NCBI GenBank assembly: GCA_963605405.1
Contig: CAVCUP010000011.1
Span: 11,270 to 75,269 of the forward strand
Reading direction: 5' to 3'
Length of the DNA stretch: 64,000 nucleotides
DNA from: a bacterium
GTDB lineage: Bacteria; Actinomycetota; Coriobacteriia; Coriobacteriales; Atopobiaceae
The notes below the pieces were generated by a model. That model worked only from the letters and a program-made list of their open reading frames with translations, was not told the origin of the DNA and ran no database searches. This document shows, piece after piece, positions 1 through 64,000 of this stretch. The position numbers were made by a program, and so were the translations under genes. Each line of letters opens with the position of its first letter. Position 1 is the first letter of the stretch.

Positions 1-176
1 AGGGCGCCCGAGCCCCACTTCTGTGCCTCGCCCATCTTTGCAAGATAGCCACCAACGGCGAAATAGAGCTGGAGCTGCTGCGCGTTTGCGCTCTTTGCCG
101 CGGCGTACTGCGCCTGGAGAATGGCGGCCTTGATGACCTCGACGGCATTGCCGTATGCGGAGATGTCCGACGCCAT
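1..176 (-). CDS. DUF1016/YhcG-like PD-(D/E)xK nuclease family protein, N-terminal fragment (continues past the left edge)
   Basis: My own reverse-complement translation from ATG 176..174 gives MASDISAYGNAVEVIKAAILQAQYAAAKSANAQQLQLYFAVGGYLAKMGEAQKWGSGAL. The ..N..L..LY..G......WGSG pattern matches my memory of YhcG/DUF1016 N-termini. The gene starts 2 nt after the hsdS stop. Confidence 0.5.
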   Translation of the reverse strand, partial: MASDISAYGNAVEVIKAAILQAQYAAAKSANAQQLQLYFAVGGYLAKMGEAQKWGSGA

Positions 177-178
177 GG

Positions 179-1432
179 CTAAACCTCCCGCTTGCCGGTG
201 ACGACCTCGTAGATGAGGGACTTCTTGTAGGCCTTGAGCTCCTCGATGATGGCTTGCTTGGCCTCGACCGCCTGGTCGATCTGGGCGCACTTCTCGTCCA
301 GGTAGTCCGCGATGCGGCGCTGCTCGGGCAAGGGCGGGAGCGGCACTGATATTTCCTTGATCTGCGACGTATTGACTCGGTCTCTCGTGGTTCCGTGGAG
401 ATTGCTCCGCAGAAAATGAAAGACCCTATTTGATGACAGGGCGTACTGGATGAACCTCATGTAGCAAAGCTCATCCTTTAGTCGCAGTCCCACACAGTCG
501 GCCTTGTTAACGGCATACTGAATGCCTTCTGGGAGAGAGGCTACCTGGACCTCTTTGGCAACAAAAGTAGCCATAATCAAGTCACCGGGAAGCACGGTAT
601 GACGGGCAATCGTTTCGTACTTCTCAGGCGAGACAAACGATTGCTTCGAATCATCAAAACGCATGTACTTAAGGTTTTCGAGCCTCACAACCCTAACGCC
701 GTCATCTATGTAATCGGCACTTTTGAGATGCGAACCAAAGGGCCCGTCAAAAATCCTCGTGCACAGGTGACGAAGTCGCCGACGGTCAGAATCAAGACCC
801 TCAACCGTATCTGTAATCAGCTGCTTCTCGTACGCCACATACTCCTCGACGGATTGCTCGGCGGAGGCGATGGCGCGGTCGATCTGGGCGCACCTCTCGT
901 CCAGGTAGTCCGCGATGCGGCGCTGCTCGTCGATGGGCGGCAGGGGGACGCGTATTCCGGCGAGCGCGTTGCCGGGAAGCTCGGCGAACGTCGTCCCGCG
1001 GCCCCACAGCGCCAGCTCCTCGTCGGCGGCCTGCATTACATAGAAATAGAAGCGAGAAGCGGCGCCGCGCGTCTTCCGGACAAGCACTTTACAGCCCTGG
1101 TTCGTGCAAAGAGGGGCGGCGGCGTAGCCCACCTTGCCGATCGGGGCACGTGTGGAAATCACGATGCTCCCCTCGGGCACCAAAGTGGTCCCGCACGACT
1201 CGTAGCCGCTCTCCGTAATGGAGCGCCTTCCCCTCCGAACGTCCGAGCCGGTCTCGAAGTCGGCGGGCGTAACCCACGCGATCCCGTCGCCCGATTCGTC
1301 CCAATAAGAGGGGTCCGACGAGGCGGGCGTCGCGCCGAGGACAATCTGGAATTCCCTATTTAGGGGCGCAACCCCCCACCCCTCAGGCACCTCGCCGAGC
1401 CACTCGACGCCGCTGTCCTTCATGGCGCGCAT
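179..1432 (-). CDS. hsdS: Type I restriction-modification specificity subunit HsdS (two TRDs)
   Basis: 417 aa. Two variable domains are separated by duplicated conserved regions PLPPIDEQRRIADYLDERCAQIDRAI and PLPPLPEQRRIADYLDEKCAQIDQAV. The gene lies 2 nt downstream of hsdM. Confidence 0.9.
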   Translation of the reverse strand: MRAMKDSGVEWLGEVPEGWGVAPLNREFQIVLGATPASSDPSYWDESGDGIAWVTPADFETGSDVRRGRRSITESGYESCGTTLVPEGSIVISTRAPIGKVGYAAAPLCTNQGCKVLVRKTRGAASRFYFYVMQAADEELALWGRGTTFAELPGNALAGIRVPLPPIDEQRRIADYLDERCAQIDRAIASAEQSVEEYVAYEKQLITDTVEGLDSDRRRLRHLCTRIFDGPFGSHLKSADYIDDGVRVVRLENLKYMRFDDSKQSFVSPEKYETIARHTVLPGDLIMATFVAKEVQVASLPEGIQYAVNKADCVGLRLKDELCYMRFIQYALSSNRVFHFLRSNLHGTTRDRVNTSQIKEISVPLPPLPEQRRIADYLDEKCAQIDQAVEAKQAIIEELKAYKKSLIYEVVTGKREV

Positions 1433-1434
1433 AG

Positions 1435-3231
1435 CTACCGCACCTCGCCAAAGAGGGCCTCGAGGCTCTGCTCGAGGGTCTTCTCGTGCTCGAGGATGCG
1501 CTTCGCGATCGTGTCGGAAGGCTCGAGCTCGGCGTACTTGTAGAACACGCGCGTAAAGGGGATGGTGTAGCCCACCTTGGTCTTCTTCTTGTCCACCCAG
1601 GCGCGCGGGTTGTAGGGGCGCACCTCACGCTCGATGTAGGCGTCGATGTCCTGAGCCAGCGGAATGTCCTCGGTGTCCTCCTTGGACTTGTCGGCCTGCA
1701 TCTGGCCGCGCTTGTTGAGCACGGGCTCGCCGTCCTCGCTCAGCACGGGGCTCTGGACGCACACGCGGTTGAAGCCGAACTCGACCGTCTCCATGAGGCG
1801 CGCCTCCACGGAGGCCTCCTGGCCGCTCTCGCCCGTAGCGGTCCAGGTACCGTCACGGTACTCGGAGTAGGCGCGCACGATGAGGTCGCGGCAGGCCTTG
1901 GTAATGTCGTTCTTCTTGTAGCCGATGCCCTTACGGCGCTTCTCGAAGCACTTCGAGGCGTCGATGAGCAGCACGCGGTCGCGGTGCTCGGGCGCCTTGC
2001 CCTTGCAAAAGAGCCACACGTAGGTGGCGATGCCCGTGTTGTAGAACGAGTCGCAGGGCAGCTGCACGATGGCGTCGAGCAGGTCGTTCTCCAGCACGTA
2101 GCGGCGGATGCTGTCCTCGCCGCTGCCGGGCTTGCCCTTGTAGAGCGGGCTCGCGTCCTGGATGATGGCCATCACGCCGTCGTCCTTGAGCTTGGAGAGG
2201 CCGTTCAGCACGAAGAGCATCTGGCCGTCGTTCTTGGCCGGGAGCTTCTCCACCGGGAAGCGGCCGCCGCCCGGCGTCTTAAACTCGGCCTCCACGGCCT
2301 CGGCCTGCGGGTTCCACGGGTCGCCGAAGGGCGGGTTCGAGATGCAGTAGTCGAAGCGGAAGCCGCTGAACTTGTCTGCGGAGAGCGTGTCGCCGAAGCG
2401 CATGTTCGTGTCGTCCTCGCCGCGGATGAGGGCGCTCGCCTTAGCGATGCCGTAGGTAAAGGGGTTGAACTCCTGGCCGTAGAGCGTGACGTGCGCGTCG
2501 GTGTCGAGCTGACGCAGGCGCTCCTCGGTGCAGCCGAGCATCTGGGAGGTGCCCATGGTCTGGTCGTAGACGGTCTTTGTGATGCGGTCGCCGTCGAAGA
2601 CGTGCGGGTCTGCGGCGATGAGCAGGTCGGTCATGAGGTAGACGATGTCCCGGCTGGTAAAGTGGGCGCCCGCGTCCTCGTCGTAGGACTCGGAGAAGCG
2701 CTGGATAAGGTTCTCGAAGATGTAGCCCATGTCCACCGCGGCGATCTTGTCGGGGGACATATCGGCCTGGGGCTTGCAGAAGTCGCAGACCACCTGGTAG
2801 AGCAGCGGGGCGTCGGGGTCGCAGAGGCGCTCGATCTGGTCGGAGAACTTCATGCGGGCGAGGATGTCCTGGACGTTCTCGGAGAAGCCGTTGATGTAGT
2901 CGCGGAAGTTGTCCTCGATGTTCGCCGGGTCGGCCTTGAGGGTCTCGAAGGTGAACTTCGAAGTGTTGTAGAAGGGGTAGCCCGAGGCGTCGCGCAGAAA
3001 GCCGTCCTTGACGGCGAGGTTCTTGTACTTCTCGTTTGCGGCGAGCACGGCGTCGTGGGTGGGCGCCAGGCAGTCGTGGAAGCGCTTGATCACCGTCATG
3101 GGCAGGATAACCAGACCGTACTCATGCGGCTTGTAGGGCCCGCGCAGGGTATCGGCCACGCTCCAGATGAGCGAGGCCTTCTCCTGGATATTGACACCGA
3201 CGGCACGGATCAGGTCGTCGCTCGTGGGCAT
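1435..3231 (-). CDS. hsdM: Type I restriction-modification N6-adenine DNA methyltransferase subunit HsdM
   Basis: 598 aa. It has an HsdM N-terminal-type region (LIWSVADTLRG), the catalytic NPPF motif (CISNPPFG) and a large gamma-class MTase layout. It is adjacent to hsdS. Confidence 0.92.
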   Translation of the reverse strand: MPTSDDLIRAVGVNIQEKASLIWSVADTLRGPYKPHEYGLVILPMTVIKRFHDCLAPTHDAVLAANEKYKNLAVKDGFLRDASGYPFYNTSKFTFETLKADPANIEDNFRDYINGFSENVQDILARMKFSDQIERLCDPDAPLLYQVVCDFCKPQADMSPDKIAAVDMGYIFENLIQRFSESYDEDAGAHFTSRDIVYLMTDLLIAADPHVFDGDRITKTVYDQTMGTSQMLGCTEERLRQLDTDAHVTLYGQEFNPFTYGIAKASALIRGEDDTNMRFGDTLSADKFSGFRFDYCISNPPFGDPWNPQAEAVEAEFKTPGGGRFPVEKLPAKNDGQMLFVLNGLSKLKDDGVMAIIQDASPLYKGKPGSGEDSIRRYVLENDLLDAIVQLPCDSFYNTGIATYVWLFCKGKAPEHRDRVLLIDASKCFEKRRKGIGYKKNDITKACRDLIVRAYSEYRDGTWTATGESGQEASVEARLMETVEFGFNRVCVQSPVLSEDGEPVLNKRGQMQADKSKEDTEDIPLAQDIDAYIEREVRPYNPRAWVDKKKTKVGYTIPFTRVFYKYAELEPSDTIAKRILEHEKTLEQSLEALFGEVR

Positions 3232-3233
3232 GG

Positions 3234-3440
3234 CTACTTCTCCTTCTTGGACAGGTACTCGATGAGGCTCGTCTTCACGAGGGACGTGAAGCTCACGCCG
3301 TTGAGTGCGGCCGCCTCCTTGGCGGCGTCGCGCATGTTCTTGGGGATGCGGATGGTCACGGCCACGTTCTCGCCGTCCACGAGAAAGCTCCTGAGCTCGC
3401 TCGCCTTGGCTTCTCCGTCGATAAGGTCGGCGTACTTCAT
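3234..3440 (-). CDS. Small ribbon-helix-helix (CopG/BrnA-antitoxin-like) protein, first gene of the R-M operon
   Basis: MKYADLIDGE...VTIRIPKNMRDAAKEAAALNGVSFTSLVKTSLIEYLSKKEK has the beta-strand/helix/helix pattern of RHH proteins. GGAGG lies 5 nt upstream of ATG 3440. The stop is 2 nt before the hsdM start. The ORF-track start at 3467 is probably too far upstream. Confidence 0.6.
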   Translation of the reverse strand: MKYADLIDGEAKASELRSFLVDGENVAVTIRIPKNMRDAAKEAAALNGVSFTSLVKTSLIEYLSKKEK

Positions 3441-3493
3441 GGGCACCTCCGTGATTGCATGATGCAATACAAAACTACGCCCCGGCCCGCCTG

Positions 3494-3529
3494 AACAAAA
3501 TAGCGGCCGTTTCGCTTAAAACGACCGCT
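3494..3529 (-). terminator. Intrinsic terminator after guaA
   Basis: Inverted repeat AGCGGCCGTTT/AAACGACCGCT (3502..3512 / 3519..3529, one mismatch), followed on the minus strand by AUUUUGUU. Confidence 0.55.
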
Positions 3530-3567
3530 TTACCTGCTGTTATATCGCTAGGGCGAACATCTTTTCG

Positions 3568-5169
3568 CTATTCCCACTCGATCGTCGCGGGGGGCTTCGA
3601 CGTGATGTCGTAGCAGACGCGGTTGGCGCCCGGCACCTCGGCGACGATGCGGCCGGAAATCTTGGCCAGCACGTCGTAGGGCAGCTTGGCCCAGTCGGCG
3701 GTCATGGCATCGCTCGACTCAACGGCGCGCAGGATAATCGGGCGCTGGTAGGTGCGCTCGTCGCCCATGACGCCCACGGACTTGATGTCGGGCAGCACGG
3801 CGAAGTACTGCCAGCAGGAGTGCTCGGAGTTGCGGTCGCCGGTCTGCTTGTACAGGCGCTCGTTGTAGGCGTCGAGCTCCTCACGCACGATGGCGTCGGC
3901 GTTCTTGAGGATCTCGAGCTTCTCCTTGTCCACCGCGCCGATGATGCGGATGGCCAGGCCCGGGCCCGGGAACGGCTGGCGGAACACGATGTGCGCGGGC
4001 AGGCCCAGCGCCAGGCCCAGCTCGCGGACCTCGTCCTTAAAGAAGTGGTCCAGCGGCTCGATGAGGTCGAAGTGCACGCCCTCGGGGAACGGGATCAGGT
4101 TGTGGTGGCTCTTGATGGTGCTCGCCTTGCCGCCCGTCTTGCGCGCGCCGGACTCGATGATGTCGGGGTAGATGGTGCCCTGGGCCAGGTACTTCACGGG
4201 CTTGCCGTCGCACTCGAGCTGCTGCGCGACCGCGAAGAACTCCTTCCAGAACTGCGTGCCGATGATGCGGCGCTTCTCCTCAGGCTCGGTCACGCCGGCG
4301 AGAAGCTCGGCGTAGCGGTCCTCGGCGTGGACGTGGATGAAGTCGACGTCGAACTGCTTGGTAAAGACCTCCTCCACCTGCTCGGGCTCGTTCTTGCGCA
4401 GCAGGCCGTGGTTAATAAAGACACAGGTCATCTGCTTGCCGATGGCGCGCGCTCCGAGGGCAGCCACCACGGAGGAGTCGACGCCGCCGGAAAGGGCGAG
4501 AATGACGCGGTCCTCGCCGACCTTCTCGCGGAACTCGGCCGTCATGGTCTCAACCAGGTTGTCCATCGACCAGTTCTTCTCGAGGCCGCAGATATCGAAC
4601 AGGAAGTTGGAGAGGATCTGCTGGCCGTGCTCGGTGTGCTTGACCTCGGGGTGGAACTGGGTGGTGTAGATCTTCTTCTCGAGGTTCTCCATGGCCGCGA
4701 CCGGGCAGACCTTGGTCTTGGCGGTGACGACGAAGCCCTCGGGCACGTCGCAGACGGCGTCGAAGTGGCTCATCCACACGGTCTGCTTGAGCGGGGTGTT
4801 GTTAAAGAGCGCGGAATCGGCGGCGCGCTCGATCTCGGCGTGGCCGTACTCGCCCACCTCGGGGTGGAAGACCTTGCCGCCCAGCGTGACGGCGGTGATC
4901 TGGTGGCCATAGCAGAAGCCGAGCACCGGCACGCCCATCTCGTAGATGGCCGGGTCGACGCGCGGGGCATCGGGCTCGTTGACGGAGGCGGGGCCGCCCG
5001 AGAGGATGATCGCCGACGGCTTCATGGCCGCGAGCTCATCGGCCGGGATGTCGCAGGGGACGATCTCCGAGTAGACGTTGAGGTCGCGCACGCGGCGCGC
5101 GATGAGTTGCCCGTACTGGGCGCCAAAGTCGAGAACGGCGACGAACTGCTTGGGCTGAGCCTCGGTCAT
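3568..5169 (-). CDS. guaA: GMP synthase (glutamine-hydrolysing)
   Basis: 533 aa. It has an N-terminal GATase domain (GFCYGHQ), an ATP-PPase P-loop (SGGVDSSV) and the typical C-terminal ...PPATIEWE. Confidence 0.97.
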   Translation of the reverse strand: MTEAQPKQFVAVLDFGAQYGQLIARRVRDLNVYSEIVPCDIPADELAAMKPSAIILSGGPASVNEPDAPRVDPAIYEMGVPVLGFCYGHQITAVTLGGKVFHPEVGEYGHAEIERAADSALFNNTPLKQTVWMSHFDAVCDVPEGFVVTAKTKVCPVAAMENLEKKIYTTQFHPEVKHTEHGQQILSNFLFDICGLEKNWSMDNLVETMTAEFREKVGEDRVILALSGGVDSSVVAALGARAIGKQMTCVFINHGLLRKNEPEQVEEVFTKQFDVDFIHVHAEDRYAELLAGVTEPEEKRRIIGTQFWKEFFAVAQQLECDGKPVKYLAQGTIYPDIIESGARKTGGKASTIKSHHNLIPFPEGVHFDLIEPLDHFFKDEVRELGLALGLPAHIVFRQPFPGPGLAIRIIGAVDKEKLEILKNADAIVREELDAYNERLYKQTGDRNSEHSCWQYFAVLPDIKSVGVMGDERTYQRPIILRAVESSDAMTADWAKLPYDVLAKISGRIVAEVPGANRVCYDITSKPPATIEWE

Positions 5170-5266
5170 GCTTCCTCCGGTTAAGATCGAATGCGGGCGA
5201 TTGCGCTTGAATCTTTAGAATCATACGTTAAGGCGCGGTGGACTTTTTTGAACTCAGGGGGCTTTT

Positions 5267-6859
5267 TTGCCCACCTCCACGCCGCGAACACGGTCTTTAC
5301 GTAATATTGGACAGTCTGCAAAGTTCCGGTGGCCTCGAGGCCGCTCTGTTAGAAAGGGTCCCGTCTTGGCCGACCGCAGATCCCCCAGGTTCCGTTCAGA
5401 CACGCAGAACCGGCAGTCCCCAGAAGGCCAGCAGCGCGCCGCGAGCCCCAGCCACAGCCGTTCCGCCGGCGCCGAGGCCTACACAAAGAAGCGCAAGACC
5501 CGCAACCGCAAGGTCGCTGCGCGCGGCGTGGTCATCGGCGTGCTCGTGGTGCTTCTCGCCGCCGGCAGCGCGGTGGCGATGTACATGAACAGCATCAGCA
5601 CCAAGCTCACCGAGGGCCTCGACCAAGAGACCAAGAGCATGCTCTCCGAGAGCATCCAGTACGACGACCCCTTCTACATGCTGCTTCTTGGCGTCGATAA
5701 GTCCGAAGAGCGCATGAACTCGGACGAGTACGGCTCCAGCGACTCGAACTTCCGCTCCGACTCCATCATCCTGGCGCGCGTCGACCCCAAGGGCCAGCAG
5801 ATCACGCTCATCTCTCTGCACCGCGACACCATGACGGACATGTCCGACATGAACGCCGGCACGCAGAAGCTCAACGCGGCCTACTCCCTTGGCGGGCCCA
5901 GCTACATGATCAAGTGCGTCGAGAAGCTCTGCGGCGTGGACATCTCGCACTACGCCGAGGTCGACTTCGAGCAGTTCACGAGCATCGTGGACAGCATCGG
6001 CGGCGTGACCGTCGACCTGCCCATCGACATCCGCGACGACTACTCCGGCGCCGACTTCGACGCCGGCGAGCACACCCTGAACGGCGAGGAGGCCCTCGCG
6101 CTCGCCCGCAGCCGCCACGCCTACGACAACTACGGCGACGGCGACATCTACCGCGCGGCGAATCAGCGCATGCTCATCGCCGCCATCGCCAAGAAGGTCC
6201 TCACCCTCGACGTGGCCAGCATGACCAGCGCCGTCTCCACCCTGGCCGGTGGCGTGACCACCGACATCAGCCTCCCCGACATCCTCGGCCTCGCCGTGCA
6301 GTTCAAGAACATCGACTTCGACAACAACGTGTACTCAGCGATGGAGCCGACCTCGGGCTACTACACCAACAGCACCTGGTACGAAAAGATCGACGAGGCC
6401 GCATGGAACACCATGATGGAGCGCGTCCGCGAGGGTAAGGCGCCCTACGCCGAGGGCGAGAGCGACTCCACGAGCGGGCTTATCGGCACCATGTCCGGCA
6501 GCTCCGAGCTCACCACCTCCGGCGAGGGCTCCGGCACGGGCGACGTCGCGAGCGCCGATTCTTCGTCGACCGAAGCGGAGTACACCGGCACCGCGATCGT
6601 GGTCAACGTGAGCGGCGTTTCCGGCGCGGGCATCACCAAGAGCGAGGCGCTCGCCGCCGCCGGCTTCACGTCGGAGGCCACGAGCCTCTCCAACGACGCG
6701 ACCACGACGAAGGTCTATTACAACGGCTCGGCGGCCAAGGCCAAGGCCATCGGCGCCGCCAAGACGCTCGGGGTCTCTGAGTCCAACGTCGTCGAGAACA
6801 CGGGCGACTGGACGACGGATTACGACGTGGTCGTGATCCTCTGCTCCGACAAGGCCTAG
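5267..6859 (+). CDS. LytR-CpsA-Psr (LCP) family cell-wall polymer transferase with a C-terminal LytR_C domain
   Basis: It has a basic cytoplasmic tail, one TM segment (VVIGVLVVLLAAGSAVA), the LCP core (LLLGVDKSEER...RSDSIILARVDP...LISLHRDT) and a C-terminal LytR_C-like domain. The start (TTG at 5267) is uncertain. Confidence 0.85.
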   Translation: MPTSTPRTRSLRNIGQSAKFRWPRGRSVRKGPVLADRRSPRFRSDTQNRQSPEGQQRAASPSHSRSAGAEAYTKKRKTRNRKVAARGVVIGVLVVLLAAGSAVAMYMNSISTKLTEGLDQETKSMLSESIQYDDPFYMLLLGVDKSEERMNSDEYGSSDSNFRSDSIILARVDPKGQQITLISLHRDTMTDMSDMNAGTQKLNAAYSLGGPSYMIKCVEKLCGVDISHYAEVDFEQFTSIVDSIGGVTVDLPIDIRDDYSGADFDAGEHTLNGEEALALARSRHAYDNYGDGDIYRAANQRMLIAAIAKKVLTLDVASMTSAVSTLAGGVTTDISLPDILGLAVQFKNIDFDNNVYSAMEPTSGYYTNSTWYEKIDEAAWNTMMERVREGKAPYAEGESDSTSGLIGTMSGSSELTTSGEGSGTGDVASADSSSTEAEYTGTAIVVNVSGVSGAGITKSEALAAAGFTSEATSLSNDATTTKVYYNGSAAKAKAIGAAKTLGVSESNVVENTGDWTTDYDVVVILCSDKA

Positions 6860-6893
6860 GCCAGAGCGAGCGGGCATTGGCAAGAGAGGCGTT

Positions 6894-7988
6894 TTGAGTA
6901 TCCAGGACACAGACACGAAGGCCCGCGAGTGCGGGATACCGAACAAGCAATACGCCGCGGTGGCAGCAGGCTCGCTCGCCATCGCGGCGCTTTTGTGCGC
7001 GGGAATCCGAGCCGGGTACGCTCAAGCCGCCGTCGCCGAGCAGCAAGCCGCGGAGGCCGCAGCCTACGCGAGCCTCGAGGCGGAGGAAGGCGAGGCGGCC
7101 CAGCTCGAGGTCGCGCCCGAGACCGTGACGGACATGAGCGAGGCGCAAACAGCGGTCGAGGAGATTCTCGCTGCATGGGAAGACGGCAAGAAGAGCGCGG
7201 CGAATGCCAAGAGCAAGAGCGGCACGGCCAAAGGACAGTCCGCGCAATCTGCTGCCGAGGTAAACAAACCCGAGGTCGCGGTATGCGTGCACATGCTCGA
7301 CAACAGCGGCAGCTTCCAGATAAACGGCGACGACTCCATGTACTCCGCCTCGATGATCAAGCTGCTCGTGCTCGCGGAGTACCTCGACGAGGTCGATTCC
7401 GGCGAGCTCTCCCCCGACGACACGTACACGCTGAGGCGCGCTGACGTGGTGGGCGGCTCCGGAACCATGCAAAACGCCCGGCTAGGCACCGCATACACCC
7501 TCGACGATGTGGCGTACCTCATGGTGTCCGCAAGCGACAACGTGGCCACAAACGTCCTTATCGACCGCATGGGCCTCGAGAATATCCAGGAAAAGTGCTC
7601 CGAGCTCGGTCTCGAGGGGACGTCGCTCGTGCATAAATTGATGTCCACCGGCATCAACGACGGCCTCTCGAACATGATCAGCGCCAACGATGCGGCATTG
7701 ATCCTCGGCCGCATCGCCAACCGCACCCTCGCTTCAGAGGAGGCGTGTGAGCGCGCCGAGCACTACCTTCTTGCCCAAATAGACAACGAGGGTCTCGCCG
7801 AGGGACTGCCCGACTCGGTCGCCTTCGGCCACAAGACGGGCTCCCTTGACGACGCGCGTCACGACGGCGGCATCGTCTACGCAGAGAACCCCTACGTGAT
7901 AGTTGTTCTCACGCAGAACATCGACTACGACGAAGCGAACGACCTGATGGAAGAGATAAGCGCCGCCGTTTACGAGGCGCTCGGGTAG
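6894..7988 (+). CDS. Membrane-anchored serine hydrolase of the class A beta-lactamase / DD-peptidase fold
   Basis: It carries SxxK (SASMIK), SDN (SASDNVA) and KTG (HKTGSL) motifs and an N-terminal TM anchor. It starts at TTG with an AGAGAGG RBS. Confidence 0.8.
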   Translation: MSIQDTDTKARECGIPNKQYAAVAAGSLAIAALLCAGIRAGYAQAAVAEQQAAEAAAYASLEAEEGEAAQLEVAPETVTDMSEAQTAVEEILAAWEDGKKSAANAKSKSGTAKGQSAQSAAEVNKPEVAVCVHMLDNSGSFQINGDDSMYSASMIKLLVLAEYLDEVDSGELSPDDTYTLRRADVVGGSGTMQNARLGTAYTLDDVAYLMVSASDNVATNVLIDRMGLENIQEKCSELGLEGTSLVHKLMSTGINDGLSNMISANDAALILGRIANRTLASEEACERAEHYLLAQIDNEGLAEGLPDSVAFGHKTGSLDDARHDGGIVYAENPYVIVVLTQNIDYDEANDLMEEISAAVYEALG

Positions 7989-8035
7989 CGTAAAGGGACC
8001 GCCCCCTCCCCGCGTGCAATCGTGTTCTTAGGGAT

Positions 8036-8076
8036 GCGACCCCTCCGAGAATCATTCTCGAAGGGGTCGCTTTGTG
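8036..8076. terminator. Bidirectional hairpin between convergent genes
   Basis: GCGACCCCTcCGAGAAT-c-ATTCTCGaAGGGGTCGC followed by TTTGTG. It lies between the serine hydrolase (+) and ychF (-). Confidence 0.6.
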
Positions 8077-8143
8077 AAGAGATTGCCCTAGGCTGTCTGC
8101 GGCCTGCGGTCGGCGGATGCCGTCCTGCAGATGCCGCCCGGAG

Positions 8144-9220
8144 CTAAACGTTGAAGCGGAAGTGCATGACGTCGCCGTCGGCCACGACGTAGTCCTTGCC
8201 CTCGATGCGCAGCTTACCGGCGTTCTTGCAGCCAGCCTCGCCGCCGAGCTCGACGTAGTCCTCGAAGCTCGCGACCTCGGCCTTGATGAAGCCGCGCTCG
8301 AAGTCGGAGTGGATGACGCCTGCGGCCTCGGGGGCCTTCGCGCCGATGCGCACGGTCCAGGCCTTGACCTCCATCTCGCCGGCGGTGAAGTAGCTCTGCA
8401 GGCCCAGCAGGCGGTAGGCGGCCTGCGCCAGGGTCTCGAGACCGGACTTCTCCAGGCCCAGGTCGGCCAGGTACTCGGCGGCTTCCTCGGCGTCGAGCTC
8501 GGAGAGCTCCGCCTCGACCTTCGCGCAGATGGGAATGGGCGTCACGCCGTCGATAGCGGCCGGGGTCTCGCCGAGCTGATCCTCGTCGACGTTGGCCACC
8601 ATGAGAATGGGCTTCATGGTGAGGAGGAAGAGGCCCTTGGCCGCGGCGCGCTCCTCGTCGGTCATCTCCATGGTGGCGGCGCGCCTGCCGTCGTTGAGCC
8701 AGGCCTGGAGGCGCTTGGCCACGTTGAGCTTGGGCTGAAGCTCCTTATCGCGCTTGGCCTCCTTCTCGAGCTTGGGCAGCTGCTTCTCGAGCGTGCCGAG
8801 GTCGGCGAGGATGAGCTCGGTCATGATGGTATCGGCGTCGCCGGCCGGATCGACGAACTCGCCTGTGCGGCCGACCTCGCGCATGACGTTCGGGTCGCTA
8901 AAGTAGCGCACGACCTCGCAGATGGCGTCGGTCTCGCGGATGTTCGCGAGGAACTGGTTGCCGAGGCCCTCGCCCTCGTTGGCGCCCTTGACCAGGCCCG
9001 CGATGTCCACGAACTCAACGGTGGCCGGCACGATGCGGCCCGGGTGCACGATGTCGGCGAGCGCCTGCAGGCGGTCGTCGGGCACGTCGACGATGCCCAC
9101 GTTGGGGTCGATGGTCGCGAAGGGGTAGTTGGCCGCGAGGCCGCCCTTCTTGGTGAGCGCGGTAAAGAGGGTCGACTTGCCGACGTTGGGCAGGCCGACG
9201 ATTCCGATGGAGAGAGACAC
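8144..9220 (-). CDS. ychF: Redox-regulated ribosome-binding ATPase YchF
   Basis: 358 aa. It has the G1 motif [12 protein letters not shown], a TGS-like C-terminus and the ending ...[11 protein letters not shown]. Confidence 0.96.
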
Positions 9221-9234
9221 GCGGGGCTCCTAAC

Positions 9235-10560
9235 TTACTTCTTGCTGCTTTGCTTCTTGCCGTCGTCGGACATGCCCTCGAGGGCGTCCGCCGCGCGGCT
9301 CAGCTGCTTCTTGCCTTGTTCAATATACTTCTGGGCCTCGACCTTGGCCTGTGCCTTCTTTCGGCGGACCTCCTCGGCCGCCTTGTCGGGCACCACGAGC
9401 TCGCGGACGTCCATGGGCTCCATGGTAAGCGCCCCCTCATCGCAAACGGCCACACAGGCGGCGCAGCTCACGCAATACGAGGCGGCGATGGTCACGTGAC
9501 CGTTGACGTCCAGGTCGAGCGCGCGCGGCGTGCAGGCCTTCGCGCACTCGCCGCACATGGTGCAGCGGCTCATGTCGCACACGGGAACCTGCAGGTCGAC
9601 GTACTTGGCCAGGCCCTCGGCGTGCTGCAGCGCGCCCATCATGAGCTTGCGGTTCTGGGTGAGCATGCGCATGCGGTTGGTGGAGGTCTTCGCGCCGACG
9701 GCCGACTCGAGCTGGCGCTGAAGCTGGTCGAGGCGGGTGGCATGGGCCTGAATCTTGTTCGCGACGGCCTTTGCGCCGGCGAGGGCCGGGTTCGTGCGCG
9801 TGAGCAGGCGTTCCGCGGAGTGCACCGCCGAGCTCATGAACTGTGAGCGCTTGTACTCGCGCGTGAACTCGTGGGTCATCTCTGACTCGTCGGCCACGAG
9901 GCCAAGAGAGGCGCGCGCCCACTCCTCCGCCTGTCCGATGGCGTCGCAGTAGAACTCCTCGCCGGTCGTGGTCTTGCAGCGGTCACAGATGCCCACGGGC
10001 AGGTAGACGTTGATGTTGTCGTAGTCAGCGAGAAGCGAGAACCACAGGTCGCGGCTCACGGCGCCGACGCACCCCAGCACGACCTCGTTGTCCTTGGGCA
10101 GGCGCTTGAGCGCACGCGTGCAAGTGACGTAGCACTGCTCATAGGCCGAGGCCGCGCGGGCGATCTGGTCGTAGACCTGGCGCGGCATGTGACGACGCGT
10201 GCTGATGGTCTCCGTCGGGCAGGCAGCGGCGCAGAGCCCGCACTTGCGGCAACCCTCGCCTATGAGCACCGACTGGTTATGGATGGTGATGGCGTCTACC
10301 GGGCACACGTCGATGCAGCGCGAGCAGGTGGCCTCGTTGCCCGACGCGGTGCGCAGGCAGCGGTTGGAGTTCGCGTACGGCTTCTCTTTGTAGTCGGCAG
10401 GGTTAAAGACCTTTCGCTGGCTCGGATCCATCGCCAGCGAGTCGGCGATGTCGCCGAACGGGTTCGAGAGCGCCTGCCAGTCGCTCTGGATGTCGATCAA
10501 ATCGTCGAGAAAATCCCTCTTCTGAGCCACTGCCACACCTCTCCCTCTCGTATGCAGCAA
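9235..10560 (-). CDS. 4Fe-4S dicluster domain-containing protein
   Basis: It has four CxxCxxCxxxC(P) motifs: CSRCIDVCP, CRKCGLCAAACP, CTMCGECAKAC and CVSCAACVAVC. The exact start is uncertain. Confidence 0.75.
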   Translation of the reverse strand: MLHTRGRGVAVAQKRDFLDDLIDIQSDWQALSNPFGDIADSLAMDPSQRKVFNPADYKEKPYANSNRCLRTASGNEATCSRCIDVCPVDAITIHNQSVLIGEGCRKCGLCAAACPTETISTRRHMPRQVYDQIARAASAYEQCYVTCTRALKRLPKDNEVVLGCVGAVSRDLWFSLLADYDNINVYLPVGICDRCKTTTGEEFYCDAIGQAEEWARASLGLVADESEMTHEFTREYKRSQFMSSAVHSAERLLTRTNPALAGAKAVANKIQAHATRLDQLQRQLESAVGAKTSTNRMRMLTQNRKLMMGALQHAEGLAKYVDLQVPVCDMSRCTMCGECAKACTPRALDLDVNGHVTIAASYCVSCAACVAVCDEGALTMEPMDVRELVVPDKAAEEVRRKKAQAKVEAQKYIEQGKKQLSRAADALEGMSDDGKKQSSKK

Positions 10561-10682
10561 TGCTCCATTCTACCCCAGCGCCGCCAGCGGAATCATGACG
10601 TCTACCGCAAACGTGTCCTCACACGTCGAAAGCGAGAAGTAACCGCCTGAGGCAACCCCTCCCCTACCACCCGCGCAACAGC

Positions 10683-10721
10683 AAAGCGCCGCCCCTGACG
10701 GAAGTCTGGGGCGGCGCTTTT
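10683..10721 (-). terminator. Intrinsic terminator after the giant surface-protein gene
   Basis: AGCGCCGCCCC/GGGGCGGCGCT arms at 10685..10695 and 10708..10718, flanked by A/T runs on both sides. Confidence 0.65.
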
Positions 10722-10778
10722 GGGTCGTGCCGAATCGCGCGGGGTCGTACCGGGTCGTGCTAAGCCGTGCGGGACGCG

Positions 10779-13700
10779 CTATTCAATGTCCTTGTTGAAG
10801 CGGCGGATATCGATGGACTCGTTCTGGCTACCGGAGTAGCTGTCGGAGTCCTCGACCTGCTGCGAGTACCAGTTGGGCTGGTATCCCATGGAGGCCGAGG
10901 AGAAGAGCGCGCCGCGGCCATTCTGGGTGATGTTGAGCGTGCCGAAAGCGTAGTACTCAAGCCTGACGCACGAGGGGACATTCGCGAAGGTAAGAATGCT
11001 GTGCATCGCCGCGGTGGGATTTTGAATCTCAATCGCGTAAAGCAGCTGGTTCTCGATGATGTCGCCCGTCTTAAGGTTAAAGACCGTTCCGTAGCGCCAG
11101 GCGATTTGGGACTCAAACTCGCTGCCGAACTTGTTGCCGCCCCACTTGGAATTGCGCGTCTTGAGGTCGCTCACCGAGAGAACAATGTAGTCCTCGGGGT
11201 TCGAGATCTTGTTGCCAAGGCTCACGCTCGAGATGAGACGATCGGAACTCGAGCTGAGCTCCTGCGCGTACTGCTGGCGGATCGTCTTCTTGACCTTCCA
11301 GAAGAATATGGTCTTCGTCTCGTGGAAGTAGACTTTGTAGCCATAGTCGGACAGGAAGTAGTTCCAGTTGAGCGCGTTGTCGGAGTAGCGGTCCACCTCG
11401 TCGGTGGGGTTCTGGTCGCTGGCCAGGACGGTTGCCCACAGCTCGGTGGTGTCGCCGTTGTGCGACCAAAGTTCGGGGTTTACACCGCCGCCGCCAAGGA
11501 TCTTCCATTCCCTGTCTAGCAGGGTCGAGGTATCAACCGTGAGCAGCTGCTTTTTGAACTTAACGTTGGGCTGCTGCGACTTGAAGCCAACTGCCTCCAT
11601 TTCCTCGGCGATGTTCTGGACCGCGCGCGTGGTGGTGGTCCCGTCGTCGTTCGTGACCGTGATGATCGGGCGCATCGACTCGGGCAGGGCGTTAAGGCGA
11701 TCGGTCATCCTCTTGAGCTCGTTCTTCGAGAAGGAGCACTGAGGCTTCCATGAGTTGCTCAGGTCAGCAGTGTTGCCGCTGAGATAAGCGCGCCCGAAGC
11801 AGCTCTCGTCATAGGCCGCCGCAAGCGCGTACATGCCCTTTGCGTAAGAGACCGGGTTGGCCGAGTCGCTCGAGAGGAAGGTGACCGAGGTGTACTCGCT
11901 GTCGGTCGCGGCCGTCATGTACTTAGAAGGCGTGAAGTAGTGCTCCTGCACGATCTCGTCGTAGGTCTTTCCGGGGTTTGCGGCAAGGAGCTTCTGAATG
12001 TCGACGTCCTTAACCGAGATGGACCCATCGGCAGTGGTCTTGGTCTCGCCGGGGTAGTCCTCCTTCAGCTGGTCCCAATCGACCTGGCCATAGAGCACCG
12101 CGGTGATGTCGTTGGAGTAGCTCTGGAGCTCGGCCATCTGGAAGCTCATGATGCCCTGGCGCTCGCCTTCTTCGGCCTCGTAAAGCTGAACGGCCAAATC
12201 GGCACTGTAGAGCGCGTAAGCGTTGTTGTACATGATCATCAAGCTCGCGAGGAAGGCGCGCTTGGCGGCCTTGGTCTCGACATCCCAGTTGTACTTCGTG
12301 TTGACGTACTCGCTATAGATGTCGAGCATGTTCTCGGTCACGGCGTCGCCGGGAACCAAAACGTTGTGCAGCGCGGTGTACGCCCCGCCGATACCGCCCG
12401 CGAAACCCTTGTTGATGGCGTTCTTGTTGACGACCTTGAGGAAGTTCTTGAGGGCCTTGATAGCTTCCTCGGGCATGTGAGAGATCGTGGTGGCACGCGA
12501 GCACTTCGTCGTGGTCTTGTTGCCGGCGTCATCGAGCTCGTAGTAATTGCCCAGGACCTCGTCCATGCCCATGAAGATGTTGTTCGTGGTCGAGGAGCAC
12601 AAGAAGCTCTTGAGGTTCGTGTAGGTGTTTGCCTGCTGCTGCCAGTTAGTCTTGGCGCTCTGCTCGTCGAGCTTCACGTTGATGGTGTTGACCGTCGTAT
12701 CGACAGCCTCGAGCGTCTCGTTCATCTCGTCGAGCTTGTCCATCACGTCGTTGACGGTGTACTGGTTGCCATCCTGCGTAAGCTCCATGATAAAAGAGCC
12801 GACAAAACCGGCGATGGTGAAGGCCGCGGTCGCGACGTTGAAGAGGCTGGGGCCGAGAACCATCACGAGGTTGATGGCGTGGTTGATGCCGAGGCCCGTA
12901 GTCACGGCGCTGCTGAGGACCGACTTCACCCTCGAGTCCGATTTGGAGTCGCTTGAGGTCTTGCGGTAAATCAGTTGCATAGACCTTGCGTTAAGCTCGG
13001 CATCGGCAGAGACCGCCGGGGTCATAGCGACGGCCGTGACGGGAACCCCACCGACGGCGACAACGGGGGTCCAGTTGATTCCGTGGCACACGACCACGCC
13101 GGGCGTGAAGGCGACGACGCCCGAGACGGGCTCGTCGTCGGAGGCAAGGGCGACGGCATCGTTGCCGGCCGCAGACTCGTCGTCGGCCGAGAGGCTCGCG
13201 ATGCTGGCCTCGCTCGCGGCGCCGGAATCGGACTCGTCTTCGCTGACCGCCGCCGAATAGGACTCGCCGTCGAAGAGGGGCAGATCGACACCTTCCTCCG
13301 GCACGCCGAAGGCGTTGGTCGAGCCGTTGCTCATGTACACCTTGAGGTTGCTCACGTACGAGTACATGGCCTTGAGGATGTCGATCGCGGCGGACTTCTT
13401 CTCATCGTTATAGCTCACGCCCATAAGCTGCGCGTCGCTATTGAGCTGGTCGTTGCTGACGGTGAGCACCATCTGAAACACGTCGTCATCGGCGCTGCAC
13501 GGCGTGACCTCGATGTCGGCGGCAGCAGACTCGACGGACTCGGCGGACTCGTTGCCGTCCTCGTCGGTAACGATGTCGGTCGAGATGCGATAAGCCGAGA
13601 AGGTCGTGGTGTCGAGAAGATCGACGTCTCCGACCTCGGTCTCGCCCTCCGCCTCCTGGCTGGAGCGCAGGCCGGCGAGATAGGTGATCTTCGTCTCCTT

Positions 13701-15455
13701 CTCGCCCACCTCGACATTGCCGGTGTACACGAAGGCCACGGGGCTCGAATCGGCGTACGCGAAGGCCTCCTCGGCGCTCGTGTCAGACGACGCGCCCTGG
13801 GGATAGACCACGGTGTCCTGATAGGTCGACGTGATCCCCGCGTCAAAGCGCAGGCCGCCGACGAGGGCCTGGGTAAGCTCCTCGTACGCGGCGTAGCCCG
13901 TCTCGTCATTGACCTTAAAGGTGATCCAGGTGTAGCCGAGGTCTCTGTTGCACGCCTCGATGGTGATGTTGCCGCCGGAAACGAGGTGGATGCCCTTGAT
14001 AATGTCCTCGTCGGTGAACCAGCGGTACATCACGCCGTCGATATCGAACTCATCGCCCGTGGCGTACTGGGCGAAGTCGGAGTCGACAGGAACGGGCATG
14101 GCGACCTCGACGCTGTCAAGATCAACAGGGACGCTAAAGCGGTTGGTGCCGTCGAAGTAAGCGCCGTTGTCGAAGGTGTGCTTGAGCACGTCCTCGCCCA
14201 TCGGGGCGTCGGAGGTCACCTGCACGATGGAGCCGGACGGCGAGGAGTAGCTCACGCACGCGACGCCGTAAGCCTGCTCCTGGTCGGTAAAGGGCTGGTT
14301 GATGAGCTCGATGTAGCCAAGGTCGCTACTGTCCTCGACCGCCACGCCCTCGGGAATGTTGTCGACAATGAAGTGCAGCTCGTAGTGGGTGCGCTCAGCA
14401 ATGGTGGAGCCGCCCTCGCTGCCCTCGACCTTCACGGAATAGGCGCCCTCGCGCACAGTCGCGCCCTCAAGGCTGCCGGTAAGGGCGATCTTGGACTCGT
14501 CGAAGGTGCTGAACTCGCCCGCGTTCTCGGACGCGCCCTCGTAAGCGACCTCAGAGAGCACGGTGGTGTTGACGCTGCTCGCGCCAACTGGGAACGAGCG
14601 CTTGAGCTCGAGGTTCACGACGCCGGGGGCGGTATCGCTCGAGGCGTTGCAAGAGACGGACGCCTCGATAGAGAGCTTCTCGCCGCGGACGTCGGCCTCG
14701 ACGGTCTTGGTCAAGGTAAGGGGAGACGAGTCGTCCTCGTCGTCAGTCTCGTCGTCGGTCTCGGTCGCCTCGGTGCCGTTGACCTCGTCGGCCATGACCT
14801 TGAGGGCGCTCGAGGGGAGCATGTTGAGGACGAGAAGGGCCGCGAGGATGAGGCTCAGGGTCGCCTTGAAGCGCAGCTTCTTGGCGCCGTAAAGGGCCGC
14901 GGCGGCGAGAATGACGGCAATGGCGACGGCCGCGATGGTCGCCGAGTTATCACCGGTGCTGGGGATCTTGCCGGAGGTCTTGGTACCGTTGGTACCGTTG
15001 GTGCCGTTGGTACCGTTGGTGCCGTTGGTGCCGTTGGTACCGTTGGTGCCGTTGGTGCCCGCGTCGGCAGCGCCCGAGTCGCTCGCCTTCTTGGCGAGAA
15101 GGGCCGTCGTGCTCACCGACTCGCCGTCGGCGGTCTCGGCGCCCTCCGAGGTCTCGGAGCCGCCCACAAGTGTCCAGCCGTCGGGGGTCTTGAACGAGAC
15201 CTTGTGGTCCACAAGGTCTATGCCGACCTTGTTGGTGCCCGTGACGGTGATCTGAACCTGGTCGTCCGCCACGCCTTCGGTCGAGGCAGTGACGTCCAGC
15301 GTCAGGTACTCGAACGGGTCGATCTCGGTCTCGGTCTCATCTGCCAGGGCCGTGCCAGGCACAAACGCCAGCACCAGCGCAAAGATCGCCAGAAGCGACC
15401 CCAGCAGCATCCCGGTGCGCTTAGCCACCGGGCGCTCGTTGAGCATAGCTGCCAC
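10779..15455 (-). CDS. Giant (1558 aa) secreted surface protein. An N-terminal sortase-anchored module is fused in frame to a second signal peptide and a ~1330-aa orphan domain.
   Basis: Signal peptide MLLGSLLAIFALVLAFVPGTALA-DE, then an (NGT)8 repeat. A sorting signal follows: IPSTG + hydrophobic segment + KKLRFK at about aa 164-197. Then comes a second signal-peptide-like segment, ATLSLILAALLVLNMLPSSALKVMA-DE. I do not recognise any family in the rest of the protein. Confidence 0.7.
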   Translation of the reverse strand: MAAMLNERPVAKRTGMLLGSLLAIFALVLAFVPGTALADETETEIDPFEYLTLDVTASTEGVADDQVQITVTGTNKVGIDLVDHKVSFKTPDGWTLVGGSETSEGAETADGESVSTTALLAKKASDSGAADAGTNGTNGTNGTNGTNGTNGTNGTNGTKTSGKIPSTGDNSATIAAVAIAVILAAAALYGAKKLRFKATLSLILAALLVLNMLPSSALKVMADEVNGTEATETDDETDDEDDSSPLTLTKTVEADVRGEKLSIEASVSCNASSDTAPGVVNLELKRSFPVGASSVNTTVLSEVAYEGASENAGEFSTFDESKIALTGSLEGATVREGAYSVKVEGSEGGSTIAERTHYELHFIVDNIPEGVAVEDSSDLGYIELINQPFTDQEQAYGVACVSYSSPSGSIVQVTSDAPMGEDVLKHTFDNGAYFDGTNRFSVPVDLDSVEVAMPVPVDSDFAQYATGDEFDIDGVMYRWFTDEDIIKGIHLVSGGNITIEACNRDLGYTWITFKVNDETGYAAYEELTQALVGGLRFDAGITSTYQDTVVYPQGASSDTSAEEAFAYADSSPVAFVYTGNVEVGEKETKITYLAGLRSSQEAEGETEVGDVDLLDTTTFSAYRISTDIVTDEDGNESAESVESAAADIEVTPCSADDDVFQMVLTVSNDQLNSDAQLMGVSYNDEKKSAAIDILKAMYSYVSNLKVYMSNGSTNAFGVPEEGVDLPLFDGESYSAAVSEDESDSGAASEASIASLSADDESAAGNDAVALASDDEPVSGVVAFTPGVVVCHGINWTPVVAVGGVPVTAVAMTPAVSADAELNARSMQLIYRKTSSDSKSDSRVKSVLSSAVTTGLGINHAINLVMVLGPSLFNVATAAFTIAGFVGSFIMELTQDGNQYTVNDVMDKLDEMNETLEAVDTTVNTINVKLDEQSAKTNWQQQANTYTNLKSFLCSSTTNNIFMGMDEVLGNYYELDDAGNKTTTKCSRATTISHMPEEAIKALKNFLKVVNKNAINKGFAGGIGGAYTALHNVLVPGDAVTENMLDIYSEYVNTKYNWDVETKAAKRAFLASLMIMYNNAYALYSADLAVQLYEAEEGERQGIMSFQMAELQSYSNDITAVLYGQVDWDQLKEDYPGETKTTADGSISVKDVDIQKLLAANPGKTYDEIVQEHYFTPSKYMTAATDSEYTSVTFLSSDSANPVSYAKGMYALAAAYDESCFGRAYLSGNTADLSNSWKPQCSFSKNELKRMTDRLNALPESMRPIITVTNDDGTTTTRAVQNIAEEMEAVGFKSQQPNVKFKKQLLTVDTSTLLDREWKILGGGGVNPELWSHNGDTTELWATVLASDQNPTDEVDRYSDNALNWNYFLSDYGYKVYFHETKTIFFWKVKKTIRQQYAQELSSSSDRLISSVSLGNKISNPEDYIVLSVSDLKTRNSKWGGNKFGSEFESQIAWRYGTVFNLKTGDIIENQLLYAIEIQNPTAAMHSILTFANVPSCVRLEYYAFGTLNITQNGRGALFSSASMGYQPNWYSQQVEDSDSYSGSQNESIDIRRFNKDIE
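14982..15059 (-). repeat. 9-nt tandem repeat (GGT[A/G]CCGTT, 8 full copies plus a partial one) encoding (NGT)n
   Basis: Read directly from the sequence. The only variation is at the third codon position (ACC/ACG... GGTACC vs GGTGCC). Confidence 0.95.
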
Positions 15456-15738
15456 AACATCTCCTCTCGCCTCACCGCCAGCAGCGGTGTCTAAATGATC
15501 AGCATTTTATTTTAGGCCCTCTTCAAAACCCCATAAACAGACAGACCGTCTGTTTAAGCACCTCTTGCAGCCCAGACGCCAACCCGAGCGTTGCTTAGCG
15601 CTCTTTAGTTCTCTTTAGCATTACTTGGCCCTACTTAGCGAATCCCTGCGAGCCTGCGCACGATTCGGGGCACTCACAACCCGCCCCTCGCCTACCCCAG
15701 CGCCCCTGAGGTCTCGTTCGCCCTCCCGGCACAACAAA

Positions 15739-15824
15739 GCGCCGGCCCCGACCGGAGGTTTTCGTACAAAGTGCTTCTAAGCGCGAGGTCACTTTGTAGA
15801 AAATCCTCCGGACGGGGCCGGCGC
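15739..15824 (-). terminator. groEL terminator: 20-bp outer stem enclosing a second 9-bp hairpin
   Basis: GCGCCGGCCCCGACCGGAGG (15739..15758) pairs with CCTCCGGACGGGGCCGGCGC (15805..15824), with one mismatch. The inner hairpin is TACAAAGTG/CACTTTGTA. The minus strand continues with UUUGUUGUG. Confidence 0.6.
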
Positions 15825-15857
15825 GATGGGTCGATCTAGGCGAGCGAGGCTTTAGGC

Positions 15858-17570
<1,713 letters not shown>

Positions 17571-17861
17571 CTAGTCCTCGATGACGGCGTAGATGTCGTC
17601 GGCGCGAAGAAGCAGGAAGTCCTCGCCGTCGACCTTGACCTCGTTGCCGCCGAACTTGCCGTAGTAGACCTGGTCGCCGACCTTGACGTCGATGGCGACG
17701 CGCTCGCCCTTATCGTTGACCTTGCCGGCGCCCACGGCGACGACCTCGCCGCGCTGGGGCTTCTCCTGCGCGCCGCTGGAGATGTAGAGGCCGCTGGAGG
17801 TCTTCTCCTCCTTGGGAGCGGGCTTGACGAGAACGCGATCGCCGAGAGGCTTAAGAGTCAT
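17571..17861 (-). CDS. groES: Co-chaperonin GroES
   Basis: 96 aa. MTLKPLGDRVLVKP... It lies 72 nt upstream of groEL. Confidence 0.98.
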   Translation of the reverse strand: MTLKPLGDRVLVKPAPKEEKTSSGLYISSGAQEKPQRGEVVAVGAGKVNDKGERVAIDVKVGDQVYYGKFGGNEVKVDGEDFLLLRADDIYAVIED

Positions 17862-18149
17862 GATGTTTCCTCCTTCTGGGGTGCGTCCGGGCTCGAATCC
17901 GGCCGGGCGCTTTGTCCAACGGTCTGAATAATACCCAGTGCGCCGGGGTTATACATCGCGAATTGAAAAAATCTCACACGCGGCACTTAGATTTTGTGAT
18001 GCCGCAAAGGATAGGGCCTTTGCGGAAAACCGTCGTCAGCCGCAGCGACGCCCATTTAGAACAGTTGCCGGCCCCGGGCTTATGCCCGTGCTAGCTTAAA
18101 CTCGAGGTGCAGAAGCACTCGGTCCTCGTCGAGTCGGGAGCGTGGTGAA

Positions 18150-20414
18150 GTGCGGAGATTACTGACGAATTTCGGCAGCGCAATATCGCACATCGAAGAA
18201 AGACCGTTCCTTCTGCTGTGGACCTATCTCTTTCTCGCGACCCCATACGTAGCGTTCCCCGGCATCCAGAGCGGTAAAACGAACGCCGCCGCCTGCATCG
18301 CGGCGGGAATCCTCGTCGTGGGAATTATCTGGAAGCTCCATCCCGCTCCGACGAGCATCTTTCTTCCGCCAAGAATCCGAGGCAGCATCGCCATCCTCGG
18401 AGTTGCGGCGTTCCTCCCTTACGCTATTTTCGAGCTCGGCTCGATGCCCTGGATTCTTCACCCAACCACCGATACGTTGACCGGCTTTTGGAAAGAGCCC
18501 CTGGCCGGCCCCTTCCGCTTTATTGACACGGCGGTTGGCTACGTCCCACTGCTTCCGGGCAGCGCCCTGGCCGCTTACCTGTTTGCCTCTCGCCCAAAGT
18601 CCGAGCAGATATCCAGAGGATTGAGCAGGCCTTGCCCGAGACTACTTCTCGAACTCGTTTTTGCCGGCCTGCTCAAACAGCCCCTCAATGACGCCCCTGT
18701 AGGCCAGCCCCTTCTCAAGTGCCTGCATTTTGTTCTTGGCGCCTGCCTGGCCCTCGCTATCGTCGCGGCGGTCTCGAGAGAGCGCGACCGTGAAATTGAC
18801 TGCCTGCTTGCCTATGCTCTTGGCATCCTATTGTGGAATGAGGCCTCGCGCGTCGTAGGGCCTCCCCCGTTGGACCCCTTTGTCGTGGGCTCGTTAGTAG
18901 CGCTCCTTAGCTTTGGCACGACCCTCCTGATCATCGTCGTGACGCTCAGCCGACCAAAACAGCCTCGGGGCAACGAGCGGGAACTCCCCCGGAAGCCCTC
19001 CGAATATCTTTGCCAACTTGAAGGCTGCGCCAATCTGTCCGCCGCAGAACGCGGCTGCCTCAATCTGCTGGTCGACGGCAATGCGAGCTCAGAAATAGCC
19101 GCGCAGCTTGGGAAATCGCCCTCGACCGTCCGCGTCTTATTAAGCCGTTCCTACAGGAAGCTCGGCGTGTCCAACGCGGCCGAACTCATGGCCAGCCTCG
19201 AGGAGAAGCGTCTTCTCGCCGCCGGCATCACGGCCGACGCAGGACAGGCCCAATCACATGAAGCCTCCCGCTGGGGATGCTTTGACGGGGCGTTCCTTCT
19301 TCTAGCCGCGCTGCCGCTCTGGCACTATGACCTTGCCTGGGGAATCGGCCGTGAATTGTACCTGCCCCTGGGAACGGGCCTGTTTGCCGCAGGGATACCC
19401 CAACTGCTGGGAACAGAGCCGCGACAAGCGAGGTTGCCGCGGCCCATCGTCCATGTTCTCGGCGGACTGTGCGTAGCGCTCAAGGTGCTTCAAGCTGTTT
19501 GCGAAGATTCACGTGGCATAGACTTAGCCCTGGTCGCCTCCCCCTTCTTCTTTGGAGTCGCATTCACGCTTGGATCAAGCGACAAGGACCGCCCCGTTCA
19601 GTTTCGCGGAATTGATTTTCCGCCCGTTCTTCTCGCGCAAGCAATCGGCGTGCTCATCGAAGAGCTTTGGAGAGACCACGGCTATTTTTCCATCCTTGCC
19701 CCGCTTACACCCCTAGCCATCGCTTTGACGGCAAACGGCGCAGCCCTGCTATGGCGGATCGACCGCAAGGTCGCGGCCCCCTTGCTGCTTGGATGCGCGG
19801 GGCTGTTCTCATGCCTTGTCCTGCTTGGAGCGGCATCAATCTTTGAGGCCATCGCTTTGTCTTGCTGCGCCGTCAGCTTCTGCATGGCCTTCATGCTTGC
19901 TCGCACAACCGAAGTGCTCGCAACCCCGCTTCCCCATCTCGCCCCCAGCCTAGGCCTCGGAATACTGGCCGGGGACGTCCTGGTCGGCTCATTTGCGGAT
20001 CGTCTTGTGTTTAACGACACCGCGCTTCGCTATTTTGGCGGGCAATCGGGGCTATACGCCGCAGGCGGCGCAAGTCTCGGAATACTGTCCTTTGCCATGG
20101 CCCTAGCCGTAACCGCCTACTCGCTGCGCCTCTCGAACGACATGGACGCTGACGCGCTGCGAGGGCGGCTGAGTCCAGCTGGCCGAGAAACCAGGGTCTT
20201 GGCGCTCTTTACCGCCAAGGGGCTCACCGAGCAAGAGGCGATTGTGATGTCAAAAATCGCCGAGGGTTTAAGCGGACCGGAGATCTCGGAGACCATCAAC
20301 TACTCCCGAGGGACCGTGAACAACCTGCGCCTCAGCGGGTACTCGAAGCTCGATATCCATAGCAGAAAGGAACTAATCTCCTATATTTCTGCAGGTATAG
20401 GGCCTGTAAACTGA
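18150..20414 (+). CDS. Polytopic membrane protein with two LuxR-type HTH domains (tandem TM-bundle + HTH modules)
   Basis: HTH 1 is LSAAERGCLNLLVDGNASSEIAAQLGKSPSTVRVLLSRSYRKLGV (about 19035..19205). HTH 2 is LTEQEAIVMSKIAEGLSGPEISETINYSRGTVNNLRLSGYSKLDI (about 20223..20394). Each is preceded by several hydrophobic helices. The GTG start is uncertain. Confidence 0.7.
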   Translation: MRRLLTNFGSAISHIEERPFLLLWTYLFLATPYVAFPGIQSGKTNAAACIAAGILVVGIIWKLHPAPTSIFLPPRIRGSIAILGVAAFLPYAIFELGSMPWILHPTTDTLTGFWKEPLAGPFRFIDTAVGYVPLLPGSALAAYLFASRPKSEQISRGLSRPCPRLLLELVFAGLLKQPLNDAPVGQPLLKCLHFVLGACLALAIVAAVSRERDREIDCLLAYALGILLWNEASRVVGPPPLDPFVVGSLVALLSFGTTLLIIVVTLSRPKQPRGNERELPRKPSEYLCQLEGCANLSAAERGCLNLLVDGNASSEIAAQLGKSPSTVRVLLSRSYRKLGVSNAAELMASLEEKRLLAAGITADAGQAQSHEASRWGCFDGAFLLLAALPLWHYDLAWGIGRELYLPLGTGLFAAGIPQLLGTEPRQARLPRPIVHVLGGLCVALKVLQAVCEDSRGIDLALVASPFFFGVAFTLGSSDKDRPVQFRGIDFPPVLLAQAIGVLIEELWRDHGYFSILAPLTPLAIALTANGAALLWRIDRKVAAPLLLGCAGLFSCLVLLGAASIFEAIALSCCAVSFCMAFMLARTTEVLATPLPHLAPSLGLGILAGDVLVGSFADRLVFNDTALRYFGGQSGLYAAGGASLGILSFAMALAVTAYSLRLSNDMDADALRGRLSPAGRETRVLALFTAKGLTEQEAIVMSKIAEGLSGPEISETINYSRGTVNNLRLSGYSKLDIHSRKELISYISAGIGPVN

Positions 20415-20593
20415 CTCTTTCCCCTATTTCATACCCTTGTTTACGGACAGACAAAGCCCCTATTTGGCATCCTCGTCCTGACGGGCGCCCTAAACCCAAC
20501 AGACAAGATGAACAAAGGAGCGACAGATGTCCGATTCTACGACCGCGCCGCGACTCCGGCGCACATTTATCGCCGCTGGCTTGTGAGCCCAAG

Positions 20594-21256
20594 ATGAACA
20601 CGAAAGAACGCCGAACGTTGATTTTGGTCATCGTACTTGCTTTGGCATGTCTGGCCGCTGGCCTGATTCTTAACGCCTCAGCATCAACCTCAAAACAGGC
20701 ACGGGAACCTTCCGCTCCGCTCGTCTTTACCGCCGGGTCGACCGTTGAACTCAACAGTGCCTCCAACGAAGCCCGTTATATAAGAAGCGATGGCGTCGAA
20801 GCCGAGGTGGAATTCGGCTGGAGCGGCTCAATGGAGCTGACCGTCGAGAAAGCAGTGCTGTTCAAGGGCACCAGGGCCGCCGAGAAGGCAGGCGAGCTCG
20901 GCGCGGTCTCTCATGAAGACGACGACCGACTTTTGCTCGTGACGTGCCGGCTAAAGAATGTGGATGCGACGCCCACGCGCACCGATAATTCTGGTCGGGC
21001 CGCCTTTTCCGCCTCTGTTTTTTCTGTTCCGGACCTGGAGCTCAGGTACTTCTCGGCATCGGCCGAGTCAAACGATGCCCACGACTACTTCTCATTTCAG
21101 CTCGACAAGAACGAAGAAATTGAGTTCACTCTCGGGTATCCCTGGCAAAGCAGCAAGAACGGAGCCCTCGGCGAGATTCCCGAGTTCATGGCCCCGGGAA
21201 TCGACGGCGCAAAAGGTCATTACCTCATCAACCTCGCAACGACGATTGAGGAGTGA
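20594..21256 (+). CDS. N-terminally anchored extracytoplasmic protein (DUF4352-like beta-sandwich guess)
   Basis: It has a TM/signal anchor (RRTLILVIVLALACLAAGLIL) and an ...LLLVTCRLKNVD... segment like the DUF4352-type domains I remember. Its stop overlaps the next start (GTGA). Confidence 0.5.
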   Translation: MNTKERRTLILVIVLALACLAAGLILNASASTSKQAREPSAPLVFTAGSTVELNSASNEARYIRSDGVEAEVEFGWSGSMELTVEKAVLFKGTRAAEKAGELGAVSHEDDDRLLLVTCRLKNVDATPTRTDNSGRAAFSASVFSVPDLELRYFSASAESNDAHDYFSFQLDKNEEIEFTLGYPWQSSKNGALGEIPEFMAPGIDGAKGHYLINLATTIEE

Positions 21257-22113
21257 TCCCGGTGGCTTCCCTTATTCGAATGGAGCTCGGCAAGGCATTC
21301 CGAAATCCATGGTTTCTCGTCTCGTCGGCAATTTCCACCGCCCTCGCCGTTGCAAGCGCCGTCGGAAACATCGTTTATCACTGTGAGTACGGCGTTTTCG
21401 AGCTCTATACACACAAGTATGTTTCCCCCGTGCCCGACAGTTGCTTCAAGTGGTGGATATCGTTGGATTTTCTGCAGCCGACGTCGTCGCTGCTGTTCCA
21501 CCTTCTGCCATTACTGTCCGTCATCCCATACGCATGGTCATACCAGACGGAGCTGCAATGCGGCTATCTTGGGCAAGTCCTGTCACGAACTAGGCGCCGC
21601 GACTACCTGGTAGCAAAGGGCATAGCGGCTTTCTCAAGCGGCGCAATGGTGGCAGCGGCACCGTTGCTCATTAACTTCCTGCTGCTTGCAGCGTTTATAC
21701 CGGCCTATATACCCGACATCACAGAAGTGCTCTACCTGGGCGTATATCCAGATGACATCTGGTCTTGGTTCTTCTACAATGCGCCGGTCGCGTACGTCCT
21801 TCTTTTCTCGGCGCTGGCCTCGCTCATATGCGGGCTCTGGGCGCTCTTTGTCCTATCCCTGTCCTACCTTATCGAGAACCGCGTGGCCTTGCTTTTGAGC
21901 CCCTACCTCGCAAGCCTCATTCTTCAATTTCTGAGCGAGCGCATCTACCTTGTGCTCGGAATCAACGGCCCTCAGCTAGGGCTCGCCGCAAACATGCGGG
22001 CCGGCACAGAGAGCTACGCGCAGGTTTGGTGGGTTATCGCGCTCGAGTGCACCGCCCTGTTCCTCGCTTCCTTTCTTCTCACAAACAGACAGGTGAGGGG
22101 GGACGTGCTGTGA
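21253..22113 (+). CDS. ABC-2 type transporter permease
   Basis: 286 aa with about 6 hydrophobic helices. The N-terminus LIRMELGKAFRNPWF is typical of ABC-2/lantibiotic-immunity-type permeases. Both ends are GTGA start/stop overlaps. Confidence 0.7.
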   Translation: MIPVASLIRMELGKAFRNPWFLVSSAISTALAVASAVGNIVYHCEYGVFELYTHKYVSPVPDSCFKWWISLDFLQPTSSLLFHLLPLLSVIPYAWSYQTELQCGYLGQVLSRTRRRDYLVAKGIAAFSSGAMVAAAPLLINFLLLAAFIPAYIPDITEVLYLGVYPDDIWSWFFYNAPVAYVLLFSALASLICGLWALFVLSLSYLIENRVALLLSPYLASLILQFLSERIYLVLGINGPQLGLAANMRAGTESYAQVWWVIALECTALFLASFLLTNRQVRGDVL

Positions 22114-22946
22114 GGCGCTCGCCGCTACATCTCGACCTTACAGAAGGATTGCGGGAAGTCGGCAAATGGTATTTCGTCTGCGCTGCGCTCGCCGCATCGT
22201 CGGCCATTTCCTTCGCGCTCACCGCTCGGGCAAGAGGGTTCAGCCCCGATGAGGCGCCGTGTAACTTCGGCAACCTGACGGCATGCGCTTTTGCTGGGAT
22301 GGAGGCGTTCTTACCTTCACCAAGCGAGCCGTTCCAGTTTCCCGTGAGCTGGGCGCTCATGATGCTTCTAGTCACCTATATGACTCTGGGATACCCCTAT
22401 CGCGACCTCATGGGGTTTGGTCAAAAGGTGCTCATATCGAGCGCGAACCGACGCTCGTGGTGGCTAAGCAAATGCGTCTGGACCACAGTGTGCGTCCTGC
22501 TCTTTTGGGCCGTGTTCCTCGGTGTTACCGCCTTGGCCTCAATGGTCCTAGGCAGTGGCCTGGGACTCGAGATATCCCCGAGCATCGAAAAGGTCCTGCG
22601 CCTGCGTATCCCGGTCAGGTTCAATGAAATGGACTATTTGGCTTTCCTGTGCTCAATCCCGCCGATTACCATCGCACTTTGCCTGGCTCAGCTCTGCTTA
22701 TCCCTGTTTGTAACTCCCATGATCAGTTACCTCGCGATGTTTTCCCTGCTGTTCCTTTCCGCCTTCTACTATCAGGCACCGTTTTTGCTCGGCAACTACC
22801 TTATGGCGCTCAGAACACCGGGATTTGCCGGGTCAGGGTTTCACCCGGCTTGGGGGGTACTACTCGCCGTTCTGCTCTCTATGTGCTCAATCGCCATCGG
22901 CGACAAGCGTTTCTCCCACATGGATATTCTCGAAAAGGAGTCGTGA
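22110..22946 (+). CDS. Second ABC-2 type transporter permease
   Basis: GTG at 22110 overlaps the TGA at 22111..22113. The polytopic protein starts VRRSPLHLDLTEGLREVGKWYFV.... The ORF-track start at 21765 lies inside the upstream gene and is rejected. Confidence 0.65.
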   Translation: MRRSPLHLDLTEGLREVGKWYFVCAALAASSAISFALTARARGFSPDEAPCNFGNLTACAFAGMEAFLPSPSEPFQFPVSWALMMLLVTYMTLGYPYRDLMGFGQKVLISSANRRSWWLSKCVWTTVCVLLFWAVFLGVTALASMVLGSGLGLEISPSIEKVLRLRIPVRFNEMDYLAFLCSIPPITIALCLAQLCLSLFVTPMISYLAMFSLLFLSAFYYQAPFLLGNYLMALRTPGFAGSGFHPAWGVLLAVLLSMCSIAIGDKRFSHMDILEKES

Positions 22947-22947
22947 C

Positions 22948-23592
22948 ATGAGCGTCATCGTCAACGACCTGTGCAAGACCATTAAAGGCAGCGTCGTGCT
23001 CAGCAATATCGACATAGAAGCCCCTTCCGGAACCATCACCGGACTCGCCGGCGTGAACGGCTCTGGCAAGAGCATGTTGATGCGAGCGATTGCGGGCCTG
23101 ATCCGACCAACTTCAGGCCGGATTACCGTAGACGGAAAGGCCCTGGGAAAAGAGGTCGAATTTCCGTCGAGTGTCGGCCTCCTCATCGAGGGCCCGGCGT
23201 TTCTCAATGGCCGCACGGGGTTCGAGAACCTAAGGTTGCTGGCAAGCATTGCAGGGCGAGCAGGCGACGATCGCATCAGAGAGACGCTAAAGTTTGTCGG
23301 CCTCGCCCCAGACGATAGACGACGATATTCCAAGTACTCCCTTGGCATGAAGCAGCGCCTGGGACTCGCGGCAGCGATTATGGAAAGGCCGCGGCTCCTC
23401 CTGCTCGACGAGCCGACGAATGCCCTTGACTCCGCAGGGGTCGAGATGCTCAAGAGGCTCGTAAGGGGTTACCGAGACCATGGCGCGACCGTTATTCTCT
23501 CTTGTCACGACGCCACGACGCTGCGTGAACTGTCAGACCATATCTACTACCTCGCGGAAGGTCACATCGATGGTCACGAATCGCTCCATTAG
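22948..23592 (+). CDS. ABC transporter ATP-binding protein
   Basis: Start MSVIVNDLCKTIKG with AAGGAG at 22935..22940. It has Walker A GVNGSGKS, signature YSLGMKQR and Walker B LLLLDEP. Confidence 0.9.
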   Translation: MSVIVNDLCKTIKGSVVLSNIDIEAPSGTITGLAGVNGSGKSMLMRAIAGLIRPTSGRITVDGKALGKEVEFPSSVGLLIEGPAFLNGRTGFENLRLLASIAGRAGDDRIRETLKFVGLAPDDRRRYSKYSLGMKQRLGLAAAIMERPRLLLLDEPTNALDSAGVEMLKRLVRGYRDHGATVILSCHDATTLRELSDHIYYLAEGHIDGHESLH

Positions 23593-24238
23593 CCGAGAGG
23601 CAATAAGCAGAAAGGTCGCCGTGATCATCGGCGTCATCATATCCGTTGCGCTCACATCCGCGCTCGCCCTCAGAATTCAGATAGTCAATCAGTCGCAGCT
23701 CGTTATTCCCGAGCGTCATTTCTCCATGGGGGATGAAGTCGACCTTGATGGCTCCTTCATCTATGACAATCAGGAGAATACGGCCGGCTACAGCGTACGG
23801 GTCGATAAGGCCGAGGTCATGTCCGCAAGCGAGTATATAAAGCGTTATGCGAAAGGCGGCAGCACGGGCAGCGCCGCCTCTAAAGCAGAGGGCGATGTGC
23901 TTGTGCTGACGTATACGATAACAAACGCCGATAACGAAACCGGCTTCCTCGATATGGTCATGCTCATGGCAGTCGGAGAATCGAAGAACCACTTGTACAA
24001 AGTGGACGACGCGCTCTGGGAAAGAGCCGAGCCGTCCCTGGAGAATTCCAACGCCCTGGTGCTTAAGCCAAACAGCACCTACACGACTGAGCTGCCTTTT
24101 TCGTATTACGAGGGGCCGGGTCTTTTCGAGTCAACGACCGCGCAAGACAACGAGCGGCGAGCAAAAATCGAAGATGCCGGCTTTTCTCTCTACGTAAGCA
24201 ACGCTCCGCAGCGAAACATCGTGGATATTCGGCTTTGA
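23570..24238 (+). CDS. Second N-terminally anchored DUF4352-like extracytoplasmic protein
   Basis: MVTNRSISREAISRKVAVIIGVIISVALTSALA..., with VRVDKAEVMS and VLVLTYTITNADNE segments. It overlaps the ATPase 3' end by 23 nt. Confidence 0.5.
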   Translation: MVTNRSISREAISRKVAVIIGVIISVALTSALALRIQIVNQSQLVIPERHFSMGDEVDLDGSFIYDNQENTAGYSVRVDKAEVMSASEYIKRYAKGGSTGSAASKAEGDVLVLTYTITNADNETGFLDMVMLMAVGESKNHLYKVDDALWERAEPSLENSNALVLKPNSTYTTELPFSYYEGPGLFESTTAQDNERRAKIEDAGFSLYVSNAPQRNIVDIRL

Positions 24239-24266
24239 GGCGGGGCCCGATGAACACGAGCCGTCT

Positions 24267-26195
24267 TTACAGCTCGTCGAGCTCGGCTTGCCAGAGGGCA
24301 ACGCAGGCGTCGGACGGCATGCGCAGGTCTCCGCGCGGACTCACGGCGGCCGAGCCGACCTTGGGTCCGTCGGGAAGGCAGCTGCGCTTGAACTGCTGCG
24401 CGAAGTAACGGCGATAGAAGACACGCAGCCACTTGAGGATGGTCTCATCGTCGTACGTATCGCCAAGGGCGTAGCGGGCGAGGCGGTAGACCTTGCACGG
24501 GGAGGTGCCGCGGCGCAGCACCTCGTAGAGGAAGAAGTCGTGCAGCTCGTAGGGCCCGACGAGGTCCTCGGTCTTCTGAGAGATCTTTCCATCGCCGGTG
24601 GCGGGCAGGAGCTCCGGCGAGACGGGAGTGTCGAGCACGTCGTAGAGGACCTCGGACTCCTCAGCGTTTCCGCAGGTATCGGCCACATAACGCACGAGGT
24701 GGCGCACGAGGGTCTTGGGGACGGAGGCGTTGACGGCATACATGCTCATGTGGTCGCCGTTGTAGGTGGCCCAGCCGAGAGCGAGCTCCGAGAGGTCACC
24801 CGTGCCGATGACCATGCCGCCCTCCTGGTTGGCGATGTCCATGAGGATCTGGGTGCGCTCGCGGGCCTGGGAGTTCTCGTAGGTGACGTCGTGGACGGAC
24901 TCGTCGTGGCCGATGTCGGAGAAGTGCAGGCGCACGGCGTCGCCGATGTTGACCTCGCGCAGGTCGGCGCCGAGCGACTCGGTGAGCTGGGTCGCGTTGT
25001 CGTGCGTGCGGTCCGTGGTGCCGAAGCCGGGCATGGTCACGCTGATGATGCCCGTGCGGTCGAGGCCGAGCAGGTCGAAGGCGCGCGCCGTGACGAGCAG
25101 CGCGAGCGTGGAGTCGAGGCCGCCCGAGATGCCGATGACGGCGCGGGTGGCATGGGTGTGCTGCAGGCGCTTGGCGAGGCCGCGAGCCTGGATGTTGAAG
25201 ACATCCTCGCAGCGCTCGGCGCGGCGGGCAGGGTCGGACGGCACGAAGGGCTGCGGGTCGACGTAGCGGGTAAGGCGCGTTTCTCGCACGTCGAGCGAGA
25301 AACGCGTGACGTGGTAGGCGCGCTGAACGGGGCTTGGCGCTACATCAAAGGTTGACATGCGACGGCGCTCGGCGGCAAGAAGACGCAGGTCAATCTCGGA
25401 AACCGCGCGGCCGTCGCCGAAGGGCTTGGCCTCCGCGAGCACGCGGCCGTTCTCGGCGACGAGGTTGTGGCCGGAGAAAACGACGTCCTGCGTGGACTCG
25501 CCGGCGCCCGCGCTCGCGTAGATGTACCCGCAGATGAGGCGGGCCGACTGCCCGGAGACGAGGCTGCGGCGGTAATCCGCCTTGCCGACAACGGCGTTGC
25601 TCGCCGAGAGGTTGCAGATGAGCGTGGCGCCGGCCTTGGCGTGCGCGATGGAAGGCGGCTCGGGAACCCAAAGGTCCTCGCAGAGCTCGACCGCGACCGA
25701 AAGCTCGGGCATATCCTCGCAGCTAAAGAGCTGGGAGGCGCCGAAGGGCACGTCGAGGGAGCCCGCGATGTCGATGGGCACGACGTCCGTGGTGCCGGCA
25801 ACGAAGTGACGGCCCTCGTAGAACTCGTTGTACGTGGGCAGGTAGCGCTTGGGCACGACGCCCAGCACGGTGCCGGCGCAGACGACGGCCGCGCAGTTGT
25901 AAAGCTTGGCGTTGACGCGCACCGGCAGGCCCACGAGCAGCAGCGCGTTCAGGTCCGAGGTCGCCCGCGCGAAGTCCGCGAGGCCCTGCTCGGCGGACGC
26001 GAGAAGCGCGTCTTGCCAAAAGAGGTCCTCGCAGGTGTAGGCCGTGAGGCAGAGCTCGGGCAGCACGACGACCATCGCGCCGTCCTCGGTGCAGGCGCGT
26101 CGCGCGGTCTCCACGCAGGCGTTTACGTTGTGCGCGACGTCGGCGACGCGTACCTCCGGCGTGATCGCCGCGACCTTAACGAACCCGTCCTGCAT
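24267..26195 (-). CDS. nadE: Glutamine-dependent NAD+ synthetase
   Basis: 642 aa. It has an N-terminal CN-hydrolase domain ([11 protein letters not shown]) and a C-terminal NAD synthetase domain with SGGLDS. Confidence 0.95.
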
Positions 26196-26360
26196 CTCTC
26201 AGCCCTCCTGGATAGTGGGCAGGGACCCTCCCCCGCCCTCAATCTCGCCTCTTTGGGAACGAGGCCGCTTTCGTTTCCGGCGGAGCCACAAGCGGCTGAG
26301 CCGAAGCGAACGCCCCCGGTCAAAGGTTAGCGCATTGCGACAACGGTTCTCTACCGCCCG

Positions 26361-26404
26361 AAGAAAAAGAAGCGACGCAAAGATGCAGCTCTTTACGTCG
26401 CTTC
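26361..26404 (-). terminator. Intrinsic terminator after the amino-acid ABC operon
   Basis: GAAGCGACG (26369..26377) pairs with CGTCGCTTC (26396..26404). The minus strand continues UUUUUCUUC. Confidence 0.6.
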
Positions 26405-26434
26405 GCGCGTGGTTAACAAGGGTGGCGCGGCACG

Positions 26435-27292
26435 CTAATCGAGGTAGCGGGCAAGGAACTCGCGGGTGCGGGGAAGCTTGGGGTTGCTGAACATCTCCGC
26501 GGGGCTCGAGGCCTCGGCTATGACGCCCTTGTCCATAAAGACGACCTGGTCGGAGACGTTCTTTGCGAACTCCATCTCGTGCGTGACCACGACCATCGTC
26601 ATGCCCTCGGCCGCGAGGTCGCGCATGACGTTCAGGACCTCGCCGGAAATCTCCGGGTCGAGAGCGGAGGTCGGCTCGTCGAAGAGCATGAGGTCGGGCT
26701 GCATGCAGAGGGCGCGCGCGATGGCCACGCGCTGCTTCTGTCCGCCGGAGAGCGTCTGGGCGCTCGCCTGCGCGAAGTCGGCGAGGCCCACGGCGTCCAA
26801 GTGGCGCATCGCGACCTTCTCGGCCTCGGCCTTGGTCATCTTCTTAAGGGTAACGGGCGCCAAAGTGCAGTTGTCGAGCACGTTCATGTTGTTGAACAGG
26901 TTGAAGCCCTGGAACACCATGCCGATCTTTTCGCGCAGCTTGTTCACGTCGACGTGGTCGGCGGCGAGGTCGGCGCCGCGGAACCAGACATGGCCGGAAT
27001 CGGGGGTCTCCAGCAGGTTCAGGCAGCGCAGCATGGTCGACTTGCCGGAACCGGACGCGCCGATGATCGTCACGACCTGGCCGGGAAGAACCTCGAGGTC
27101 GATGCCGCGCAGGACCGCATGATCGCCGAAGGACTTGCGCAGGCCCTCGACGCGGATCACGGGCTCGGGGGCGTTGCCGGAAGCGGCGGTCGGCGCAATG
27201 CCCGCGCCCGCGGTCGGCGCGCTCTCCGCCGGCGGCTCGTACGGCTGGCCCGCCACGGCGGCGGCGATCTTCGCGTACTTCTCGTTAGCCAT
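26435..27292 (-). CDS. Polar amino acid ABC transporter ATP-binding protein (GlnQ-like)
   Basis: It has Walker [10 protein letters not shown], signature [15 protein letters not shown] and Walker [16 protein letters not shown] roughly 40-aa Ala/Pro-rich N-terminal extension is present. Confidence 0.93.
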
Positions 27293-27295
27293 GAC

Positions 27296-28483
27296 TTATG
27301 CCTCCGCTTTCTCGGCCTTGACCTTGCTGGGGCCGTTCGACGTGCTGCCCACGGGGCGGCTCTCCACGCTCATGTGCTTGGCAAAGCGCCCGAGCAGCCA
27401 TGAGGCGATGGCGGTCATGATGAGGTAGAACACGGCGGCCACGAGGTAGGCATTGAGCTGCTTGTAGTAAATACCGGCAACCGTCGAGGCGGCAAACGCG
27501 AGGTCGAACACGCCGATAACCGAGAGAACCGAAGAATCCTTGATGTTGATGACAAGCTCGTTGGAAAGACCGGGGATGGCATACTTGATGCCCTGCGGGA
27601 AGACGACCTTTACCATGGCCTGCCACTGAGAAAGGCCGAGCGAGCGCGCCGCCTCCATCTGCCCCTTGTCCACGGACTCGATGCCGCCGCGCAGCACCTC
27701 CATCATGTAGGCCGTGGAGTTGAGCGAGACGACCACGAGGCCCGCCACGAAGCGCGACCAGATGTTGTTGACCTCGGTGATGGAGAGCCCGAACCCGCTC
27801 ACCACAGCGAAGCCCAGGTAATAGATGATGACGCCCTGGACGAGCATCGGCGTGCCGCGGACCACGGTGGAGTAGACCTTGGCAAAGCCCACACCGACCT
27901 TCTTGAAGAAGCGCACGCAGTCGTTGTCGGAGCGGTCGATCTCCATGATGCGAACGGCCACGAGCAGCAGCGCGAGGAAAAACGCGATCACGGTGCCGAA
28001 GACGGCCAGCTCAATGGTGGTAATGATTCCGGAGAGATAGGTCTGCTTGCCCTGCTGGAACATGTAGAGCACCTGGGTGAGCATGTCGTCCGGCATCTTC
28101 TGCGCGGCGGCCGCCGCGGCCCAGGCCGAGCAGAAGCCCATGACCGCACGGTCCACGAAGAGAACCGCCGTTATGACGCAGACAACGTACGAGCCGACGC
28201 GCAACGCGTTCGCCGCCGCCGGCTTGGCGAGGGGCGAGGTCTCCGCATAGTTCTTCCAGTGCGTGAGCTTGAACACGAGTCCCGCCGCCGAGACGACGAG
28301 CCACGCGACGAGCAGGTAATACATGACGAGCTCCACCGCGAAGGCTCCGGCAAGGAAGCTCATCGTCGGGCGCGTCGAGCTGGAGAGCAGCATGCCTACG
28401 GAAGCTATCGCCGAGGTGCCGAGCAGCACGTAGCGGTGGTTCGTCCTGGCAAAGGTCGCCAGACGCTCAGGTGCAGATGCCAT
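27296..28483 (-). CDS. Amino acid ABC transporter permease (HisM/GlnP family) with an extra N-terminal TM region
   Basis: It carries the EAA-loop region EAARSLGLSQWQAMVKVVFPQ. The protein is 395 aa. Confidence 0.9.
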   Translation of the reverse strand: MASAPERLATFARTNHRYVLLGTSAIASVGMLLSSSTRPTMSFLAGAFAVELVMYYLLVAWLVVSAAGLVFKLTHWKNYAETSPLAKPAAANALRVGSYVVCVITAVLFVDRAVMGFCSAWAAAAAAQKMPDDMLTQVLYMFQQGKQTYLSGIITTIELAVFGTVIAFFLALLLVAVRIMEIDRSDNDCVRFFKKVGVGFAKVYSTVVRGTPMLVQGVIIYYLGFAVVSGFGLSITEVNNIWSRFVAGLVVVSLNSTAYMMEVLRGGIESVDKGQMEAARSLGLSQWQAMVKVVFPQGIKYAIPGLSNELVINIKDSSVLSVIGVFDLAFAASTVAGIYYKQLNAYLVAAVFYLIMTAIASWLLGRFAKHMSVESRPVGSTSNGPSKVKAEKAEA

Positions 28484-28509
28484 AAAAATCCTTTGTTCTT
28501 ATCCACGAA

Positions 28510-28535
28510 GGGGCAGGGATGCGTATCCCTGCCCC
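28510..28535 (-). other. Intercistronic perfect 11-bp hairpin between the binding-protein and permease genes
   Basis: GGGGCAGGGAT-gcgt-ATCCCTGCCCC with no U-tract. This is the expected position for an mRNA-stabilising structure that uncouples expression of the binding protein. Confidence 0.45.
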
Positions 28536-28559
28536 GCAAACAAGCGCTGAGTTGTGTGC

Positions 28560-29462
28560 TTAGGCCGGCTGACGGTCCATGCAGTCCTGCCAGATGGAGA
28601 GGCGGTCGGCCTCGGAGATGCCGGCGATTATCTCGTTGAGCTTGGCGAGGACCTCGTCCTGGCCCTTGGCGATGGCGGCGTTGTCCGGGTTGCCGGGGTC
28701 GGAGAAGCCGTCGCCGTCGGCGAGCTCGACCTTCTGGAGATCGGGATAGTTCTCGAGGAGGTTCGGCAGCGACATGGACGAGAAGGTGATGGCGTCGCAG
28801 GTGCCGTTCTCGATGCCGTCGACGACCAGCGGGACCGTGGCCACCGGGGTGAGGTGGTTGACGTTGGGGATCTCGTCGATGAGGTCGTCGTAGAAGGTGT
28901 CCTTCTGGCCGAGAACGGTGGCGCCGTCGAAGTCGGAGAGCTTGGTGGCGCCGGCGTACTTGGAGTCCTTCTTCACGACCATGACGACCTCGTCGTCGAT
29001 GTAGGAGTCGGTGAAGTCGGCGGACTGGGAGCGCTCGGGCGTCACGGACATGCCGGCGCAGATGATGTCGATGGTGCCGTTGTTGAGCGAGTCGACGAGG
29101 GCGCCGAACTCCATCTTAACGGCGACGGGCTCCATGCCGAGGCCCTCGGCGATCTTCTTCGCGATCTGGACGTCGTAGCCGTCGGCGTAGGCGCCGGAGA
29201 CGTTCTCGATGGGAATGGTGGTGTCGGAGGCCTTCTCCTCCTGCCAGTTGTAGGGGGCGTAGGCGGCCTCCATGCCGACGCGCAGGGTCTTGCCGTCGCC
29301 GAGCGTGCCGGAAGAGGCGCTGGCAGAGGAGTCGGAGCTCGAGGAGGAGCTGTCGGAGCTCTGGGAAGCAGGGCCGCAGCCGGTGAGGAACGTGGCGCCC
29401 GCGACGGTGAGCGTCGAGAGGCCGGAGAGCTTGAGGAAATTACGGCGAGAGAGATCGTGCAT
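28560..29462 (-). CDS. Amino acid ABC transporter substrate-binding lipoprotein
   Basis: The start MHDLSRRNFLKLSGLSTLTVAGATFLTGC has a Tat-like RRxFLK and a lipobox. A Ser-rich linker precedes a type 2 periplasmic binding fold. The ORF-track start at 29540 is rejected. Confidence 0.88.
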   Translation of the reverse strand: MHDLSRRNFLKLSGLSTLTVAGATFLTGCGPASQSSDSSSSSSDSSASASSGTLGDGKTLRVGMEAAYAPYNWQEEKASDTTIPIENVSGAYADGYDVQIAKKIAEGLGMEPVAVKMEFGALVDSLNNGTIDIICAGMSVTPERSQSADFTDSYIDDEVVMVVKKDSKYAGATKLSDFDGATVLGQKDTFYDDLIDEIPNVNHLTPVATVPLVVDGIENGTCDAITFSSMSLPNLLENYPDLQKVELADGDGFSDPGNPDNAAIAKGQDEVLAKLNEIIAGISEADRLSIWQDCMDRQPA

Positions 29463-29811
29463 GGCGGTTCCTTCCGGTTTGGTGTGTGACCCCTTCCGTG
29501 CCGCGCAACCGGAAGGGACCCATTCCCCTCCCCCTTGCAACCGAATGCGAGAAAGTTACGCGCACGTGGGCTACCTTACGCCAACGCGCGCGGGCATGCG
29601 CGCCCGACCCGCGCGGGAAACTGCGATTTAACCCGCCCGCCGCTCATGCAGGGGAAGCGGGCGGCGGCGCCAACGCGCCGCGAGGGGCCGCGCAGAGAAG
29701 GGCGCCGGGCCGGGCGTCGGGCCGGGCGCCGGGCCGTGACGCCGCGCGGGCCCCTTCTCGCCCCCCCTCTCGCCGGCCATGCACGTTCACAAAGCGTTAA
29801 CGCAATGAGGG

Positions 29812-29841
29812 TTGCGTCGGCTCACTCCACCGGAGTAAAGT
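29812..29841 (+). promoter_or_regulatory. Candidate promoter of the Trp-leader/ECF operon
   Basis: TTGCGT (29812..29817), an 18-nt spacer, then TAAAGT (29836..29841). The -35 element is the right arm of the inverted repeat ACGCAA-N6-TTGCGT (29800..29817). Confidence 0.3.
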
Positions 29842-29887
29842 GGGCGCCAACGCGCAGGCAACGAATCCAAAGGAGAGGAGCGCCAAG

Positions 29888-29950
29888 ATGTCCGAGCACA
29901 TGAACAACAACTGGTGGTGGCGCAACTCGATTACCTTCGGTCAGTCGTGA
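29888..29950 (+). CDS. Leader peptide with three consecutive Trp codons (MSEHMNNNWWWRNSITFGQS)
   Basis: Not in the ORF track because it is too short. AAGGAGAGGAG (29870..29880) sits 7 nt before the ATG. TGG TGG TGG is at 29912..29920. The TGA stop is at 29948..29950. Confidence 0.75.
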   Translation: MSEHMNNNWWWRNSITFGQS

Positions 29951-29985
29951 GTCTTGTCGCGCCTTATTTTTACGCGAACTTTGAA

Positions 29986-30016
29986 GGGCTCCCGGTTTGG
30001 CCGGGGGCCCTTTTTT
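29986..30016 (+). terminator. Attenuator terminator between the leader peptide and the first TrpP-like gene
   Basis: GGGCTCCCGG (29986..29995), loop TTTGG, CCGGGGGCCC (30001..30010), then TTTTTT (30011..30016). It ends 33 nt upstream of ATG 30049. Confidence 0.8.
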
Positions 30017-30048
30017 GTTCACCCAACACACTCTAAGGAGAGAAGAGC

Positions 30049-30624
30049 ATGTCCGACCAGAACACCAACCAGCAGCAGGCCCGCACCGTTACCTCCGTGG
30101 ACCGCGGCACCCTCGACCTCAAGGCCCTCACCCTCTACGCGATTCTCCTGGCCGCCGGATTCGTCCTCAACATGACCGTCTCCAAGTTCTTCAGCGGCAT
30201 CACGGGCGGCATACTCTCGCCCGAGTTCATCATCGCCGCCTTCTGCCTGGAGATCCTCATCCTCAGGCCCAAGGTCGGCCAGGCCGCCGTCATCGGGCTT
30301 CTCGCCGGCGTCGTGATCCAGATCACCGCCTCTGTCAAGGGCCCCGACCTCATCGCCGAGCCCGTCGCGGCCGTCGTGATGGCGCTCATCGTCAAGGCGC
30401 TGGGCAACAGCGGCGCGAAGTCCGCTCTCCCGCTCGTCGGCACCTTCGTCGTGACCTGCATCTCCGGCCTCATCTACGCCGTCATCTTCGCCTGCCTGGT
30501 CCAGCGCAACCCCGCCCTCATCGGCGTGATGGCGCCGGTCGTCGCCGCCACCGGCGTCTGCAACGCCGTCATCGTCGCCGCGCTCTACATCCCCGTGAAG
30601 AAGGCCTTGAAGCTCAACGACTAG
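30049..30624 (+). CDS. ECF transporter S component, TrpP (tryptophan transporter)-like, copy 1
   Basis: 191 aa with about 6 TM segments. The core ...GGILSPEFIIAAFCLEILILRPKVGQAAVIGLLAGVVIQITAS... aligns by eye with my recollection of B. subtilis TrpP (..GGMKPDMMLIMMFMGILLFPRVQNVLVIGIVTGIISALTT..). AAGGAG RBS. Confidence 0.65.
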   Translation: MSDQNTNQQQARTVTSVDRGTLDLKALTLYAILLAAGFVLNMTVSKFFSGITGGILSPEFIIAAFCLEILILRPKVGQAAVIGLLAGVVIQITASVKGPDLIAEPVAAVVMALIVKALGNSGAKSALPLVGTFVVTCISGLIYAVIFACLVQRNPALIGVMAPVVAATGVCNAVIVAALYIPVKKALKLND

Positions 30625-30718
30625 CGGCTCGGGCGGCCTTCGCCCGCATCCCTCGCCAGCTCTTCCAGACCGTCGCCCCCGTCATTTTGCCCCCGCCCCG
30701 CACAGAAAGAAGCGCATC

Positions 30719-31267
30719 ATGTCCCAGCAGGCCCGCACCGTCACCGCCGATGCCAAGCAGTCCGGCGTCATCGACATCAAGTCCCTCGTCCTTCTCGCCA
30801 TCCTGCTCGCCGCCGGCTTCATCCTCAACATGACCATCGGCAACGCCGTCGCCATGATCGGCATCAAGCCGCAGTTCATCATCGCCGCCTACGCGCTCGC
30901 CATCCTGCTCACCGACGCCGGCTTCCTCCAGGCCGTTCTGTACGCCGTCATCTCCGCCTGCGTCTGCCAGCTCACGACCTCTATCCCGGGCCTGAACTTC
31001 GCGACCGAGGTCTGCGGCGCGCTCGCCATGGCCGCCCTCATCAAGCTCCCCCTCGGCGTGGGCGGCAAGTCCGTGGTCCCGCTCGTGGCCACCTTCGTGA
31101 CGACCCTCGTGTCCGGCGCGCTCTTTGCCGTGGCGGGCACCCTCATCATGGGCGCCGCCATCGGGACCGTCGTCGTCAAGGTCCCGCTGGTGCTCGGCAC
31201 CGCGGTCTTCAACGCTCTGGTGGTCCAGGCGCTCTTCTTCCCCTTGCAGAAGGTCCTCGGCAAGTAG
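30719..31267 (+). CDS. ECF transporter S component, TrpP-like, copy 2 (paralogue)
   Basis: 182 aa with the same architecture and clear similarity to copy 1 (LLAAGFILNMT..., PQFIIAAYALAILL..., VPLVATFVTTLVSGALFAV). Confidence 0.6.
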   Translation: MSQQARTVTADAKQSGVIDIKSLVLLAILLAAGFILNMTIGNAVAMIGIKPQFIIAAYALAILLTDAGFLQAVLYAVISACVCQLTTSIPGLNFATEVCGALAMAALIKLPLGVGGKSVVPLVATFVTTLVSGALFAVAGTLIMGAAIGTVVVKVPLVLGTAVFNALVVQALFFPLQKVLGK

Positions 31268-31346
31268 TTCTCGGGTACCATGTAGTGCGCCGGCCGCGAC
31301 GTTCGGGCCGGCGCTTCTTTTTATGCATGCTTAGAAAGGCCACGCA

Positions 31347-33173
31347 GTGAGCAACTCAAGCACCTCGCAGCCGATCGTCGAGCTGAGGGACGTCTCGTTC
31401 GCCTACGGGCAGGACAGCGCCCGCGCGCTCGACCACGTGAGCCTCGCCATCAACGAAGGCGAGTTCGTGGGCGTCATCGGCCCCTCGGGCGCCGGCAAGT
31501 CGACGCTCGCCGCCGTGATGAGCGGCGCCATCCCCCACCACTACACCGGCCAGCTCTTCGGCGCCACCATGGTCGACGGACACGACACCTGTGAGGTCAC
31601 CCTCACGGACATCAGCCGCGTGGTCGGCAGCGTCCTGCAGGACATCGACTCCCAGATGGTCGCCTCCGTGGTCGAGGACGAGATGCTCTTCGGCCTCGAG
31701 AACTACGGCGTTCCGCATGACCAGATCGAGGGCCGGATCGAACGCGCGCTCGAGACGGTCGGCATCCCCCATCTGCGCGACCGCGAGATAGCCAAGCTTT
31801 CCGGCGGCCAGAAGCAGAAGGTCGCCATCGCCGCCATCCTCGCGCTCGCCCCGCGTGTGCTCGTGCTCGACGAGCCCACCGCCGCGCTCGACCCGGCGAG
31901 CTCCACGCTCGTCTTCGAGACCCTGCGCCAGGTCAACGAGGCGGCGGGAATCACGGTCGTCGTCATCGAGCAGAAGGTCGCGCTGCTGTGCAAGTACTGC
32001 GAGCGCGTCCTCGTGCTCTCCGAGGGCAAGCTCGCCTACGACGGCGAGCCGCACGAGGTCTTCGGCCACGCCCGAGAGCTGCGGGCCATCGGCGTCGACA
32101 GCCCCCGCGTGGCGAGAATCGCGAACAGCCTGCTTGAGCACGGCGTCGTCGAGAGCATCGAGCGGCCGTGCCTGAACGTGGCCGAGGCCAAGGGGCTCAT
32201 CGCCGCTCTCGTGCCCGCCGGCGGCGAGGGCGCGACGGACAGCGGCGAGCGGGCCGCCCAGGGCGCCTCTTCCCTTATCCCCGACGCTGTCAAGCCGACG
32301 CGCCCCTCTCGCCACAAACCGGCCGCGCGCCCCCATGCCGAGGGCGCGGACCCCGTGGTCGAAGTCGAGGACGTGAGCTTCGCCTACCCCAACCGCGGGG
32401 ACTCCGTGGCCGGCCTCAACATGCGCGTCTACCCCGGCGAGCTGGTAGGCATCATCGGCCAGAACGGCGCCGGCAAGACGACCTTCACCAAGCTGCTCAA
32501 CGGCCTCTTTAAGCCGAAGACTGGGTCGGTCCGCATCGCCGGGCTGGACACGCGCGAGGTCCCCACCAGCACGATCGCCGCCCATTGCGCGACGCTCTTC
32601 CAGAACCCGGACCGCCAGATCTGCAAGGACACCGTGCTCGAGGAGGTCGCCTTCGGCCTTACCCTCCACGGGACGCCGCAGGACGAGGCCGAGCGACGCG
32701 CCGCCAAGGTCATCAAGCGCTTCGACCTACCGGCGGGCGAGTCGCCCTTCTCGCTTTCTCGCGGCCAGCGCCAGATGGTCGCCCTGGCCAGCGTCGTGGT
32801 CCTCGACCCGCAGGTCGTGCTCCTCGACGAGCCGACGAGCGGCCTCGACTACCGCGAGTGCATGACCGTTATGGAGACGGTGCGCGAGATGGCCGAGCGC
32901 GGCTGCGCCGTGATCATGGTCTGCCACGACATGGAGGTCGTGAGCGACTTCGCCGAGCGCATCGTGGTCATGACCAAGGGCAAGATCGCCGCGCGCGACC
33001 AGGCGGACGCGGTGTTCGCCGACGACGAGCTGATGGCCGCCGCCTACGTGGAGCCTCCGCAGGTCATCGCCCTCGCGAAGGAGCTCGCCACGGACATCTC
33101 GCCCGAGTTCGCGGGCATCAGCCAGGTATCCGGCATCGTCGACCTCGTGGAGGAGATGGTCAATCGTGGGTAG
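31347..33173 (+). CDS. Fused ECF transporter ATPase (EcfA1-EcfA2, two ABC domains)
   Basis: It has two Walker A motifs (GPSGAGKST, GQNGAGKTT), two signatures (LSGGQKQKVAIA, LSRGQRQMVALA) and two Walker B motifs (VLVLDEPT, VVLLDEPT). GTG start. Confidence 0.9.
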   Translation: MSNSSTSQPIVELRDVSFAYGQDSARALDHVSLAINEGEFVGVIGPSGAGKSTLAAVMSGAIPHHYTGQLFGATMVDGHDTCEVTLTDISRVVGSVLQDIDSQMVASVVEDEMLFGLENYGVPHDQIEGRIERALETVGIPHLRDREIAKLSGGQKQKVAIAAILALAPRVLVLDEPTAALDPASSTLVFETLRQVNEAAGITVVVIEQKVALLCKYCERVLVLSEGKLAYDGEPHEVFGHARELRAIGVDSPRVARIANSLLEHGVVESIERPCLNVAEAKGLIAALVPAGGEGATDSGERAAQGASSLIPDAVKPTRPSRHKPAARPHAEGADPVVEVEDVSFAYPNRGDSVAGLNMRVYPGELVGIIGQNGAGKTTFTKLLNGLFKPKTGSVRIAGLDTREVPTSTIAAHCATLFQNPDRQICKDTVLEEVAFGLTLHGTPQDEAERRAAKVIKRFDLPAGESPFSLSRGQRQMVALASVVVLDPQVVLLDEPTSGLDYRECMTVMETVREMAERGCAVIMVCHDMEVVSDFAERIVVMTKGKIAARDQADAVFADDELMAAAYVEPPQVIALAKELATDISPEFAGISQVSGIVDLVEEMVNRG

Positions 33174-33912
33174 CGTCATCGACTATATCCCGGGCAACTC
33201 CCTGCTGCACAAGCTGAACCCCGTCACCAAGCTCGCGCTCGCCGCGGCCATCATCCTGGCCACCTTCCTCGGCGACACGTATCCCCTGCTCATCGCCCTG
33301 CTCGTGCTCACGTTCGCCCTCGGCTCCTACGCCAAGGCGAGCGCCGGCCTCGTCACGCTCGCCAAGCTCATGGTGCCGCTCTCGGTGATCATGCTCGTGC
33401 TGCAGACCGCGTTTATCCGCACGGGCGACGCGCTCTTTGCGTGGGTCACCGTTGACGGCGTGGTCACCGGCACGAAGGCCGCCCTGCGCCTGCTGGGCGT
33501 CGCGCTGCCGCTCATCCTGATGCTCACCGTGACCAAGCTGAACGACCTGGCCAACGCCGTGGTCGAGGTGCTCCACGTGCCGTACCGCTACGCCTTCACC
33601 TTCACGACCGCGCTGCGCTTCGTCCCCGTGTTCAGCCAGGAGATGAACGCCATCATGGAGGCCCAGACCGCCCGCGGCGTCGAGTACGACACCAAGAATC
33701 CCATCAAGAAGCTGCAGCTCATGCTGCCTTTGTGCGTGCCCCTGCTCGTGAGCTCCGTCGGCAAGACGGACGCGACGGCGCTCGCCGCCGAGCAGCGCGG
33801 CTTCTACCTGCGCACGCGCGAGAGCAGCTACAAGCGCTACCCCATGGGCGGCGGCGACTACGCCGTGCTCGCGTGCTGCGTCGCGCTGATCGTGCTCGGG
33901 GTGTTGTTCTAG
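33166..33912 (+). CDS. ecfT: ECF transporter transmembrane (T) component EcfT/CbiQ family
   Basis: 248 aa. The N-terminus is IDYIPGNSLLHKLNPVTKL, and the conserved ARG signature region is MEAQTARGVE. The gene overlaps the ecfA stop by 8 nt. Confidence 0.88.
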   Translation: MGSVIDYIPGNSLLHKLNPVTKLALAAAIILATFLGDTYPLLIALLVLTFALGSYAKASAGLVTLAKLMVPLSVIMLVLQTAFIRTGDALFAWVTVDGVVTGTKAALRLLGVALPLILMLTVTKLNDLANAVVEVLHVPYRYAFTFTTALRFVPVFSQEMNAIMEAQTARGVEYDTKNPIKKLQLMLPLCVPLLVSSVGKTDATALAAEQRGFYLRTRESSYKRYPMGGGDYAVLACCVALIVLGVLF

Positions 33913-33970
33913 GCGCCTTGCGGACACCGCGAGGATTCGCGCGGGCGGGCAGCCCGCACGCCGACAAGCA

Positions 33971-34015
33971 AGCGCCCGGGACGGTTCGTTTGAGCCGTCC
34001 CGGGCGCTTCTTGTT
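33971..34015. terminator. Bidirectional terminator between ecfT (+) and the zinc-ribbon gene (-)
   Basis: AGCGCCCGGGACGG-ttcgtttgag-CCGTCCCGGGCGCT, a 14-bp perfect stem, followed by TCTTGTT. Confidence 0.7.
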
Positions 34016-34087
34016 GGCGCCTCTTGCCTTTGTTTCTTGCCCGCACCGCTTAGTTGCGCTGGTCATCGGTCGTTTGCCTGCCTTCAT

Positions 34088-35491
34088 CTACTGCTCGAGA
34101 CGGCTCACCGTGGAGGTCTGGCCGGTCTCCGGGTCGGTATAGGAGCTGGTGAAGCCGGTAACCTTGTTGTCGCCGTTGAAGTGGACCTTCATCACGTAGG
34201 TGAAGTTGGCCTGCTTGCTCCAGCCGGAGGTCGGGTTCTCGCGGTGACCCGCGACGTCGACGGAGACCGTGGCCACGCCGTCCTTGTAGTCGGTCACCTT
34301 GGCGGCGGTGCAGATATCCTCTCCGTCGTTGAGAGCGGCGCCCTTGCCGCGGGTGAGCTCAGCGTACAGGTGGCTGGAGGGGTCGACGTAGTTGCAGACG
34401 CGCTGAGTCCAGTCGTCGATGGGGCGAGCCTCGGAGTCGTCCTCGTTGTTCACCGTGCAGTTGGTCCACCAAGTCTTGCAGAAAGCCGCTGCGGCGTCCT
34501 TACGGGTCCTGGCGGTCGCCTCTTCAGTCTGGGAGGCCACGGCAACGGCGTTGGCGTCCGCGTTGTTCTCGGCGTTGTTGTTGGTGTTCGCGCTGTTGTC
34601 GGAGGCGGCGTTGTTGTTGGCGTTGTTGTTGGCGAACTTGGCCTTAGCCTCCTCATCGGCCTTTGCCTTTGCGTCGGCTTCCGCCTTCGCCTTGGCCTCT
34701 GCGTCGGCCTTTGCCTTCGCGGCTGCGTCCGCCTTCGCCTTGGCTTCCGCGTCGGCCTTCGCCTTCGCGGCTGCGTCCGCCTTCGCCTTGGCTTCCGCGT
34801 CCGCCTTGGCCTTGGCCTCTGCGTCGGCCTTCGCCTTGGCTTCCGCGTCGGCCTTCGCCTTTGCGTCGGCTTCCGCCTTCGCCTTGGCCTCTGCGTCGGC
34901 CTTCGCCTTCGCGGCTGCGTCCGCCTTGGCCTTGGCTTCCGCGTCCGCCTTGGCCTTAGCATCAGCAGCGGCCTTGGCGTCGGTCTTCTGCTGGGTGGAC
35001 TTCGACTCGGTGGTCTTGGTGGTTGCGTTGGCGGTGGCCTTCTCCTGCGTGGCCTTAACGGTCGTTGCCTTGGAATCGGCCGCGGCGTCGCCCTTGGCGT
35101 CCGCCTTGGCGTCGGTCTTGGAATCGGTCGTAGTGGCCTTGGAATCGGCCTTGCCCTGGACGGACTGGGCGCTTACCTGCTGGGCGGCCTGGTTCGTCTG
35201 GTCGCGAGTCAGGAGGCTAAATCCCGCGCCCGCACCGAGCCCGACGACGATGGCGGCAGCGACGGCCACGGCGACGAGCCTCTTCTTCTTGGAATCGCCG
35301 TGAGGGGACTTCTTGGCGTGGTAAGCGCCCGGCACGTAGCCTTCTGCGTCGTTGGGGTTCGTGTCGTTCACGCCCGCGGGCGCGCCCGGCAGAATCTCGG
35401 TCATCGGGGCGCCGGCGGCCTCGGCACCGCAGTTGGGGCAGAACTTGTCGTTCTCGGACATCTGGGACCCGCAGTAAGCACAGTAACGCAT
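34088..35491 (-). CDS. Zinc-ribbon / single-pass membrane protein with a long (K-A-[DE]-A)n repeat region and a C-terminal globular domain
   Basis: The N-terminus [24 protein letters not shown] is a CxxC...CxxC zinc ribbon. It is followed by the TM segment [20 protein letters not shown], an Ala/Lys/Asp/Glu repeat, an Asn-rich linker and an unassigned C-terminal domain. Confidence 0.75.
34633..34985 (-). repeat. In-frame degenerate tandem repeat (about 24-nt unit, [16 protein letters not shown]) inside the zinc-ribbon gene
   Basis: The DNA reads as iterated gccttcgccttggc(c/t)tc(c/t)gcgtc(c/g)gc units. The protein reads [40 protein letters not shown]... Confidence 0.9.
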
Positions 35492-35740
35492 GGCGACCTC
35501 CTTATTACGGAAGCGATTGATGGCATCACTCTTTTAACCGCCCTTTGAGCGGGCAATTAAATTAACACGAGGTAGATATACTGTTTGAATCAATTTGGGT
35601 TCCAAGGCGAGAATCTTTTGTGACCCGCCTGGGACTAAGAGTATAGCAGGGCGCCCAGCAGCCGCACGCGCGAATTGGCCCCGCAGGACCTAAATGAACA
35701 CGGTGGCTATTAGCGTCGCCAGCACAGAGCCTAATCCATC

Positions 35741-35777
35741 AAAAAAGAAACGACACAAGGGGCTACCCCTTGTGTCG
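35741..35777 (-). terminator. Intrinsic terminator after the tsaB-rimI-tsaD fusion gene
   Basis: CGACACAAGGGG-cta-CCCCTTGTGTCG (35751..35777). The minus strand continues UUUCUUUUUU. Confidence 0.8.
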
Positions 35778-35823
35778 CCTACGGAATGGTATGTATAAAG
35801 AAGCGGTGCCTTTGCCGGGTTCG

Positions 35824-38268
35824 CTAGCGGTCCCAAGCGGGAGGAACGGGCGCATCGGCCGACGACCAAGTGCCCAGAGGCGCGTTGGGCGCGGCGTCCA
35901 GAGTGAGGGGCGCAAAGTTGCCGGCGAGGTAGCTGCGCAGCGCCGGGATGCCGATCATGGCGGCGTTGTCGCCGCAGGCGCGCATGGGGGGCACCGTCAC
36001 GCGAACGCCCATCTTGCCAAAGGTCTTCTGGTACGCGCCGCGCAGCTCCGGGTTCGCCGCCACGCCGCCGCCGATGCAGATGTCCGAGACGCCCGTCTGC
36101 TCGACGGCCGTCCGGGCCTTGGCCACCTGCACGTCCACGACCGCTGCCTCGAAGCTCGCCGCGAGGTCGGGCAGGTTGATGGGCCGGCCGGCACGGTTCT
36201 CGCCCTCGATGTAGGTGATGACGGCCGTCTTGAGGCCGCTGAGGCTGAAGCTGTAGTCGCCCGAGTGCATCATGGCGCGCGGGAAGTGGATGGCCTTCTT
36301 GTTGCCCTTTGCCGCGAGCTTGCTGATCACGGGGCCGCCGGGATAGCCCAGGCCGAGCGCCTTGGCCACCTTGTCGAAGGCCTCCCCCACTGCGTCGTCA
36401 ATGGTCTGGCCGAGCACCTCGTAGTCGCCCCACGCGCGCACGTGGACGAGCATGGTGTTGCCGCCGGAGACGAGGCTCGCCACAAAGGGCGGCTCAAGGT
36501 CAGGCGTCTCGAAGAGATTCGCCATCAGGTGGCCCTCGAGGTGGTGCACGGCAATAAGCGGCAGGTCAGCGGCGGCGCAGAGGCCCTTTGCGAAGGCAAC
36601 GCCAACCACGAGCGCGCCCACTAGGCCCGGCCCCGCGGTCACGCCCACGGCGGCCAGGTCGGACGGCGCCAGGGTGTCCACGCCGAAGTGCTCGCCGGCG
36701 CGGGCGAGTGTCTCCTCAAAGACGCCGACGATGGCCTCGGTGTGCTTGCGGCTCGCGATCTCGGGCACGACGCCGCCGAAGCGCGCGTGGAAGTCGATCT
36801 GGGTCGCCACGACGCTCGCGCATACGACGCCGTGCGAATCCGTTACGGCCATGGCGGTCTCGTCGCAGGAGGACTCGATGGAGAGGATGAGCGGGCCCGC
36901 GGCTGCTATTGCGGCGGCGGCAGCGTCGTCGCGCGGCGCGGGCTGGATGGGCCAGGGGCGAATGGACGCGCGCGGCGCGGGGTCGCGGTCCGCATCGGGA
37001 GAGACGTCAACGAGCGGCAGGTCGGCACGCATGATTCGCGCATCGTGGCCCGCGCCGTAGTAGTTGGGGCGCACGCCGGCCTCGGTATAGCCGAGCTTCT
37101 CATAGAGCTTCTCGGCGGCAGCGTTTCCGACCTCGACCTCAAGCGTGGACCACGTGGCGTTGAGCATCTGCGCGTCGTAGGCCACGCGCGCGAGCAGGCG
37201 CGCGGCGATGCCCTCGCGGCGGCGGCCGGCGACCACGGCGACGTTGGCCACCTGCAGCTCATCGGCCACGACGGTTCCGCCCGCGTAGCCGATGACCTGG
37301 CCGCGGTCGTGCGCGACCCACCACACGTGATTGCGCGTGGTCACGTCTTCATAAAAGACCTGCTCGGACCACGGCTCGTGGTTGGCGTCGGCAAAGACCT
37401 CGGCCTCGAGCTCGGCCACGGCATGGACGTCGTTGACCGTCATGGGGCGCAGCTGCGAGTGAATGCCCGCAAGCGCGTCGTCGCAGCCGGTGAGCTCGAC
37501 GGTAGCGGGCTTCTTGAGGCCGAGGCGCGTGCGCTCGGTCTCCTCGGCGTCGGAAAGGCGCGTGTAGATGGGCAGCACGAGCGCAGGATCGCCGAGGGTG
37601 CCGCCGGCAGGAGCCGCGTGGAACACGTCAGCCCCGGCAGCCGCGCGAAGAAGCCCCTCGCCCGTGGGCCACCAGGCTCCCTCGGACGCCGTGCAATCCG
37701 CCGAGAAGCCCGCCGCCTCGAAGCGCTCGCGATACTTGACCAGGCCGTTTCCAGAAAGCGTGAGGTCTCCGGCGTCCGCACGGGCCGCAAGGTCGGCCAC
37801 GGCGGCGTCGGCCTTAACGACCGTCTCGGCCGCGAAGGTGCGGTGCGCGCCCGCGTCGTCCAGCCGATAGATGCCCGGGTAGACCTCGCCGCGCATGGCG
37901 TCGCCCATCACCGCGAGCGTGCCGCGCGCGCCGGCCGCATGGGCCGACCACGCCATCGCGTCGAGCGCCGAAACGCCAAAGAGGGGCAGCCCCGCGCCGC
38001 ACGCCAGGCCCTTGGCCGTGGCGATGCCGATGCGCACGCCCGTGAAGGAGCCGGGGCCGCGCCCCACGAGCACCGCATCGACGTCGGCCATGGTAAGGCC
38101 GGCTTCTGTCAGCGCTTCTTTGCACGTGGAGACGAGCTCTACGTTCGCCTGACGGCGGCACATGTGGTCGCGGCAAGAAAGGACCTCGACCGCGCTTCCG
38201 TCCACGCGCCCCACGGCGCAGGCGAGCATGTCGGTCGAGGTATCGAGGGCAAGGACGATCATGGGCAT
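35824..38268 (-). CDS. tsaBD: Triple fusion: TsaB + RimI acetyltransferase + TsaD (tRNA t6A37 machinery)
   Basis: aa 1-~270 are TsaB-like (IVLALDTSTDMLACAV, GPGSFTGVRIG). aa ~275-460 are a GNAT/RimI domain (VIGYAGG...LQVANVAVVAGRRREGIAARLL). aa ~465-814 are TsaD (ILSIESSCDETAMAV, HLEGHL, GGVAAN). It is one uninterrupted 814-codon ORF. Confidence 0.88.
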   Translation of the reverse strand: MPMIVLALDTSTDMLACAVGRVDGSAVEVLSCRDHMCRRQANVELVSTCKEALTEAGLTMADVDAVLVGRGPGSFTGVRIGIATAKGLACGAGLPLFGVSALDAMAWSAHAAGARGTLAVMGDAMRGEVYPGIYRLDDAGAHRTFAAETVVKADAAVADLAARADAGDLTLSGNGLVKYRERFEAAGFSADCTASEGAWWPTGEGLLRAAAGADVFHAAPAGGTLGDPALVLPIYTRLSDAEETERTRLGLKKPATVELTGCDDALAGIHSQLRPMTVNDVHAVAELEAEVFADANHEPWSEQVFYEDVTTRNHVWWVAHDRGQVIGYAGGTVVADELQVANVAVVAGRRREGIAARLLARVAYDAQMLNATWSTLEVEVGNAAAEKLYEKLGYTEAGVRPNYYGAGHDARIMRADLPLVDVSPDADRDPAPRASIRPWPIQPAPRDDAAAAAIAAAGPLILSIESSCDETAMAVTDSHGVVCASVVATQIDFHARFGGVVPEIASRKHTEAIVGVFEETLARAGEHFGVDTLAPSDLAAVGVTAGPGLVGALVVGVAFAKGLCAAADLPLIAVHHLEGHLMANLFETPDLEPPFVASLVSGGNTMLVHVRAWGDYEVLGQTIDDAVGEAFDKVAKALGLGYPGGPVISKLAAKGNKKAIHFPRAMMHSGDYSFSLSGLKTAVITYIEGENRAGRPINLPDLAASFEAAVVDVQVAKARTAVEQTGVSDICIGGGVAANPELRGAYQKTFGKMGVRVTVPPMRACGDNAAMIGIPALRSYLAGNFAPLTLDAAPNAPLGTWSSADAPVPPAWDR

Positions 38269-38371
38269 TCCTTCTTCGCAGATTCAACGCCCCTTAGTGT
38301 AACGCCGCGTGCGGCCGCGTCCCTCGGTGCATCTCTTGCTTCGAGGGGCTGCCCGGTGAAGCCGCTCCCGG

Positions 38372-38812
38372 CTACCCGTTCATCTGCGCGTGCTCGGCAG
38401 CGACGGCCTCGATGAGGCGCACAAGCGGCCACGTTTTGTTCTGCTTGGTAAGAACCGCCTTCGGACCCACGACGCACCCCGCCTCGCGGCATCCGGAAAT
38501 AAACCCGTTGACCTGCGCTTCGTTCATGTTGCACAGAAGGACGAAATCACCCTCGGGCAGCGGTCCCGCATAGTCGGTGAACGCCGGGCGAAACCCCACG
38601 AGGCCCGCGAACGCTCCCGCCGGGTCGCCCAGACGCGCCGGCGCGGCCACCCGCACGCGCACTCCGAGCCCGCGCAGCACCTCGCGCACCGCGTCGCCCT
38701 TCTTGCCGGCCGCCTCCCCGAAGGAAGGGTCAAGCCCCCAGAGCACCGCCGTGGCGACGGGCACCGAGGGCTTGACCTTCTTGGCAGCCTTTTTGTTCGG
38801 CTTACCAGCCAT
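38372..38812 (-). CDS. DUF3783-like small protein
   Basis: MAGKPNKKAAKKVKPS...FVLLCNMNEAQVNGFISGCREAG... The family is assigned from memory. The ORF-track start at 39169 runs into the rubrerythrin gene and is rejected. Confidence 0.5.
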   Translation of the reverse strand: MAGKPNKKAAKKVKPSVPVATAVLWGLDPSFGEAAGKKGDAVREVLRGLGVRVRVAAPARLGDPAGAFAGLVGFRPAFTDYAGPLPEGDFVLLCNMNEAQVNGFISGCREAGCVVGPKAVLTKQNKTWPLVRLIEAVAAEHAQMNG

Positions 38813-38817
38813 GCCGC

Positions 38818-39405
38818 TTAGCCGAAGTAGCGGTCGAGCAGGCCCTTGAGAGCCTTGCCGTGGCGAGCCTCGTCGCGAGCCATCTCGTGCACGGTGTCGT
38901 GGATGGCGTCGAGGCCGTTCTTCTTGGCGCAGGCGGCCAGCTCGACCTTGCCGGCGGTGGCGCCGAACTCGCAGTCGACGCGCCAGGCCAGGTTGTCCTT
39001 GGTGGTGGCCTTCATGTTCGGCTCGAGCTCGGTGCCCAGGAGCTCGGCGAACTTGGCGGCGTGCTCGGCCTCCTCGTAAGCGGCCTTCTCCCAGTAGAGA
39101 CCAACCTCGGGATAGCCCTCGCGGTGGGCGATGCGGGCCATGCAGAGATACATGCCGACCTCGGAGCACTCGCCAGTGAAGTTGGCCTTGAGCTGCTCGA
39201 GGATGTAGGCCTTGTCCTCGTCGGAGATGTCGGGGTTGTCCTTGACGGTCTTGTCGTAGACGCCGTACTCGTGCTCGGCGGCGAGCTCGAGCTCACCCTC
39301 GACCTTCTCGAACATCTTGGCCGGAGCGTGGCAGACAGGGCACTCCGCGGGCGGCTCGGCGCCCTCGTAGATGTAACCGCAGACCTTGCAAACCCACTTA
39401 TCCAT
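38818..39405 (-). CDS. Reverse rubrerythrin (N-terminal rubredoxin-like domain, C-terminal ferritin-like diiron domain)
   Basis: [28 protein letters not shown] is the CxxC..CxxC rubredoxin-like domain. ExxH motifs follow ([18 protein letters not shown]). The ORF-track start at 39825 is rejected. Confidence 0.9.
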
Positions 39406-39488
39406 GATGCGTTCCTCTCTCTTGGGCGAGCGCCCGTGCGCCCGCGCCTCCACTGTCGCGCAACCGCCTCCCCAGGCGGTCGTTTGAG

Positions 39489-39872
39489 CTAAGCCTTCTG
39501 GCAAGCAGGGCAGATGCCGTCGAACTGCAGCGTGTGCCCCAAGATCCGATAACCCGAGGTCTTCGCCGCGTCGGCTTCGATACCGCCGGGCACGCTGACC
39601 TCGACGTCGTCCACGCAACCGCACATCGTGCAGCGCACGTGGTAGTGATCGAACACTTGGTGGTCGAAGTGATCGGCGCCGTTGTTGATCTTGACCTTGA
39701 GCGCGACACCGTCCTCGGAGAGCTTGTTGAGGAGGCGGTACACCGTCGCCTTGCTGATGGTCGGGTGCTCGGCGTGGACCGCTTCGAAGACCTCGTCTGC
39801 CGTGGGATGATTGGCCAGGCCGCACAGCGCTTCAAGCACGATCTCGCGTTGAACCGTGTTGCGCGCGCTCAT
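39489..39872 (-). CDS. Fur family (PerR-like) transcriptional regulator
   Basis: 127 aa. It has the winged helix [30 protein letters not shown], the HHHxxC region [10 protein letters not shown] and a C-terminal CPACQ. It sits directly upstream of the rubrerythrin gene. Confidence 0.88.
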
Positions 39873-39914
39873 CCGGCCTCCCCTCGCTTCGGCGTCTTCC
39901 TGCTTGCTGAGGTA

Positions 39915-39943
39915 ACTATAGCCTTAATAGGAATGAGTATCAA
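39915..39943 (-). promoter_or_regulatory. Sigma-70-type promoter of the perR-like/rubrerythrin operon inside an AT-rich island
   Basis: On the minus strand: TTGATA (39943..39938), a 17-nt spacer, TATAGT (39920..39915), about 40 nt upstream of the start codon. The direct repeat CCTATTGA/CCTATTAA overlaps the -35 element and the spacer. Confidence 0.6.
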
Positions 39944-40022
39944 TAGGTATTTTTTACTATTTAGTTAGCCATAGCCAACTCCTCGGCGAGCTCTGGCCTT
40001 CTTCCTCCGGGAGGGCCACGTG

Positions 40023-40239
40023 CCTGCAAGCTTTTAGCGCAAGTGCGGCGTAGGGAGGCATTCCGTGCAAAGTTTCAACGCAAGTGCGACGTAAAAACCT
40101 GGCGCCCGAGACCCCTAGAGGCTAAATCAGGCCCTAAACCCCCATCAAATAGGGGTTTAGGGCCTTACTTACGTCGCACTTGAGGCAAAACCTTGCACCC
40201 GACCACTGTTTACGTCGCACTTGGGATGAAACTTTGCAG
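40023..40239. repeat. Composite palindromic (MITE/REP-like) element: two direct plus two inverted ~30-nt units around a 13-bp central hairpin
   Basis: The core CAAGTGCG(G/A)CGTA is at 40040..40052 and 40081..40094. Its complement TTACGTCGCACTTG is at 40169..40182 and 40210..40223. The central hairpin is GGCCCTAAACCCC (40130..40142) / GGGGTTTAGGGCC (40152..40164). Confidence 0.8.
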
Positions 40240-40260
40240 TCAGGAAGGGGAAGCGGAACG

Positions 40261-40701
40261 TTACGCGATGTCGATGGCACGTGGCGGCTCCTGGCCGGGC
40301 TCCGCGGCCTCGTCCAGGCGCGTCACGCGCACGCTTACGTAGTCGCCGAGCTCGTCCGCGAACTGCTCGCCCCACTCAATGACGCAGACGCCATCGGCGC
40401 CGAGCACGTCATAGAGCCCAATGTCCTCAAGCTGGTCGGGGTCGTCGAGGCGGTACAGGTCGAAGTGGTAGAGCGGCAGTCGCCCTCCCTCGTAGACCAT
40501 CTCGATGGTAAAGGTCGGGCTCGTCACGTCTCCCTCACAGCCCAGCGCGGCGGCGATACCCTTGGTGAGCTGCGTCTTCCCCGCGCCTAGGTCGCCCGTG
40601 AGCACAAGGACGTCGCCGGCGACGAGTTCTTGCCCAAGCTGCTCGCCCACGGCGATGGTCTCGGCCTGCGAATTGGTCACGAAGTGCTGAGGGATCTTCA
40701 T
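40261..40701 (-). CDS. tsaE: tRNA t6A37 biosynthesis ATPase TsaE
   Basis: 146 aa with the P-loop GDLGAGKTQLTKGIA and the ...LYHFDLYRL motif. Confidence 0.92.
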   Translation of the reverse strand: MKIPQHFVTNSQAETIAVGEQLGQELVAGDVLVLTGDLGAGKTQLTKGIAAALGCEGDVTSPTFTIEMVYEGGRLPLYHFDLYRLDDPDQLEDIGLYDVLGADGVCVIEWGEQFADELGDYVSVRVTRLDEAAEPGQEPPRAIDIA

Positions 40702-41411
40702 CGGGTATCTCCTTGGTTAACAAAAAGTTCGGGCGGTGCGCCAGCGGGCTCAGGATGCGGAACGTGCGGCGCCGACGTACCGGGGGCAGGGGCGGACCCT
40801 TGCGTTTCCTCCGGGTGCGCAGTGAGCCATTCCCCCACCATCTGTAAGTCCTGGATAAGCAGCGGTTCCCACTCGGAGTGGTAGATGCACGCCGCCGGAT
40901 GGAACGTCGCGCACACCATGAAGTGCCCCACCTGGTGCAGCTCTCCGCGCAAACTGGTCACACCCCTGTTCGTGCGCAAGACGAACTGCGAGGCGAAGTT
41001 GCCCAGGCACACGATGACATCGGGCCATACGCTGCGGATCTGCTCCCGCAAAAACGGCGAGCAGGCAGCGATTTCCTCCGGGCGCGGATTGCGGTTCCCG
41101 GGCGGGCGGCATTTGAGCACATTGGCGATGTAGACCTCGTCGCGCGTCAGCCCTGCATAACGCAGCAACGCGTCGAGCTTGTGCCCCGCCGCGCCCACAA
41201 ACGGCTCCCCCTGCAGGTCCTCGTTGCGCCCCGGCCCCTCGCCCACGAACATCACGCGCGCAGCGGGGTTGCCCGCGCCGAACACCAGGTTCGTTCGCGT
41301 CTGCCCAAGCGGGCAGAGCTGGCAGTTGCCCATAAGTTCGCGAATCTCGTCGAGAGAGACCTCGCGCGGGCCCTGTTTGGAATGGCCGGGGATCCTCATG
41401 ACGCCCATCAC
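40698..41411 (-). CDS. udg: Uracil-DNA glycosylase, family 4
   Basis: CQLCPLGQTRTNLVFGAGNPAARVMFVGEGPGRNEDLQGEPFVGAAGHKLD, with HPAA near the C-terminus. It overlaps tsaE by 4 nt. Confidence 0.9.
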   Translation of the reverse strand: MMGVMRIPGHSKQGPREVSLDEIRELMGNCQLCPLGQTRTNLVFGAGNPAARVMFVGEGPGRNEDLQGEPFVGAAGHKLDALLRYAGLTRDEVYIANVLKCRPPGNRNPRPEEIAACSPFLREQIRSVWPDVIVCLGNFASQFVLRTNRGVTSLRGELHQVGHFMVCATFHPAACIYHSEWEPLLIQDLQMVGEWLTAHPEETQGSAPAPGTSAPHVPHPEPAGAPPELFVNQGDTR

Positions 41412-41420
41412 GACGCCGCC

Positions 41421-42581
41421 TTAGACGTAAATCTTCTCGAGGCGCAGGCCAAAGCCGCAAACGACCTCGTAATTGATGGTGCCGCGCAGCCGGGCCATCT
41501 CGTCGGCGCCAATGTACTCGTCGCCGTCGCGGCCGATGATAGTGACCACGTCCCCTTCGCGGACCTCGGGCGTGGGGCAATACATGCGCGTGGTGTTCAC
41601 GTCCACGGCGAACATGAACTGGTCCATGCAGATATTGCCCACCTGCGGCTGCCGCCGGCCTCCCACGATGACATCCATATTGTTAGACAGCGTGCGAGAA
41701 AGGCCGTCGGCATAGCCCACCGGCACGGTGGCGATTTGGATGTTGCGCTTGGGCACGCGATAGGTCATGCCGTAACCGACGCCTGCCCCGACCTCGGGAT
41801 ACACGACGCGCGTCACGCGACCGCGCACGCTCATCACAGGCTCGAGCTCCATCGACGCGCGCGTGGTTTCGGCGGGGTGCAGCCCATAGAGGCCGATGCC
41901 CACGCGACACATGTCGAAGTGGCACTCGGGGTGAAGCATGGTGCCGGGGGTGTTGTCGCAGTGGACGAGACCGCAGTCGAGCCCCGCATCGTGGATGGCC
42001 TGGCAGGTGTTTCGGAATCGGTTGAGCTGCAGCGCGAAGTCCCAGTCATCGGGAACGTCCGCCGTGGCGAAGTGGGTGAACGTGCCCGCACACTCGAGGC
42101 CGCGGTGGAAGTCGATGGTGCGGCGCAGCTCAAGGGCGTCCGAAGGGGCGACGCCGATCCGCGTCATTCCGGTGTCGACGATGAGGTGGTACTGCGCGAC
42201 CGTGCCCGCAGAGGCCGCCGCCTCACCGAGCGCGAGCGCGAACTCCGCGTCGTAGACGCTGGGCATGAGCCGATGCTCGACGAGCTCCTCCACGCAGTCG
42301 ATAGGCGGCTGAGAAAGGATCAGAATAGGCCACTCGATGCCGGCCTCGCGCAGCTCGACGCCCTCGGCCACGGTGGCCACGGCGAACTGCTCTGCGCCGG
42401 CGGTGTGCATCGCGCTCACGCAGCGGACGGCCCCGTGCCCGTAGGCGTCGGCCTTGACCACGCACATGAGCCGCGTGCCGCGCGCGAGGCGACGCCTGTA
42501 CGCCGCGGTGTTGCGCCTGAGCGCCGAGAGGTCGACCTCCACCCAAGACCAGCGGTCGTCCGGGCATGTCTTCCTAGCCAT
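41421..42581 (-). CDS. alr: Alanine racemase
   Basis: It has the PLP motif VVKADAYGHGAV and the C-terminal ...INYEVVCGFG.RL. The start is MARKTCPDDRWSWVEVDL. The ORF-track start at 42713 is rejected. Confidence 0.93.
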   Translation of the reverse strand: MARKTCPDDRWSWVEVDLSALRRNTAAYRRRLARGTRLMCVVKADAYGHGAVRCVSAMHTAGAEQFAVATVAEGVELREAGIEWPILILSQPPIDCVEELVEHRLMPSVYDAEFALALGEAAASAGTVAQYHLIVDTGMTRIGVAPSDALELRRTIDFHRGLECAGTFTHFATADVPDDWDFALQLNRFRNTCQAIHDAGLDCGLVHCDNTPGTMLHPECHFDMCRVGIGLYGLHPAETTRASMELEPVMSVRGRVTRVVYPEVGAGVGYGMTYRVPKRNIQIATVPVGYADGLSRTLSNNMDVIVGGRRQPQVGNICMDQFMFAVDVNTTRMYCPTPEVREGDVVTIIGRDGDEYIGADEMARLRGTINYEVVCGFGLRLEKIYV

Positions 42582-42740
42582 GATGCTCCTTCCCGCGCCC
42601 ACGGCGCCGCGTTGCCCCCGCGCGTTACCGTGCAGGCCAACAGCCTTATCGCGCCGGCAAGAGGCGCCCGCCCGCAGCAGGCCCCTCGCCAAGGCGACGG
42701 CGCGCCGGCCCATACGAGGCGGCCCGGCGAGCCGCGATTC

Positions 42741-44351
42741 CTACTGTGCCTCGGCCACGTCCGACGAGAGGGCGTGCTCCTCCACCACGTCCGCAGCTAG
42801 GCCGATGCGGTCGATGAGGTCGCAGGCCATGACGCCGCGCGACCCGAACGCCTCGGCGGCGAGGGTGCCCGCGTAACCGTGAATCTCGCACACAAGGGCG
42901 CACAGCAGCGGCAGGTTGTTGAACTCGCCGTGGGCCTGGGCGAGGTAGCTCGCTATCATGCCGGCCAGCACGTCTCCCGAGCCGGCGGTGGCAAGAGCCG
43001 CAGGGCCGGGCTTGGGCAGCACGGCCTGATCCACACCCACGCATGCGGTCGCGCTCGCCTTAGCAACGACGACCAGGTCGGAGCCTCCGTCGGTCCAGAT
43101 GATGTCGCGAGCGAGGCTGAGCTGCTCCTGCAGGGACGTCGGCGGGTTGTCCGCGCGCCCCACGAGGCGGCCGAGCTCCTTGCGGTGCGGCGTGAGGACG
43201 AGCGGGGCCTCTCGGCGCGTGAGGTCGGGGAAGTCGGTGATGTTGTACTCGGTCAGGCGCGCGAGGCAGTTAAGGCCGTCGGCATCCACGACGAGCGGCA
43301 CATCGGTACGAAGAAGCGCGCTCACGCAGGCCACGGGGCCTCCGGCCACGCGCATGCCGGGACCGATGAGGGCGGCGGAGTTGCGCTCGGCCAGGACGGC
43401 CACACGCTCGGCCGCGGCGTCGGTGAGGACGCCGTCGATGTCGCAGGGAAGGCCCACGACGGGAATCTCGAGTACCTGGGGCTGCACAATAGGCACGATG
43501 GCCTCGGGCACGGCGAGGGTCACGTAACCGGCGCCGGCGCGGGCGGCAGCGCGGGCGGCCATCACCGGGGCGCCCGGGAAGCGGGAGGAGCCGCCCACCA
43601 CGAGCACAGAGCCGCGGGTGAACTTATCCTGCGCGAGCGACGGCTCGACAACAACATCCATGTAATCGGCCAGATCCGTGCGCCAGGCCACGGGGTCGGC
43701 CTCCACGACGAGCCGCTCGGTCTGCTCGGCCAGGGGCGCCACGACGATGACGCCGCAGGAATCGCGGCCGGCGTCGGCCAGGAGACCCGGCTTGAGGGAA
43801 ACCATCGTGACCGTCATGTCCGCGATAACGCAGGGACCCTCGGCCAGGCCGGTCTGGGCAGAAAGGCCGCTCGGCACGTCCACCGAGACCACGCGCGCGT
43901 CCGAACCGTTGATGCACTCGATCCAGATGTCGAAGGGGGTGCGGACCTCGCCGTGGAAGCCCGTGCCGAGCATGCAGTCGACCACCGTGTCCGCGCCCTC
44001 GAGCGCGGCGAGGACCTCTTCGCGCGAGGGCCCGATGAGGGCGGGGACCCCGGAGCGCATGGCACCTTGGGCCACCTGGCGCGCGAGGTCGCCGGAGAGC
44101 TGGTCGGGGTCCACCGCAGTGACCACCGTGACGGCCGCGCCCCTGGAAAGAAGCGCCTCGGCGCACACCCAGCCGTCGCCGCCGTTGTTGCCCATGCCGC
44201 AGAAAACGACGATGTTGCGGGCGCCGAGCTCGAGGACCTCGCGCGCGGCGGCGCAACCCGCCCGGTGCATGAGCTCCGAGACGCTCACGCCCACGCGGGT
44301 GAGACCGACCTCGACACGTTTGATGTCCTCGATGTTGAGCACTGGCTGCAT
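42741..44351 (-). CDS. nnr: Bifunctional NAD(P)H-hydrate epimerase / ADP-dependent dehydratase
   Basis: The N-terminal part is YjeF_N-like (VVFCGMGNNGGDGWV). The C-terminal part is a carbohydrate-kinase-like domain (GGSSRFPGAPVMAA, GSGDVLAGMIA). Confidence 0.92.
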   Translation of the reverse strand: MQPVLNIEDIKRVEVGLTRVGVSVSELMHRAGCAAAREVLELGARNIVVFCGMGNNGGDGWVCAEALLSRGAAVTVVTAVDPDQLSGDLARQVAQGAMRSGVPALIGPSREEVLAALEGADTVVDCMLGTGFHGEVRTPFDIWIECINGSDARVVSVDVPSGLSAQTGLAEGPCVIADMTVTMVSLKPGLLADAGRDSCGVIVVAPLAEQTERLVVEADPVAWRTDLADYMDVVVEPSLAQDKFTRGSVLVVGGSSRFPGAPVMAARAAARAGAGYVTLAVPEAIVPIVQPQVLEIPVVGLPCDIDGVLTDAAAERVAVLAERNSAALIGPGMRVAGGPVACVSALLRTDVPLVVDADGLNCLARLTEYNITDFPDLTRREAPLVLTPHRKELGRLVGRADNPPTSLQEQLSLARDIIWTDGGSDLVVVAKASATACVGVDQAVLPKPGPAALATAGSGDVLAGMIASYLAQAHGEFNNLPLLCALVCEIHGYAGTLAAEAFGSRGVMACDLIDRIGLAADVVEEHALSSDVAEAQ

Positions 44352-44354
44352 GTG

Positions 44355-45047
44355 TCACTCCCCAGATACAGAATGTATGTTGTTCGTTTGGTCCTCGGGC
44401 GCAAGGCCCTGGCCCGTCCCCTTTTCGCCCCGGTCCTTGGCGGAGAAAAGCAGCTCCCCCGCCGAGAGACGCTGGTCGGCCGCCGCGCGGATATCGGCAA
44501 GGCCGCTCGACGCCACGGCCGTCTGGTCGGCGCCCACCTCGTCGATGGGCAGCGCCATCTGCGCGTCCTCCACGCGCTCGAGCTCGTCGAGGACGCCCTT
44601 GGCCTCACGGAAGCTGGCCGCAAGGGCGCGCGCCGCGTCCGTCTTTGCGTCGGGCTTGGGCTTGACGGCCTCCGTCACGGCCACGGCGTTGGCCACGGCA
44701 ACGCCTCGCGTGTGGCTCATGGAGAGCGCGACCTCGACGACGCCCTTCTCCATCGCGACCCTGGCGGCGCCCCCCGTGAGCTTTGCCCGTACGCCGCCGC
44801 GCTCGTCGCGCGTGACGCTCACGTCGCGGATTCCCACGCCGTTGCCGAAGCCGCAGCCCAGGGCCTTGACCACGGCCTCGCGCGCGGCCCAACGGGCGGC
44901 GTAGTGCTCGGCGGGGCGGGCGCAGCGCTCGCAGAACTGACGCTCCTCCTCGGTAAAGACGCGAACGAGGAAGCTCGGGCGGCGCTCGATCACGCGCTCC
45001 ATGCGCGAGATCTCGAGCATGTCGACGCCTATGCCGGCTGCTGCCAC
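44355..45047 (-). CDS. acpS: Holo-[acyl-carrier-protein] synthase with a ~100-aa C-terminal extension
   Basis: The first ~125 aa match the AcpS pattern (GIGVDMLEISRMERV..., FTEEERQFC, RWAAREAVVKALG, LSMSHTRGVAVA). The remainder is low-complexity and unassigned. Confidence 0.85.
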   Translation of the reverse strand: MAAAGIGVDMLEISRMERVIERRPSFLVRVFTEEERQFCERCARPAEHYAARWAAREAVVKALGCGFGNGVGIRDVSVTRDERGGVRAKLTGGAARVAMEKGVVEVALSMSHTRGVAVANAVAVTEAVKPKPDAKTDAARALAASFREAKGVLDELERVEDAQMALPIDEVGADQTAVASSGLADIRAAADQRLSAGELLFSAKDRGEKGTGQGLAPEDQTNNIHSVSGE

Positions 45048-45203
45048 GGGCCTCCCCTTTCGACGCGGCTTACCAAACGCTGTCCGTGCGCGGGCACGGC
45101 CCCGGCAAGGGGCCGCGCGCCCAACACGAGACGCGCGCCGACCTTGCCGACGCGCGTCAAGTTACAAAGCTCAGTTGATTCTACCAGTGCGTGAAGGCCC
45201 CGT

Positions 45204-46565
45204 TTAGGCGATGAACGGCCTCAGCGCATCAATCACAATCTGATTGGCCTCGGCGCAGAGCTTCTCGTCGGGGGCCTCGGCGAGCACGCGCACGAGCGGC
45301 TCGGTACCGGAGGCGCGCACGAGCACGCGACCGTTGCCCTCGAGGAACTGCTCGGCCTTGGCCACGGCGCTCGAGACCTCGGGAGCATTCATCGCGGCGT
45401 TCTTGTCCGTCACGCGGATGTTGTCGAGCTGCTGCGGGTAAAGCTTGACCGGGCGGGTGAGCTCGGAGAGCTTCTCGCGCTCGCCGCGTAGGACCTCCAT
45501 GATGCGCAGGGAGGTCATGATGCCGTCGCCCGTCTTCTCGAGGTCGGAGAAAATCACGTGGCCGGACTGCTCGCCGCCGAGGGTATAGCCGTTCTCGCGC
45601 ATGCAGGCGTAGACGTTCTTGTCGCCCACGTCGGTCTTCTCGTAGGCGATGCCAGCCTCTTCGAAGGCCTTGAACAGGCCGAAGTTGCTCATGACGGTGG
45701 GGACGACCGTGGACTTGGCCAGGCGGCCGTGCTTGTTCAGGTAGCAGCCGCAGACGTAGAGGATGAGGTCGCCGTCAACGAGGTGGCCGCGTTCGTCGAC
45801 CGCCAGGCAACGGTCGGCATCGCCGTCGTAGGCGAAGCCCACGTCGAGACCGTTCTGCACGACGAAGCGCTGGAGCTGCTCGATGTGGGTGGAGCCGCAG
45901 TCGACGTTGATGTTGAAGCCGTTGGGCGAGTTGTTGATCACGTGGGTCTCGGCGCCCATGGCGTCGAAGACGGGGCGCGCGACGGAAGAGGCGGAGCCGT
46001 TGGCGCAGTCCAGGCCGATCTTGAGCCCCTGCAGAGAGAACCCGCAGGAAGAGATGAGGCTCGCGATGTAGCGGTTGCGGCCCTGCATGTAGTCGACCGT
46101 GCAGCCGATGGCGTCGCCCGTGGCCAGGGGCACCTCGGACTTACCGTCGATGTAGTCCTCGATGAGCTCGAGGACGTCCTCATCCATCTTGAAACCCTCG
46201 CGGTTGACGAGCTTGATGCCGTTGTCCGTGTAGGGGTTATGCGACGCGGTGATCATGATGCCGCAGTCGAAGGCGCCGTCAACGACCTCGTAAGAAACGC
46301 CCGGCGTCGGGATGACGTGCAGCATGTAGGCATCGGCGCCGGAGGCCACCAGGCCGCTGACGATGGCGGACTCGAACATGTAGCTCGAGCGGCGGGTGTC
46401 CTTACCCAGGATGACGCGGGCCTTCTTGCCCTGGCGCTTGCCGTAGTACCAGCCCACGTAGCGACCGATCTTGTAGGCGTGCTCGACGTTCAGGCCCTCG
46501 TTGGCACGGCCTCGGAAACCGTCGGTACCGAAGTACTTCATTCGCTGTCCCTTCTCGTTAGACAA
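45204..46565 (-). CDS. glmM: Phosphoglucosamine mutase
   Basis: 453 aa. It has the active-site motif TASHNPYTDNGIK and the start MKYFGTDGFRG. Confidence 0.96.
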   Translation of the reverse strand: MSNEKGQRMKYFGTDGFRGRANEGLNVEHAYKIGRYVGWYYGKRQGKKARVILGKDTRRSSYMFESAIVSGLVASGADAYMLHVIPTPGVSYEVVDGAFDCGIMITASHNPYTDNGIKLVNREGFKMDEDVLELIEDYIDGKSEVPLATGDAIGCTVDYMQGRNRYIASLISSCGFSLQGLKIGLDCANGSASSVARPVFDAMGAETHVINNSPNGFNINVDCGSTHIEQLQRFVVQNGLDVGFAYDGDADRCLAVDERGHLVDGDLILYVCGCYLNKHGRLAKSTVVPTVMSNFGLFKAFEEAGIAYEKTDVGDKNVYACMRENGYTLGGEQSGHVIFSDLEKTGDGIMTSLRIMEVLRGEREKLSELTRPVKLYPQQLDNIRVTDKNAAMNAPEVSSAVAKAEQFLEGNGRVLVRASGTEPLVRVLAEAPDEKLCAEANQIVIDALRPFIA

Positions 46566-46812
46566 CCGAAAGACAATTTCAATGGTCTCTAAATTCTACT
46601 ACCAGCTGACCAGGAGGTCCGCTATACACGCTCGAATGCAGGCGCGAATCATAAAGAATGCCATGCAAGACTTCGAAGGACGTACCTGCGGGAACCCCCC
46701 GGCATCTTACGAAGATTCCGCCAAGCCGACCCGCGTGCGTACGCAAGGCCGTCGAGTGCACCCCCTCCCCCGCATCCTATTTAGATTCCGCCAGGCCGAC
46801 CCGCAACATACG

Positions 46813-46846
46813 AAAAAAGGGCCCACCGGCCGAAGCCAGCGGGTCC
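46813..46846 (-). terminator. Intrinsic terminator after rpsI
   Basis: The minus strand reads GGACCCGCUGGC-UUCG-GCCGGUGGGCCC followed by UUUUUU. Confidence 0.8.
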
Positions 46847-46872
46847 TTCGGGTGCAGATTCGCTCGGAAAGC

Positions 46873-47268
46873 TTAGCGCTTCGAGAACTGCGGGCGCTTA
46901 CGGGCCTTCTTCAGACCGTACTTCTTGCGCTCGACCGCACGCGCGTCACGCGTGAGGAAACCGGCCTTCTTGAGGTCGGCACGGTACTCGCCGGCGTCCA
47001 GAAGGGCGCGGGAGATGCCAAGGCGGCAGGCGCCGGACTGGCCGTTGATGCCGCCGCCGTCGCAGTTGGCGAGGACGTCGAAGCGATCAGCGGTCTCGGT
47101 CAGCTTAAGCGGGGCAAGGGCGTTGTCCACGAGCTGCTGACGACCAAAGTAGTTGAGGGCGTCGCGGCCGTTGACGAGGAACTTGCCGGTACCGGGAACG
47201 AGACGAACACGGGCGACGGCCTCCTTACGGCGACCAGTGCCCCAGTAAACCACGGAGTTCTCAGCCAT
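46873..47268 (-). CDS. rpsI: 30S ribosomal protein S9
   Basis: [23 protein letters not shown]...[21 protein letters not shown] 47268 lies 2 nt after the rplM stop. Confidence 0.97.
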
Positions 47269-47270
47269 GC

Positions 47271-47711
47271 TTAGGCCCTCCAATCGATCTTAACGGGGTT
47301 CTGGGCGGCGTGCGGGTGCTCGGCGCCAGCGTAAACCTTGAGCTTCATGCCCTGCTTGCGGCCGAGGGTGGTCTTGGGGAGCATGCCCTTGACGGCGTGC
47401 TCGATGACGCGCTCGGGGTGCTTCTCCATGGCCTCCTTGAAGCTCTCGAACTTCAAGCCGCCGAGGTAGCCAGAGTAGCGCCAGTAGCGCTTCTGGTCCA
47501 TCTTGTTGCCGGTGAGGATGACCTTGTCGGCGTTGATAACGACGACGAAGTCACCGGTGTCGGCGTTCGGGGTGTACTGCGGCTTGTTCTTGCCACGAAG
47601 GATCATGGCAGCAGTGGTCGCGAGACGACCAAGGGTCGCGCCCTCGGCGTCGAGAAGCACCCACTTGCGCTCGACTTCGCCGGCCTTGGCGAACTGAGTC
47701 GACTTCTTCAC
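47271..47711 (-). CDS. rplM: 50S ribosomal protein L13
   Basis: 146 aa. ...[34 protein letters not shown]... Confidence 0.97.
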
Positions 47712-47945
47712 TTGACTCCTCCTACGTACCTACGGTTCGACGGCTTCTGGACAAGCCGACGAGATGCTTGTTCATTAAAGAGATTACGGGGCTCTTGTAG
47801 ACAAAGCTTGTAAATTGTACGTCACCGCAGGTGAAGAGCCGTGGTGATTTTTTTGTGCGCGAGAGCAACACAAGCTGCACACATCCCGCCGAGAAGCGCC
47901 GGGCGCAGGCGCGCCCGGACGCTCTCCGCCCCCCATTGGGGCGAG

Positions 47946-48851
47946 CTACTGCAGGAACTCGTCTATCTCGGCCAGACGGGCCTCGGCCTGCCTGCGGCCC
48001 TGCAGGTAGAGGTCCAGAAGCGGGCCGCCGGAAGTCTCCATAACGCCCACCTCGACGGGCTTGTCGGGGGCGATGACGAGGCAGCGCCCCCCGCGCTCGA
48101 GCTCCCAGAGCTGCTCGCGCTGGGCGTTGTAGCGCTCGGCGCGCGTGCGGAGCGCCTCGATGTAGTAGGGGTAGGCGTCGTAGCGGTGCGACCGCAGGAG
48201 CTTCGCCTCGGTGCCGGGCCCCTTCTCGTAGGCACGGTGCTGGGTGAGGACAACGACGGAGCGGTCGGCGGGCACATGCCCCTCCACCTTCCGCGCGCCC
48301 GGCAGGCCCATCGCCGCGGCAAAGGGGACCGAGTCCGTGGTGCCGCCGTCGAGGTAGCGCTGGCCGTCTATCTCGACCATGCGCGAGACGCCCGGCAGCG
48401 CCGCCGACGCGCGTACCTTGAGGACGTCGGCGGGGAGGTCGGCCACGCGCAGGTAGTCGGGGGTGCCGAAGGTCACGTTGGACACGACCGCGTACATGGA
48501 CATCGGGTTCTCCATGAAGGCGTCGTCGTCGCAGGGGTCGAGCTCGTTTTGGACCGTCTCGTAGACGAACTCGCCCCCCGTCATGTTGCCCGTCTTTGCA
48601 AGGCTGAGGAAGCTCATGAAGCGTGAGTCGTCGCGGTAGGCGAGCATGATGCGCATGGTGCGGCCGATCTGGCGGCTCTTGAAGCTCACGGCGTTCATCG
48701 CGCCCGCCGAGACGCCCCACACGCTGGAAAAACCAGTAAGGCCGCGTTCGAGCAGCACGTCGAGGACGCCGGCCGTGAACATTCCGCGAAAACCGCCGCC
48801 TTCGAGCACGAGCGCCGGGGCGACTGCTGCCGTTACCTGGTCGTTCTCCAT
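47946..48851 (-). CDS. Patatin-like phospholipase family protein
   Basis: It has the oxyanion-hole motif LEGGGFRG, the nucleophile GVSAG and a DGG near the C-terminal half. The start is MENDQVTAAV. The ORF-track start at 48980 would overlap the tmRNA and is rejected. Confidence 0.88.
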   Translation of the reverse strand: MENDQVTAAVAPALVLEGGGFRGMFTAGVLDVLLERGLTGFSSVWGVSAGAMNAVSFKSRQIGRTMRIMLAYRDDSRFMSFLSLAKTGNMTGGEFVYETVQNELDPCDDDAFMENPMSMYAVVSNVTFGTPDYLRVADLPADVLKVRASAALPGVSRMVEIDGQRYLDGGTTDSVPFAAAMGLPGARKVEGHVPADRSVVVLTQHRAYEKGPGTEAKLLRSHRYDAYPYYIEALRTRAERYNAQREQLWELERGGRCLVIAPDKPVEVGVMETSGGPLLDLYLQGRRQAEARLAEIDEFLQ

Positions 48852-48946
48852 CGCAAAAGCTCCTCTCGCCACGTTGTCCGCATCAATATATACATAAACG
48901 AGGACCCGCCCCCAGAAGCGGGAAGCGGGCCCTCGCGATTCGCCTA

Positions 48947-49312
48947 TGGTGGAGGTGCGGAGAATCGAACTCCGGTCCAAAGCAAGCCCCTGAAAGGTGT
49001 CTCCAGGCTCAGTTGCCGGTTAAGTCTTAGCCGCCGCGCACCCGTCAACCCGCGCTTGGCGACCCAGTTGGTTCGATCTTTTTGCCTGGCATACCAGCTA
49101 CGTCCAAGCAAGCATCTCCCTAGAATGACGTCGCAGCGGGAACGGGAGCGATCCCCGCATTGACGCGCCGCTAGTTAATTAAGCAGCGAGAGCCAGAGGC
49201 TCGTAAGAATAAGTGTCGTCAATTCAATTTGACGGTTCCCCTGTTTAACGTGGCGAGGAGACCACGGCCTGCTGCCCATCTCAGGCCCACCCTGTCGAAA
49301 CCAGTCACCCCC
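48947..49312 (-). ncRNA. ssrA: tmRNA (SsrA)
   Basis: The 5' end is GGGGGUGACUGGUUUCGACAGGG. The 3' end is GGAGUUCGAUUCUCCGCACCUCCACCA. The acceptor stem contains the G3.U wobble. An internal tag frame ...GAC GAC ACU UAU UCU UAC GAG CCU CUG GCU CUC GCU GCU UAA (49220..49179) ends in the canonical ...LALAA. Confidence 0.93.
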
Positions 49313-49351
49313 ACGAGATGGAATGGGGACGCTGCCACCATGATGCGAATG

Positions 49352-52105
49352 TCAAGATTCGTGCCGCTCGCGCGGCGTGGTAGGGATTGTACCCCAAACG
49401 ATCGCCCGCGTATCCGGACGACGGCGGCAAGAGACGAGGCGCCAAGAGGCAAAGGCGATCGCGCTCGCCGCGCTCACGGCAACGCCCGCGACCAGCCCCG
49501 GCGTCTCGTACGTGAACTCGACCGTGTGCTCCCCCGCCGCGAGGTCGACGCCGCAGAGCCCGCCGTAAAGCGCGCGGACCTCGGACTTCTCGCCGTCCAC
49601 GGTCACGCTCCAACCGGAGTCGTACGGGATCACGGTGCAGAGCGTCTCGTCCTGCGAGGCCTGGAAGCTCAGGCGCACGTGGCCATCCTCGTAGGTCTCC
49701 ACCTGCGCCGCGTCGGCGTCGAGAAGCCCGCGGAGCCGCGCGAGCTCGTCCGCATCGAGCGTCTTTGCCACGAGCAGGTCGCGCGAGGACGAGGCCGCGA
49801 GCACCTGCCTGGCTTTGGCGGGGTTGTACGGGTCCGTGACCTCAAGCGAAATCCTCAAAACCTGCCCGGCGGAGTATTCGCCCAGGTAGATTGTGCCGTT
49901 ATTGAAGTTTGAGCCCACCGACGAGACGCAGGCCCCGTCCACACAAACGGCAAGCGAGTACCGAAGCGCGCTCATCATCGGCACGAAGAGATACAGGGGC
50001 CCGTCCTCGGCGACCGTCACGCTCCAGACTCGCTCGGACTCGGTGGCCGCAGCCTCGTCCTCGGCCACGGCGGCGTCCACGTAGAGCCCGCTCGCGTCCG
50101 AGCCCGTCATGTCCGCCCACATCGTCTCCTGGTTGACGAAGGGGTCGCGAGGGGGAGACGAGCCCTCCCAGTGGTCGTTCAGGTCGGTTTGGTAATCGAA
50201 GTCGCTCACGTCGGAAGGCCACGTCACGTTTCCCGCGCCGGAACGGATGCCGTAGGCGCTCGGCAAAGCGACGAGGCTCTTCCACACGCCGTAGCCGCCC
50301 GCAGGCAACGCGGCCGTCCCGTCAACCGGCTCGGCAAGAGGCGCCTCGGACTTGGAGACCAGGTAATCGACGCCCAGAAGCGCGTCCGCGGCCGGCATCA
50401 CGGAGCGATAGTAATAGCCGAAGATCTCGTTCGCGCCGCAATACCCGAGGCTGGCGAGCAGCTCGGTGTAGGCGCCGTTCAGCGTGGAGGTGTACTCCTG
50501 CGGGCCCGACACCCCGAGGACCAGGCCTTCCGTCGTGGTCGGAGCGTTTCTCCCCTGGTTGACGGCGGTGAGGCCGTCGACTCCAACGCGAACGTCCTGC
50601 TGCTCGCCTTCGCGCGGGAGAGAATCGCAGAACTCGCGCATGACGCTCGTATAGAGGCCCCAGTACCCGACGTCGCGGCTGTAGTGGCCGAAGGCGCGCC
50701 AGGCGTTCACGCCCAGGGCCCCCGCGCTGAGCACGCACACACAGGCCAGCGCGGACCGCGCGCGGACCCGGCGCTCCTCACCCGCGAGCCACACGAGCGC
50801 CGCGCAGGCCGCGAGCATGGCCATATCGGCCGCGAAGAGCCACGGCTCGGAGATCCAGTCGCGCTTGAGCACGAGGTAGGCCAGCTGGGCGCCGCCCACG
50901 AGCACGGCCAGGACCCCGCCCGAAACCGCGCAGAGGCGCGCACGCGCCGCGCCGCGCACCCCGTCGAGCGCCTCCCAGCCCCTCGCCGCCACGACGACGA
51001 GCACGAACGAGACCACGTACGCGTAACGGAAGAAATACGAGGTCACGTGTTTGAAGCTCGACCACATGACGTCGAGAGGCCAGGCGCACATAGAGACGAA
51101 CATGAAGGCAAGAAGCCCGCCGTGGAGCAGGCGCGCGCGGCGAGAGACGCCCGGATTGGCCAGGAACGTCCCCGCGAGAACGAGCGCGAGCTCACCCGTG
51201 TAGAGCGCTGGCGTGACGGCCCAGTCGCTCGAGGGGGTCACGCCGAGCGCGAGGCCGGCCACGGCCTTGATCGGGTTGCACGACAGCCGCGCCTGCAGCA
51301 CGCTGGAGAGAAGCGACCCGCCGCCCTCCGGCGAGTTCAGAAGGCCGATGATCGCGGGCAGGAAGACCGCCATGCTCGCCCCGAGCGCGAGGACCATCGT
51401 GGCCCCGTACCGCAGGCCCTGGCGCACGCGCATCTCCCTGCGCGGCTGCTCGAGCCAGCAAACGAAGAAGTAGAACACGGAAAACAGGCAGTCCATGTAG
51501 CCGGAGTACCAGTTAAAGAGCACCGCGCCCGCCACAGAAAGGAAGAGCGTCCGGCAGCGTCCGGCGGCGACCGCGCGCCACGTGCCCAGCGCGACGAGGG
51601 GCAGCATGATGAGGCCGTCGAGCCACATGATGTTGCTGCACTGCGCCACGCTCCAGCCGCACAGGGCATAGCATACCGACACGATCACGTGGACGGCCCC
51701 CGGTCGGTGCCTCTTGCGAAGAAACGAATAGCAGGTCAGCGCCGCCGTCGAGAGCTTGGCCAGGGTGAGGTAGCTCAGCAGCTGCGAGGCATGCCCCGCG
51801 TCGAAGAACCACGCGAGCAGGTTGAAGGGGCTCGCGAGGTAATACGCGAAGGTGGCCGCCATGCCCTCGCCCATGCCCGCGGAGAAGGAGTAAAAGAGCG
51901 ACCCCTCCCCGTGCATCACGCTGGAGAGCCATGCAAAGAGGCCGACGTACTGGATGTCCATGTCCCAGATGGCGACGGAAAGGGACCCGAAGGGGTAGAT
52001 GCCGCGGGCCGCGAACGCCGCGCAAAGGATAAGAAGCGCGAGGACGGGGGCGGCCAGGTACTCGCAGCCACGGCGGGCGGCGAGCCAATCGATTAACTTC
52101 TTCAT
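49352..52105 (-). CDS. YfhO family polytopic membrane glycosyltransferase-like protein
   Basis: 917 aa. The start MKKLIDWLAARRGCEYLAAPVLALLILCAAFAARGIYPFG is typical of YfhO. It has more than 12 TM helices, a large C-terminal extracytoplasmic domain and a final TM segment. Confidence 0.85.
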   Translation of the reverse strand: MKKLIDWLAARRGCEYLAAPVLALLILCAAFAARGIYPFGSLSVAIWDMDIQYVGLFAWLSSVMHGEGSLFYSFSAGMGEGMAATFAYYLASPFNLLAWFFDAGHASQLLSYLTLAKLSTAALTCYSFLRKRHRPGAVHVIVSVCYALCGWSVAQCSNIMWLDGLIMLPLVALGTWRAVAAGRCRTLFLSVAGAVLFNWYSGYMDCLFSVFYFFVCWLEQPRREMRVRQGLRYGATMVLALGASMAVFLPAIIGLLNSPEGGGSLLSSVLQARLSCNPIKAVAGLALGVTPSSDWAVTPALYTGELALVLAGTFLANPGVSRRARLLHGGLLAFMFVSMCAWPLDVMWSSFKHVTSYFFRYAYVVSFVLVVVAARGWEALDGVRGAARARLCAVSGGVLAVLVGGAQLAYLVLKRDWISEPWLFAADMAMLAACAALVWLAGEERRVRARSALACVCVLSAGALGVNAWRAFGHYSRDVGYWGLYTSVMREFCDSLPREGEQQDVRVGVDGLTAVNQGRNAPTTTEGLVLGVSGPQEYTSTLNGAYTELLASLGYCGANEIFGYYYRSVMPAADALLGVDYLVSKSEAPLAEPVDGTAALPAGGYGVWKSLVALPSAYGIRSGAGNVTWPSDVSDFDYQTDLNDHWEGSSPPRDPFVNQETMWADMTGSDASGLYVDAAVAEDEAAATESERVWSVTVAEDGPLYLFVPMMSALRYSLAVCVDGACVSSVGSNFNNGTIYLGEYSAGQVLRISLEVTDPYNPAKARQVLAASSSRDLLVAKTLDADELARLRGLLDADAAQVETYEDGHVRLSFQASQDETLCTVIPYDSGWSVTVDGEKSEVRALYGGLCGVDLAAGEHTVEFTYETPGLVAGVAVSAASAIAFASWRLVSCRRRPDTRAIVWGTIPTTPRERHES

Positions 52106-52106
52106 G

Positions 52107-53054
52107 CTATGCACCAGCCTGCGCGGACACGGCGGGCGCACCATCGCCCGCGATGCCCATAAGCGCGGCCGATCGCAGCGCGTCGTGCTCGACGTCGCGG
52201 CCCTCGCCGCACGAGAACTCGACGAACCCGGGAAGCCCGGGGTTCAGACAGTGCTCGGGCGCGTCCACGCGCCCGGGATGGAAGAGCAGCTCAAGGTCCA
52301 TGCCGCGCGCGTCGGCGACCTCCTTGAGGCGCGGGAACACGGCCGCCACGCGCTTCTCGTCCATGTGGCCGGAGAAGGAGAGCCCGCAGAAGACGGCGGA
52401 CTTCTCCGCATAGGAACCGAGTCCGACCGCCTCGAACACGCGGCGGTTGCGTTTCCATAGGTAATTGAGCAGCCCGCGCTTGACGCGGTTGATCGGCTCG
52501 ATGGTCCCGGCCACGCCCGCTTGGGAGAAGGGCTGCGCGGGCTCGGCGGGAATACGCAGGTACTCAAGGTCATACTCGGGGCGGGCGGCCACGGCGAGAA
52601 CCCCGCGGAAGACGGCGGGGATAAGATGCGTGTGCTGATGGCCGTCGAGGCGAAGGGCCCCGGCGAGCTCCGGGAAGCGCTCCGTCACGCGCGCGACCTG
52701 GGCGGCCGCCTCGATCTCTACCTGGCGCGCGAGCTCCGCGCCATGGAGCGCCGAGGCGGCCATGAGCCCACCGTATCCCTGGCGGAACACTCCCCGCCCG
52801 TCCACGAGCATCGGCACATCGGCGGGGTCGGCCACGCAGCGACCCTCGACGAAGTTGAGGTGCACGCCCACGCGCAGCGACTCGGGACGACCGTCGAGCA
52901 GTCGGGCGCACTCGTCGAAGTTCGGCGAGTTGGCGAGGATGGAGAGCGAGTTCAGCGCGCCGCGGCCGCCGGGCATGGCGGAGCAGCACTCGAGGATTCT
53001 TCTCGACTGGCCAAGGGTGATGCCGAAGTCGTCGGCATGCAGGATTACCGGCAT
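52107..53054 (-). CDS. YdjC/ChbG/HpnK family carbohydrate deacetylase
   Basis: The N-terminus MPVILHADDFGITLGQSRRILEC is the YdjC-type metal site (ADDFG). The protein is 315 aa. Its stop is 1 nt before the yfhO-like start. Confidence 0.8.
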   Translation of the reverse strand: MPVILHADDFGITLGQSRRILECCSAMPGGRGALNSLSILANSPNFDECARLLDGRPESLRVGVHLNFVEGRCVADPADVPMLVDGRGVFRQGYGGLMAASALHGAELARQVEIEAAAQVARVTERFPELAGALRLDGHQHTHLIPAVFRGVLAVAARPEYDLEYLRIPAEPAQPFSQAGVAGTIEPINRVKRGLLNYLWKRNRRVFEAVGLGSYAEKSAVFCGLSFSGHMDEKRVAAVFPRLKEVADARGMDLELLFHPGRVDAPEHCLNPGLPGFVEFSCGEGRDVEHDALRSAALMGIAGDGAPAVSAQAGA

Positions 53055-53202
53055 TCAGGAGCCTCTCTTTGTTGTGCGTTTATTGGCCGCTCGGCGGCCG
53101 GTTCCTATAAGAAAATTAGTATAGTGTCCGCAACGGAAACACGCTTAAAACAACACCCATCGGCCCGGCGCCGACCGCTACAGCAAATCCCTTGGAGGAA
53201 AC

Positions 53203-54180
53203 TTGGACTTATCGGTAATCGTCCCCTGCTACAACGAGCAGGAGTGCCTGCCCCTTCTGTTCGATCGAGTCGTCGGCGTGTTCGGCGCAGAGGGGCTCGA
53301 TTACGAGCTGGTCTTCGTCAACGACGGCTCGAAGGACGGGACCTGGGCCCTCATCGAGGAGTTCTGCGCCTCCGGGCGCGCGCCGCACGTGAAGGCCGTG
53401 GACTTCTCGCGCAACTTCGGCAAGGAGCCAGCGATTCTCGCCGGGCTCGAGCACGCGGGCGGCGACGCGGTGGGCATCATGGACGCGGACCTGCAGCAGG
53501 AGCCCGAGACGCTCGTGGCGATGTATCGCGAGCTCATGGCGCATCCCGAGGCCGACGTCGTGGCCGCATACCAGAGCGCGCGGCACGAGAGCAAGCTGCA
53601 AGCGGCGCTCAAGGAACAGTTCTACCGCACGTTCCGCAGCCTCGCCGACGGCTGCCAGGGCATGGTCTCGGGCGCGTCCGACTTCCGGGTGTTCCGACAG
53701 GACGTGGCCCGCGCGCTTCTCTCCATGCCCGAGTACTTCCGGTTCAGCAAGGGGCTCTTTGCCTGGGTCGGGTTCGAGACGATTCCTTTCGCCTACGAGC
53801 CTGCCGAGCGTGCGGGGGGCACGAGCAAGTGGTCCCTGCGTAAGCTGATGGCGTACGCGATGGACGGGATCTTTGCTTTCTCTACCGTGCCGCTCAAGCT
53901 CGCGACCGGCGTGGGCGCGCTCGCGAGCCTGGCCGCCGTGGTGAGCTTCCTCGGCGTGCTCTGGGACACCTTCGTGCTGCGCAACACGCCGCACGGCTAT
54001 CCGACGATGGTTTGCCTGCTGCTGCTCTTCGGCGGGATGATCCTGCTCACGCTGGGCATCATCGGCGAGTACCTCGCGCGCATTTACATGGAGGGCAAGC
54101 ACCGGCCGGTCTTTATCGCCAAGCGTACCCTGAGCGCCGAGGACGGCGAGGTCACGCGCGGCGGGTTCGAGCGGAATTAG
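53203..54180 (+). CDS. GT2 family polyprenyl-phosphate glycosyltransferase (CsbB/GtrB/ArnC-like)
   Basis: It has LSVIVPCYNEQECL, the DxD region (IMDADLQ) and two C-terminal TM helices, which is typical of GtrB/ArnC-type enzymes. It starts at TTG after GGAGG. Confidence 0.85.
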   Translation: MDLSVIVPCYNEQECLPLLFDRVVGVFGAEGLDYELVFVNDGSKDGTWALIEEFCASGRAPHVKAVDFSRNFGKEPAILAGLEHAGGDAVGIMDADLQQEPETLVAMYRELMAHPEADVVAAYQSARHESKLQAALKEQFYRTFRSLADGCQGMVSGASDFRVFRQDVARALLSMPEYFRFSKGLFAWVGFETIPFAYEPAERAGGTSKWSLRKLMAYAMDGIFAFSTVPLKLATGVGALASLAAVVSFLGVLWDTFVLRNTPHGYPTMVCLLLLFGGMILLTLGIIGEYLARIYMEGKHRPVFIAKRTLSAEDGEVTRGGFERN

Positions 54181-55415
54181 ATCGACGCGGTGTATTCGCA
54201 GGTATCGGCGTTGAACCCGTCGCCGAGCCGCTCTTGGCAGAAGTCGATGCACCACTCGCGCGTGAAGCCGCCGCCCTCGAGGTTGGACGACGCGGCTGAG
54301 GCGAGCCCATCGTCGTAGTCGACCAGCTTGTACGTGGTGAGGTCGGCGTTGTACACCTTATGTGTGACGAGCGCGGTGAGGCCGGCCGACGTCACGGAGA
54401 CCTCCCCGCCCGCGAACTCGATCGCCACGTGCCCCAGCCCTCCCAGCATGGACTGCTTGGCCACCATGGTGGAGACGAAGTTGCCCAGCGACCAGTACAC
54501 GGGCACCCGGCGCCCGTCGGCAGCCGTGAGCACCTCCACAGGCTGCATGACGTGCGGGTGGTTGCCAAAGATCACCGTCGCGCCGAGCTCGATGAAGCGC
54601 TCGGCCCACCCGCGCTGGTAGTCGTTCGGCCCCTCGGCGTACTCCTCGCCCCAGTGCGGGCACACGATGATGGCTTCGGCGCCCGCAGCCTTCGCCGCCG
54701 CGAAGTCGGCATCGACCTGCTCGTCGGTGAGCATGCGCACGGCCCAGGGGCAGCCGTCGGGCAGCGGGATACCGTTCGTGTCCTGCGTGAAGTTAAGAAT
54801 CGCGACCTTGTGGCCGGCGAGCTCCACCACCGGCACGACGGCGGCGGCCTCCTCGGAGTCCGCCATGCCCGTGACCACGGCCTGGGGGAAGTTCGCGCGC
54901 CAGTACGAGAGCTCGGACTCGATGCCCGCCATGCCCTGGTCGATCGCGTGGTTGTTCGCATGGAGAAACGCGTCGAACCCGGCCGCGACCTCGGCGTCGG
55001 CGAACTCCTGCGGGCTGTTGAAGGTCGGGTAGCCGGAGAACCCGAGCGACTCACCTCCAAGGATGGTCTCTTGGTCGAGCATGGCGAGGTCGAGGGACTC
55101 GACGTCGGCGCGAACGTTCTCGAAGATGTGGTCGTAGTTGCGCGAGCCGTCGGCCTGCTCGCCGCTCTTCCACACGTAGGTGTGCACGAGGATGTCGCCG
55201 ACCATGCCGACGGTCACGGTCGCGTCCGGGGCGGCCGGCGCGGCCTCGACCTGCGCCTCTTCCTGGACGGAGATGCCCCGGTCATGCACGACGGCCTTCT
55301 CCTCGGGCGCGGTTTCCTGGGCCGGCTCGCCGGATGAGCAGCCGGCAAGAAGCCCCGCCCCGCCGAGTCCCAGGGCCGCGAGGAAGGCGCGGCGAGAAAA
55401 GCTGCCGTTGACCAT
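54177..55415 (-). CDS. CapA family (PGA_cap metallophosphatase-like) lipoprotein
   Basis: It has a Tat/lipoprotein signal SRRAFLAALGLGGAGLLAGC and the HWGEEY motif. The protein is 412 aa. Confidence 0.82.
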   Translation of the reverse strand: MVNGSFSRRAFLAALGLGGAGLLAGCSSGEPAQETAPEEKAVVHDRGISVQEEAQVEAAPAAPDATVTVGMVGDILVHTYVWKSGEQADGSRNYDHIFENVRADVESLDLAMLDQETILGGESLGFSGYPTFNSPQEFADAEVAAGFDAFLHANNHAIDQGMAGIESELSYWRANFPQAVVTGMADSEEAAAVVPVVELAGHKVAILNFTQDTNGIPLPDGCPWAVRMLTDEQVDADFAAAKAAGAEAIIVCPHWGEEYAEGPNDYQRGWAERFIELGATVIFGNHPHVMQPVEVLTAADGRRVPVYWSLGNFVSTMVAKQSMLGGLGHVAIEFAGGEVSVTSAGLTALVTHKVYNADLTTYKLVDYDDGLASAASSNLEGGGFTREWCIDFCQERLGDGFNADTCEYTASI

Positions 55416-55442
55416 ATGCTTCTCCTTAACTCGAAAAAGCCG

Positions 55443-55470
55443 GGGCGGTCCCGCCCCGGCCGAAGGTCCC
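55443..55470 (-). terminator. Intrinsic terminator after asnS
   Basis: The minus strand reads GCCGGGGCGG-GA-CCGCCCCGGC followed by UUUUUCGAG. Confidence 0.75.
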
Positions 55471-55477
55471 GACCGGC

Positions 55478-56887
55478 CTAGAACTCTGCGTTGCCCACGG
55501 TGCGCGGGTGCGGCAGAACGTCGCGGATGTTGTCGACGCCGGTGAGATACATGACCAGGCGCTCGAAGCCGAGGCCGAAGCCAGCGTGCTTGCAGCCGCC
55601 GTAGCGGCGCAGGTCGAGGTAGTACTTGTACTGCTCCGGATCCATGCCGAGCTCACGGATGCGGGACTCGAGGACGTCGAGGCGCTCCTCGCGCTGCGAG
55701 CCGCCGATGATCTCGCCGATGCCGGGGACGAGGCAGTCGGCCGCGGCCACGGTCTTGCCGTCGTCGTTCAGGCGCATGTAGAAGGCCTTGATGGCGGCCG
55801 GGTAGTCGGTCACGAAGGTCGGTCGCTGGAAATGCTCCTCGGTGAGGTAGCGCTCATGCTCGGTCTGCAAGTCGCAGCCCCAGCTCACGGGGTACTCGAA
55901 CTTCTTGCCGCCGGCCTGGGCCTCCTCGAGGATCTTGATGGCCTCGGTGTAGGTCACGCGCGCGAAGTCGGAGCCCGCCACGTGATGCAGGCGCTCGAGC
56001 AGGCCCTTATCCACGAACTTGTTGAAGAACTCCATCTCGTCGGGACAGACGTCGAGCACGTGGTTGATGACGTACTTGAGCATGTCCTCTGCGCAGGCCA
56101 TGTCGCCGGCGAGGTCGCAGAAGGCAAGCTCGGGCTCGACCATCCAGAACTCGGCGGCGTGGCGGCGAGTGTTGGAGTTCTCGGCGCGGAAGGTCGGGCC
56201 GAAGGTGTAGACGTCGCCGAAGCTCAGGGCGAAGTTCTCGGCCTGGAGCTGGCCGGAAACGGTGAGGTTCGTGGCCTTGCCGAAGAAGTCCTGGCTCCAG
56301 TCGATGGTGCCGTCGTCCTTGCGGGGCGGGTTCGCGGGATCGAGCGTGGTCACGCGGAACATCTCGCCGGCGCCCTCGGCGTCCGAGGCGGTGATGATGG
56401 GCGTGTTCACATAGACGAAGCCGCGCTCCTGGAAGAAGCTATGGATGGCGAAGGCGGCCACGCTGCGCACGCGGAAGACGGCGCGGAAGAGGTTCGTGCG
56501 GCTGCGCAGGTGCTGCTGGGTGCGCAGGAACTCGCGGGTCTGGCGCTTCTTCTGCATGGGGTAGTCGGGGGCGGAGGCACCCTCCACCTCGATGGACTCG
56601 GCCTGGAGCTCGAAGGGCTGCGGGCGGTCCGGGGTAAGGGCCAGCACGCCGGTAAAGCGCAGGGCCGCGCCCACGGACTGGGCGATGACGCCGTCGTAGA
56701 CCTCGTCGCCGAGCTTCTCTCGGTTAACGACGACCTGCAGGTCCTTGAAGCAGCTGCCGTCGTTTAAGGTGACGAAGCCGAAGTTCTTCATGTCGCGGAT
56801 GGAGCGGACCCAACCGGCGACGGTGACGGTCTGCCCACCGAGCTCGTCGGCGTCGGCGAAGAGGCTCGCTATGGTGTTGCGATCCAT
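55478..56887 (-). CDS. asnS: Asparagine--tRNA ligase
   Basis: 469 aa, class IIb. It carries [25 protein letters not shown] and a C-terminal GFGLGFERL. Confidence 0.96.
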
Positions 56888-57010
56888 GGTTCTCCCTTGA
56901 TGTTCGTACAGGCGCTGTTTTGACTTGTCTACGGTACCCCAACGGGGGCCGAGCGGCTAGAATCGAGGCTGCGCACGACACACACGAAACCCCGAACGGC
57001 AGGAGGCCGC

Positions 57011-57673
57011 ATGGAAGACTACAAGCGCGAGTTCATTGACTTCATGGTCGAGAGCAACGTCCTCAAGTTCGGCGAGTTCACGCTCAAGAGCGGGCGCAAG
57101 TCGCCGTTCTTTATGAACGCGGGCGCCTACGTGACGGGCTCGCAGCTCAAGCGCCTCGGCGAGTTCTACGCGCAGGCCATCCACGACAACTTCGGCGACG
57201 ACTTCGACGTGCTCTTCGGGCCGGCGTACAAGGGCATCCCCCTGGCCGTCGTGACCGCCATCGCGTACAGCGAGCTCTACGGACGCGAAATCAAGTACTG
57301 CTGCGACCGCAAGGAGGCTAAGGACCACGGCGCCGACAAGGGCAACCTTCTGGGCTACGAGCCCCAGGACGGCGACCGCGTGGTGATGGTCGAGGACGTG
57401 ACCACCTCCGGCAAGTCCATCGACGAGACCTATCCCAAGGTCATGGCCGCGGCGAACGTCGAGATCAAGGGCCTGATCGTGAGCCTCAACCGCATGGAGG
57501 TCGGCAAGGGCGGCAAGGTCACCGCGCAGCAGGAGATTCAGGAGAAGTACGGCTTCCCCGTGGCGAGCATCGTGAGCATGGCCGAGGTCGTCGAGGCGCT
57601 GGACGGCAAGCTCATCACCCCGGAGCTGCACGCCGCCATCGACGAGTACTACGCGCAGTACGGCGTCAAGTAG
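57011..57673 (+). CDS. pyrE: Orotate phosphoribosyltransferase
   Basis: 220 aa. It carries FGEFTLKSGRKSPFF and the PRPP loop VVMVEDVTTSGKS. Confidence 0.96.
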   Translation: MEDYKREFIDFMVESNVLKFGEFTLKSGRKSPFFMNAGAYVTGSQLKRLGEFYAQAIHDNFGDDFDVLFGPAYKGIPLAVVTAIAYSELYGREIKYCCDRKEAKDHGADKGNLLGYEPQDGDRVVMVEDVTTSGKSIDETYPKVMAAANVEIKGLIVSLNRMEVGKGGKVTAQQEIQEKYGFPVASIVSMAEVVEALDGKLITPELHAAIDEYYAQYGVK

Positions 57674-57704
57674 GTCGGCCGGACCAAATTGCGTGAGCAG
57701 CAAG

Positions 57705-57735
57705 CGCCCGCCGGGATGCCGGCGGGCGTTTCTTT
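57705..57735 (+). terminator. Intrinsic terminator after pyrE
   Basis: CGCCCGCCGG-gatg-CCGGCGGGCG followed by TTTCTTT. Confidence 0.8.
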
Positions 57736-57834
57736 ACGGCGCGGTACCGCTGCACGGGGTACTAAGCCGAAGCGAGGCGGGCGTGCTTCAGGCAATACGC
57801 CCAACCCCGGCACGGTCACGGACCATGTGGTGCA

Positions 57835-57992
57835 CACTTTTTCGAGATTGTGCGTGCATTGTTGTATATTTGATGCGGTAATTTGGCGCATGTCGAATCG
57901 CTTTCCTGGGATTTTGCGTCAACCTCATCGCGTCGAGACCCTCCCCTACTCGCCGAACCCCCCGAAAATCCACGCACAATCTCAAAAAAGTG
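57835..57992. repeat. 158-nt lower-G+C element bounded by 22-nt inverted repeats (candidate MITE or structured sRNA)
   Basis: CACTTTTTCGAGATTGTGCGTG (57835..57856) matches CACGCACAATCTCAAAAAAGTG (57971..57992). The 13-nt core is perfectly complementary. Confidence 0.7.
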
Positions 57993-57996
57993 ATCA

Positions 57997-58036
57997 GAAA
58001 AGCGCCCGAGGCCCCGTTTTGGGGTTCTCGGGCGCT
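57997..58036 (-). terminator. Intrinsic terminator after the purH-like gene
   Basis: AGCGCCCGAG (58001..58010) pairs with CTCGGGCGCT (58027..58036), with an inner GCCCC/GGGG(T) pairing. The minus strand continues UUUUCUGAUCACUUUUUU. Confidence 0.75.
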
Positions 58037-58091
58037 CGTTAACGTGCAGCACGGCCCCACGCAGCAGCGAGGAGGGCCGCCGAGCCGCGTC

Positions 58092-59270
58092 CTAGTGGTG
58101 GAACAGGCGCATGTGGGTGAAGGCCATCGCCATGTTGTACTTGTCGGCGGTCTCGATCACGTTGTCGTCGCGCACGGAGCCGCCGGGCTGCGCGATGTAG
58201 CTCACGCCGGACTTGTGGGCACGCTCGACGTTGTCGCCGAAGGGGAAGAAAGCGTCGGAGCCCAAGGCGACGCCGGTCTGCGTCGCGACCCAAGCGGCCT
58301 TCTCCTCGCGAGTCAGGACCTCAGGCTTCTCGGCGAACCACTTCTGCCACTCGCCCTCGGCCAGGACATCGTCGTGCTCGTCGGAGATGTACACGTCGAT
58401 GGCATTGTCGCGGTTGGCGCGGCGGATGCCGTCGACGAACTTGAGGCCGAGCACCTTCGGGTGCTGGCGCAGGAACCAGGTGTCGGCCTTGTTGCCGGCA
58501 AGGCGCGTGCAGTGGACGCGGCTCTGCTGACCCGCGCCGACGCCGATGGCCTGGCCGTCCTTGACGTAGCACACTGAGTTGGACTGCGTGTACTTGAGGG
58601 TGATGAGGCTCACGATCATGTCGCGCTTCGCGGCCTCGGGGATCTCCTTGTTCACGGTCACGACGTCGCCGAGCAGCTCCTCGTTGATCTCGAAGAAGTT
58701 ATGACCCTGCTCGAAGCTGATGCCGAAGACGTCCTTGGTCTCGATGGCCGGGCACACGTAATCGGGGTCAATCTGCACGACGTTGTACTTGCCGCCCTTC
58801 TTGGCGGAGAGAATCGCGAGGGCCTCAGGCGTGTACCCGGGGGCGATGATGCCGTCGGAGACCTCGTGCTTGATGTAGAGGGCGGTGCGCTCGTCGCAGA
58901 TATCGGACAGCGCGGCCCAATCGCCGTAGGAGCTCATGCGGTCGGCGCCGCGGGCGCGGATGTAGGCGCAGGCGATGGGGGTGAGCTCACCCTCTTCCTG
59001 CACGAAGTAGATCTGCCTATCGGTCTCGGAGAGGGGCAGGCCCACGGCAGCGCCGGCCGGCGAGACGTGCTTGAAGGACGCGGCGGCGGGCAGGCCCGTG
59101 GCCTCCTTGAGCTCGCGAACGAGCTGCCAGGAGTTAAGGGCGTCCAGGAAGTTGATGTAGCCGGGCTTGCCGGAAAGGACGGTCACGGGCAGGTCGGAGC
59201 CGTCCTTCATGTAGATGCGGGAAGGCTTCTGGTTGGGGTTGCAGCCGTACTTGAGCTCGAGCTCGTTCAC
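58092..59270 (-). CDS. purH: AICAR formyltransferase (PurH-like, AICARFT domain only, no MGS/IMPCH domain)
   Basis: Start GTG 59270 (VNELELKYGCNPNQKP) with GGAGAA 9 nt upstream. It carries FKHVSPAGAAVG and the ending ...MRLFHH. The ORF-track start at 59366 lies inside a palindromic element and is rejected. Confidence 0.85.
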   Translation of the reverse strand: MNELELKYGCNPNQKPSRIYMKDGSDLPVTVLSGKPGYINFLDALNSWQLVRELKEATGLPAAASFKHVSPAGAAVGLPLSETDRQIYFVQEEGELTPIACAYIRARGADRMSSYGDWAALSDICDERTALYIKHEVSDGIIAPGYTPEALAILSAKKGGKYNVVQIDPDYVCPAIETKDVFGISFEQGHNFFEINEELLGDVVTVNKEIPEAAKRDMIVSLITLKYTQSNSVCYVKDGQAIGVGAGQQSRVHCTRLAGNKADTWFLRQHPKVLGLKFVDGIRRANRDNAIDVYISDEHDDVLAEGEWQKWFAEKPEVLTREEKAAWVATQTGVALGSDAFFPFGDNVERAHKSGVSYIAQPGGSVRDDNVIETADKYNMAMAFTHMRLFHH

Positions 59271-59328
59271 TTTGGGTTCTCCGTTCTGAATCACGTTAAG
59301 GGGCGATTCTCTAAATCCGGGATCGTTT

Positions 59329-59440
59329 GGCGAGAAGGGACTGCATCTGTAGGCGCAGTTCCGCATGAGCCGGACGAGACTTAATGTCTCGTCCGTGCGA
59401 ACAGGACTGTTTGAGCACTACAGATGCAGTCCTTCTCGCC
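59329..59440. repeat. Nested palindromic element in the purO-purH spacer
   Basis: The outer arms are GGCGAGAAGGGACTGCATCTGTAG (59329..59352) and CTACAGATGCAGTCCTTCTCGCC (59418..59440), with one bulged base. The inner perfect 10-bp hairpin is CGGACGAGAC-ttaat-GTCTCGTCCG (59371..59395). Confidence 0.8.
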
Positions 59441-59460
59441 ATGCAAGCCCGGTGGACCTT

Positions 59461-60099
59461 CTAGTCACCGAGGTTCTTGTTGTAGATCGTTACCTCGCCG
59501 CCGCGCTTGGCGTAGAGGGAGACCTTGTTATCGGCGTTGAGAGCCGCCCAGACCTCATCGGCGTCGGAGGGCAGCGCGACCTCAACAGGCTCGCCGGCAA
59601 AGGTCGGCAGCGGGTTTCCGTCGCCCTGATAGGTGGAGATGAAGTAACCCACGCCCTCGTCGGCACCCTCATAGGCAAAGAAGTTCCGCTGGCAACGGCC
59701 GTTCTCCTGGTGCTTGAGGATGGAGATCTCGAAGGTGCCGTCCTCGTTGATGACGGCGCTGATGCGCGGGGTGAAGTTCGGGGCATCGGGCTCGAACTCG
59801 CGGGCCATGCAGCCGTCGCGGAAGCTGCCGGCGTTGACGATGGTGTCGGTCTGGTCGCCGTTGGTCACGACGAGCTTCTTGCCCATGGTGCGGACCGGGT
59901 GGTAGATGATCAGGCTCGGGTCCTCGAGCAGCGCCGGGTCGTGGGCCTGGGTGCGGATACCGTCGTTGGTGGGCACAAAGACGCGGTTGCGCGAGTTGGC
60001 GCTGCGGCCCATGATCCAGTAGTAGACGACGTCCTTGCCCACCACGATGCCGCGGCCGGGATACGGGTTGGAACGGAGGAGCTCGGTCAGGTCTTGCAT
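59461..60099 (-). CDS. purO: IMP cyclohydrolase, archaeal PurO type
   Basis: Start MQDLTELLRSNPYPGRGIVVGKD..., then IMGRSANSRNR and ...LVVTNGDQTD. The family is assigned from memory of PurO-like proteins. The ORF-track start at 60234 is rejected because it would run through the riboswitch. Confidence 0.8.
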   Translation of the reverse strand: MQDLTELLRSNPYPGRGIVVGKDVVYYWIMGRSANSRNRVFVPTNDGIRTQAHDPALLEDPSLIIYHPVRTMGKKLVVTNGDQTDTIVNAGSFRDGCMAREFEPDAPNFTPRISAVINEDGTFEISILKHQENGRCQRNFFAYEGADEGVGYFISTYQGDGNPLPTFAGEPVEVALPSDADEVWAALNADNKVSLYAKRGGEVTIYNKNLGD

Positions 60100-60146
60100 C
60101 GGCACATCCCTTCGGTAAGGAACCGCCCCAAGCAGAATCGGCCGCC

Positions 60147-60260
60147 AAAAAAGAAGGCAAGCCACCTCTGCGCAGAGAACGGCTTGCCCAGACGGTCGGC
60201 ACTGAATATGTTCGCGCTGCTCCCCCGCGGTCACCCGCGATTATCCGTCAGTCACAACGC
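60147..60260 (-). promoter_or_regulatory. ZTP (pfl motif) riboswitch with intrinsic-terminator expression platform
   Basis: The minus-strand RNA reads GCGUUG-UGACUGACGG-AUAAU-CGCGG-GUGA-CCGCG-GGGGAG-CAGCGC, then a linker, then CCGACCGUCUGGGCAAGCC. P1 is GCGUUG/CAGCGC and P2 is CGCGG/CCGCG. The conserved UGACUG.CGG and CCGACCG.CUGGGCA blocks are present. The terminator GGCAAGCC...GGCUUGCC + UUCUUUUUU (60188..60147) overlaps the 3' aptamer block. Confidence 0.8.
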
Positions 60261-60410
60261 TGGGGCCAGTTTAGCAGTGGCATGGCGGGCGAGCCGGCGA
60301 GAAGGGCGCCGAGCACAAACTCGGGACAAATCGACGAGCGGGACCGCGCGACAGCACCAGGGCGCTACGCCCGTGGCCACAGCACGTGAAGGCGTGCGGC
60401 CAGGCCTCCC

Positions 60411-63400
60411 CTACTCCGCAGACTTGAGGGCGCCGACCATGTCGATACGGTCGAGGCTGCGGTTGGTCATGGCGTTGACCATGAGCGTGAAGGCAAAGGC
60501 CAGGGCCGCAGCGATCACATAGGTAGGCCAGGCAACGATGGTGTCGAAGTAGAGCGACGGCATCTTAAGCACGTACGTCAAGCTGCGCGTGAGCGCATAG
60601 CCCGCCGGAAGGCCCGCGAGGATGCCGATCCCGGTAAGGATGAGGGTTTCTTTATTGATGTAGACATGAACCTCGGGGCGCAGGAAGCCGAGCACCTTGA
60701 TGGTGGCCAGTTCGCGCTCGCGCTCGGATATGTTCGTGTTCGAGAGCGTGAAGACCACGGTGAACGCGAGCGCCGCCGCCAGAACAATGACCACGTAGAC
60801 GACCGTGTTGATGAGCGTGAAGGACGTCGAGAAGTCGCGCACGAGCTTGGCCGTCGAGGTCACAGAGAGCAGGCGCGCGTCATCGGCGAGGCCGTCGCAG
60901 AACTCGATCTGGGCCGTATCGTCGCCGGAAAGCGTGGCGAGAAGACCGTTTTGCTCGGGCTTCTCGCCAAAGCAAGCCTCGTAGGCGGACTCACTCATAT
61001 ACATGGAGTTGCCCAGGTAGTTCATGGCAATGCCCGCGACCTCGACGTCGGCCTCGGCGAGCGTCGCGTCCTGGACATGGACAACGTCGCCCGCGGCAAA
61101 GCCCAGGACCTGCTCGGCGTTCTTTGTGATGAGGCAACCGGACTCGCCCACGGCAAGAGGCGCGCCGGAATCGTCCGCGAGGCCCACGTAGGCAGAAAGG
61201 TCGCAGCCGTCGGGCACGACGTAGAGGGTGACCGACTCCGAGGAGTCGCCGAAGCTCGCGGTGAGGCTGTCGACGCGGAGCCGCTGGATGGAGCCGACGC
61301 CCGAGCCGGCATCAAAGTCGGCGGCCACCGCGTCCAGGTCGTCGGCATTCGTCACGGCCATAAGGTCGTAGCGCAGGACGCCCGCCTGGCCGTATTGGCG
61401 GTCGGAGAGCGAAATCACGGTATCGCGGATGCCGAACCCGCAGATAAGAAGGGCCACGCAGCCGGCGATGCCGAAGACCGTCATGAGGAAGCGGCGCTTG
61501 TAGCGGAAGATGTTGCGCGCCGCCACCTTGTTCAGGAACGAGAGGCGGCTCCAGAGGGGCGTGATGCGCTCGAGCAGGATGCGGCTGCCGGCCTTAGGCG
61601 CCTTGGGCCGCATGAGCGAGGCGGGCGCCTCACGCAGCTCGCCCACGCAGGTGGCGACGGTCGCGCCCACGATGCCGGCGGCAAAGAGGGCAATGGCGAC
61701 CACGGCATAGACGACGTCGAGATGGTAGGTGAACGCAGGCAACGCGTACATGGTCGAGAAGATGGTGAAGATGATGGCCGGCAGCACGACGAAGCCCACG
61801 AAGTCACCGATAAGCCCGCCGACCAGGCACGCAGCACCCGCATAGCTCACGTACTTGGAGAGGATGCGGCCGCGCGAGTAGCCGAGCGCCTTGTACAGGC
61901 CGATGAGGCCGCGCTCCTCCTCCACCATGCGCGTCATCGTGGTAAGGCTGATGAGCACCGCGACCACAAAAAAGACGACGGGCAGGACCGTGCCGAGGAC
62001 CTCGATGCACGAGGCGTCGGACTCGACGGAGGCATAGCTCGCGAGGTCGCCGCGGTCCTGCACGTACCAGGCGGCGTCCTCGACGTCGGCGACCTTGGCG
62101 CGGGCATCGGCGATCTTCTCGGCGGCCTCGGCGCGCTTGGAGTCGAGCGTGGCCTGAGCGTCGGCGAGCTCGGAGGCGCCGTCGGCGAGCTCGGCCTCGC
62201 TCTCGAGGATGGTCCTGCGGGCATCGGCGATCTGCTCGGCCGCCGAATCGCGGTTCTCGTTGAGGGTCTCTTGGGCGGCATCGAGCTGGGCCGCGGAGTC
62301 GTTCAGCTGCTGCCGGGCGGCCATGAGCTGGTCGCGCTTGGCGTTGAGGTCGGCGAGCTGAGCCTCGAGGCCCGAGACGACCTCAGCGATGCCGGCATCG
62401 ACCTGGGCGGCCACGGACTCGGACTGCTCGGCCCATGCCTGGGCCTTGGCTGCGGACTCGGCCTCCTCGGAGAGCTGGGAGAGCTGCGCCTCAAGCGCGG
62501 CGCGCTGCTCGGCGTAGCCCTCGGCGGCGGGGTCGAGAGCCGCGATGGCCTCTTCGACCTGCGCGCGGTTCTGCGCGAACTGCTGGGCAACGGCGTCCTC
62601 GACCTGCTGCTTGGCGGCCTCGAACTGGCCGTCGCGCGCCCCGCGGGCCTGCTCTATGCCGGCCTCGATCTGCGCGATACCGCTTGTGAGCTGCGCCTCG
62701 TTTGAGTCGAGCTCCGCGCGACCGGACTCGATCTGTGCCCAGCCGTCGTCGATCTGCTGTTGGGCGTCGGCGAGCTGCTCGTTGGCTGAGGCCTCCTGGT
62801 CTGCGAGCTCCTTCTTGCCGTCAGCGAGCTGGCGTGCGCCGTCGTCGAGCTCGGCCTGGGCATCGTCGAGCTCTTTCTGGCCGTCGGAGAGCTTCTCGTT
62901 GGCGGTCGCCTCGGCGTCGTCGATGGTCGCGTTCGCGTCGTCACGGATGCCCTGGGCGCGGGCGGCCTGACGCTCCTCGCGCACGTCCTCGACCCGCTGC
63001 TTGACGGCGTCGACCGCGCGCTCGTACTCGCCCGAGTAGCAAAGCGGAGCCTCTGCGCCAGAAACGGCCAGGTAGACCACGGTGTAGGGCTCGATCTCGA
63101 CGTTGTCGTCGGTTACAAAGAAGGTATACTGCGCCCCACCGCTCGAGCGGAACGACATCGTGCCCTCGCCGGCGTTCACGTCCTGCGGGTCGAGCACGAC
63201 GGCGCTGATTCGGTATTCCTTACGGGTAAAGACCGCGGTGTCGGTAGAAGCAGAGTCGGCGTCGACGTCAACATCCACGTCGACGTCGATGTCGGTTTCG
63301 TCATCGGCATTGGAACCCGCACCGGAGTCGGCCGGCTCGGCGTCCGCATCGGCGTCCGCATTCTCGCCGGCACCCGCGTCGGCCTCGCTGCGGAAGCTCA

Positions 63401-63860
63401 CCGCATCTCCGACACCGAGCCCCGCTTCTTGCGCATAACGCCTGGTCACGGCCACCTCGTCCGCGGACTCAGGCAGCGAGCCCTCCAAGACGAGCGGCTC
63501 GTTCAGACCCTTGCGGGAAAGCGCGCGGACCTCCGCTTTGGCTGAGCCGGACCCGACGGTGGTGTAGACCGTCTCGCTCCAGCCGCCCTCGGCCGCGCCC
63601 ACCCCTTCCAGGCCCGCGAGCGCGGCCACGTCGTCGTCCGTAAGGCCAAGCGTGGACTGCACGCGAATGTCAAAGAGCCGCTGCGCATCAAAGAACTCGT
63701 CGGCCGAGTAGCGCAGGTCCAGGCAAGAAGCGCGCAGGCCCACGAGCATCGTCGCCCCCAGCGCGCAGATGACGGCAAGGGCCACAAAGCGCTTGAGGGT
63801 ACCGCGTACTGTTCGAATGGTGCCCAGGTTAAAGGCCTTGTTCGAGGTTCTTCTTGCCAT
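60411..63860 (-). CDS. FtsX/MacB-type ABC transporter permease with a very large extracytoplasmic coiled-coil domain
   Basis: 1149 aa. An N-terminal TM segment is followed by a roughly 600-aa exported region with an acidic DADADAE/DIDVDVDVDVD stretch and long Q/A/E/L-rich heptad-like repeats. Two FtsX-type 4-TM blocks follow. Confidence 0.85.
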   Translation of the reverse strand: MARRTSNKAFNLGTIRTVRGTLKRFVALAVICALGATMLVGLRASCLDLRYSADEFFDAQRLFDIRVQSTLGLTDDDVAALAGLEGVGAAEGGWSETVYTTVGSGSAKAEVRALSRKGLNEPLVLEGSLPESADEVAVTRRYAQEAGLGVGDAVSFRSEADAGAGENADADADAEPADSGAGSNADDETDIDVDVDVDVDADSASTDTAVFTRKEYRISAVVLDPQDVNAGEGTMSFRSSGGAQYTFFVTDDNVEIEPYTVVYLAVSGAEAPLCYSGEYERAVDAVKQRVEDVREERQAARAQGIRDDANATIDDAEATANEKLSDGQKELDDAQAELDDGARQLADGKKELADQEASANEQLADAQQQIDDGWAQIESGRAELDSNEAQLTSGIAQIEAGIEQARGARDGQFEAAKQQVEDAVAQQFAQNRAQVEEAIAALDPAAEGYAEQRAALEAQLSQLSEEAESAAKAQAWAEQSESVAAQVDAGIAEVVSGLEAQLADLNAKRDQLMAARQQLNDSAAQLDAAQETLNENRDSAAEQIADARRTILESEAELADGASELADAQATLDSKRAEAAEKIADARAKVADVEDAAWYVQDRGDLASYASVESDASCIEVLGTVLPVVFFVVAVLISLTTMTRMVEEERGLIGLYKALGYSRGRILSKYVSYAGAACLVGGLIGDFVGFVVLPAIIFTIFSTMYALPAFTYHLDVVYAVVAIALFAAGIVGATVATCVGELREAPASLMRPKAPKAGSRILLERITPLWSRLSFLNKVAARNIFRYKRRFLMTVFGIAGCVALLICGFGIRDTVISLSDRQYGQAGVLRYDLMAVTNADDLDAVAADFDAGSGVGSIQRLRVDSLTASFGDSSESVTLYVVPDGCDLSAYVGLADDSGAPLAVGESGCLITKNAEQVLGFAAGDVVHVQDATLAEADVEVAGIAMNYLGNSMYMSESAYEACFGEKPEQNGLLATLSGDDTAQIEFCDGLADDARLLSVTSTAKLVRDFSTSFTLINTVVYVVIVLAAALAFTVVFTLSNTNISERERELATIKVLGFLRPEVHVYINKETLILTGIGILAGLPAGYALTRSLTYVLKMPSLYFDTIVAWPTYVIAAALAFAFTLMVNAMTNRSLDRIDMVGALKSAE

Positions 63861-63863
63861 GGG

Positions 63864-64000
63864 TTACCACTCGATCTGGGCGATGGGAAGCGGATTGTCG
63901 TTGACGCTCATCTCGGTCACGCGGCCGCTCTTGAAGCGGATGAGGCGGTCGGCCATGTCCGCGAGCGCCGCGTTGTGCGTGACGATGACCACGGTGATGC
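63864..64000 (-). CDS. ABC transporter ATP-binding protein (MacB/LolD-like), C-terminal fragment
   Basis: My own reverse-complement translation gives ...ITVVIVTHNAALADMADRLIRFKSGRVTEMSVNDNPLPIAQIEW*. The H-loop THN is present. The stop is 3 nt upstream of the permease start. Confidence 0.8.
   Translation of the reverse strand, partial: ITVVIVTHNAALADMADRLIRFKSGRVTEMSVNDNPLPIAQIEW

Follow-up and report, generated by a model that had tools for sequence, protein, structure and literature searches.

The N-terminal ~250–270 aa of a 1558-aa open reading frame (ORF), encoded in the 64-kb stretch of DNA analysed here (the window), are a modular sortase-anchor cassette that stands ahead of unrelated large surface proteins in gut Gram-positive bacteria and apparently has not yet been described in the literature. 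Judged from sequence features and comparative analysis, we favour, with moderate confidence, double processing of one precursor by sortase and signal peptidase, after which the large product would probably be kept on the cell. Sortase anchoring is usually taught as strictly C-terminal. The reverse order seen here can be put down neither to a peculiarity of streptococci nor to faulty annotation. It is a conserved and portable N-terminal module that we find in at least ~130 diverged protein clusters, from Coriobacteriia and Clostridia-like bacteria of the gut, where it fronts proteases, lipases, lectins, VWA/LRR adhesins and toxin-like payloads.

A sorting signal and a second signal peptide within one ORF

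The coding sequence spans 10779..15455 on the minus strand, as do all features described below, and runs from a GTG start, with an ATG three codons downstream, to a stop codon at 10779–10781. It encodes, in order, a signal peptide (SP1), a small Ig-like domain, a (GTN)n linker, IPSTG, a 20-aa transmembrane segment (TM1), KKLRFK, a second signal-peptide-like segment (SP2, ending VMA|DE) and a further 1336 aa. The original prediction had placed a sorting signal in the middle of the ORF, followed by a second signal peptide without an intervening stop codon, and was exact in both sequence and coordinates.

SP1 (aa 1–38; 15342..15455) combines a hydrophobic core (aa 14–32) with an A-x-A site (ALA|DE), as expected of a Sec signal peptide; the SP1 and SP2 calls are based on our own motif statistics and heuristics. 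The N-domain (aa 45–122; 15090..15323) is a predicted six-strand Ig-like beta-sandwich of the DUF11/CLIPPER, NEW3 or arrestin-C-like type, with AF2 strands between residues 51 and 122 at a pLDDT of ~80. It is joined by a low-complexity linker (aa 123–163; 14967..15089), which holds a 9-bp tandem repeat, (GTN)x8.9, detected by TRF at 14980..15059, to the sortase-type pentapeptide IPSTG (aa 164–168; 14952..14966). A D follows the pentapeptide, and the predicted cut lies between T167 and G168. TM1 (aa 172–191, ATIAAVAIAVILAAAALYGA; 14883..14942), the putative stop-transfer segment of the sorting signal, has a Kyte-Doolittle 19-mer mean of 2.28 and coincides with an AF2 helix at 171–191. The predicted cytoplasmic basic loop KKLRFK (aa 192–197; 14865..14882) serves as sorting-signal tail and SP2 n-region at once. 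SP2 itself (aa 198–222, ATLSLILAALLVLNMLPSSALKVMA; 14790..14864) consists of a 13-aa h-region, P214 and the c-region ALKVMA|DE, and runs into DEVNG without a stop codon. An acidic low-complexity linker (aa 223–244; 14724..14789; AF2 pLDDT <50), which carries a 3-aa in-frame indel among conspecifics, then leads to a two-strand element (aa 245–271, PLTLTKTVEADVRGEKLSIEASVSCNA; 14643..14723). This element, with AF2 strands at 246–256 and 259–271 (pLDDT 59–78, flanks <50), belongs to the cassette and not to the payload.

The sorting signal had been called textbook. Its pentapeptide, hydrophobic stretch and basic tail are all present; position 1 is I rather than L, and the TIGR01167 (LPXTG_anchor) score of the 1558-aa protein falls just below the cutoff (15.7 versus 15.9 bits), so we refer to it as sorting-signal-like. 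The basic tail is followed by 1361 aa instead of closing the protein. SP2, counted from its n-region, begins at aa 192 and thus far from the N-terminus. When SP2 was held against the features of a type I signal peptidase (SPase I) substrate, namely a positive n-region, an h-region of ~7–17 aa, a helix breaker and small residues at −3/−1, it fitted on our own heuristics through KKLRFK, LSLILAALLVL, P214 and V-M-A|D, respectively. Among ORFs of 80 aa or more in all six frames of the window, the full pattern occurred a single time; shuffling the 1558-aa protein produced it in 8 of 20,000 cases. Ahead of the second hydrophobic segment there is no in-frame ATG, GTG or TTG that could start the payload; M212 and M221 are the sole candidates and fall within that segment. 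The payload is therefore unlikely to be translated separately, and we ruled out an internal start for want of a suitable codon.

Conservation of the junction and spread of the cassette

Three independent assemblies of the same species (L021–L023) carry one intact ORF of 1555, 1540 and 1555 aa, 98.8–99.7% identical, in the same synteny as in the window (GroEL–ORF–Fer4–YchF). Differences near the junction come down to linker indels that keep the frame and to two conservative changes, T173A and V220A, the latter at SP2 position −3, which is thus V or A across conspecific alleles. The repeat itself varies between 8 and 4 (GTN) copies among these alleles, and the linker is hypervariable among homologues. 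The exact window protein was absent from the protein collection searched. All 18 full-length homologues, at 28–58% identity, are single ORFs, and the comparison of orthologous loci that had been suggested returned one gene, not two, in every homologue. An artefact, in which an error of sequencing or assembly, or a stop codon lost very recently, merged two neighbouring genes, has nothing in its favour beyond the odd position of the sorting signal; four independent assemblies of one species agree and every homologue is a single ORF, which leaves this explanation with virtually no credence. The fusion by stop loss that had been offered as the alternative was accordingly rejected.

The cassette is kept in 18 of 18 full-length homologues and in the copies at loci L001–L017, with ~1000–1460 aa following it, the shortest of these lengths belonging to copies cut by contig ends. 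Across 19 sequences P165, T167 and G168 are invariant, KKLRF[KRH] is kept among homologues, and L208, P214, A222 and E224 in SP2 and its flank are invariant. Down to 28% identity, the P/T/G of the motif and the AxA|[DE]E site thus stand as fixed islands between linkers that are hypervariable, and this conservation shows that the internal sorting signal and SP2 are not accidental. The N-domain contains 16 residues that are invariant among homologues, and K250 and V267 are invariant in the two-strand element.

An exhaustive HMM search with an N-terminal profile returned 203 cluster representatives, and the following statistics refer to the best 148 of these 203. At least 128 further cluster representatives have the cassette; they are mostly Firmicutes-like and their payloads are unrelated. 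TM1, a basic stretch and TM2 follow the motif in 128 of the best 148 proteins, with at least 600 aa downstream in 83. The motif columns (n=148) read [S52 T27 A18 N13 L11]-P109-x-T136-G135-D113, giving the consensus [S/T/A/N/L]PxTGD. Both predicted signal-peptidase sites bear the same −3/−1 signature: A/V at −3 in 133 and A at −1 in 134 proteins for SP1, and 121 and 136, respectively, for SP2, which also has E at +2 in 93. Median hydrophobic lengths are 16 aa for the SP2 h-region, 17.5 for SP1 and 19 for TM1, and the median basic loop is 7 aa long and includes 5 K/R. The pattern [IF][ST][VI]..T[IV].V[DG]G..[LY].[IL].A.V.Y after SP2 is likewise kept in the 148 proteins despite unrelated payloads, which include VWA, CarboxypepD_reg, TSP3, Flg_new, Peptidase_S8 (subtilase), Peptidase_M4 (thermolysin), LRR_5, Lectin_C, Lipase_3 and others. 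No C-terminal anchor was found in the ten payload proteins checked. Cassette relatives score just below the srtB_target, LPXTG_anchor and Rumino_NPXTG cutoffs. A few family members (P0087, P0115 and P0120) keep the hairpin without a TG motif, so the architecture does not require sortase processing. A last word-indexed homology search to enlarge the family gave only 21 matches, mostly incomplete, and an earlier N-terminal search gave 3.

Ordinary C-terminal sorting signals do occur in proteins of related loci; those from related Coriobacteriia likewise have a residue other than L at position 1 (MAATG, SAKTGD).

In its N-domain, the window protein matches NPCBM_assoc weakly, below Pfam cutoffs (12.4 versus 24.4 bits), and its homologue P0017 carries PF10633. 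N-domains of the Firmicutes cassette relatives P0047, P0029 and P0043 score 27–34 bits for DUF11 (PF01345), above the gathering score of 24.6, and the profile of the spliced module described below matches an arrestin C-domain with an E of 7e-5. The payload (aa 272–1558; 10782..14642) comprises, in the AF2 layout, beta-rich domains at ~290–730, an acidic linker at ~740–805, a long-helix domain at 806–1121 that is homologous to P0028, and an alpha/beta and beta-rich C-terminus. Inside the helical domain lies a moderately hydrophobic, conserved stretch of ~38 aa (aa 855–892; 12780..12893), present in 19 of 19 family members; pLDDT is low at aa 867–899. Searches of the payload against Pfam, NCBIfam and PDB sequences gave no match, and Foldseek returned nothing significant, the best hits being Vip3Aa (E 0.08) and ClyA-family pore-forming toxins (E ~0.7).

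Proposed processing of the precursor and probable fate of the payload

In the favoured reading, SP1 would start Sec export and be cut after A38, and the Ig-like N-domain would go out together with its linker. TM1 would then halt transfer, KKLRFK would stay cytoplasmic and SP2 would restart export as an internal signal peptide; by re-initiating export, SP2 would bring the 1336-aa payload out as well. Type I signal peptidase would cut after VMA222, taking the payload off the membrane, and sortase would cut IPST|G and join T167 of the 129-aa N-module to peptidoglycan. The wall would thereby carry the N-domain, and a 55-aa hairpin remnant (G168–A222) would be left in the membrane. The predicted products are D39–T167 (129 aa) and D223–E1558 (1336 aa). 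Motif conservation and the precedent of the streptococcal Zmp proteases are the grounds on which we infer the N-out/C-out topology and the two cuts. The primary reading of the original prediction, in which one precursor forms a TM hairpin with a sortase site, a second signal-peptidase site and a basic tail doubling as n-region, fits all the comparative evidence. No sortase gene (TLxTC-type ORF) was found in the window, in loci L001–L018, in the fetched conspecific flanks or around P0017, P0029 and P0064, so the genome is only presumed to encode one.

If the hairpin were permanent, the protein would remain in the membrane as an ectoprotein, both of its domains facing outward, and xPxTG and AxA would be relics of an ancient fusion. 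Hairpins kept without a TG motif in some family members, the lack of a sortase gene in the window and fetched loci, and a TIGR01167 score under the cutoff would all suit such a protein. Relics would decay, however, yet P/T/G and the −3/−1 site stand out as conserved where the surrounding sequence is hypervariable and overall identity falls to 28%, and they are also kept in distant cassette proteins (T 136/148, G 135/148, SP2 −1 A 136/148). The short SP2 h-region of 13 aa, followed by a Pro-containing c-region, is moreover typical of cleaved signals, and we consider a permanent hairpin very unlikely. The equal conservation of both sites also speaks against a single cut, as does the Zmp precedent, which describes S2 cleavage and sortase dependence together. 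With sortase alone, the payload would sit on the membrane through the G168–A222 hairpin; with signal peptidase alone, the route that members without a TG motif would use, the N-module would sit there through TM1 until or unless sorted. Either product would be cell-bound with no need for docking, and we rate processing at one site as unlikely, though less so than no processing.

Both cuts could instead yield a two-for-one polyprotein, with the N-module as an independent small wall protein and the large product simply secreted. The modules share no covalent or proven non-covalent link, and the weak, non-significant fold hints point to secreted toxins (Vip3, ClyA-family). Simple secretion leaves unexplained, however, why the N-domain and the two-strand element co-occur before unrelated payloads, many of which are of adhesin type (VWA, LRR, SpaA, SdrD_B) and would be expected to be cell-bound, with no C-terminal anchor in the ten checked; we give it a low probability. 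Release of the large product, as had been forecast, is not the sole possible outcome: the two-strand element suggests retention.

Under double processing with retention, we hypothesize that the payload docks on the N-domain. The conserved two-strand element suggests that the payload is held on the anchored N-domain: aa 245–271 would dock there, so that the payload is displayed with its N-terminus close to the wall and its other end free. A more specific version, which we offer tentatively and regard as possible though on balance doubtful, is a natural split-anchor, that is, an Ig-like domain interrupted by linker, sortase signal, TM hairpin and signal-peptidase site, whose strands would hold the payload by docking or complementation after both cuts. 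Splicing the two strands onto the N-domain extended the DUF11 alignment in Pfam searches from ~80 to ~96–102 of 114 positions, with a gain of only 0.2–1.2 bits, a hint rather than evidence. The profile of the spliced module mentioned above matched arrestin-C significantly among PDB sequences, the match being confined to the first ~44–80 positions, and a single-sequence match running through the strands had an E of 0.12. Direct-coupling analysis of the N-domain against the strands that follow SP2 (Meff 123) was uninformative, its top pairs being gap and phylogeny artefacts. A CLIPPER-type isopeptide bond between N-domain and payload was rejected: a check at the sequence level identified no conserved Lys/Asp/Asn triad in the cassette, the conserved K of 'TTDK' in strand 1 is missing in the window clade (STEG/STDG there) and the two-strand element has no invariant Asn/Asp.

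Relation to known anchoring systems

In donor-strand and split-domain tethers, a strand from one polypeptide completes or extends the beta-sandwich of another. The cassette resembles chaperone-usher pilins and the engineered split CnaB pair SpyTag/SpyCatcher in this proposed logic alone, not by homology. DUF11/CLIPPER and related E-set Ig-like domains form the stalks of fibrillar adhesins (PMC12617251); the N-domain shares with them the beta-sandwich predicted by AF2 and, in cassette relatives, scores above gathering. It differs in covering only profile positions ~2–80 of 114 and in being a single copy at the extreme N-terminus, with no tandem stalk.

Canonical C-terminal signals (TIGR01167/PF00746 LPXTG) have in common with the cassette a pentapeptide, a hydrophobic segment of ~20 aa and a K/R cluster. 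They end at a stop codon, whereas here >1300 aa follow and a second signal peptide directly adjoins the basic tail. This whole class escapes annotation pipelines and predictors of sortase substrates that inspect C-termini alone. Firmicutes cassette members are also like the (S/P)PXTG signals of clostridial SrtB, with SPKTGDxxN, a TM and a K-rich stretch; validated C. difficile SrtB signals are cut between T and G, in substrates such as CD630_32460 and CD630_33920 (PMC4155245).

Among known systems, the nearest parallel lies in the streptococcal and Gemella M26 proteases (IgA1 protease ZmpA, ZmpB/C/D), whose N-terminal region carries LPXTG, two TM segments and a second signal peptidase site; they are the only group found in a literature search for internal or N-terminal LPXTG and for internal signal peptides combined with sortase. 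For these proteases, a double-processing model that includes S2 cleavage has been proposed, and their cell association depends on SrtA (PMC3518915, PMC9637739; for SrtA dependence, PMC13604702). Both systems share an N-terminal signal peptide, an LPXTG-type motif, two hydrophobic segments and a second signal peptidase site (for Zmp, as described in PMC3518915). Membership of the 1558-aa protein in the M26 Zmp/IgA1 protease family was rejected, as it gave no Pfam or NCBIfam match to an M26/HEXXH protease or G5 domain; the family profile had no PDB sequence match. Zmp proteins occur in Streptococcus and Gemella, whereas the cassette occurs in Coriobacteriia and Clostridia-like Firmicutes, that is, in different phyla; their motif is LPXTG rather than [S/T/A/N/L/I]PxTGD; and they are one protease family, whereas the cassette precedes many payload types. 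The folded Ig-like domain of ~80 aa before the motif and the two-strand element after SP2 are cassette features not found in the Zmp papers cited.

The class offers a testable model of how the cell can keep hold of a protein that has been cut from its wall anchor, and the cassette suggests a compact natural tool for N-terminal surface display in Gram-positive hosts. If the split-anchor is real, it would provide generic N-terminal display of large proteins for Gram-positive bacteria, possibly with shedding on demand, and would supply a mechanism behind the N-terminal LPXTG that has long been a puzzle in proteins of the pneumococcal IgA1 protease type.

One gene spanning a sorting signal and a second signal peptide

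The 1558-aa ORF (10779..15455, minus strand) opens with an ordinary N-terminal signal peptide (SP1) ending in ALA|DE at aa 38, and its internal junction reads ...(GTN)8-KTSGK-IPSTG-DNS-ATIAAVAIAVILAAAALYGA-KKLRFK-ATLSLILAALLVLNMLPSSALKVMA|DEVNGTEATETDDE..., exactly as written in the original prediction, every quoted coordinate of which was correct. The linker preceding IPSTG contains (GTN)x8.9, encoded by a 9-bp tandem repeat (14980..15059, minus strand, aa ~133-158) that yields N-G-T sequons in a run. Among the six-frame ORFs of the window this composite pattern has a single occurrence, and of 20,000 shuffled versions of the protein 8 contain it. No in-frame start codon was found upstream of the second hydrophobic segment in the window ORF. 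The signal had been described as textbook; it is indeed sorting-signal-like, but non-canonical, as position 1 is I and the NCBI LPXTG_anchor model gives the protein 15.7 bits versus a cutoff of 15.9. MAATG and SAKTGD stand in the ordinary C-terminal sorting signals of related loci, so a non-Leu first position is normal for the clade. One large beta-helix-like surface protein adjoining a family member (1159-aa ORF, locus L013, 5477.., plus strand) ends in '...SAKTGDSIPVF...RRRNR*', the conventional C-terminal anchor type of the clade. Given the SP1 end and the junction layout, two products are predicted, D39-T167 (129 aa) and D223-E1558 (1336 aa).

The original prediction had offered, as an alternative, a recent fusion of two genes by stop loss. 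Three independent NCBI metagenome-assembled genomes (L021-L023) carry a GroEL sequence identical to that of the window and, in the same order, GroES, GroEL, a single gene of 1555, 1540 or 1555 aa, respectively, a Fer4 protein and YchF, so that the orthologous locus holds one gene, not two, which answers the first check proposed with the original prediction. Identity of these three genes to the window ORF is 98.8-99.7%, and at the junction they vary by only two conservative substitutions, T173A and V220A, the latter at position -3 of the second, internal signal peptide (SP2), where V and A are each permitted. Length variation is in-frame and confined to the two low-complexity linkers (eight versus four GTN copies, with four in L022, and a 3-aa difference in the acidic one). 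A single intact ORF in all three assemblies, with in-frame differences only, rules out both an assembly artefact and a recent fusion.

Searching 5.8 billion proteins returned 18 full-length homologues (28-58% identity, 1489-1664 aa), all 18 with the window's arrangement. Invariant in the alignment are P165, T167 and G168 in the motif and, in SP2, L208, P214, A222 and E224; the linkers flanking them are unalignable across homologues. Scanning one genome from each species located 17 loci that encode full-length relatives, and L018 as a single weak local match. Two longer contigs bear credible names, Senegalimassilia and Cryptobacterium, which makes Eggerthellaceae (Coriobacteriia) the probable source, while many bin names of short contigs are plainly unreliable. 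One genome encodes tandem paralogues of 1640 and 1638 aa (L017, 4699..9621 and 9866..14782), both with LPRTG, hairpin and SP2.

A portable N-terminal cassette

A profile built from residues 1-226, used in an exhaustive HMMER search of 1.84 billion cluster representatives, matched 203 proteins. Among the 148 matches listed beyond the core family, most of them AT-rich and Firmicutes-like, 128 carry a hydrophobic segment (TM1), a K/R loop and a second hydrophobic segment near the N-terminus, 110 have a TG motif at most 14 aa upstream of TM1 and 83 continue for at least 600 aa downstream. Column counts over 148 cassette proteins give the sorting motif as [S52 T27 A18 N13 L11 I5]-P109-x-T136-G135-D113. 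SP1 has A/V at -3 in 133 and A at -1 in 134, and SP2 has A/V at -3 in 121, A at -1 in 136 and E at +2 in 93. On these counts SP2 shares the signal-peptidase signature of the genuine SP1, supporting the earlier reading of the second segment as a signal peptide with an AxA-type site. Across the cassette family, median lengths are 7 residues for the basic loop (5 of them K/R) and 16 aa for the SP2 h-region, versus 19 for TM1.

The cassette precedes mutually unrelated payloads, including VWA, CarboxypepD_reg, TSP3, Flg_new, SpaA, subtilase, thermolysin, BspA-LRR, C-type lectin, lipase, phosphoesterase and others. The thermolysin-type member P0029 occurs on 24 or more contigs, which come from different samples; at the three places shown (L025-L027) its neighbors are arranged identically, with a conserved 184-aa ORF upstream and a conserved 225-aa ORF 12 nt downstream, neither with a Pfam match. 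No NCBIfam model covers the cassette, its internal anchors score slightly below the sorting-signal cutoffs, and the source annotation reads only 'hypothetical protein'. Three members (P0087, P0115 and P0120) have no TG sortase motif but retain TM1, SP2 with its basic loop and the two-strand element that follows, and could be variants anchored in the membrane instead of the wall.

N-domain, two-strand element and payload

Before the motif lies a folded, ~80-aa beta-sandwich N-domain (15090..15323; six AF2 strands, pLDDT about 80). N-domains of Firmicutes relatives score above the cutoff of DUF11 (now CLIPPER) and match DUF7507 and NEW3 as well, each time over no more than the first ~70-75% of the profile; against the PDB, the module profile matched the opening strands of the arrestin C-domain of eukaryotes (E 7e-5; arrestin-side segment 'DKeeYsadEqIqvtvtvtNtn'). 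A two-strand element of the pattern [IF][ST][VI]..T[IV].V[DG]G..[LY].[IL].A.V.Y is present in all members, directly behind SP2 or, in the window's clade, behind a short acidic linker; in many members flexible Asp-rich repeats come straight after it. In the window it spans aa 245-271 (two long AF2 strands, pLDDT up to 78, disordered flanks). We infer that this element associates with the N-domain: on its own a hairpin would probably not be stable, and apart from the N-domain no other folded element is conserved in all members. The strongest covarying pairs were artefacts of gaps and phylogeny, and splicing the two strands onto the N-domain gave only a small gain in profile score. A CLIPPER-type isopeptide link (PMC12617251) was rejected, as the required residues are not conserved.

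AF2 models the payload as beta-rich domains (about 290-730), an acidic linker, a long-helix domain (806-1121) and an alpha/beta plus beta-rich C-terminus. The helical domain also occurs in another cassette protein, P0028 (E 2e-15), and contains a conserved, moderately hydrophobic ~38-aa stretch (12780..12893, minus strand, aa 855-892) recalling the hydrophobic head of ClyA-family or Vip3-like toxins, with non-significant Foldseek matches (E 0.08-0.8). Foldseek returned no significant match for the payload, the best being Vip3Aa (E 0.08) and tripartite alpha-pore-forming toxins (E ~0.7).

Elsewhere in the window, ~20000..24000 has a GC content of 0.56-0.57 versus ~0.62-0.70 in the rest, and is possibly acquired DNA.

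Proposed processing and comparison with known systems

At the comparative level, the best-supported reading is the one originally proposed, a hairpin with two cleavages. TM1 and SP2 would form an N-out/C-out hairpin, sortase would cut at T167|G168 and signal peptidase after A222. The comparisons establish the architecture, how well it is conserved and its modularity; the topology and the two cuts are inferred. The hairpin could, less probably, stay uncleaved or be cut only once; the invariant T167, G168 and A222 and the SP2 signature speak against these rivals. Plain secretion of the payload is a further, less likely rival, which would not explain the two-strand element retained by every member. 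Instead of simply being released, the payload probably stays attached to the wall-anchored N-domain, with docking as a hypothetical step.

Streptococcal Zmp-type proteases, with a proposed model for their secretion (PMC3518915, PMC9637739), are lost from srtA mutants (PMC13604702). The window protein would work alike, by N-terminal sortase anchoring, yet is not a Zmp member: it lacks M26 and G5 domains, belongs to another phylum and carries the additional Ig-like N-domain and post-SP2 strands. Firmicutes-type cassette signals (SPKTGDxxN, hydrophobic segment, K-rich tail) resemble C. difficile SrtB substrates, validated examples of which are cut between T and G (PMC4155245). The limited literature searched gave no description of the broader cassette, which is not proof of absence. 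The already known Zmp-type N-terminal sortase anchoring generalizes here to a widespread modular cassette.

Follow-up and report, generated by a model that had tools for sequence, protein, structure and literature searches.

A predicted ribosome-mediated tryptophan attenuator precedes a TrpP-like ECF transporter operon in the Coriobacteriales

The element reported here is best introduced through the attenuators and tryptophan sensors to which it may be compared. As in the enterobacterial trp leader (trpL, Rfam RF00513), a short ORF preceded by a Shine-Dalgarno (SD) sequence and carrying adjacent Trp codons is followed by a terminator that lies before the first structural gene, and the 5' strand of the predicted antiterminator begins near the leader stop codon, where a ribosome would block it and from which a ribosome held at the Trp codons would keep clear. 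Unlike trpL, with which it shares no sequence or structure homology, the Coriobacteriales leader contains three Trp codons instead of two, stands before an ECF uptake operon instead of a biosynthetic one, and has an antiterminator strand that can pair with both terminator arms. No clear 1:2 pause/anti-antiterminator hairpin was identified in the leader. Within the same phylum, Corynebacterium glutamicum trpL has three tandem Trp codons and is described as a case of ribosome-mediated attenuation (PMC11995493, citing Neshat et al. 2014). That leader regulates trpEGDCFBA, and the adjacent trpP is presented as having a leaderless transcript of its own, outside trpL control (PMC11995493); trpL governs biosynthesis in C. 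glutamicum, whereas the leader described here would govern a TrpP-like uptake operon. In Bacillus subtilis, TRAP together with free Trp blocks ribosome binding on trpP (yhaG), as outlined in PMC10327191. This gene and the T-box-controlled Trp genes of Firmicutes resemble our locus in that a TrpP-type transporter is concerned and uptake rises at low Trp, but they rely on TRAP or on a T-box that binds uncharged tRNA, whereas the sensor here would be a ribosome translating Trp codons. Finally, comparative genomics has revealed His-rich leader-peptide attenuators before his, hisS and hisZ genes in Firmicutes (PMC9413887, PMC2965389). As is predicted for our leader, these are classical attenuators outside the Proteobacteria, some of them before non-biosynthetic genes; unlike it, they involve another amino acid and another phylum, and the sequences are unrelated.

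The leader ORF lies on the forward strand, as do all features below, at 29888..29950 of the window, by which we mean the whole 64-kb stretch of DNA analysed. Its 20 codons, encoding MSEHMNNNWWWRNSITFGQS, run from an ATG at 29888 to a TGA at 29948-29950 and include three tandem Trp codons (TGG TGG TGG, 29912..29920), the putative sensor. The SD region (GGAGAGGAG, 29872..29880), with a GGAG/GAGGAG match, is found 7 nt 5' of the AUG. Reading of the sequence thus bore out an earlier note on this DNA, which had pointed to a 20-codon ORF with a strong ribosome-binding site and a run of three TGG codons. The string TGGTGGTGG occurs four times on the + strand of the window, and only the leader copy is in frame within a short SD-preceded ORF. 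Because of this, and because the leader is conserved in every orthologous locus examined (see below), its occurrence exceeds chance. No further WWW or WW mini-ORF associated with a terminator was found in the window or in any of the loci searched. Upstream, a putative promoter (29812..29841) consists of a -35 hexamer TTGCGT (29812-29817), an 18-nt spacer and a -10 hexamer TAAAGT (29836-29841); both hexamers are kept in Atopobiaceae loci, with a variable spacer between them. A stricter consensus scan did not call this promoter, and we therefore treat it as a candidate only, from which transcription may start near 29848.

The genes that follow encode two TrpP-like ECF S-components of 191 aa (30049..30624) and 182 aa (30719..31267), 41% identical to one another, a fused EcfA-EcfA' ATPase of 608 aa (31347..33173; TIGR04520, 445 bits and TIGR04521, 418 bits, both above cut-offs) and an EcfT transmembrane component of 248 aa (33166..33912; CbiQ PF02361, 90.5 bits). 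S-component(s), EcfA, EcfA' and EcfT are therefore encoded together as a dedicated energising module, and the operon is conserved in loci L039, L040, L061 and L103. The earlier note had taken the transporter to be TrpP-like. TrpP (PF17099) is indeed the sole family matched by the S-components, but their scores (26.8 bits for the first and 25.0 for the second) lie just under the Pfam gathering threshold of 27.2. Among 12 S-component homologues, nine match TrpP at E <= 0.01 and none matches another family, and a precomputed PF17099 assignment exists for many homologues. The NCBIfam models gave no match for the S-component, and solved structures were likewise uninformative. In both protein searches, the best 120 matches listed are Coriobacteriales sequences only. 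The operon may be dedicated to tryptophan uptake through its TrpP-like S-components.

Orthologous operons carry the same element. In each of the 34 genome loci whose upstream DNA is long enough (Olsenella, Collinsella and Enorma among them), the operon is preceded by a leader of the form N-WWW-[R/H], with nine codons from WWW to stop, and by a terminator. Genome loci with the leader cover both the Atopobiaceae and the Coriobacteriaceae, with transporter identity as low as 48%, and the WWW leader is also present in Collinsella intestinalis. It was further found on about 100 metagenome contigs, where the TrpP-like gene, EcfAA' and EcfT nearly always lie downstream. These metagenome loci were picked by a pattern containing AAC-TGGTGGTGGC and CGGTC, so that the conservation of those bases in them is circular and the genomes alone make up the unbiased set. 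Among the genome-derived leaders, all 34 distinct sequences have an in-frame AUG with an SD before it, and both the three Trp codons and the Asn codon (AAC) immediately 5' of them are kept in 35 of 35. Genomes and metagenomes together yield 62 distinct orthologous leader peptides. The number of codons before WWW varies from 8 to 14 among them, with WWW in frame in all; nine codons separate WWW from the stop in 60 peptides, the residue after WWW is R or H in 60, and Gly occupies position +7 in all 62. The WWW ORF and the hairpin, whose conservation had been singled out as a check on the attenuator proposal, are thus kept at every orthologous locus examined. Ahead of other genes, a search for leaders gave one deletion lineage and otherwise only chance matches within long ORFs. 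In that lineage the TrpP-like operon has been lost, the leader and the terminator are retained, and the last 20 ecfT codons are left.

Two features of this variation inform on how the leader is read. First, the reading frame is kept across indels, which argues for translation of the leader ORF. Second, the +6 codon differs in the amino acid that it encodes, with I, V, A, L, F and S all represented; wherever its nucleotides were read, it is GUC, AUC, UUC, CUC, GCC or UCC, always with a final C and ahead of an invariant GGU C. A third base conserved in spite of six amino acids points to a constraint at the RNA level. The first of these observations weighs on the possibility that the RNA is recognised in trans, through a T-box-like tRNA contact, a TRAP-like protein or a small-molecule riboswitch, and that the ORF is incidental. 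There are precedents: Bacillus TrpP genes are under TRAP (PMC10327191, citing Yakhnin et al. 2004) and T-boxes occur in Actinobacteria (PMC3766115). We consider such recognition extremely improbable here. Besides the conserved frame, the leader matches neither the T-box covariance model (no match at E <= 10 in 29000-31000) nor other Rfam families at E <= 10, save an insignificant match to Trp_leader (RF00513, 15.7 bits, E = 8.3, gathering threshold 41). A TRAP site, defined as nine to eleven (G/U)AG triplets, each 2-3 nt apart, would form a regular array, which is absent from the sequence; only scattered GAG triplets are present. In addition, only about 100 nt lie between the AUG and the terminator, which leaves too little room for a T-box.

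The intrinsic terminator (29983..30016) is composed of a left arm (29983-29996), a loop (29997-29999) and a right arm (30000-30013), followed by a U-run (T-run in the DNA) that reaches 30016, 32 nt before the ATG at 30049. The earlier note had recognised the hairpin and its U-run but had given the stem 10 pairs and placed its start 35 nt after the leader stop codon; in the terminator scan the stem (29983-30013) has 14 pairs, nine of them G-C, with a 3-nt loop, and it begins 32 nt after the stop. In the alignment, 96% of the cells in the terminator arms are paired, with one compensatory pair, and the RNAalifold consensus structure of the leader is the terminator. The consensus also contains a small apical hairpin (29958..29976; CGCG 29958-61 with CGCG 29973-76), in which the stem is 98% paired and the loop varies in sequence and length. 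This hairpin is predicted to form in both the terminator and the antiterminator states and to cap the antiterminator.

A 28-nt segment that spans the stop codon (29934..29961, UGA 29948-50) shows complementarity to each of the two terminator arms and, based on folds, duplex tests and the alignment, may act as the 5' strand of the antiterminator. It consists of CCUUCGGUCAG (29934-44), CG (29946-47), GAGUCUU (29949-55), GU (29956-57) and CGCG (29958-61). The 3' strand (29978..30007) is made of AC (29978-79), AGGGCUC (29985-91), CG (29993-94) and UUGGCCGGGGG (29997-30007), and takes in the terminator's left arm and loop together with most of its right arm. Some short pairings proposed by eye in the earlier note fall within this helix: GAGUC (29949-53) does belong to it opposite the left terminator arm, and so does CCUUC (29934-38), but the partner of the latter is the right arm (30003-30007) and not the left; the suggested GGCGC/GCGCC pairing was unsupported. 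In the window, pairing of the 26 nt that span the stop codon with the terminator region yields a duplex of -27.8 kcal/mol, versus -13.7 +/- 2.9 for shuffled sequences (z -4.87). The same test gives a mean z of -2.21 over 24 representatives that share <90% identity, with p <= 0.05 in 16 of them. The left arm and loop taken alone as the partner were a weak candidate (mean z -0.92), and the signal became clear when the top of the right arm was added. In alignments, 95-96% of the antiterminator cells are paired; sliding the partner brings the 96% down to no more than 51%. A weaker antiterminator in a shifted register is predicted for the Collinsella aerofaciens group (z -1.7).

Folding calculations agree with a switch between two mutually exclusive structures, as the earlier note had suspected. 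When a ribosome is placed on the Trp codons of the window leader, the extended antiterminator has -30.7 kcal/mol versus -33.7 kcal/mol for the terminator. The antiterminator is the minimum-free-energy structure outright in loci L039 and L074; for most sequences the terminator is favoured by 6-10 kcal/mol, and therefore the switch must be kinetic. With WWW occupied by a ribosome, nascent-transcript folds give a partition-function probability of about 0.9 for pairing between the stop-spanning segment and the left terminator arm, both in L036/L037 and in each of the 10 Atopobiaceae-type representatives, and when the ribosome is placed on the stop codon, constrained folds form the terminator alone. 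The geometry is compatible with this switch: the Trp codons end at 29920 and the antiterminator 5' strand starts at 29934, so that, if the ribosome is assumed to cover about 13 nt beyond its A site, a stall at WWW would leave this strand free and a ribosome at the stop codon would cover it.

Double-sided covariation is absent from the antiterminator helix, 12 of its 17 pairs being invariant in the Atopobiaceae alignment, because the sequence is too conserved to vary; its support therefore comes from complementarity, position and energetics. Of the covariation that had been anticipated, the terminator provides its single compensatory pair, but the antiterminator provides none. An apparent U29955:A versus C:G covariation (L002-L004, L012) was rejected: the changed base is one column off and the helix ends in a C.A mismatch. 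In a shuffle of the whole region between the stalled ribosome and the left terminator arm, this arm paired upstream about as often in shuffled as in real sequence. This test is powerless because G+C-rich RNA pairs easily, and the segment-specific duplex tests were used instead. Missing covariation and the non-significant whole-region shuffle, together with the one lineage that has kept leader and terminator but not the transporter operon, could be taken as signs of a functional micropeptide or of a non-regulatory conserved uORF, with the hairpin as its own terminator or as a constitutive partial terminator devoid of any Trp switch. We hold this to be very improbable because: (i), conservation of the peptide is limited to WWW and the RNA-pairing positions, with variation elsewhere; (ii), neither the spacing between WWW and the stop codon nor the overlap of that codon with the antiterminator strand changes between families; (iii), the element always stands immediately 5' of the TrpP-like ECF operon and in the same orientation; and (iv), the deletion lineage, with its residual ecfT codons, looks like a recent remnant.

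Short Trp-containing leader peptides are not always codon sensors. TnaC senses free Trp via the nascent peptide, acts on Rho-dependent termination and induces at high Trp, and the tryptophanase operon that it controls includes a Trp permease. In contrast, the leader described here has a run of Trp codons and an intrinsic terminator, and induction would be expected at low Trp. A TnaC-like variant may still be envisaged, in which free L-Trp in the exit tunnel arrests an N-WWW-[R/H]...G-[R/Q]-x peptide and the position of the arrest decides between terminator and antiterminator. The Asn (AAC) before WWW, the R or H after it and the Gly at +7 are not obviously explained by RNA helices and would fit this scheme. 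Several observations nevertheless make it very improbable. Three identical rare codons in succession are the hallmark of sensing at the codon level, whereas TnaC has a single critical Trp. The conservation at +6, +7 and +8 is at the nucleotide level, the third-base C of +6 being kept, which fits the antiterminator pairing CGGUC:GACCG, and the N-terminal half of the peptide is free in sequence and length. Moreover, inducing an importer under excess Trp would be sensible only for catabolism, and the operon contains no tryptophanase gene.

A second pairing, P1, involves the Trp codons themselves. The spacer between the SD and the AUG (GCGCCA, 29880..29885) is complementary to the third Trp codon and the next codon (UGGCGC, 29918-29923). 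The P1 duplex has -12.3 kcal/mol in the window (z -2.15), and z averages -2.19 across the 24 representatives. Pairing in alignment A2 extends to 86% of cells, versus at most 57% in slid controls, and complementarity to the Trp run is kept in all spacer variants, including GCCACCA, GCCAUCAUCA, GCCGCCGUUA and others. P1 probably shuts the leader ribosome-binding site once the Trp codons are vacant. In Yanofsky's work, the ribosome-binding site of the E. coli leader is said to pair with a downstream segment, which stops repeated translation of the leader; P1 resembles this shut-off pairing, a resemblance that we mention as a lead only.

Since an ORF, Trp codons, a terminator, an exclusive antiterminator, suitable spacing and a TrpP-like operon are all present and conserved, we consider it likely, from sequence analysis, that the element is a ribosome-mediated leader-peptide attenuator that senses charged tRNA-Trp and gates an ECF-type tryptophan uptake operon. 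The attenuator suggested from a single sequence is thereby upheld in silico in two families of Coriobacteriales. Its parts, their conservation, their complementarity and their geometry come directly from computation, and the following scenario adds ribosome footprints and a kinetic order of folding that we infer. Transcription would begin near 29848 and a ribosome would start on the 20-codon leader. If Trp-tRNA is scarce, this ribosome would stall with one UGG of 29912-29920 in its A site and its leading edge at about 29925-29933. The stall would free 29934-29961 (the final five codons together with the stop and the 11 nt after it). As 29978-30007 emerges, the two stretches would build a long, interrupted antiterminator helix that blocks the terminator, and RNA polymerase would read into the two trpP-like genes and ecfAA'T. 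If Trp-tRNA is plentiful, the ribosome would be at UGA 29948-50 and cover about 29936-29963, the antiterminator 5' strand, so that the 14-bp terminator would form and transcription would end at the U-run near 30016. When the Trp codons are unoccupied, P1 (29880-85 with 29918-23) would probably close the ribosome-binding site, which would restrict leader translation to the first, transcription-coupled ribosome.

The mechanism class is textbook, and surprise to specialists should be moderate. The element itself is absent from Rfam and we found no earlier description of it; in the papers searched, no Trp leader peptide was found described specifically in connection with TrpP, ECF transporters or Coriobacteriia. 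It is tempting to speculate, although we regard this as doubtful, that it represents an independently evolved Coriobacteriales attenuator family, which would combine a charging-gated ECF importer, a two-arm antiterminator strand across the stop codon and sensor codons that limit themselves via P1. If so, the Trp codons would double as an RNA element that closes the leader's ribosome-binding site while no ribosome occupies them, and the leader would be a single-ribosome switch. Pairing of a Trp codon with the SD-AUG spacer is in any case a compact and testable design feature.

Quite apart from the weak Pfam match, the leader offers evidence, from the side of regulation, that ties this ECF system to tryptophan. 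With at least 62 peptide variants, it would join the short list of leader-peptide attenuators outside the Proteobacteria, and one transporter family would then be under three sensors across phyla: TRAP, T-box and leader peptide. Collinsella, Olsenella and Enorma are abundant gut and oral Actinobacteria. Our results suggest that the carriers may tune Trp scavenging to tRNA charging, which would bear on the competition for tryptophan in the gut.

On the forward strand of the window, a short ORF encoding the peptide MSEHMNNNWWWRNSITFGQS* runs from an ATG at 29888 to a TGA at 29948-50; it is preceded, 7 nt 5' of the ATG, by a Shine-Dalgarno (SD) sequence (GGAGAGGAG, 29872-80) and contains three TGG (Trp) codons at 29912-20, as the earlier note had read. 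The hairpin and U-run to 30016 that the same note placed behind this ORF are also present, but the stem is not the 10 bp then claimed: the terminator scan gives 14 pairs (9 G-C) with a 3-nt loop (29983-30013, +), the T-run reaching 30016, 32 nt short of the ATG at 30049. On the + strand the window has four copies of TGGTGGTGG, and the one in the leader is the only copy in frame within a short SD-preceded ORF. Upstream, TTGCGT (29812-17) and TAAAGT (29836-41), separated by 18 nt, form a putative promoter on the + strand; the region 29812-41 was not called by a strict consensus scan, and the hexamers are kept across related loci with a variable spacer between them. Just 5' of the putative -35 lies GTTCACAAAGCGTTAAC (GTTCAC-N5-GTTAAC, 29785-29801, +), a single-copy motif in the window that is conserved in Atopobiaceae-type loci L001-L005 and L007-L011 and could be a transcription-factor site or an UP-like element, a second control layer. 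Between two divergent promoters, a 12-nt G+C-rich tandem repeat (GGGCGCCGGGCC, 3.1 copies, 29700-29736) sits within a 31-nt inverted repeat that is imperfect (71% complementarity; region 29695-29759).

The leader ORF and its Trp codons proved to be conserved at orthologous loci. The S-component, used as query against a single genome of each species, yielded 39 loci. Upstream DNA reaches about 250 nt or more in 34 of them, on which the count rests, and in all 34 a co-oriented mini-ORF with N-WWW-[R/H] precedes a G+C-rich hairpin with a U-run. Among these carriers are Olsenella uli, Collinsella aerofaciens, C. massiliensis, Enorma massiliensis and, with a transporter of only 48% identity, a MAG from the Coriobacteriaceae; C. 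intestinalis also has the leader. A metagenome DNA-pattern scan returned 120 stretches, about 100 of them with real leaders, almost all of which have a TrpP-like gene and EcfAA'T downstream; the remaining matches were chance occurrences inside long ORFs. Together the two sets comprise 140 leaders with 62 distinct peptides. Their N-terminal parts differ in sequence and length (8-14 codons), yet an SD-preceded AUG is in every case in frame with WWW, and the WWW-to-stop distance is 9 codons in 60 of the 62. AAC-TGGTGGTGGC and CGGTC are conserved in 35/35 genome-set leaders, the only set in which conservation of these bases counts, since the metagenome pattern had fixed them. Six codons after WWW (+6), the genome set has I, V, F, L or A and metagenome leaders add S; wherever nucleotides were read this codon ends in C (AUC, GUC, UUC, CUC, GCC, UCC), with an invariant GGU C next. 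Because the amino acid varies while the third-base C and the GGU C stay, conservation around +6 appears to act at the RNA level and not at the peptide level. The invariant Gly codon at +7 (GGU, 29939-29941) is explained by antiterminator pairing, and an Asn codon (AAC, 29909-29911 in the window) stands just before WWW in 35/35 genome-derived leaders, with no helix found that explains it.

Some loci depart from this pattern. In L010 a fourth, near-Trp codon follows the Trp run (WWWC), and the L014 ORF stops prematurely, by one codon. One Collinsella-like metagenome lineage (L049, L097, L111, L112, L115) retains an intact leader ORF and terminator but has lost the transporter operon, of which about 20 codons from the end of ecfT are left, about 480 nt downstream; the sister contigs L061 and L133 have an identical leader and the full operon. 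The gap from terminator to trpP start is 80-146 nt in Coriobacteriaceae loci versus 30-46 nt in most Atopobiaceae-type loci, widening to as much as 64-146 nt in Atopobiaceae-type L012/L013, L017/L019 and L034. A conserved element in the Coriobacteriaceae spacer (L015, about 3940-3960, and equivalents) reads ATCACGCGCCTC, or CGCGTCATGCAC in C. intestinalis/L039-type loci. Contigs with the Atopobiaceae-type loci L001, L004, L006, L017, L019 and L034 bear deposited names such as Alloprevotella, Paludibacteraceae, Faecalibacterium prausnitzii, Prevotella and Acutalibacteraceae, probably through MAG mis-binning.

The terminator is the RNAalifold consensus structure, 96% paired across 18 Atopobiaceae-type leaders with one compensatory pair. 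To mimic a stalled ribosome, the first 13-19 nt 3' of the Trp codons were masked and the nascent transcript was folded as far as the terminator loop; in these folds the left terminator arm paired with a segment across the leader stop codon. The core of this antiterminator joins AGUCG (29943-47) and GAGUCUU (29949-55) to AGGGCUC (29985-91) and CGGUU (29993-97) on the + strand, capped by a small conserved hairpin with a variable loop (CGCG 29958-61 with CGCG 29973-76, +). This core pairs with a probability of about 0.9 in each of the ten Atopobiaceae-type representatives and in the Enorma/C. massiliensis type; the C. aerofaciens group has a weaker antiterminator, in which the left-arm partner is shifted some 10-20 nt upstream, still within the 3' end of the ORF. 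Energy folds add an extension, CCUUCGGUCAG (29934-44) with UUGGCCGGGGG (29997-30007, +), in which the invariant CGGUC of the ORF lengthens the helix by pairing with the loop of the terminator and the upper part of its right arm (GACCG or GGCCG); the antiterminator strand is therefore complementary to both terminator arms. With the ribosome at the third Trp codon, the window gives -30.7 kcal/mol for the antiterminator state and -33.7 kcal/mol for the terminator state; with the ribosome at the stop codon only the terminator forms (-26.8 kcal/mol). Folding with ribosome masking has in this way brought out a predicted terminator/antiterminator switch, which the earlier note had proposed to look for. 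L039 and L074, two of the compared loci, have the antiterminator state as their minimum-free-energy structure; since most other sequences favour the terminator state by 6-10 kcal/mol, the choice between them must, on these modelled energies, be kinetic, as in classical attenuators.

The duplex between 26 nt around the stop and the terminator region reaches -27.8 kcal/mol in the window, versus -13.7 +/- 2.9 for dinucleotide shuffles (z -4.87), and across 24 representatives of <90% identity its mean z is -2.21, with p <= 0.05 in 16/24. A narrower test on the left arm and loop only gave a mean z of -0.92, the best 20-nt window beginning 8-14 nt before the stop in 19/24; in a coarse whole-region shuffle antiterminator pairing was not significant. 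In the alignment the antiterminator is 96% paired versus at most 51% in slid controls. Because its pairs hardly vary and double-sided changes in the helix are absent from the alignment, the predicted antiterminator is supported by complementarity, position and energy, without covariation.

These parts fit the classical attenuation model. When charged tRNA-Trp is low, a ribosome would stall at 29912-20 with its leading edge at about 29925-33, leaving the strand 29934-61 free to capture the terminator region during its transcription, and RNA polymerase would read into trpP1-trpP2-ecfAA'-ecfT. When tRNA-Trp is ample, the ribosome would get to the UGA (29948-50) and cover roughly 29936-63, the antiterminator would be blocked, and the terminator would form, ending transcription at about 30016. 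The conserved leader, terminator, antiterminator and geometry back the earlier proposal of a ribosome-mediated Trp attenuator before an uptake operon, and we consider it quite likely, judging from sequence analysis, that the leader functions in this manner. Without translation, the full-length minimum-free-energy fold of the window pairs the stop-spanning strand with the SD region, with the terminator formed. Some lineages have GACCG or ACCGAC 5' of the SD, able to pair with CGGUC and not uniformly conserved, which is possibly an anti-antiterminator.

A further conserved pairing, P1, joins the SD-AUG spacer to the Trp-codon run (GCGCCA 29880-85 with UGGCGC 29918-23, +). In other lineages the spacer is GCCACCA, GCCAUCAUCA, GCCAUCACCA, GCCGCCGUUA or CCGCCA, and every variant keeps 6-10 pairs with UGGUGGUGGC(N); mean z versus shuffled spacers is -2.19 (24 representatives), and 86% of alignment cells are paired, versus no more than 57% in slid controls. 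P1 would occlude the leader initiation region unless opened by a ribosome on the Trp codons; it may thereby limit leader translation to the first, transcription-coupled ribosome. This proposed role resembles the shut-off of leader translation reported for the E. coli trp leader.

Downstream on the + strand lie two TrpP-like small membrane proteins (30049-30624 and 30719-31267), paralogues with 41% mutual identity, a fused double ATPase (31347-33173; ECF_ATPase_1 and ECF_ATPase_2, both over curated cut-offs) and an EcfT/CbiQ family protein (33166-33912). TrpP (PF17099) is the sole Pfam match of both small proteins, at 26.8 and 25.0 bits, just below the 27.2-bit cut-off, and TrpP and no other family was matched in 9/12 S-component homologues. 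The ECF ATPase, EcfT and TrpP matches together indicate a dedicated ECF importer with TrpP-like S-components, whose substrate we infer. The S-component count varies, with two in the window and Atopobiaceae loci and one in L039 and C. intestinalis; the two paralogues possibly differ in substrate or affinity. Divergent from the leader, an SBP_bac_3 solute-binding-protein gene heads an amino-acid-type ABC operon (26435-29540, -) and carries a Corio-PBP RNA in its 5' UTR (RF02945, 92 bits, full-length match, 29492-29565, -). This RNA and the protein hits assign the host to Coriobacteriales, family Atopobiaceae, near Paratractidigestivibacter or Olsenella. At 34088-35491 (-), a 467-aa ORF has a zinc-ribbon-like N-terminus (CxxC...CxxC) and then a very long Ala/Lys/Asp-rich repeat.

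Enterobacterial trpL works in the way proposed for the Coriobacteriales leader, which is not a member of the Rfam enterobacterial trpL family (15.7 bits versus 41 needed). The Rfam search gave no match of the leader to a T-box or other family, and reading the sequence revealed no TRAP triplet array; B. subtilis trpP is under TRAP control at the translation level (PMC10327191). The nearest relative by phylum is C. glutamicum trpL, which shares the three tandem Trp codons; it controls biosynthesis, whereas the Coriobacteriales leader precedes an uptake operon, and C. glutamicum trpP has its own leaderless transcript (PMC11995493). Curated RNA-regulon surveys have Trp, His, Leu and Thr leaders controlling biosynthetic operons (PMC3766115), and histidine leader-peptide attenuators are described outside Proteobacteria and upstream of non-biosynthetic genes (PMC9413887, PMC2965389). 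Full-text literature searches turned up no report of a Trp leader peptide before TrpP or ECF genes, or in Coriobacteriia.

The attenuation mechanism itself is textbook; the analysis supports a classical ribosome-mediated attenuator, here in an unreported lineage and before an uptake system, with the extra feature that the Trp codons would pair with the leader's own ribosome-binding region. The leader family is large, its hosts are abundant human-associated bacteria, and the leader offers independent evidence on the transporter's substrate.
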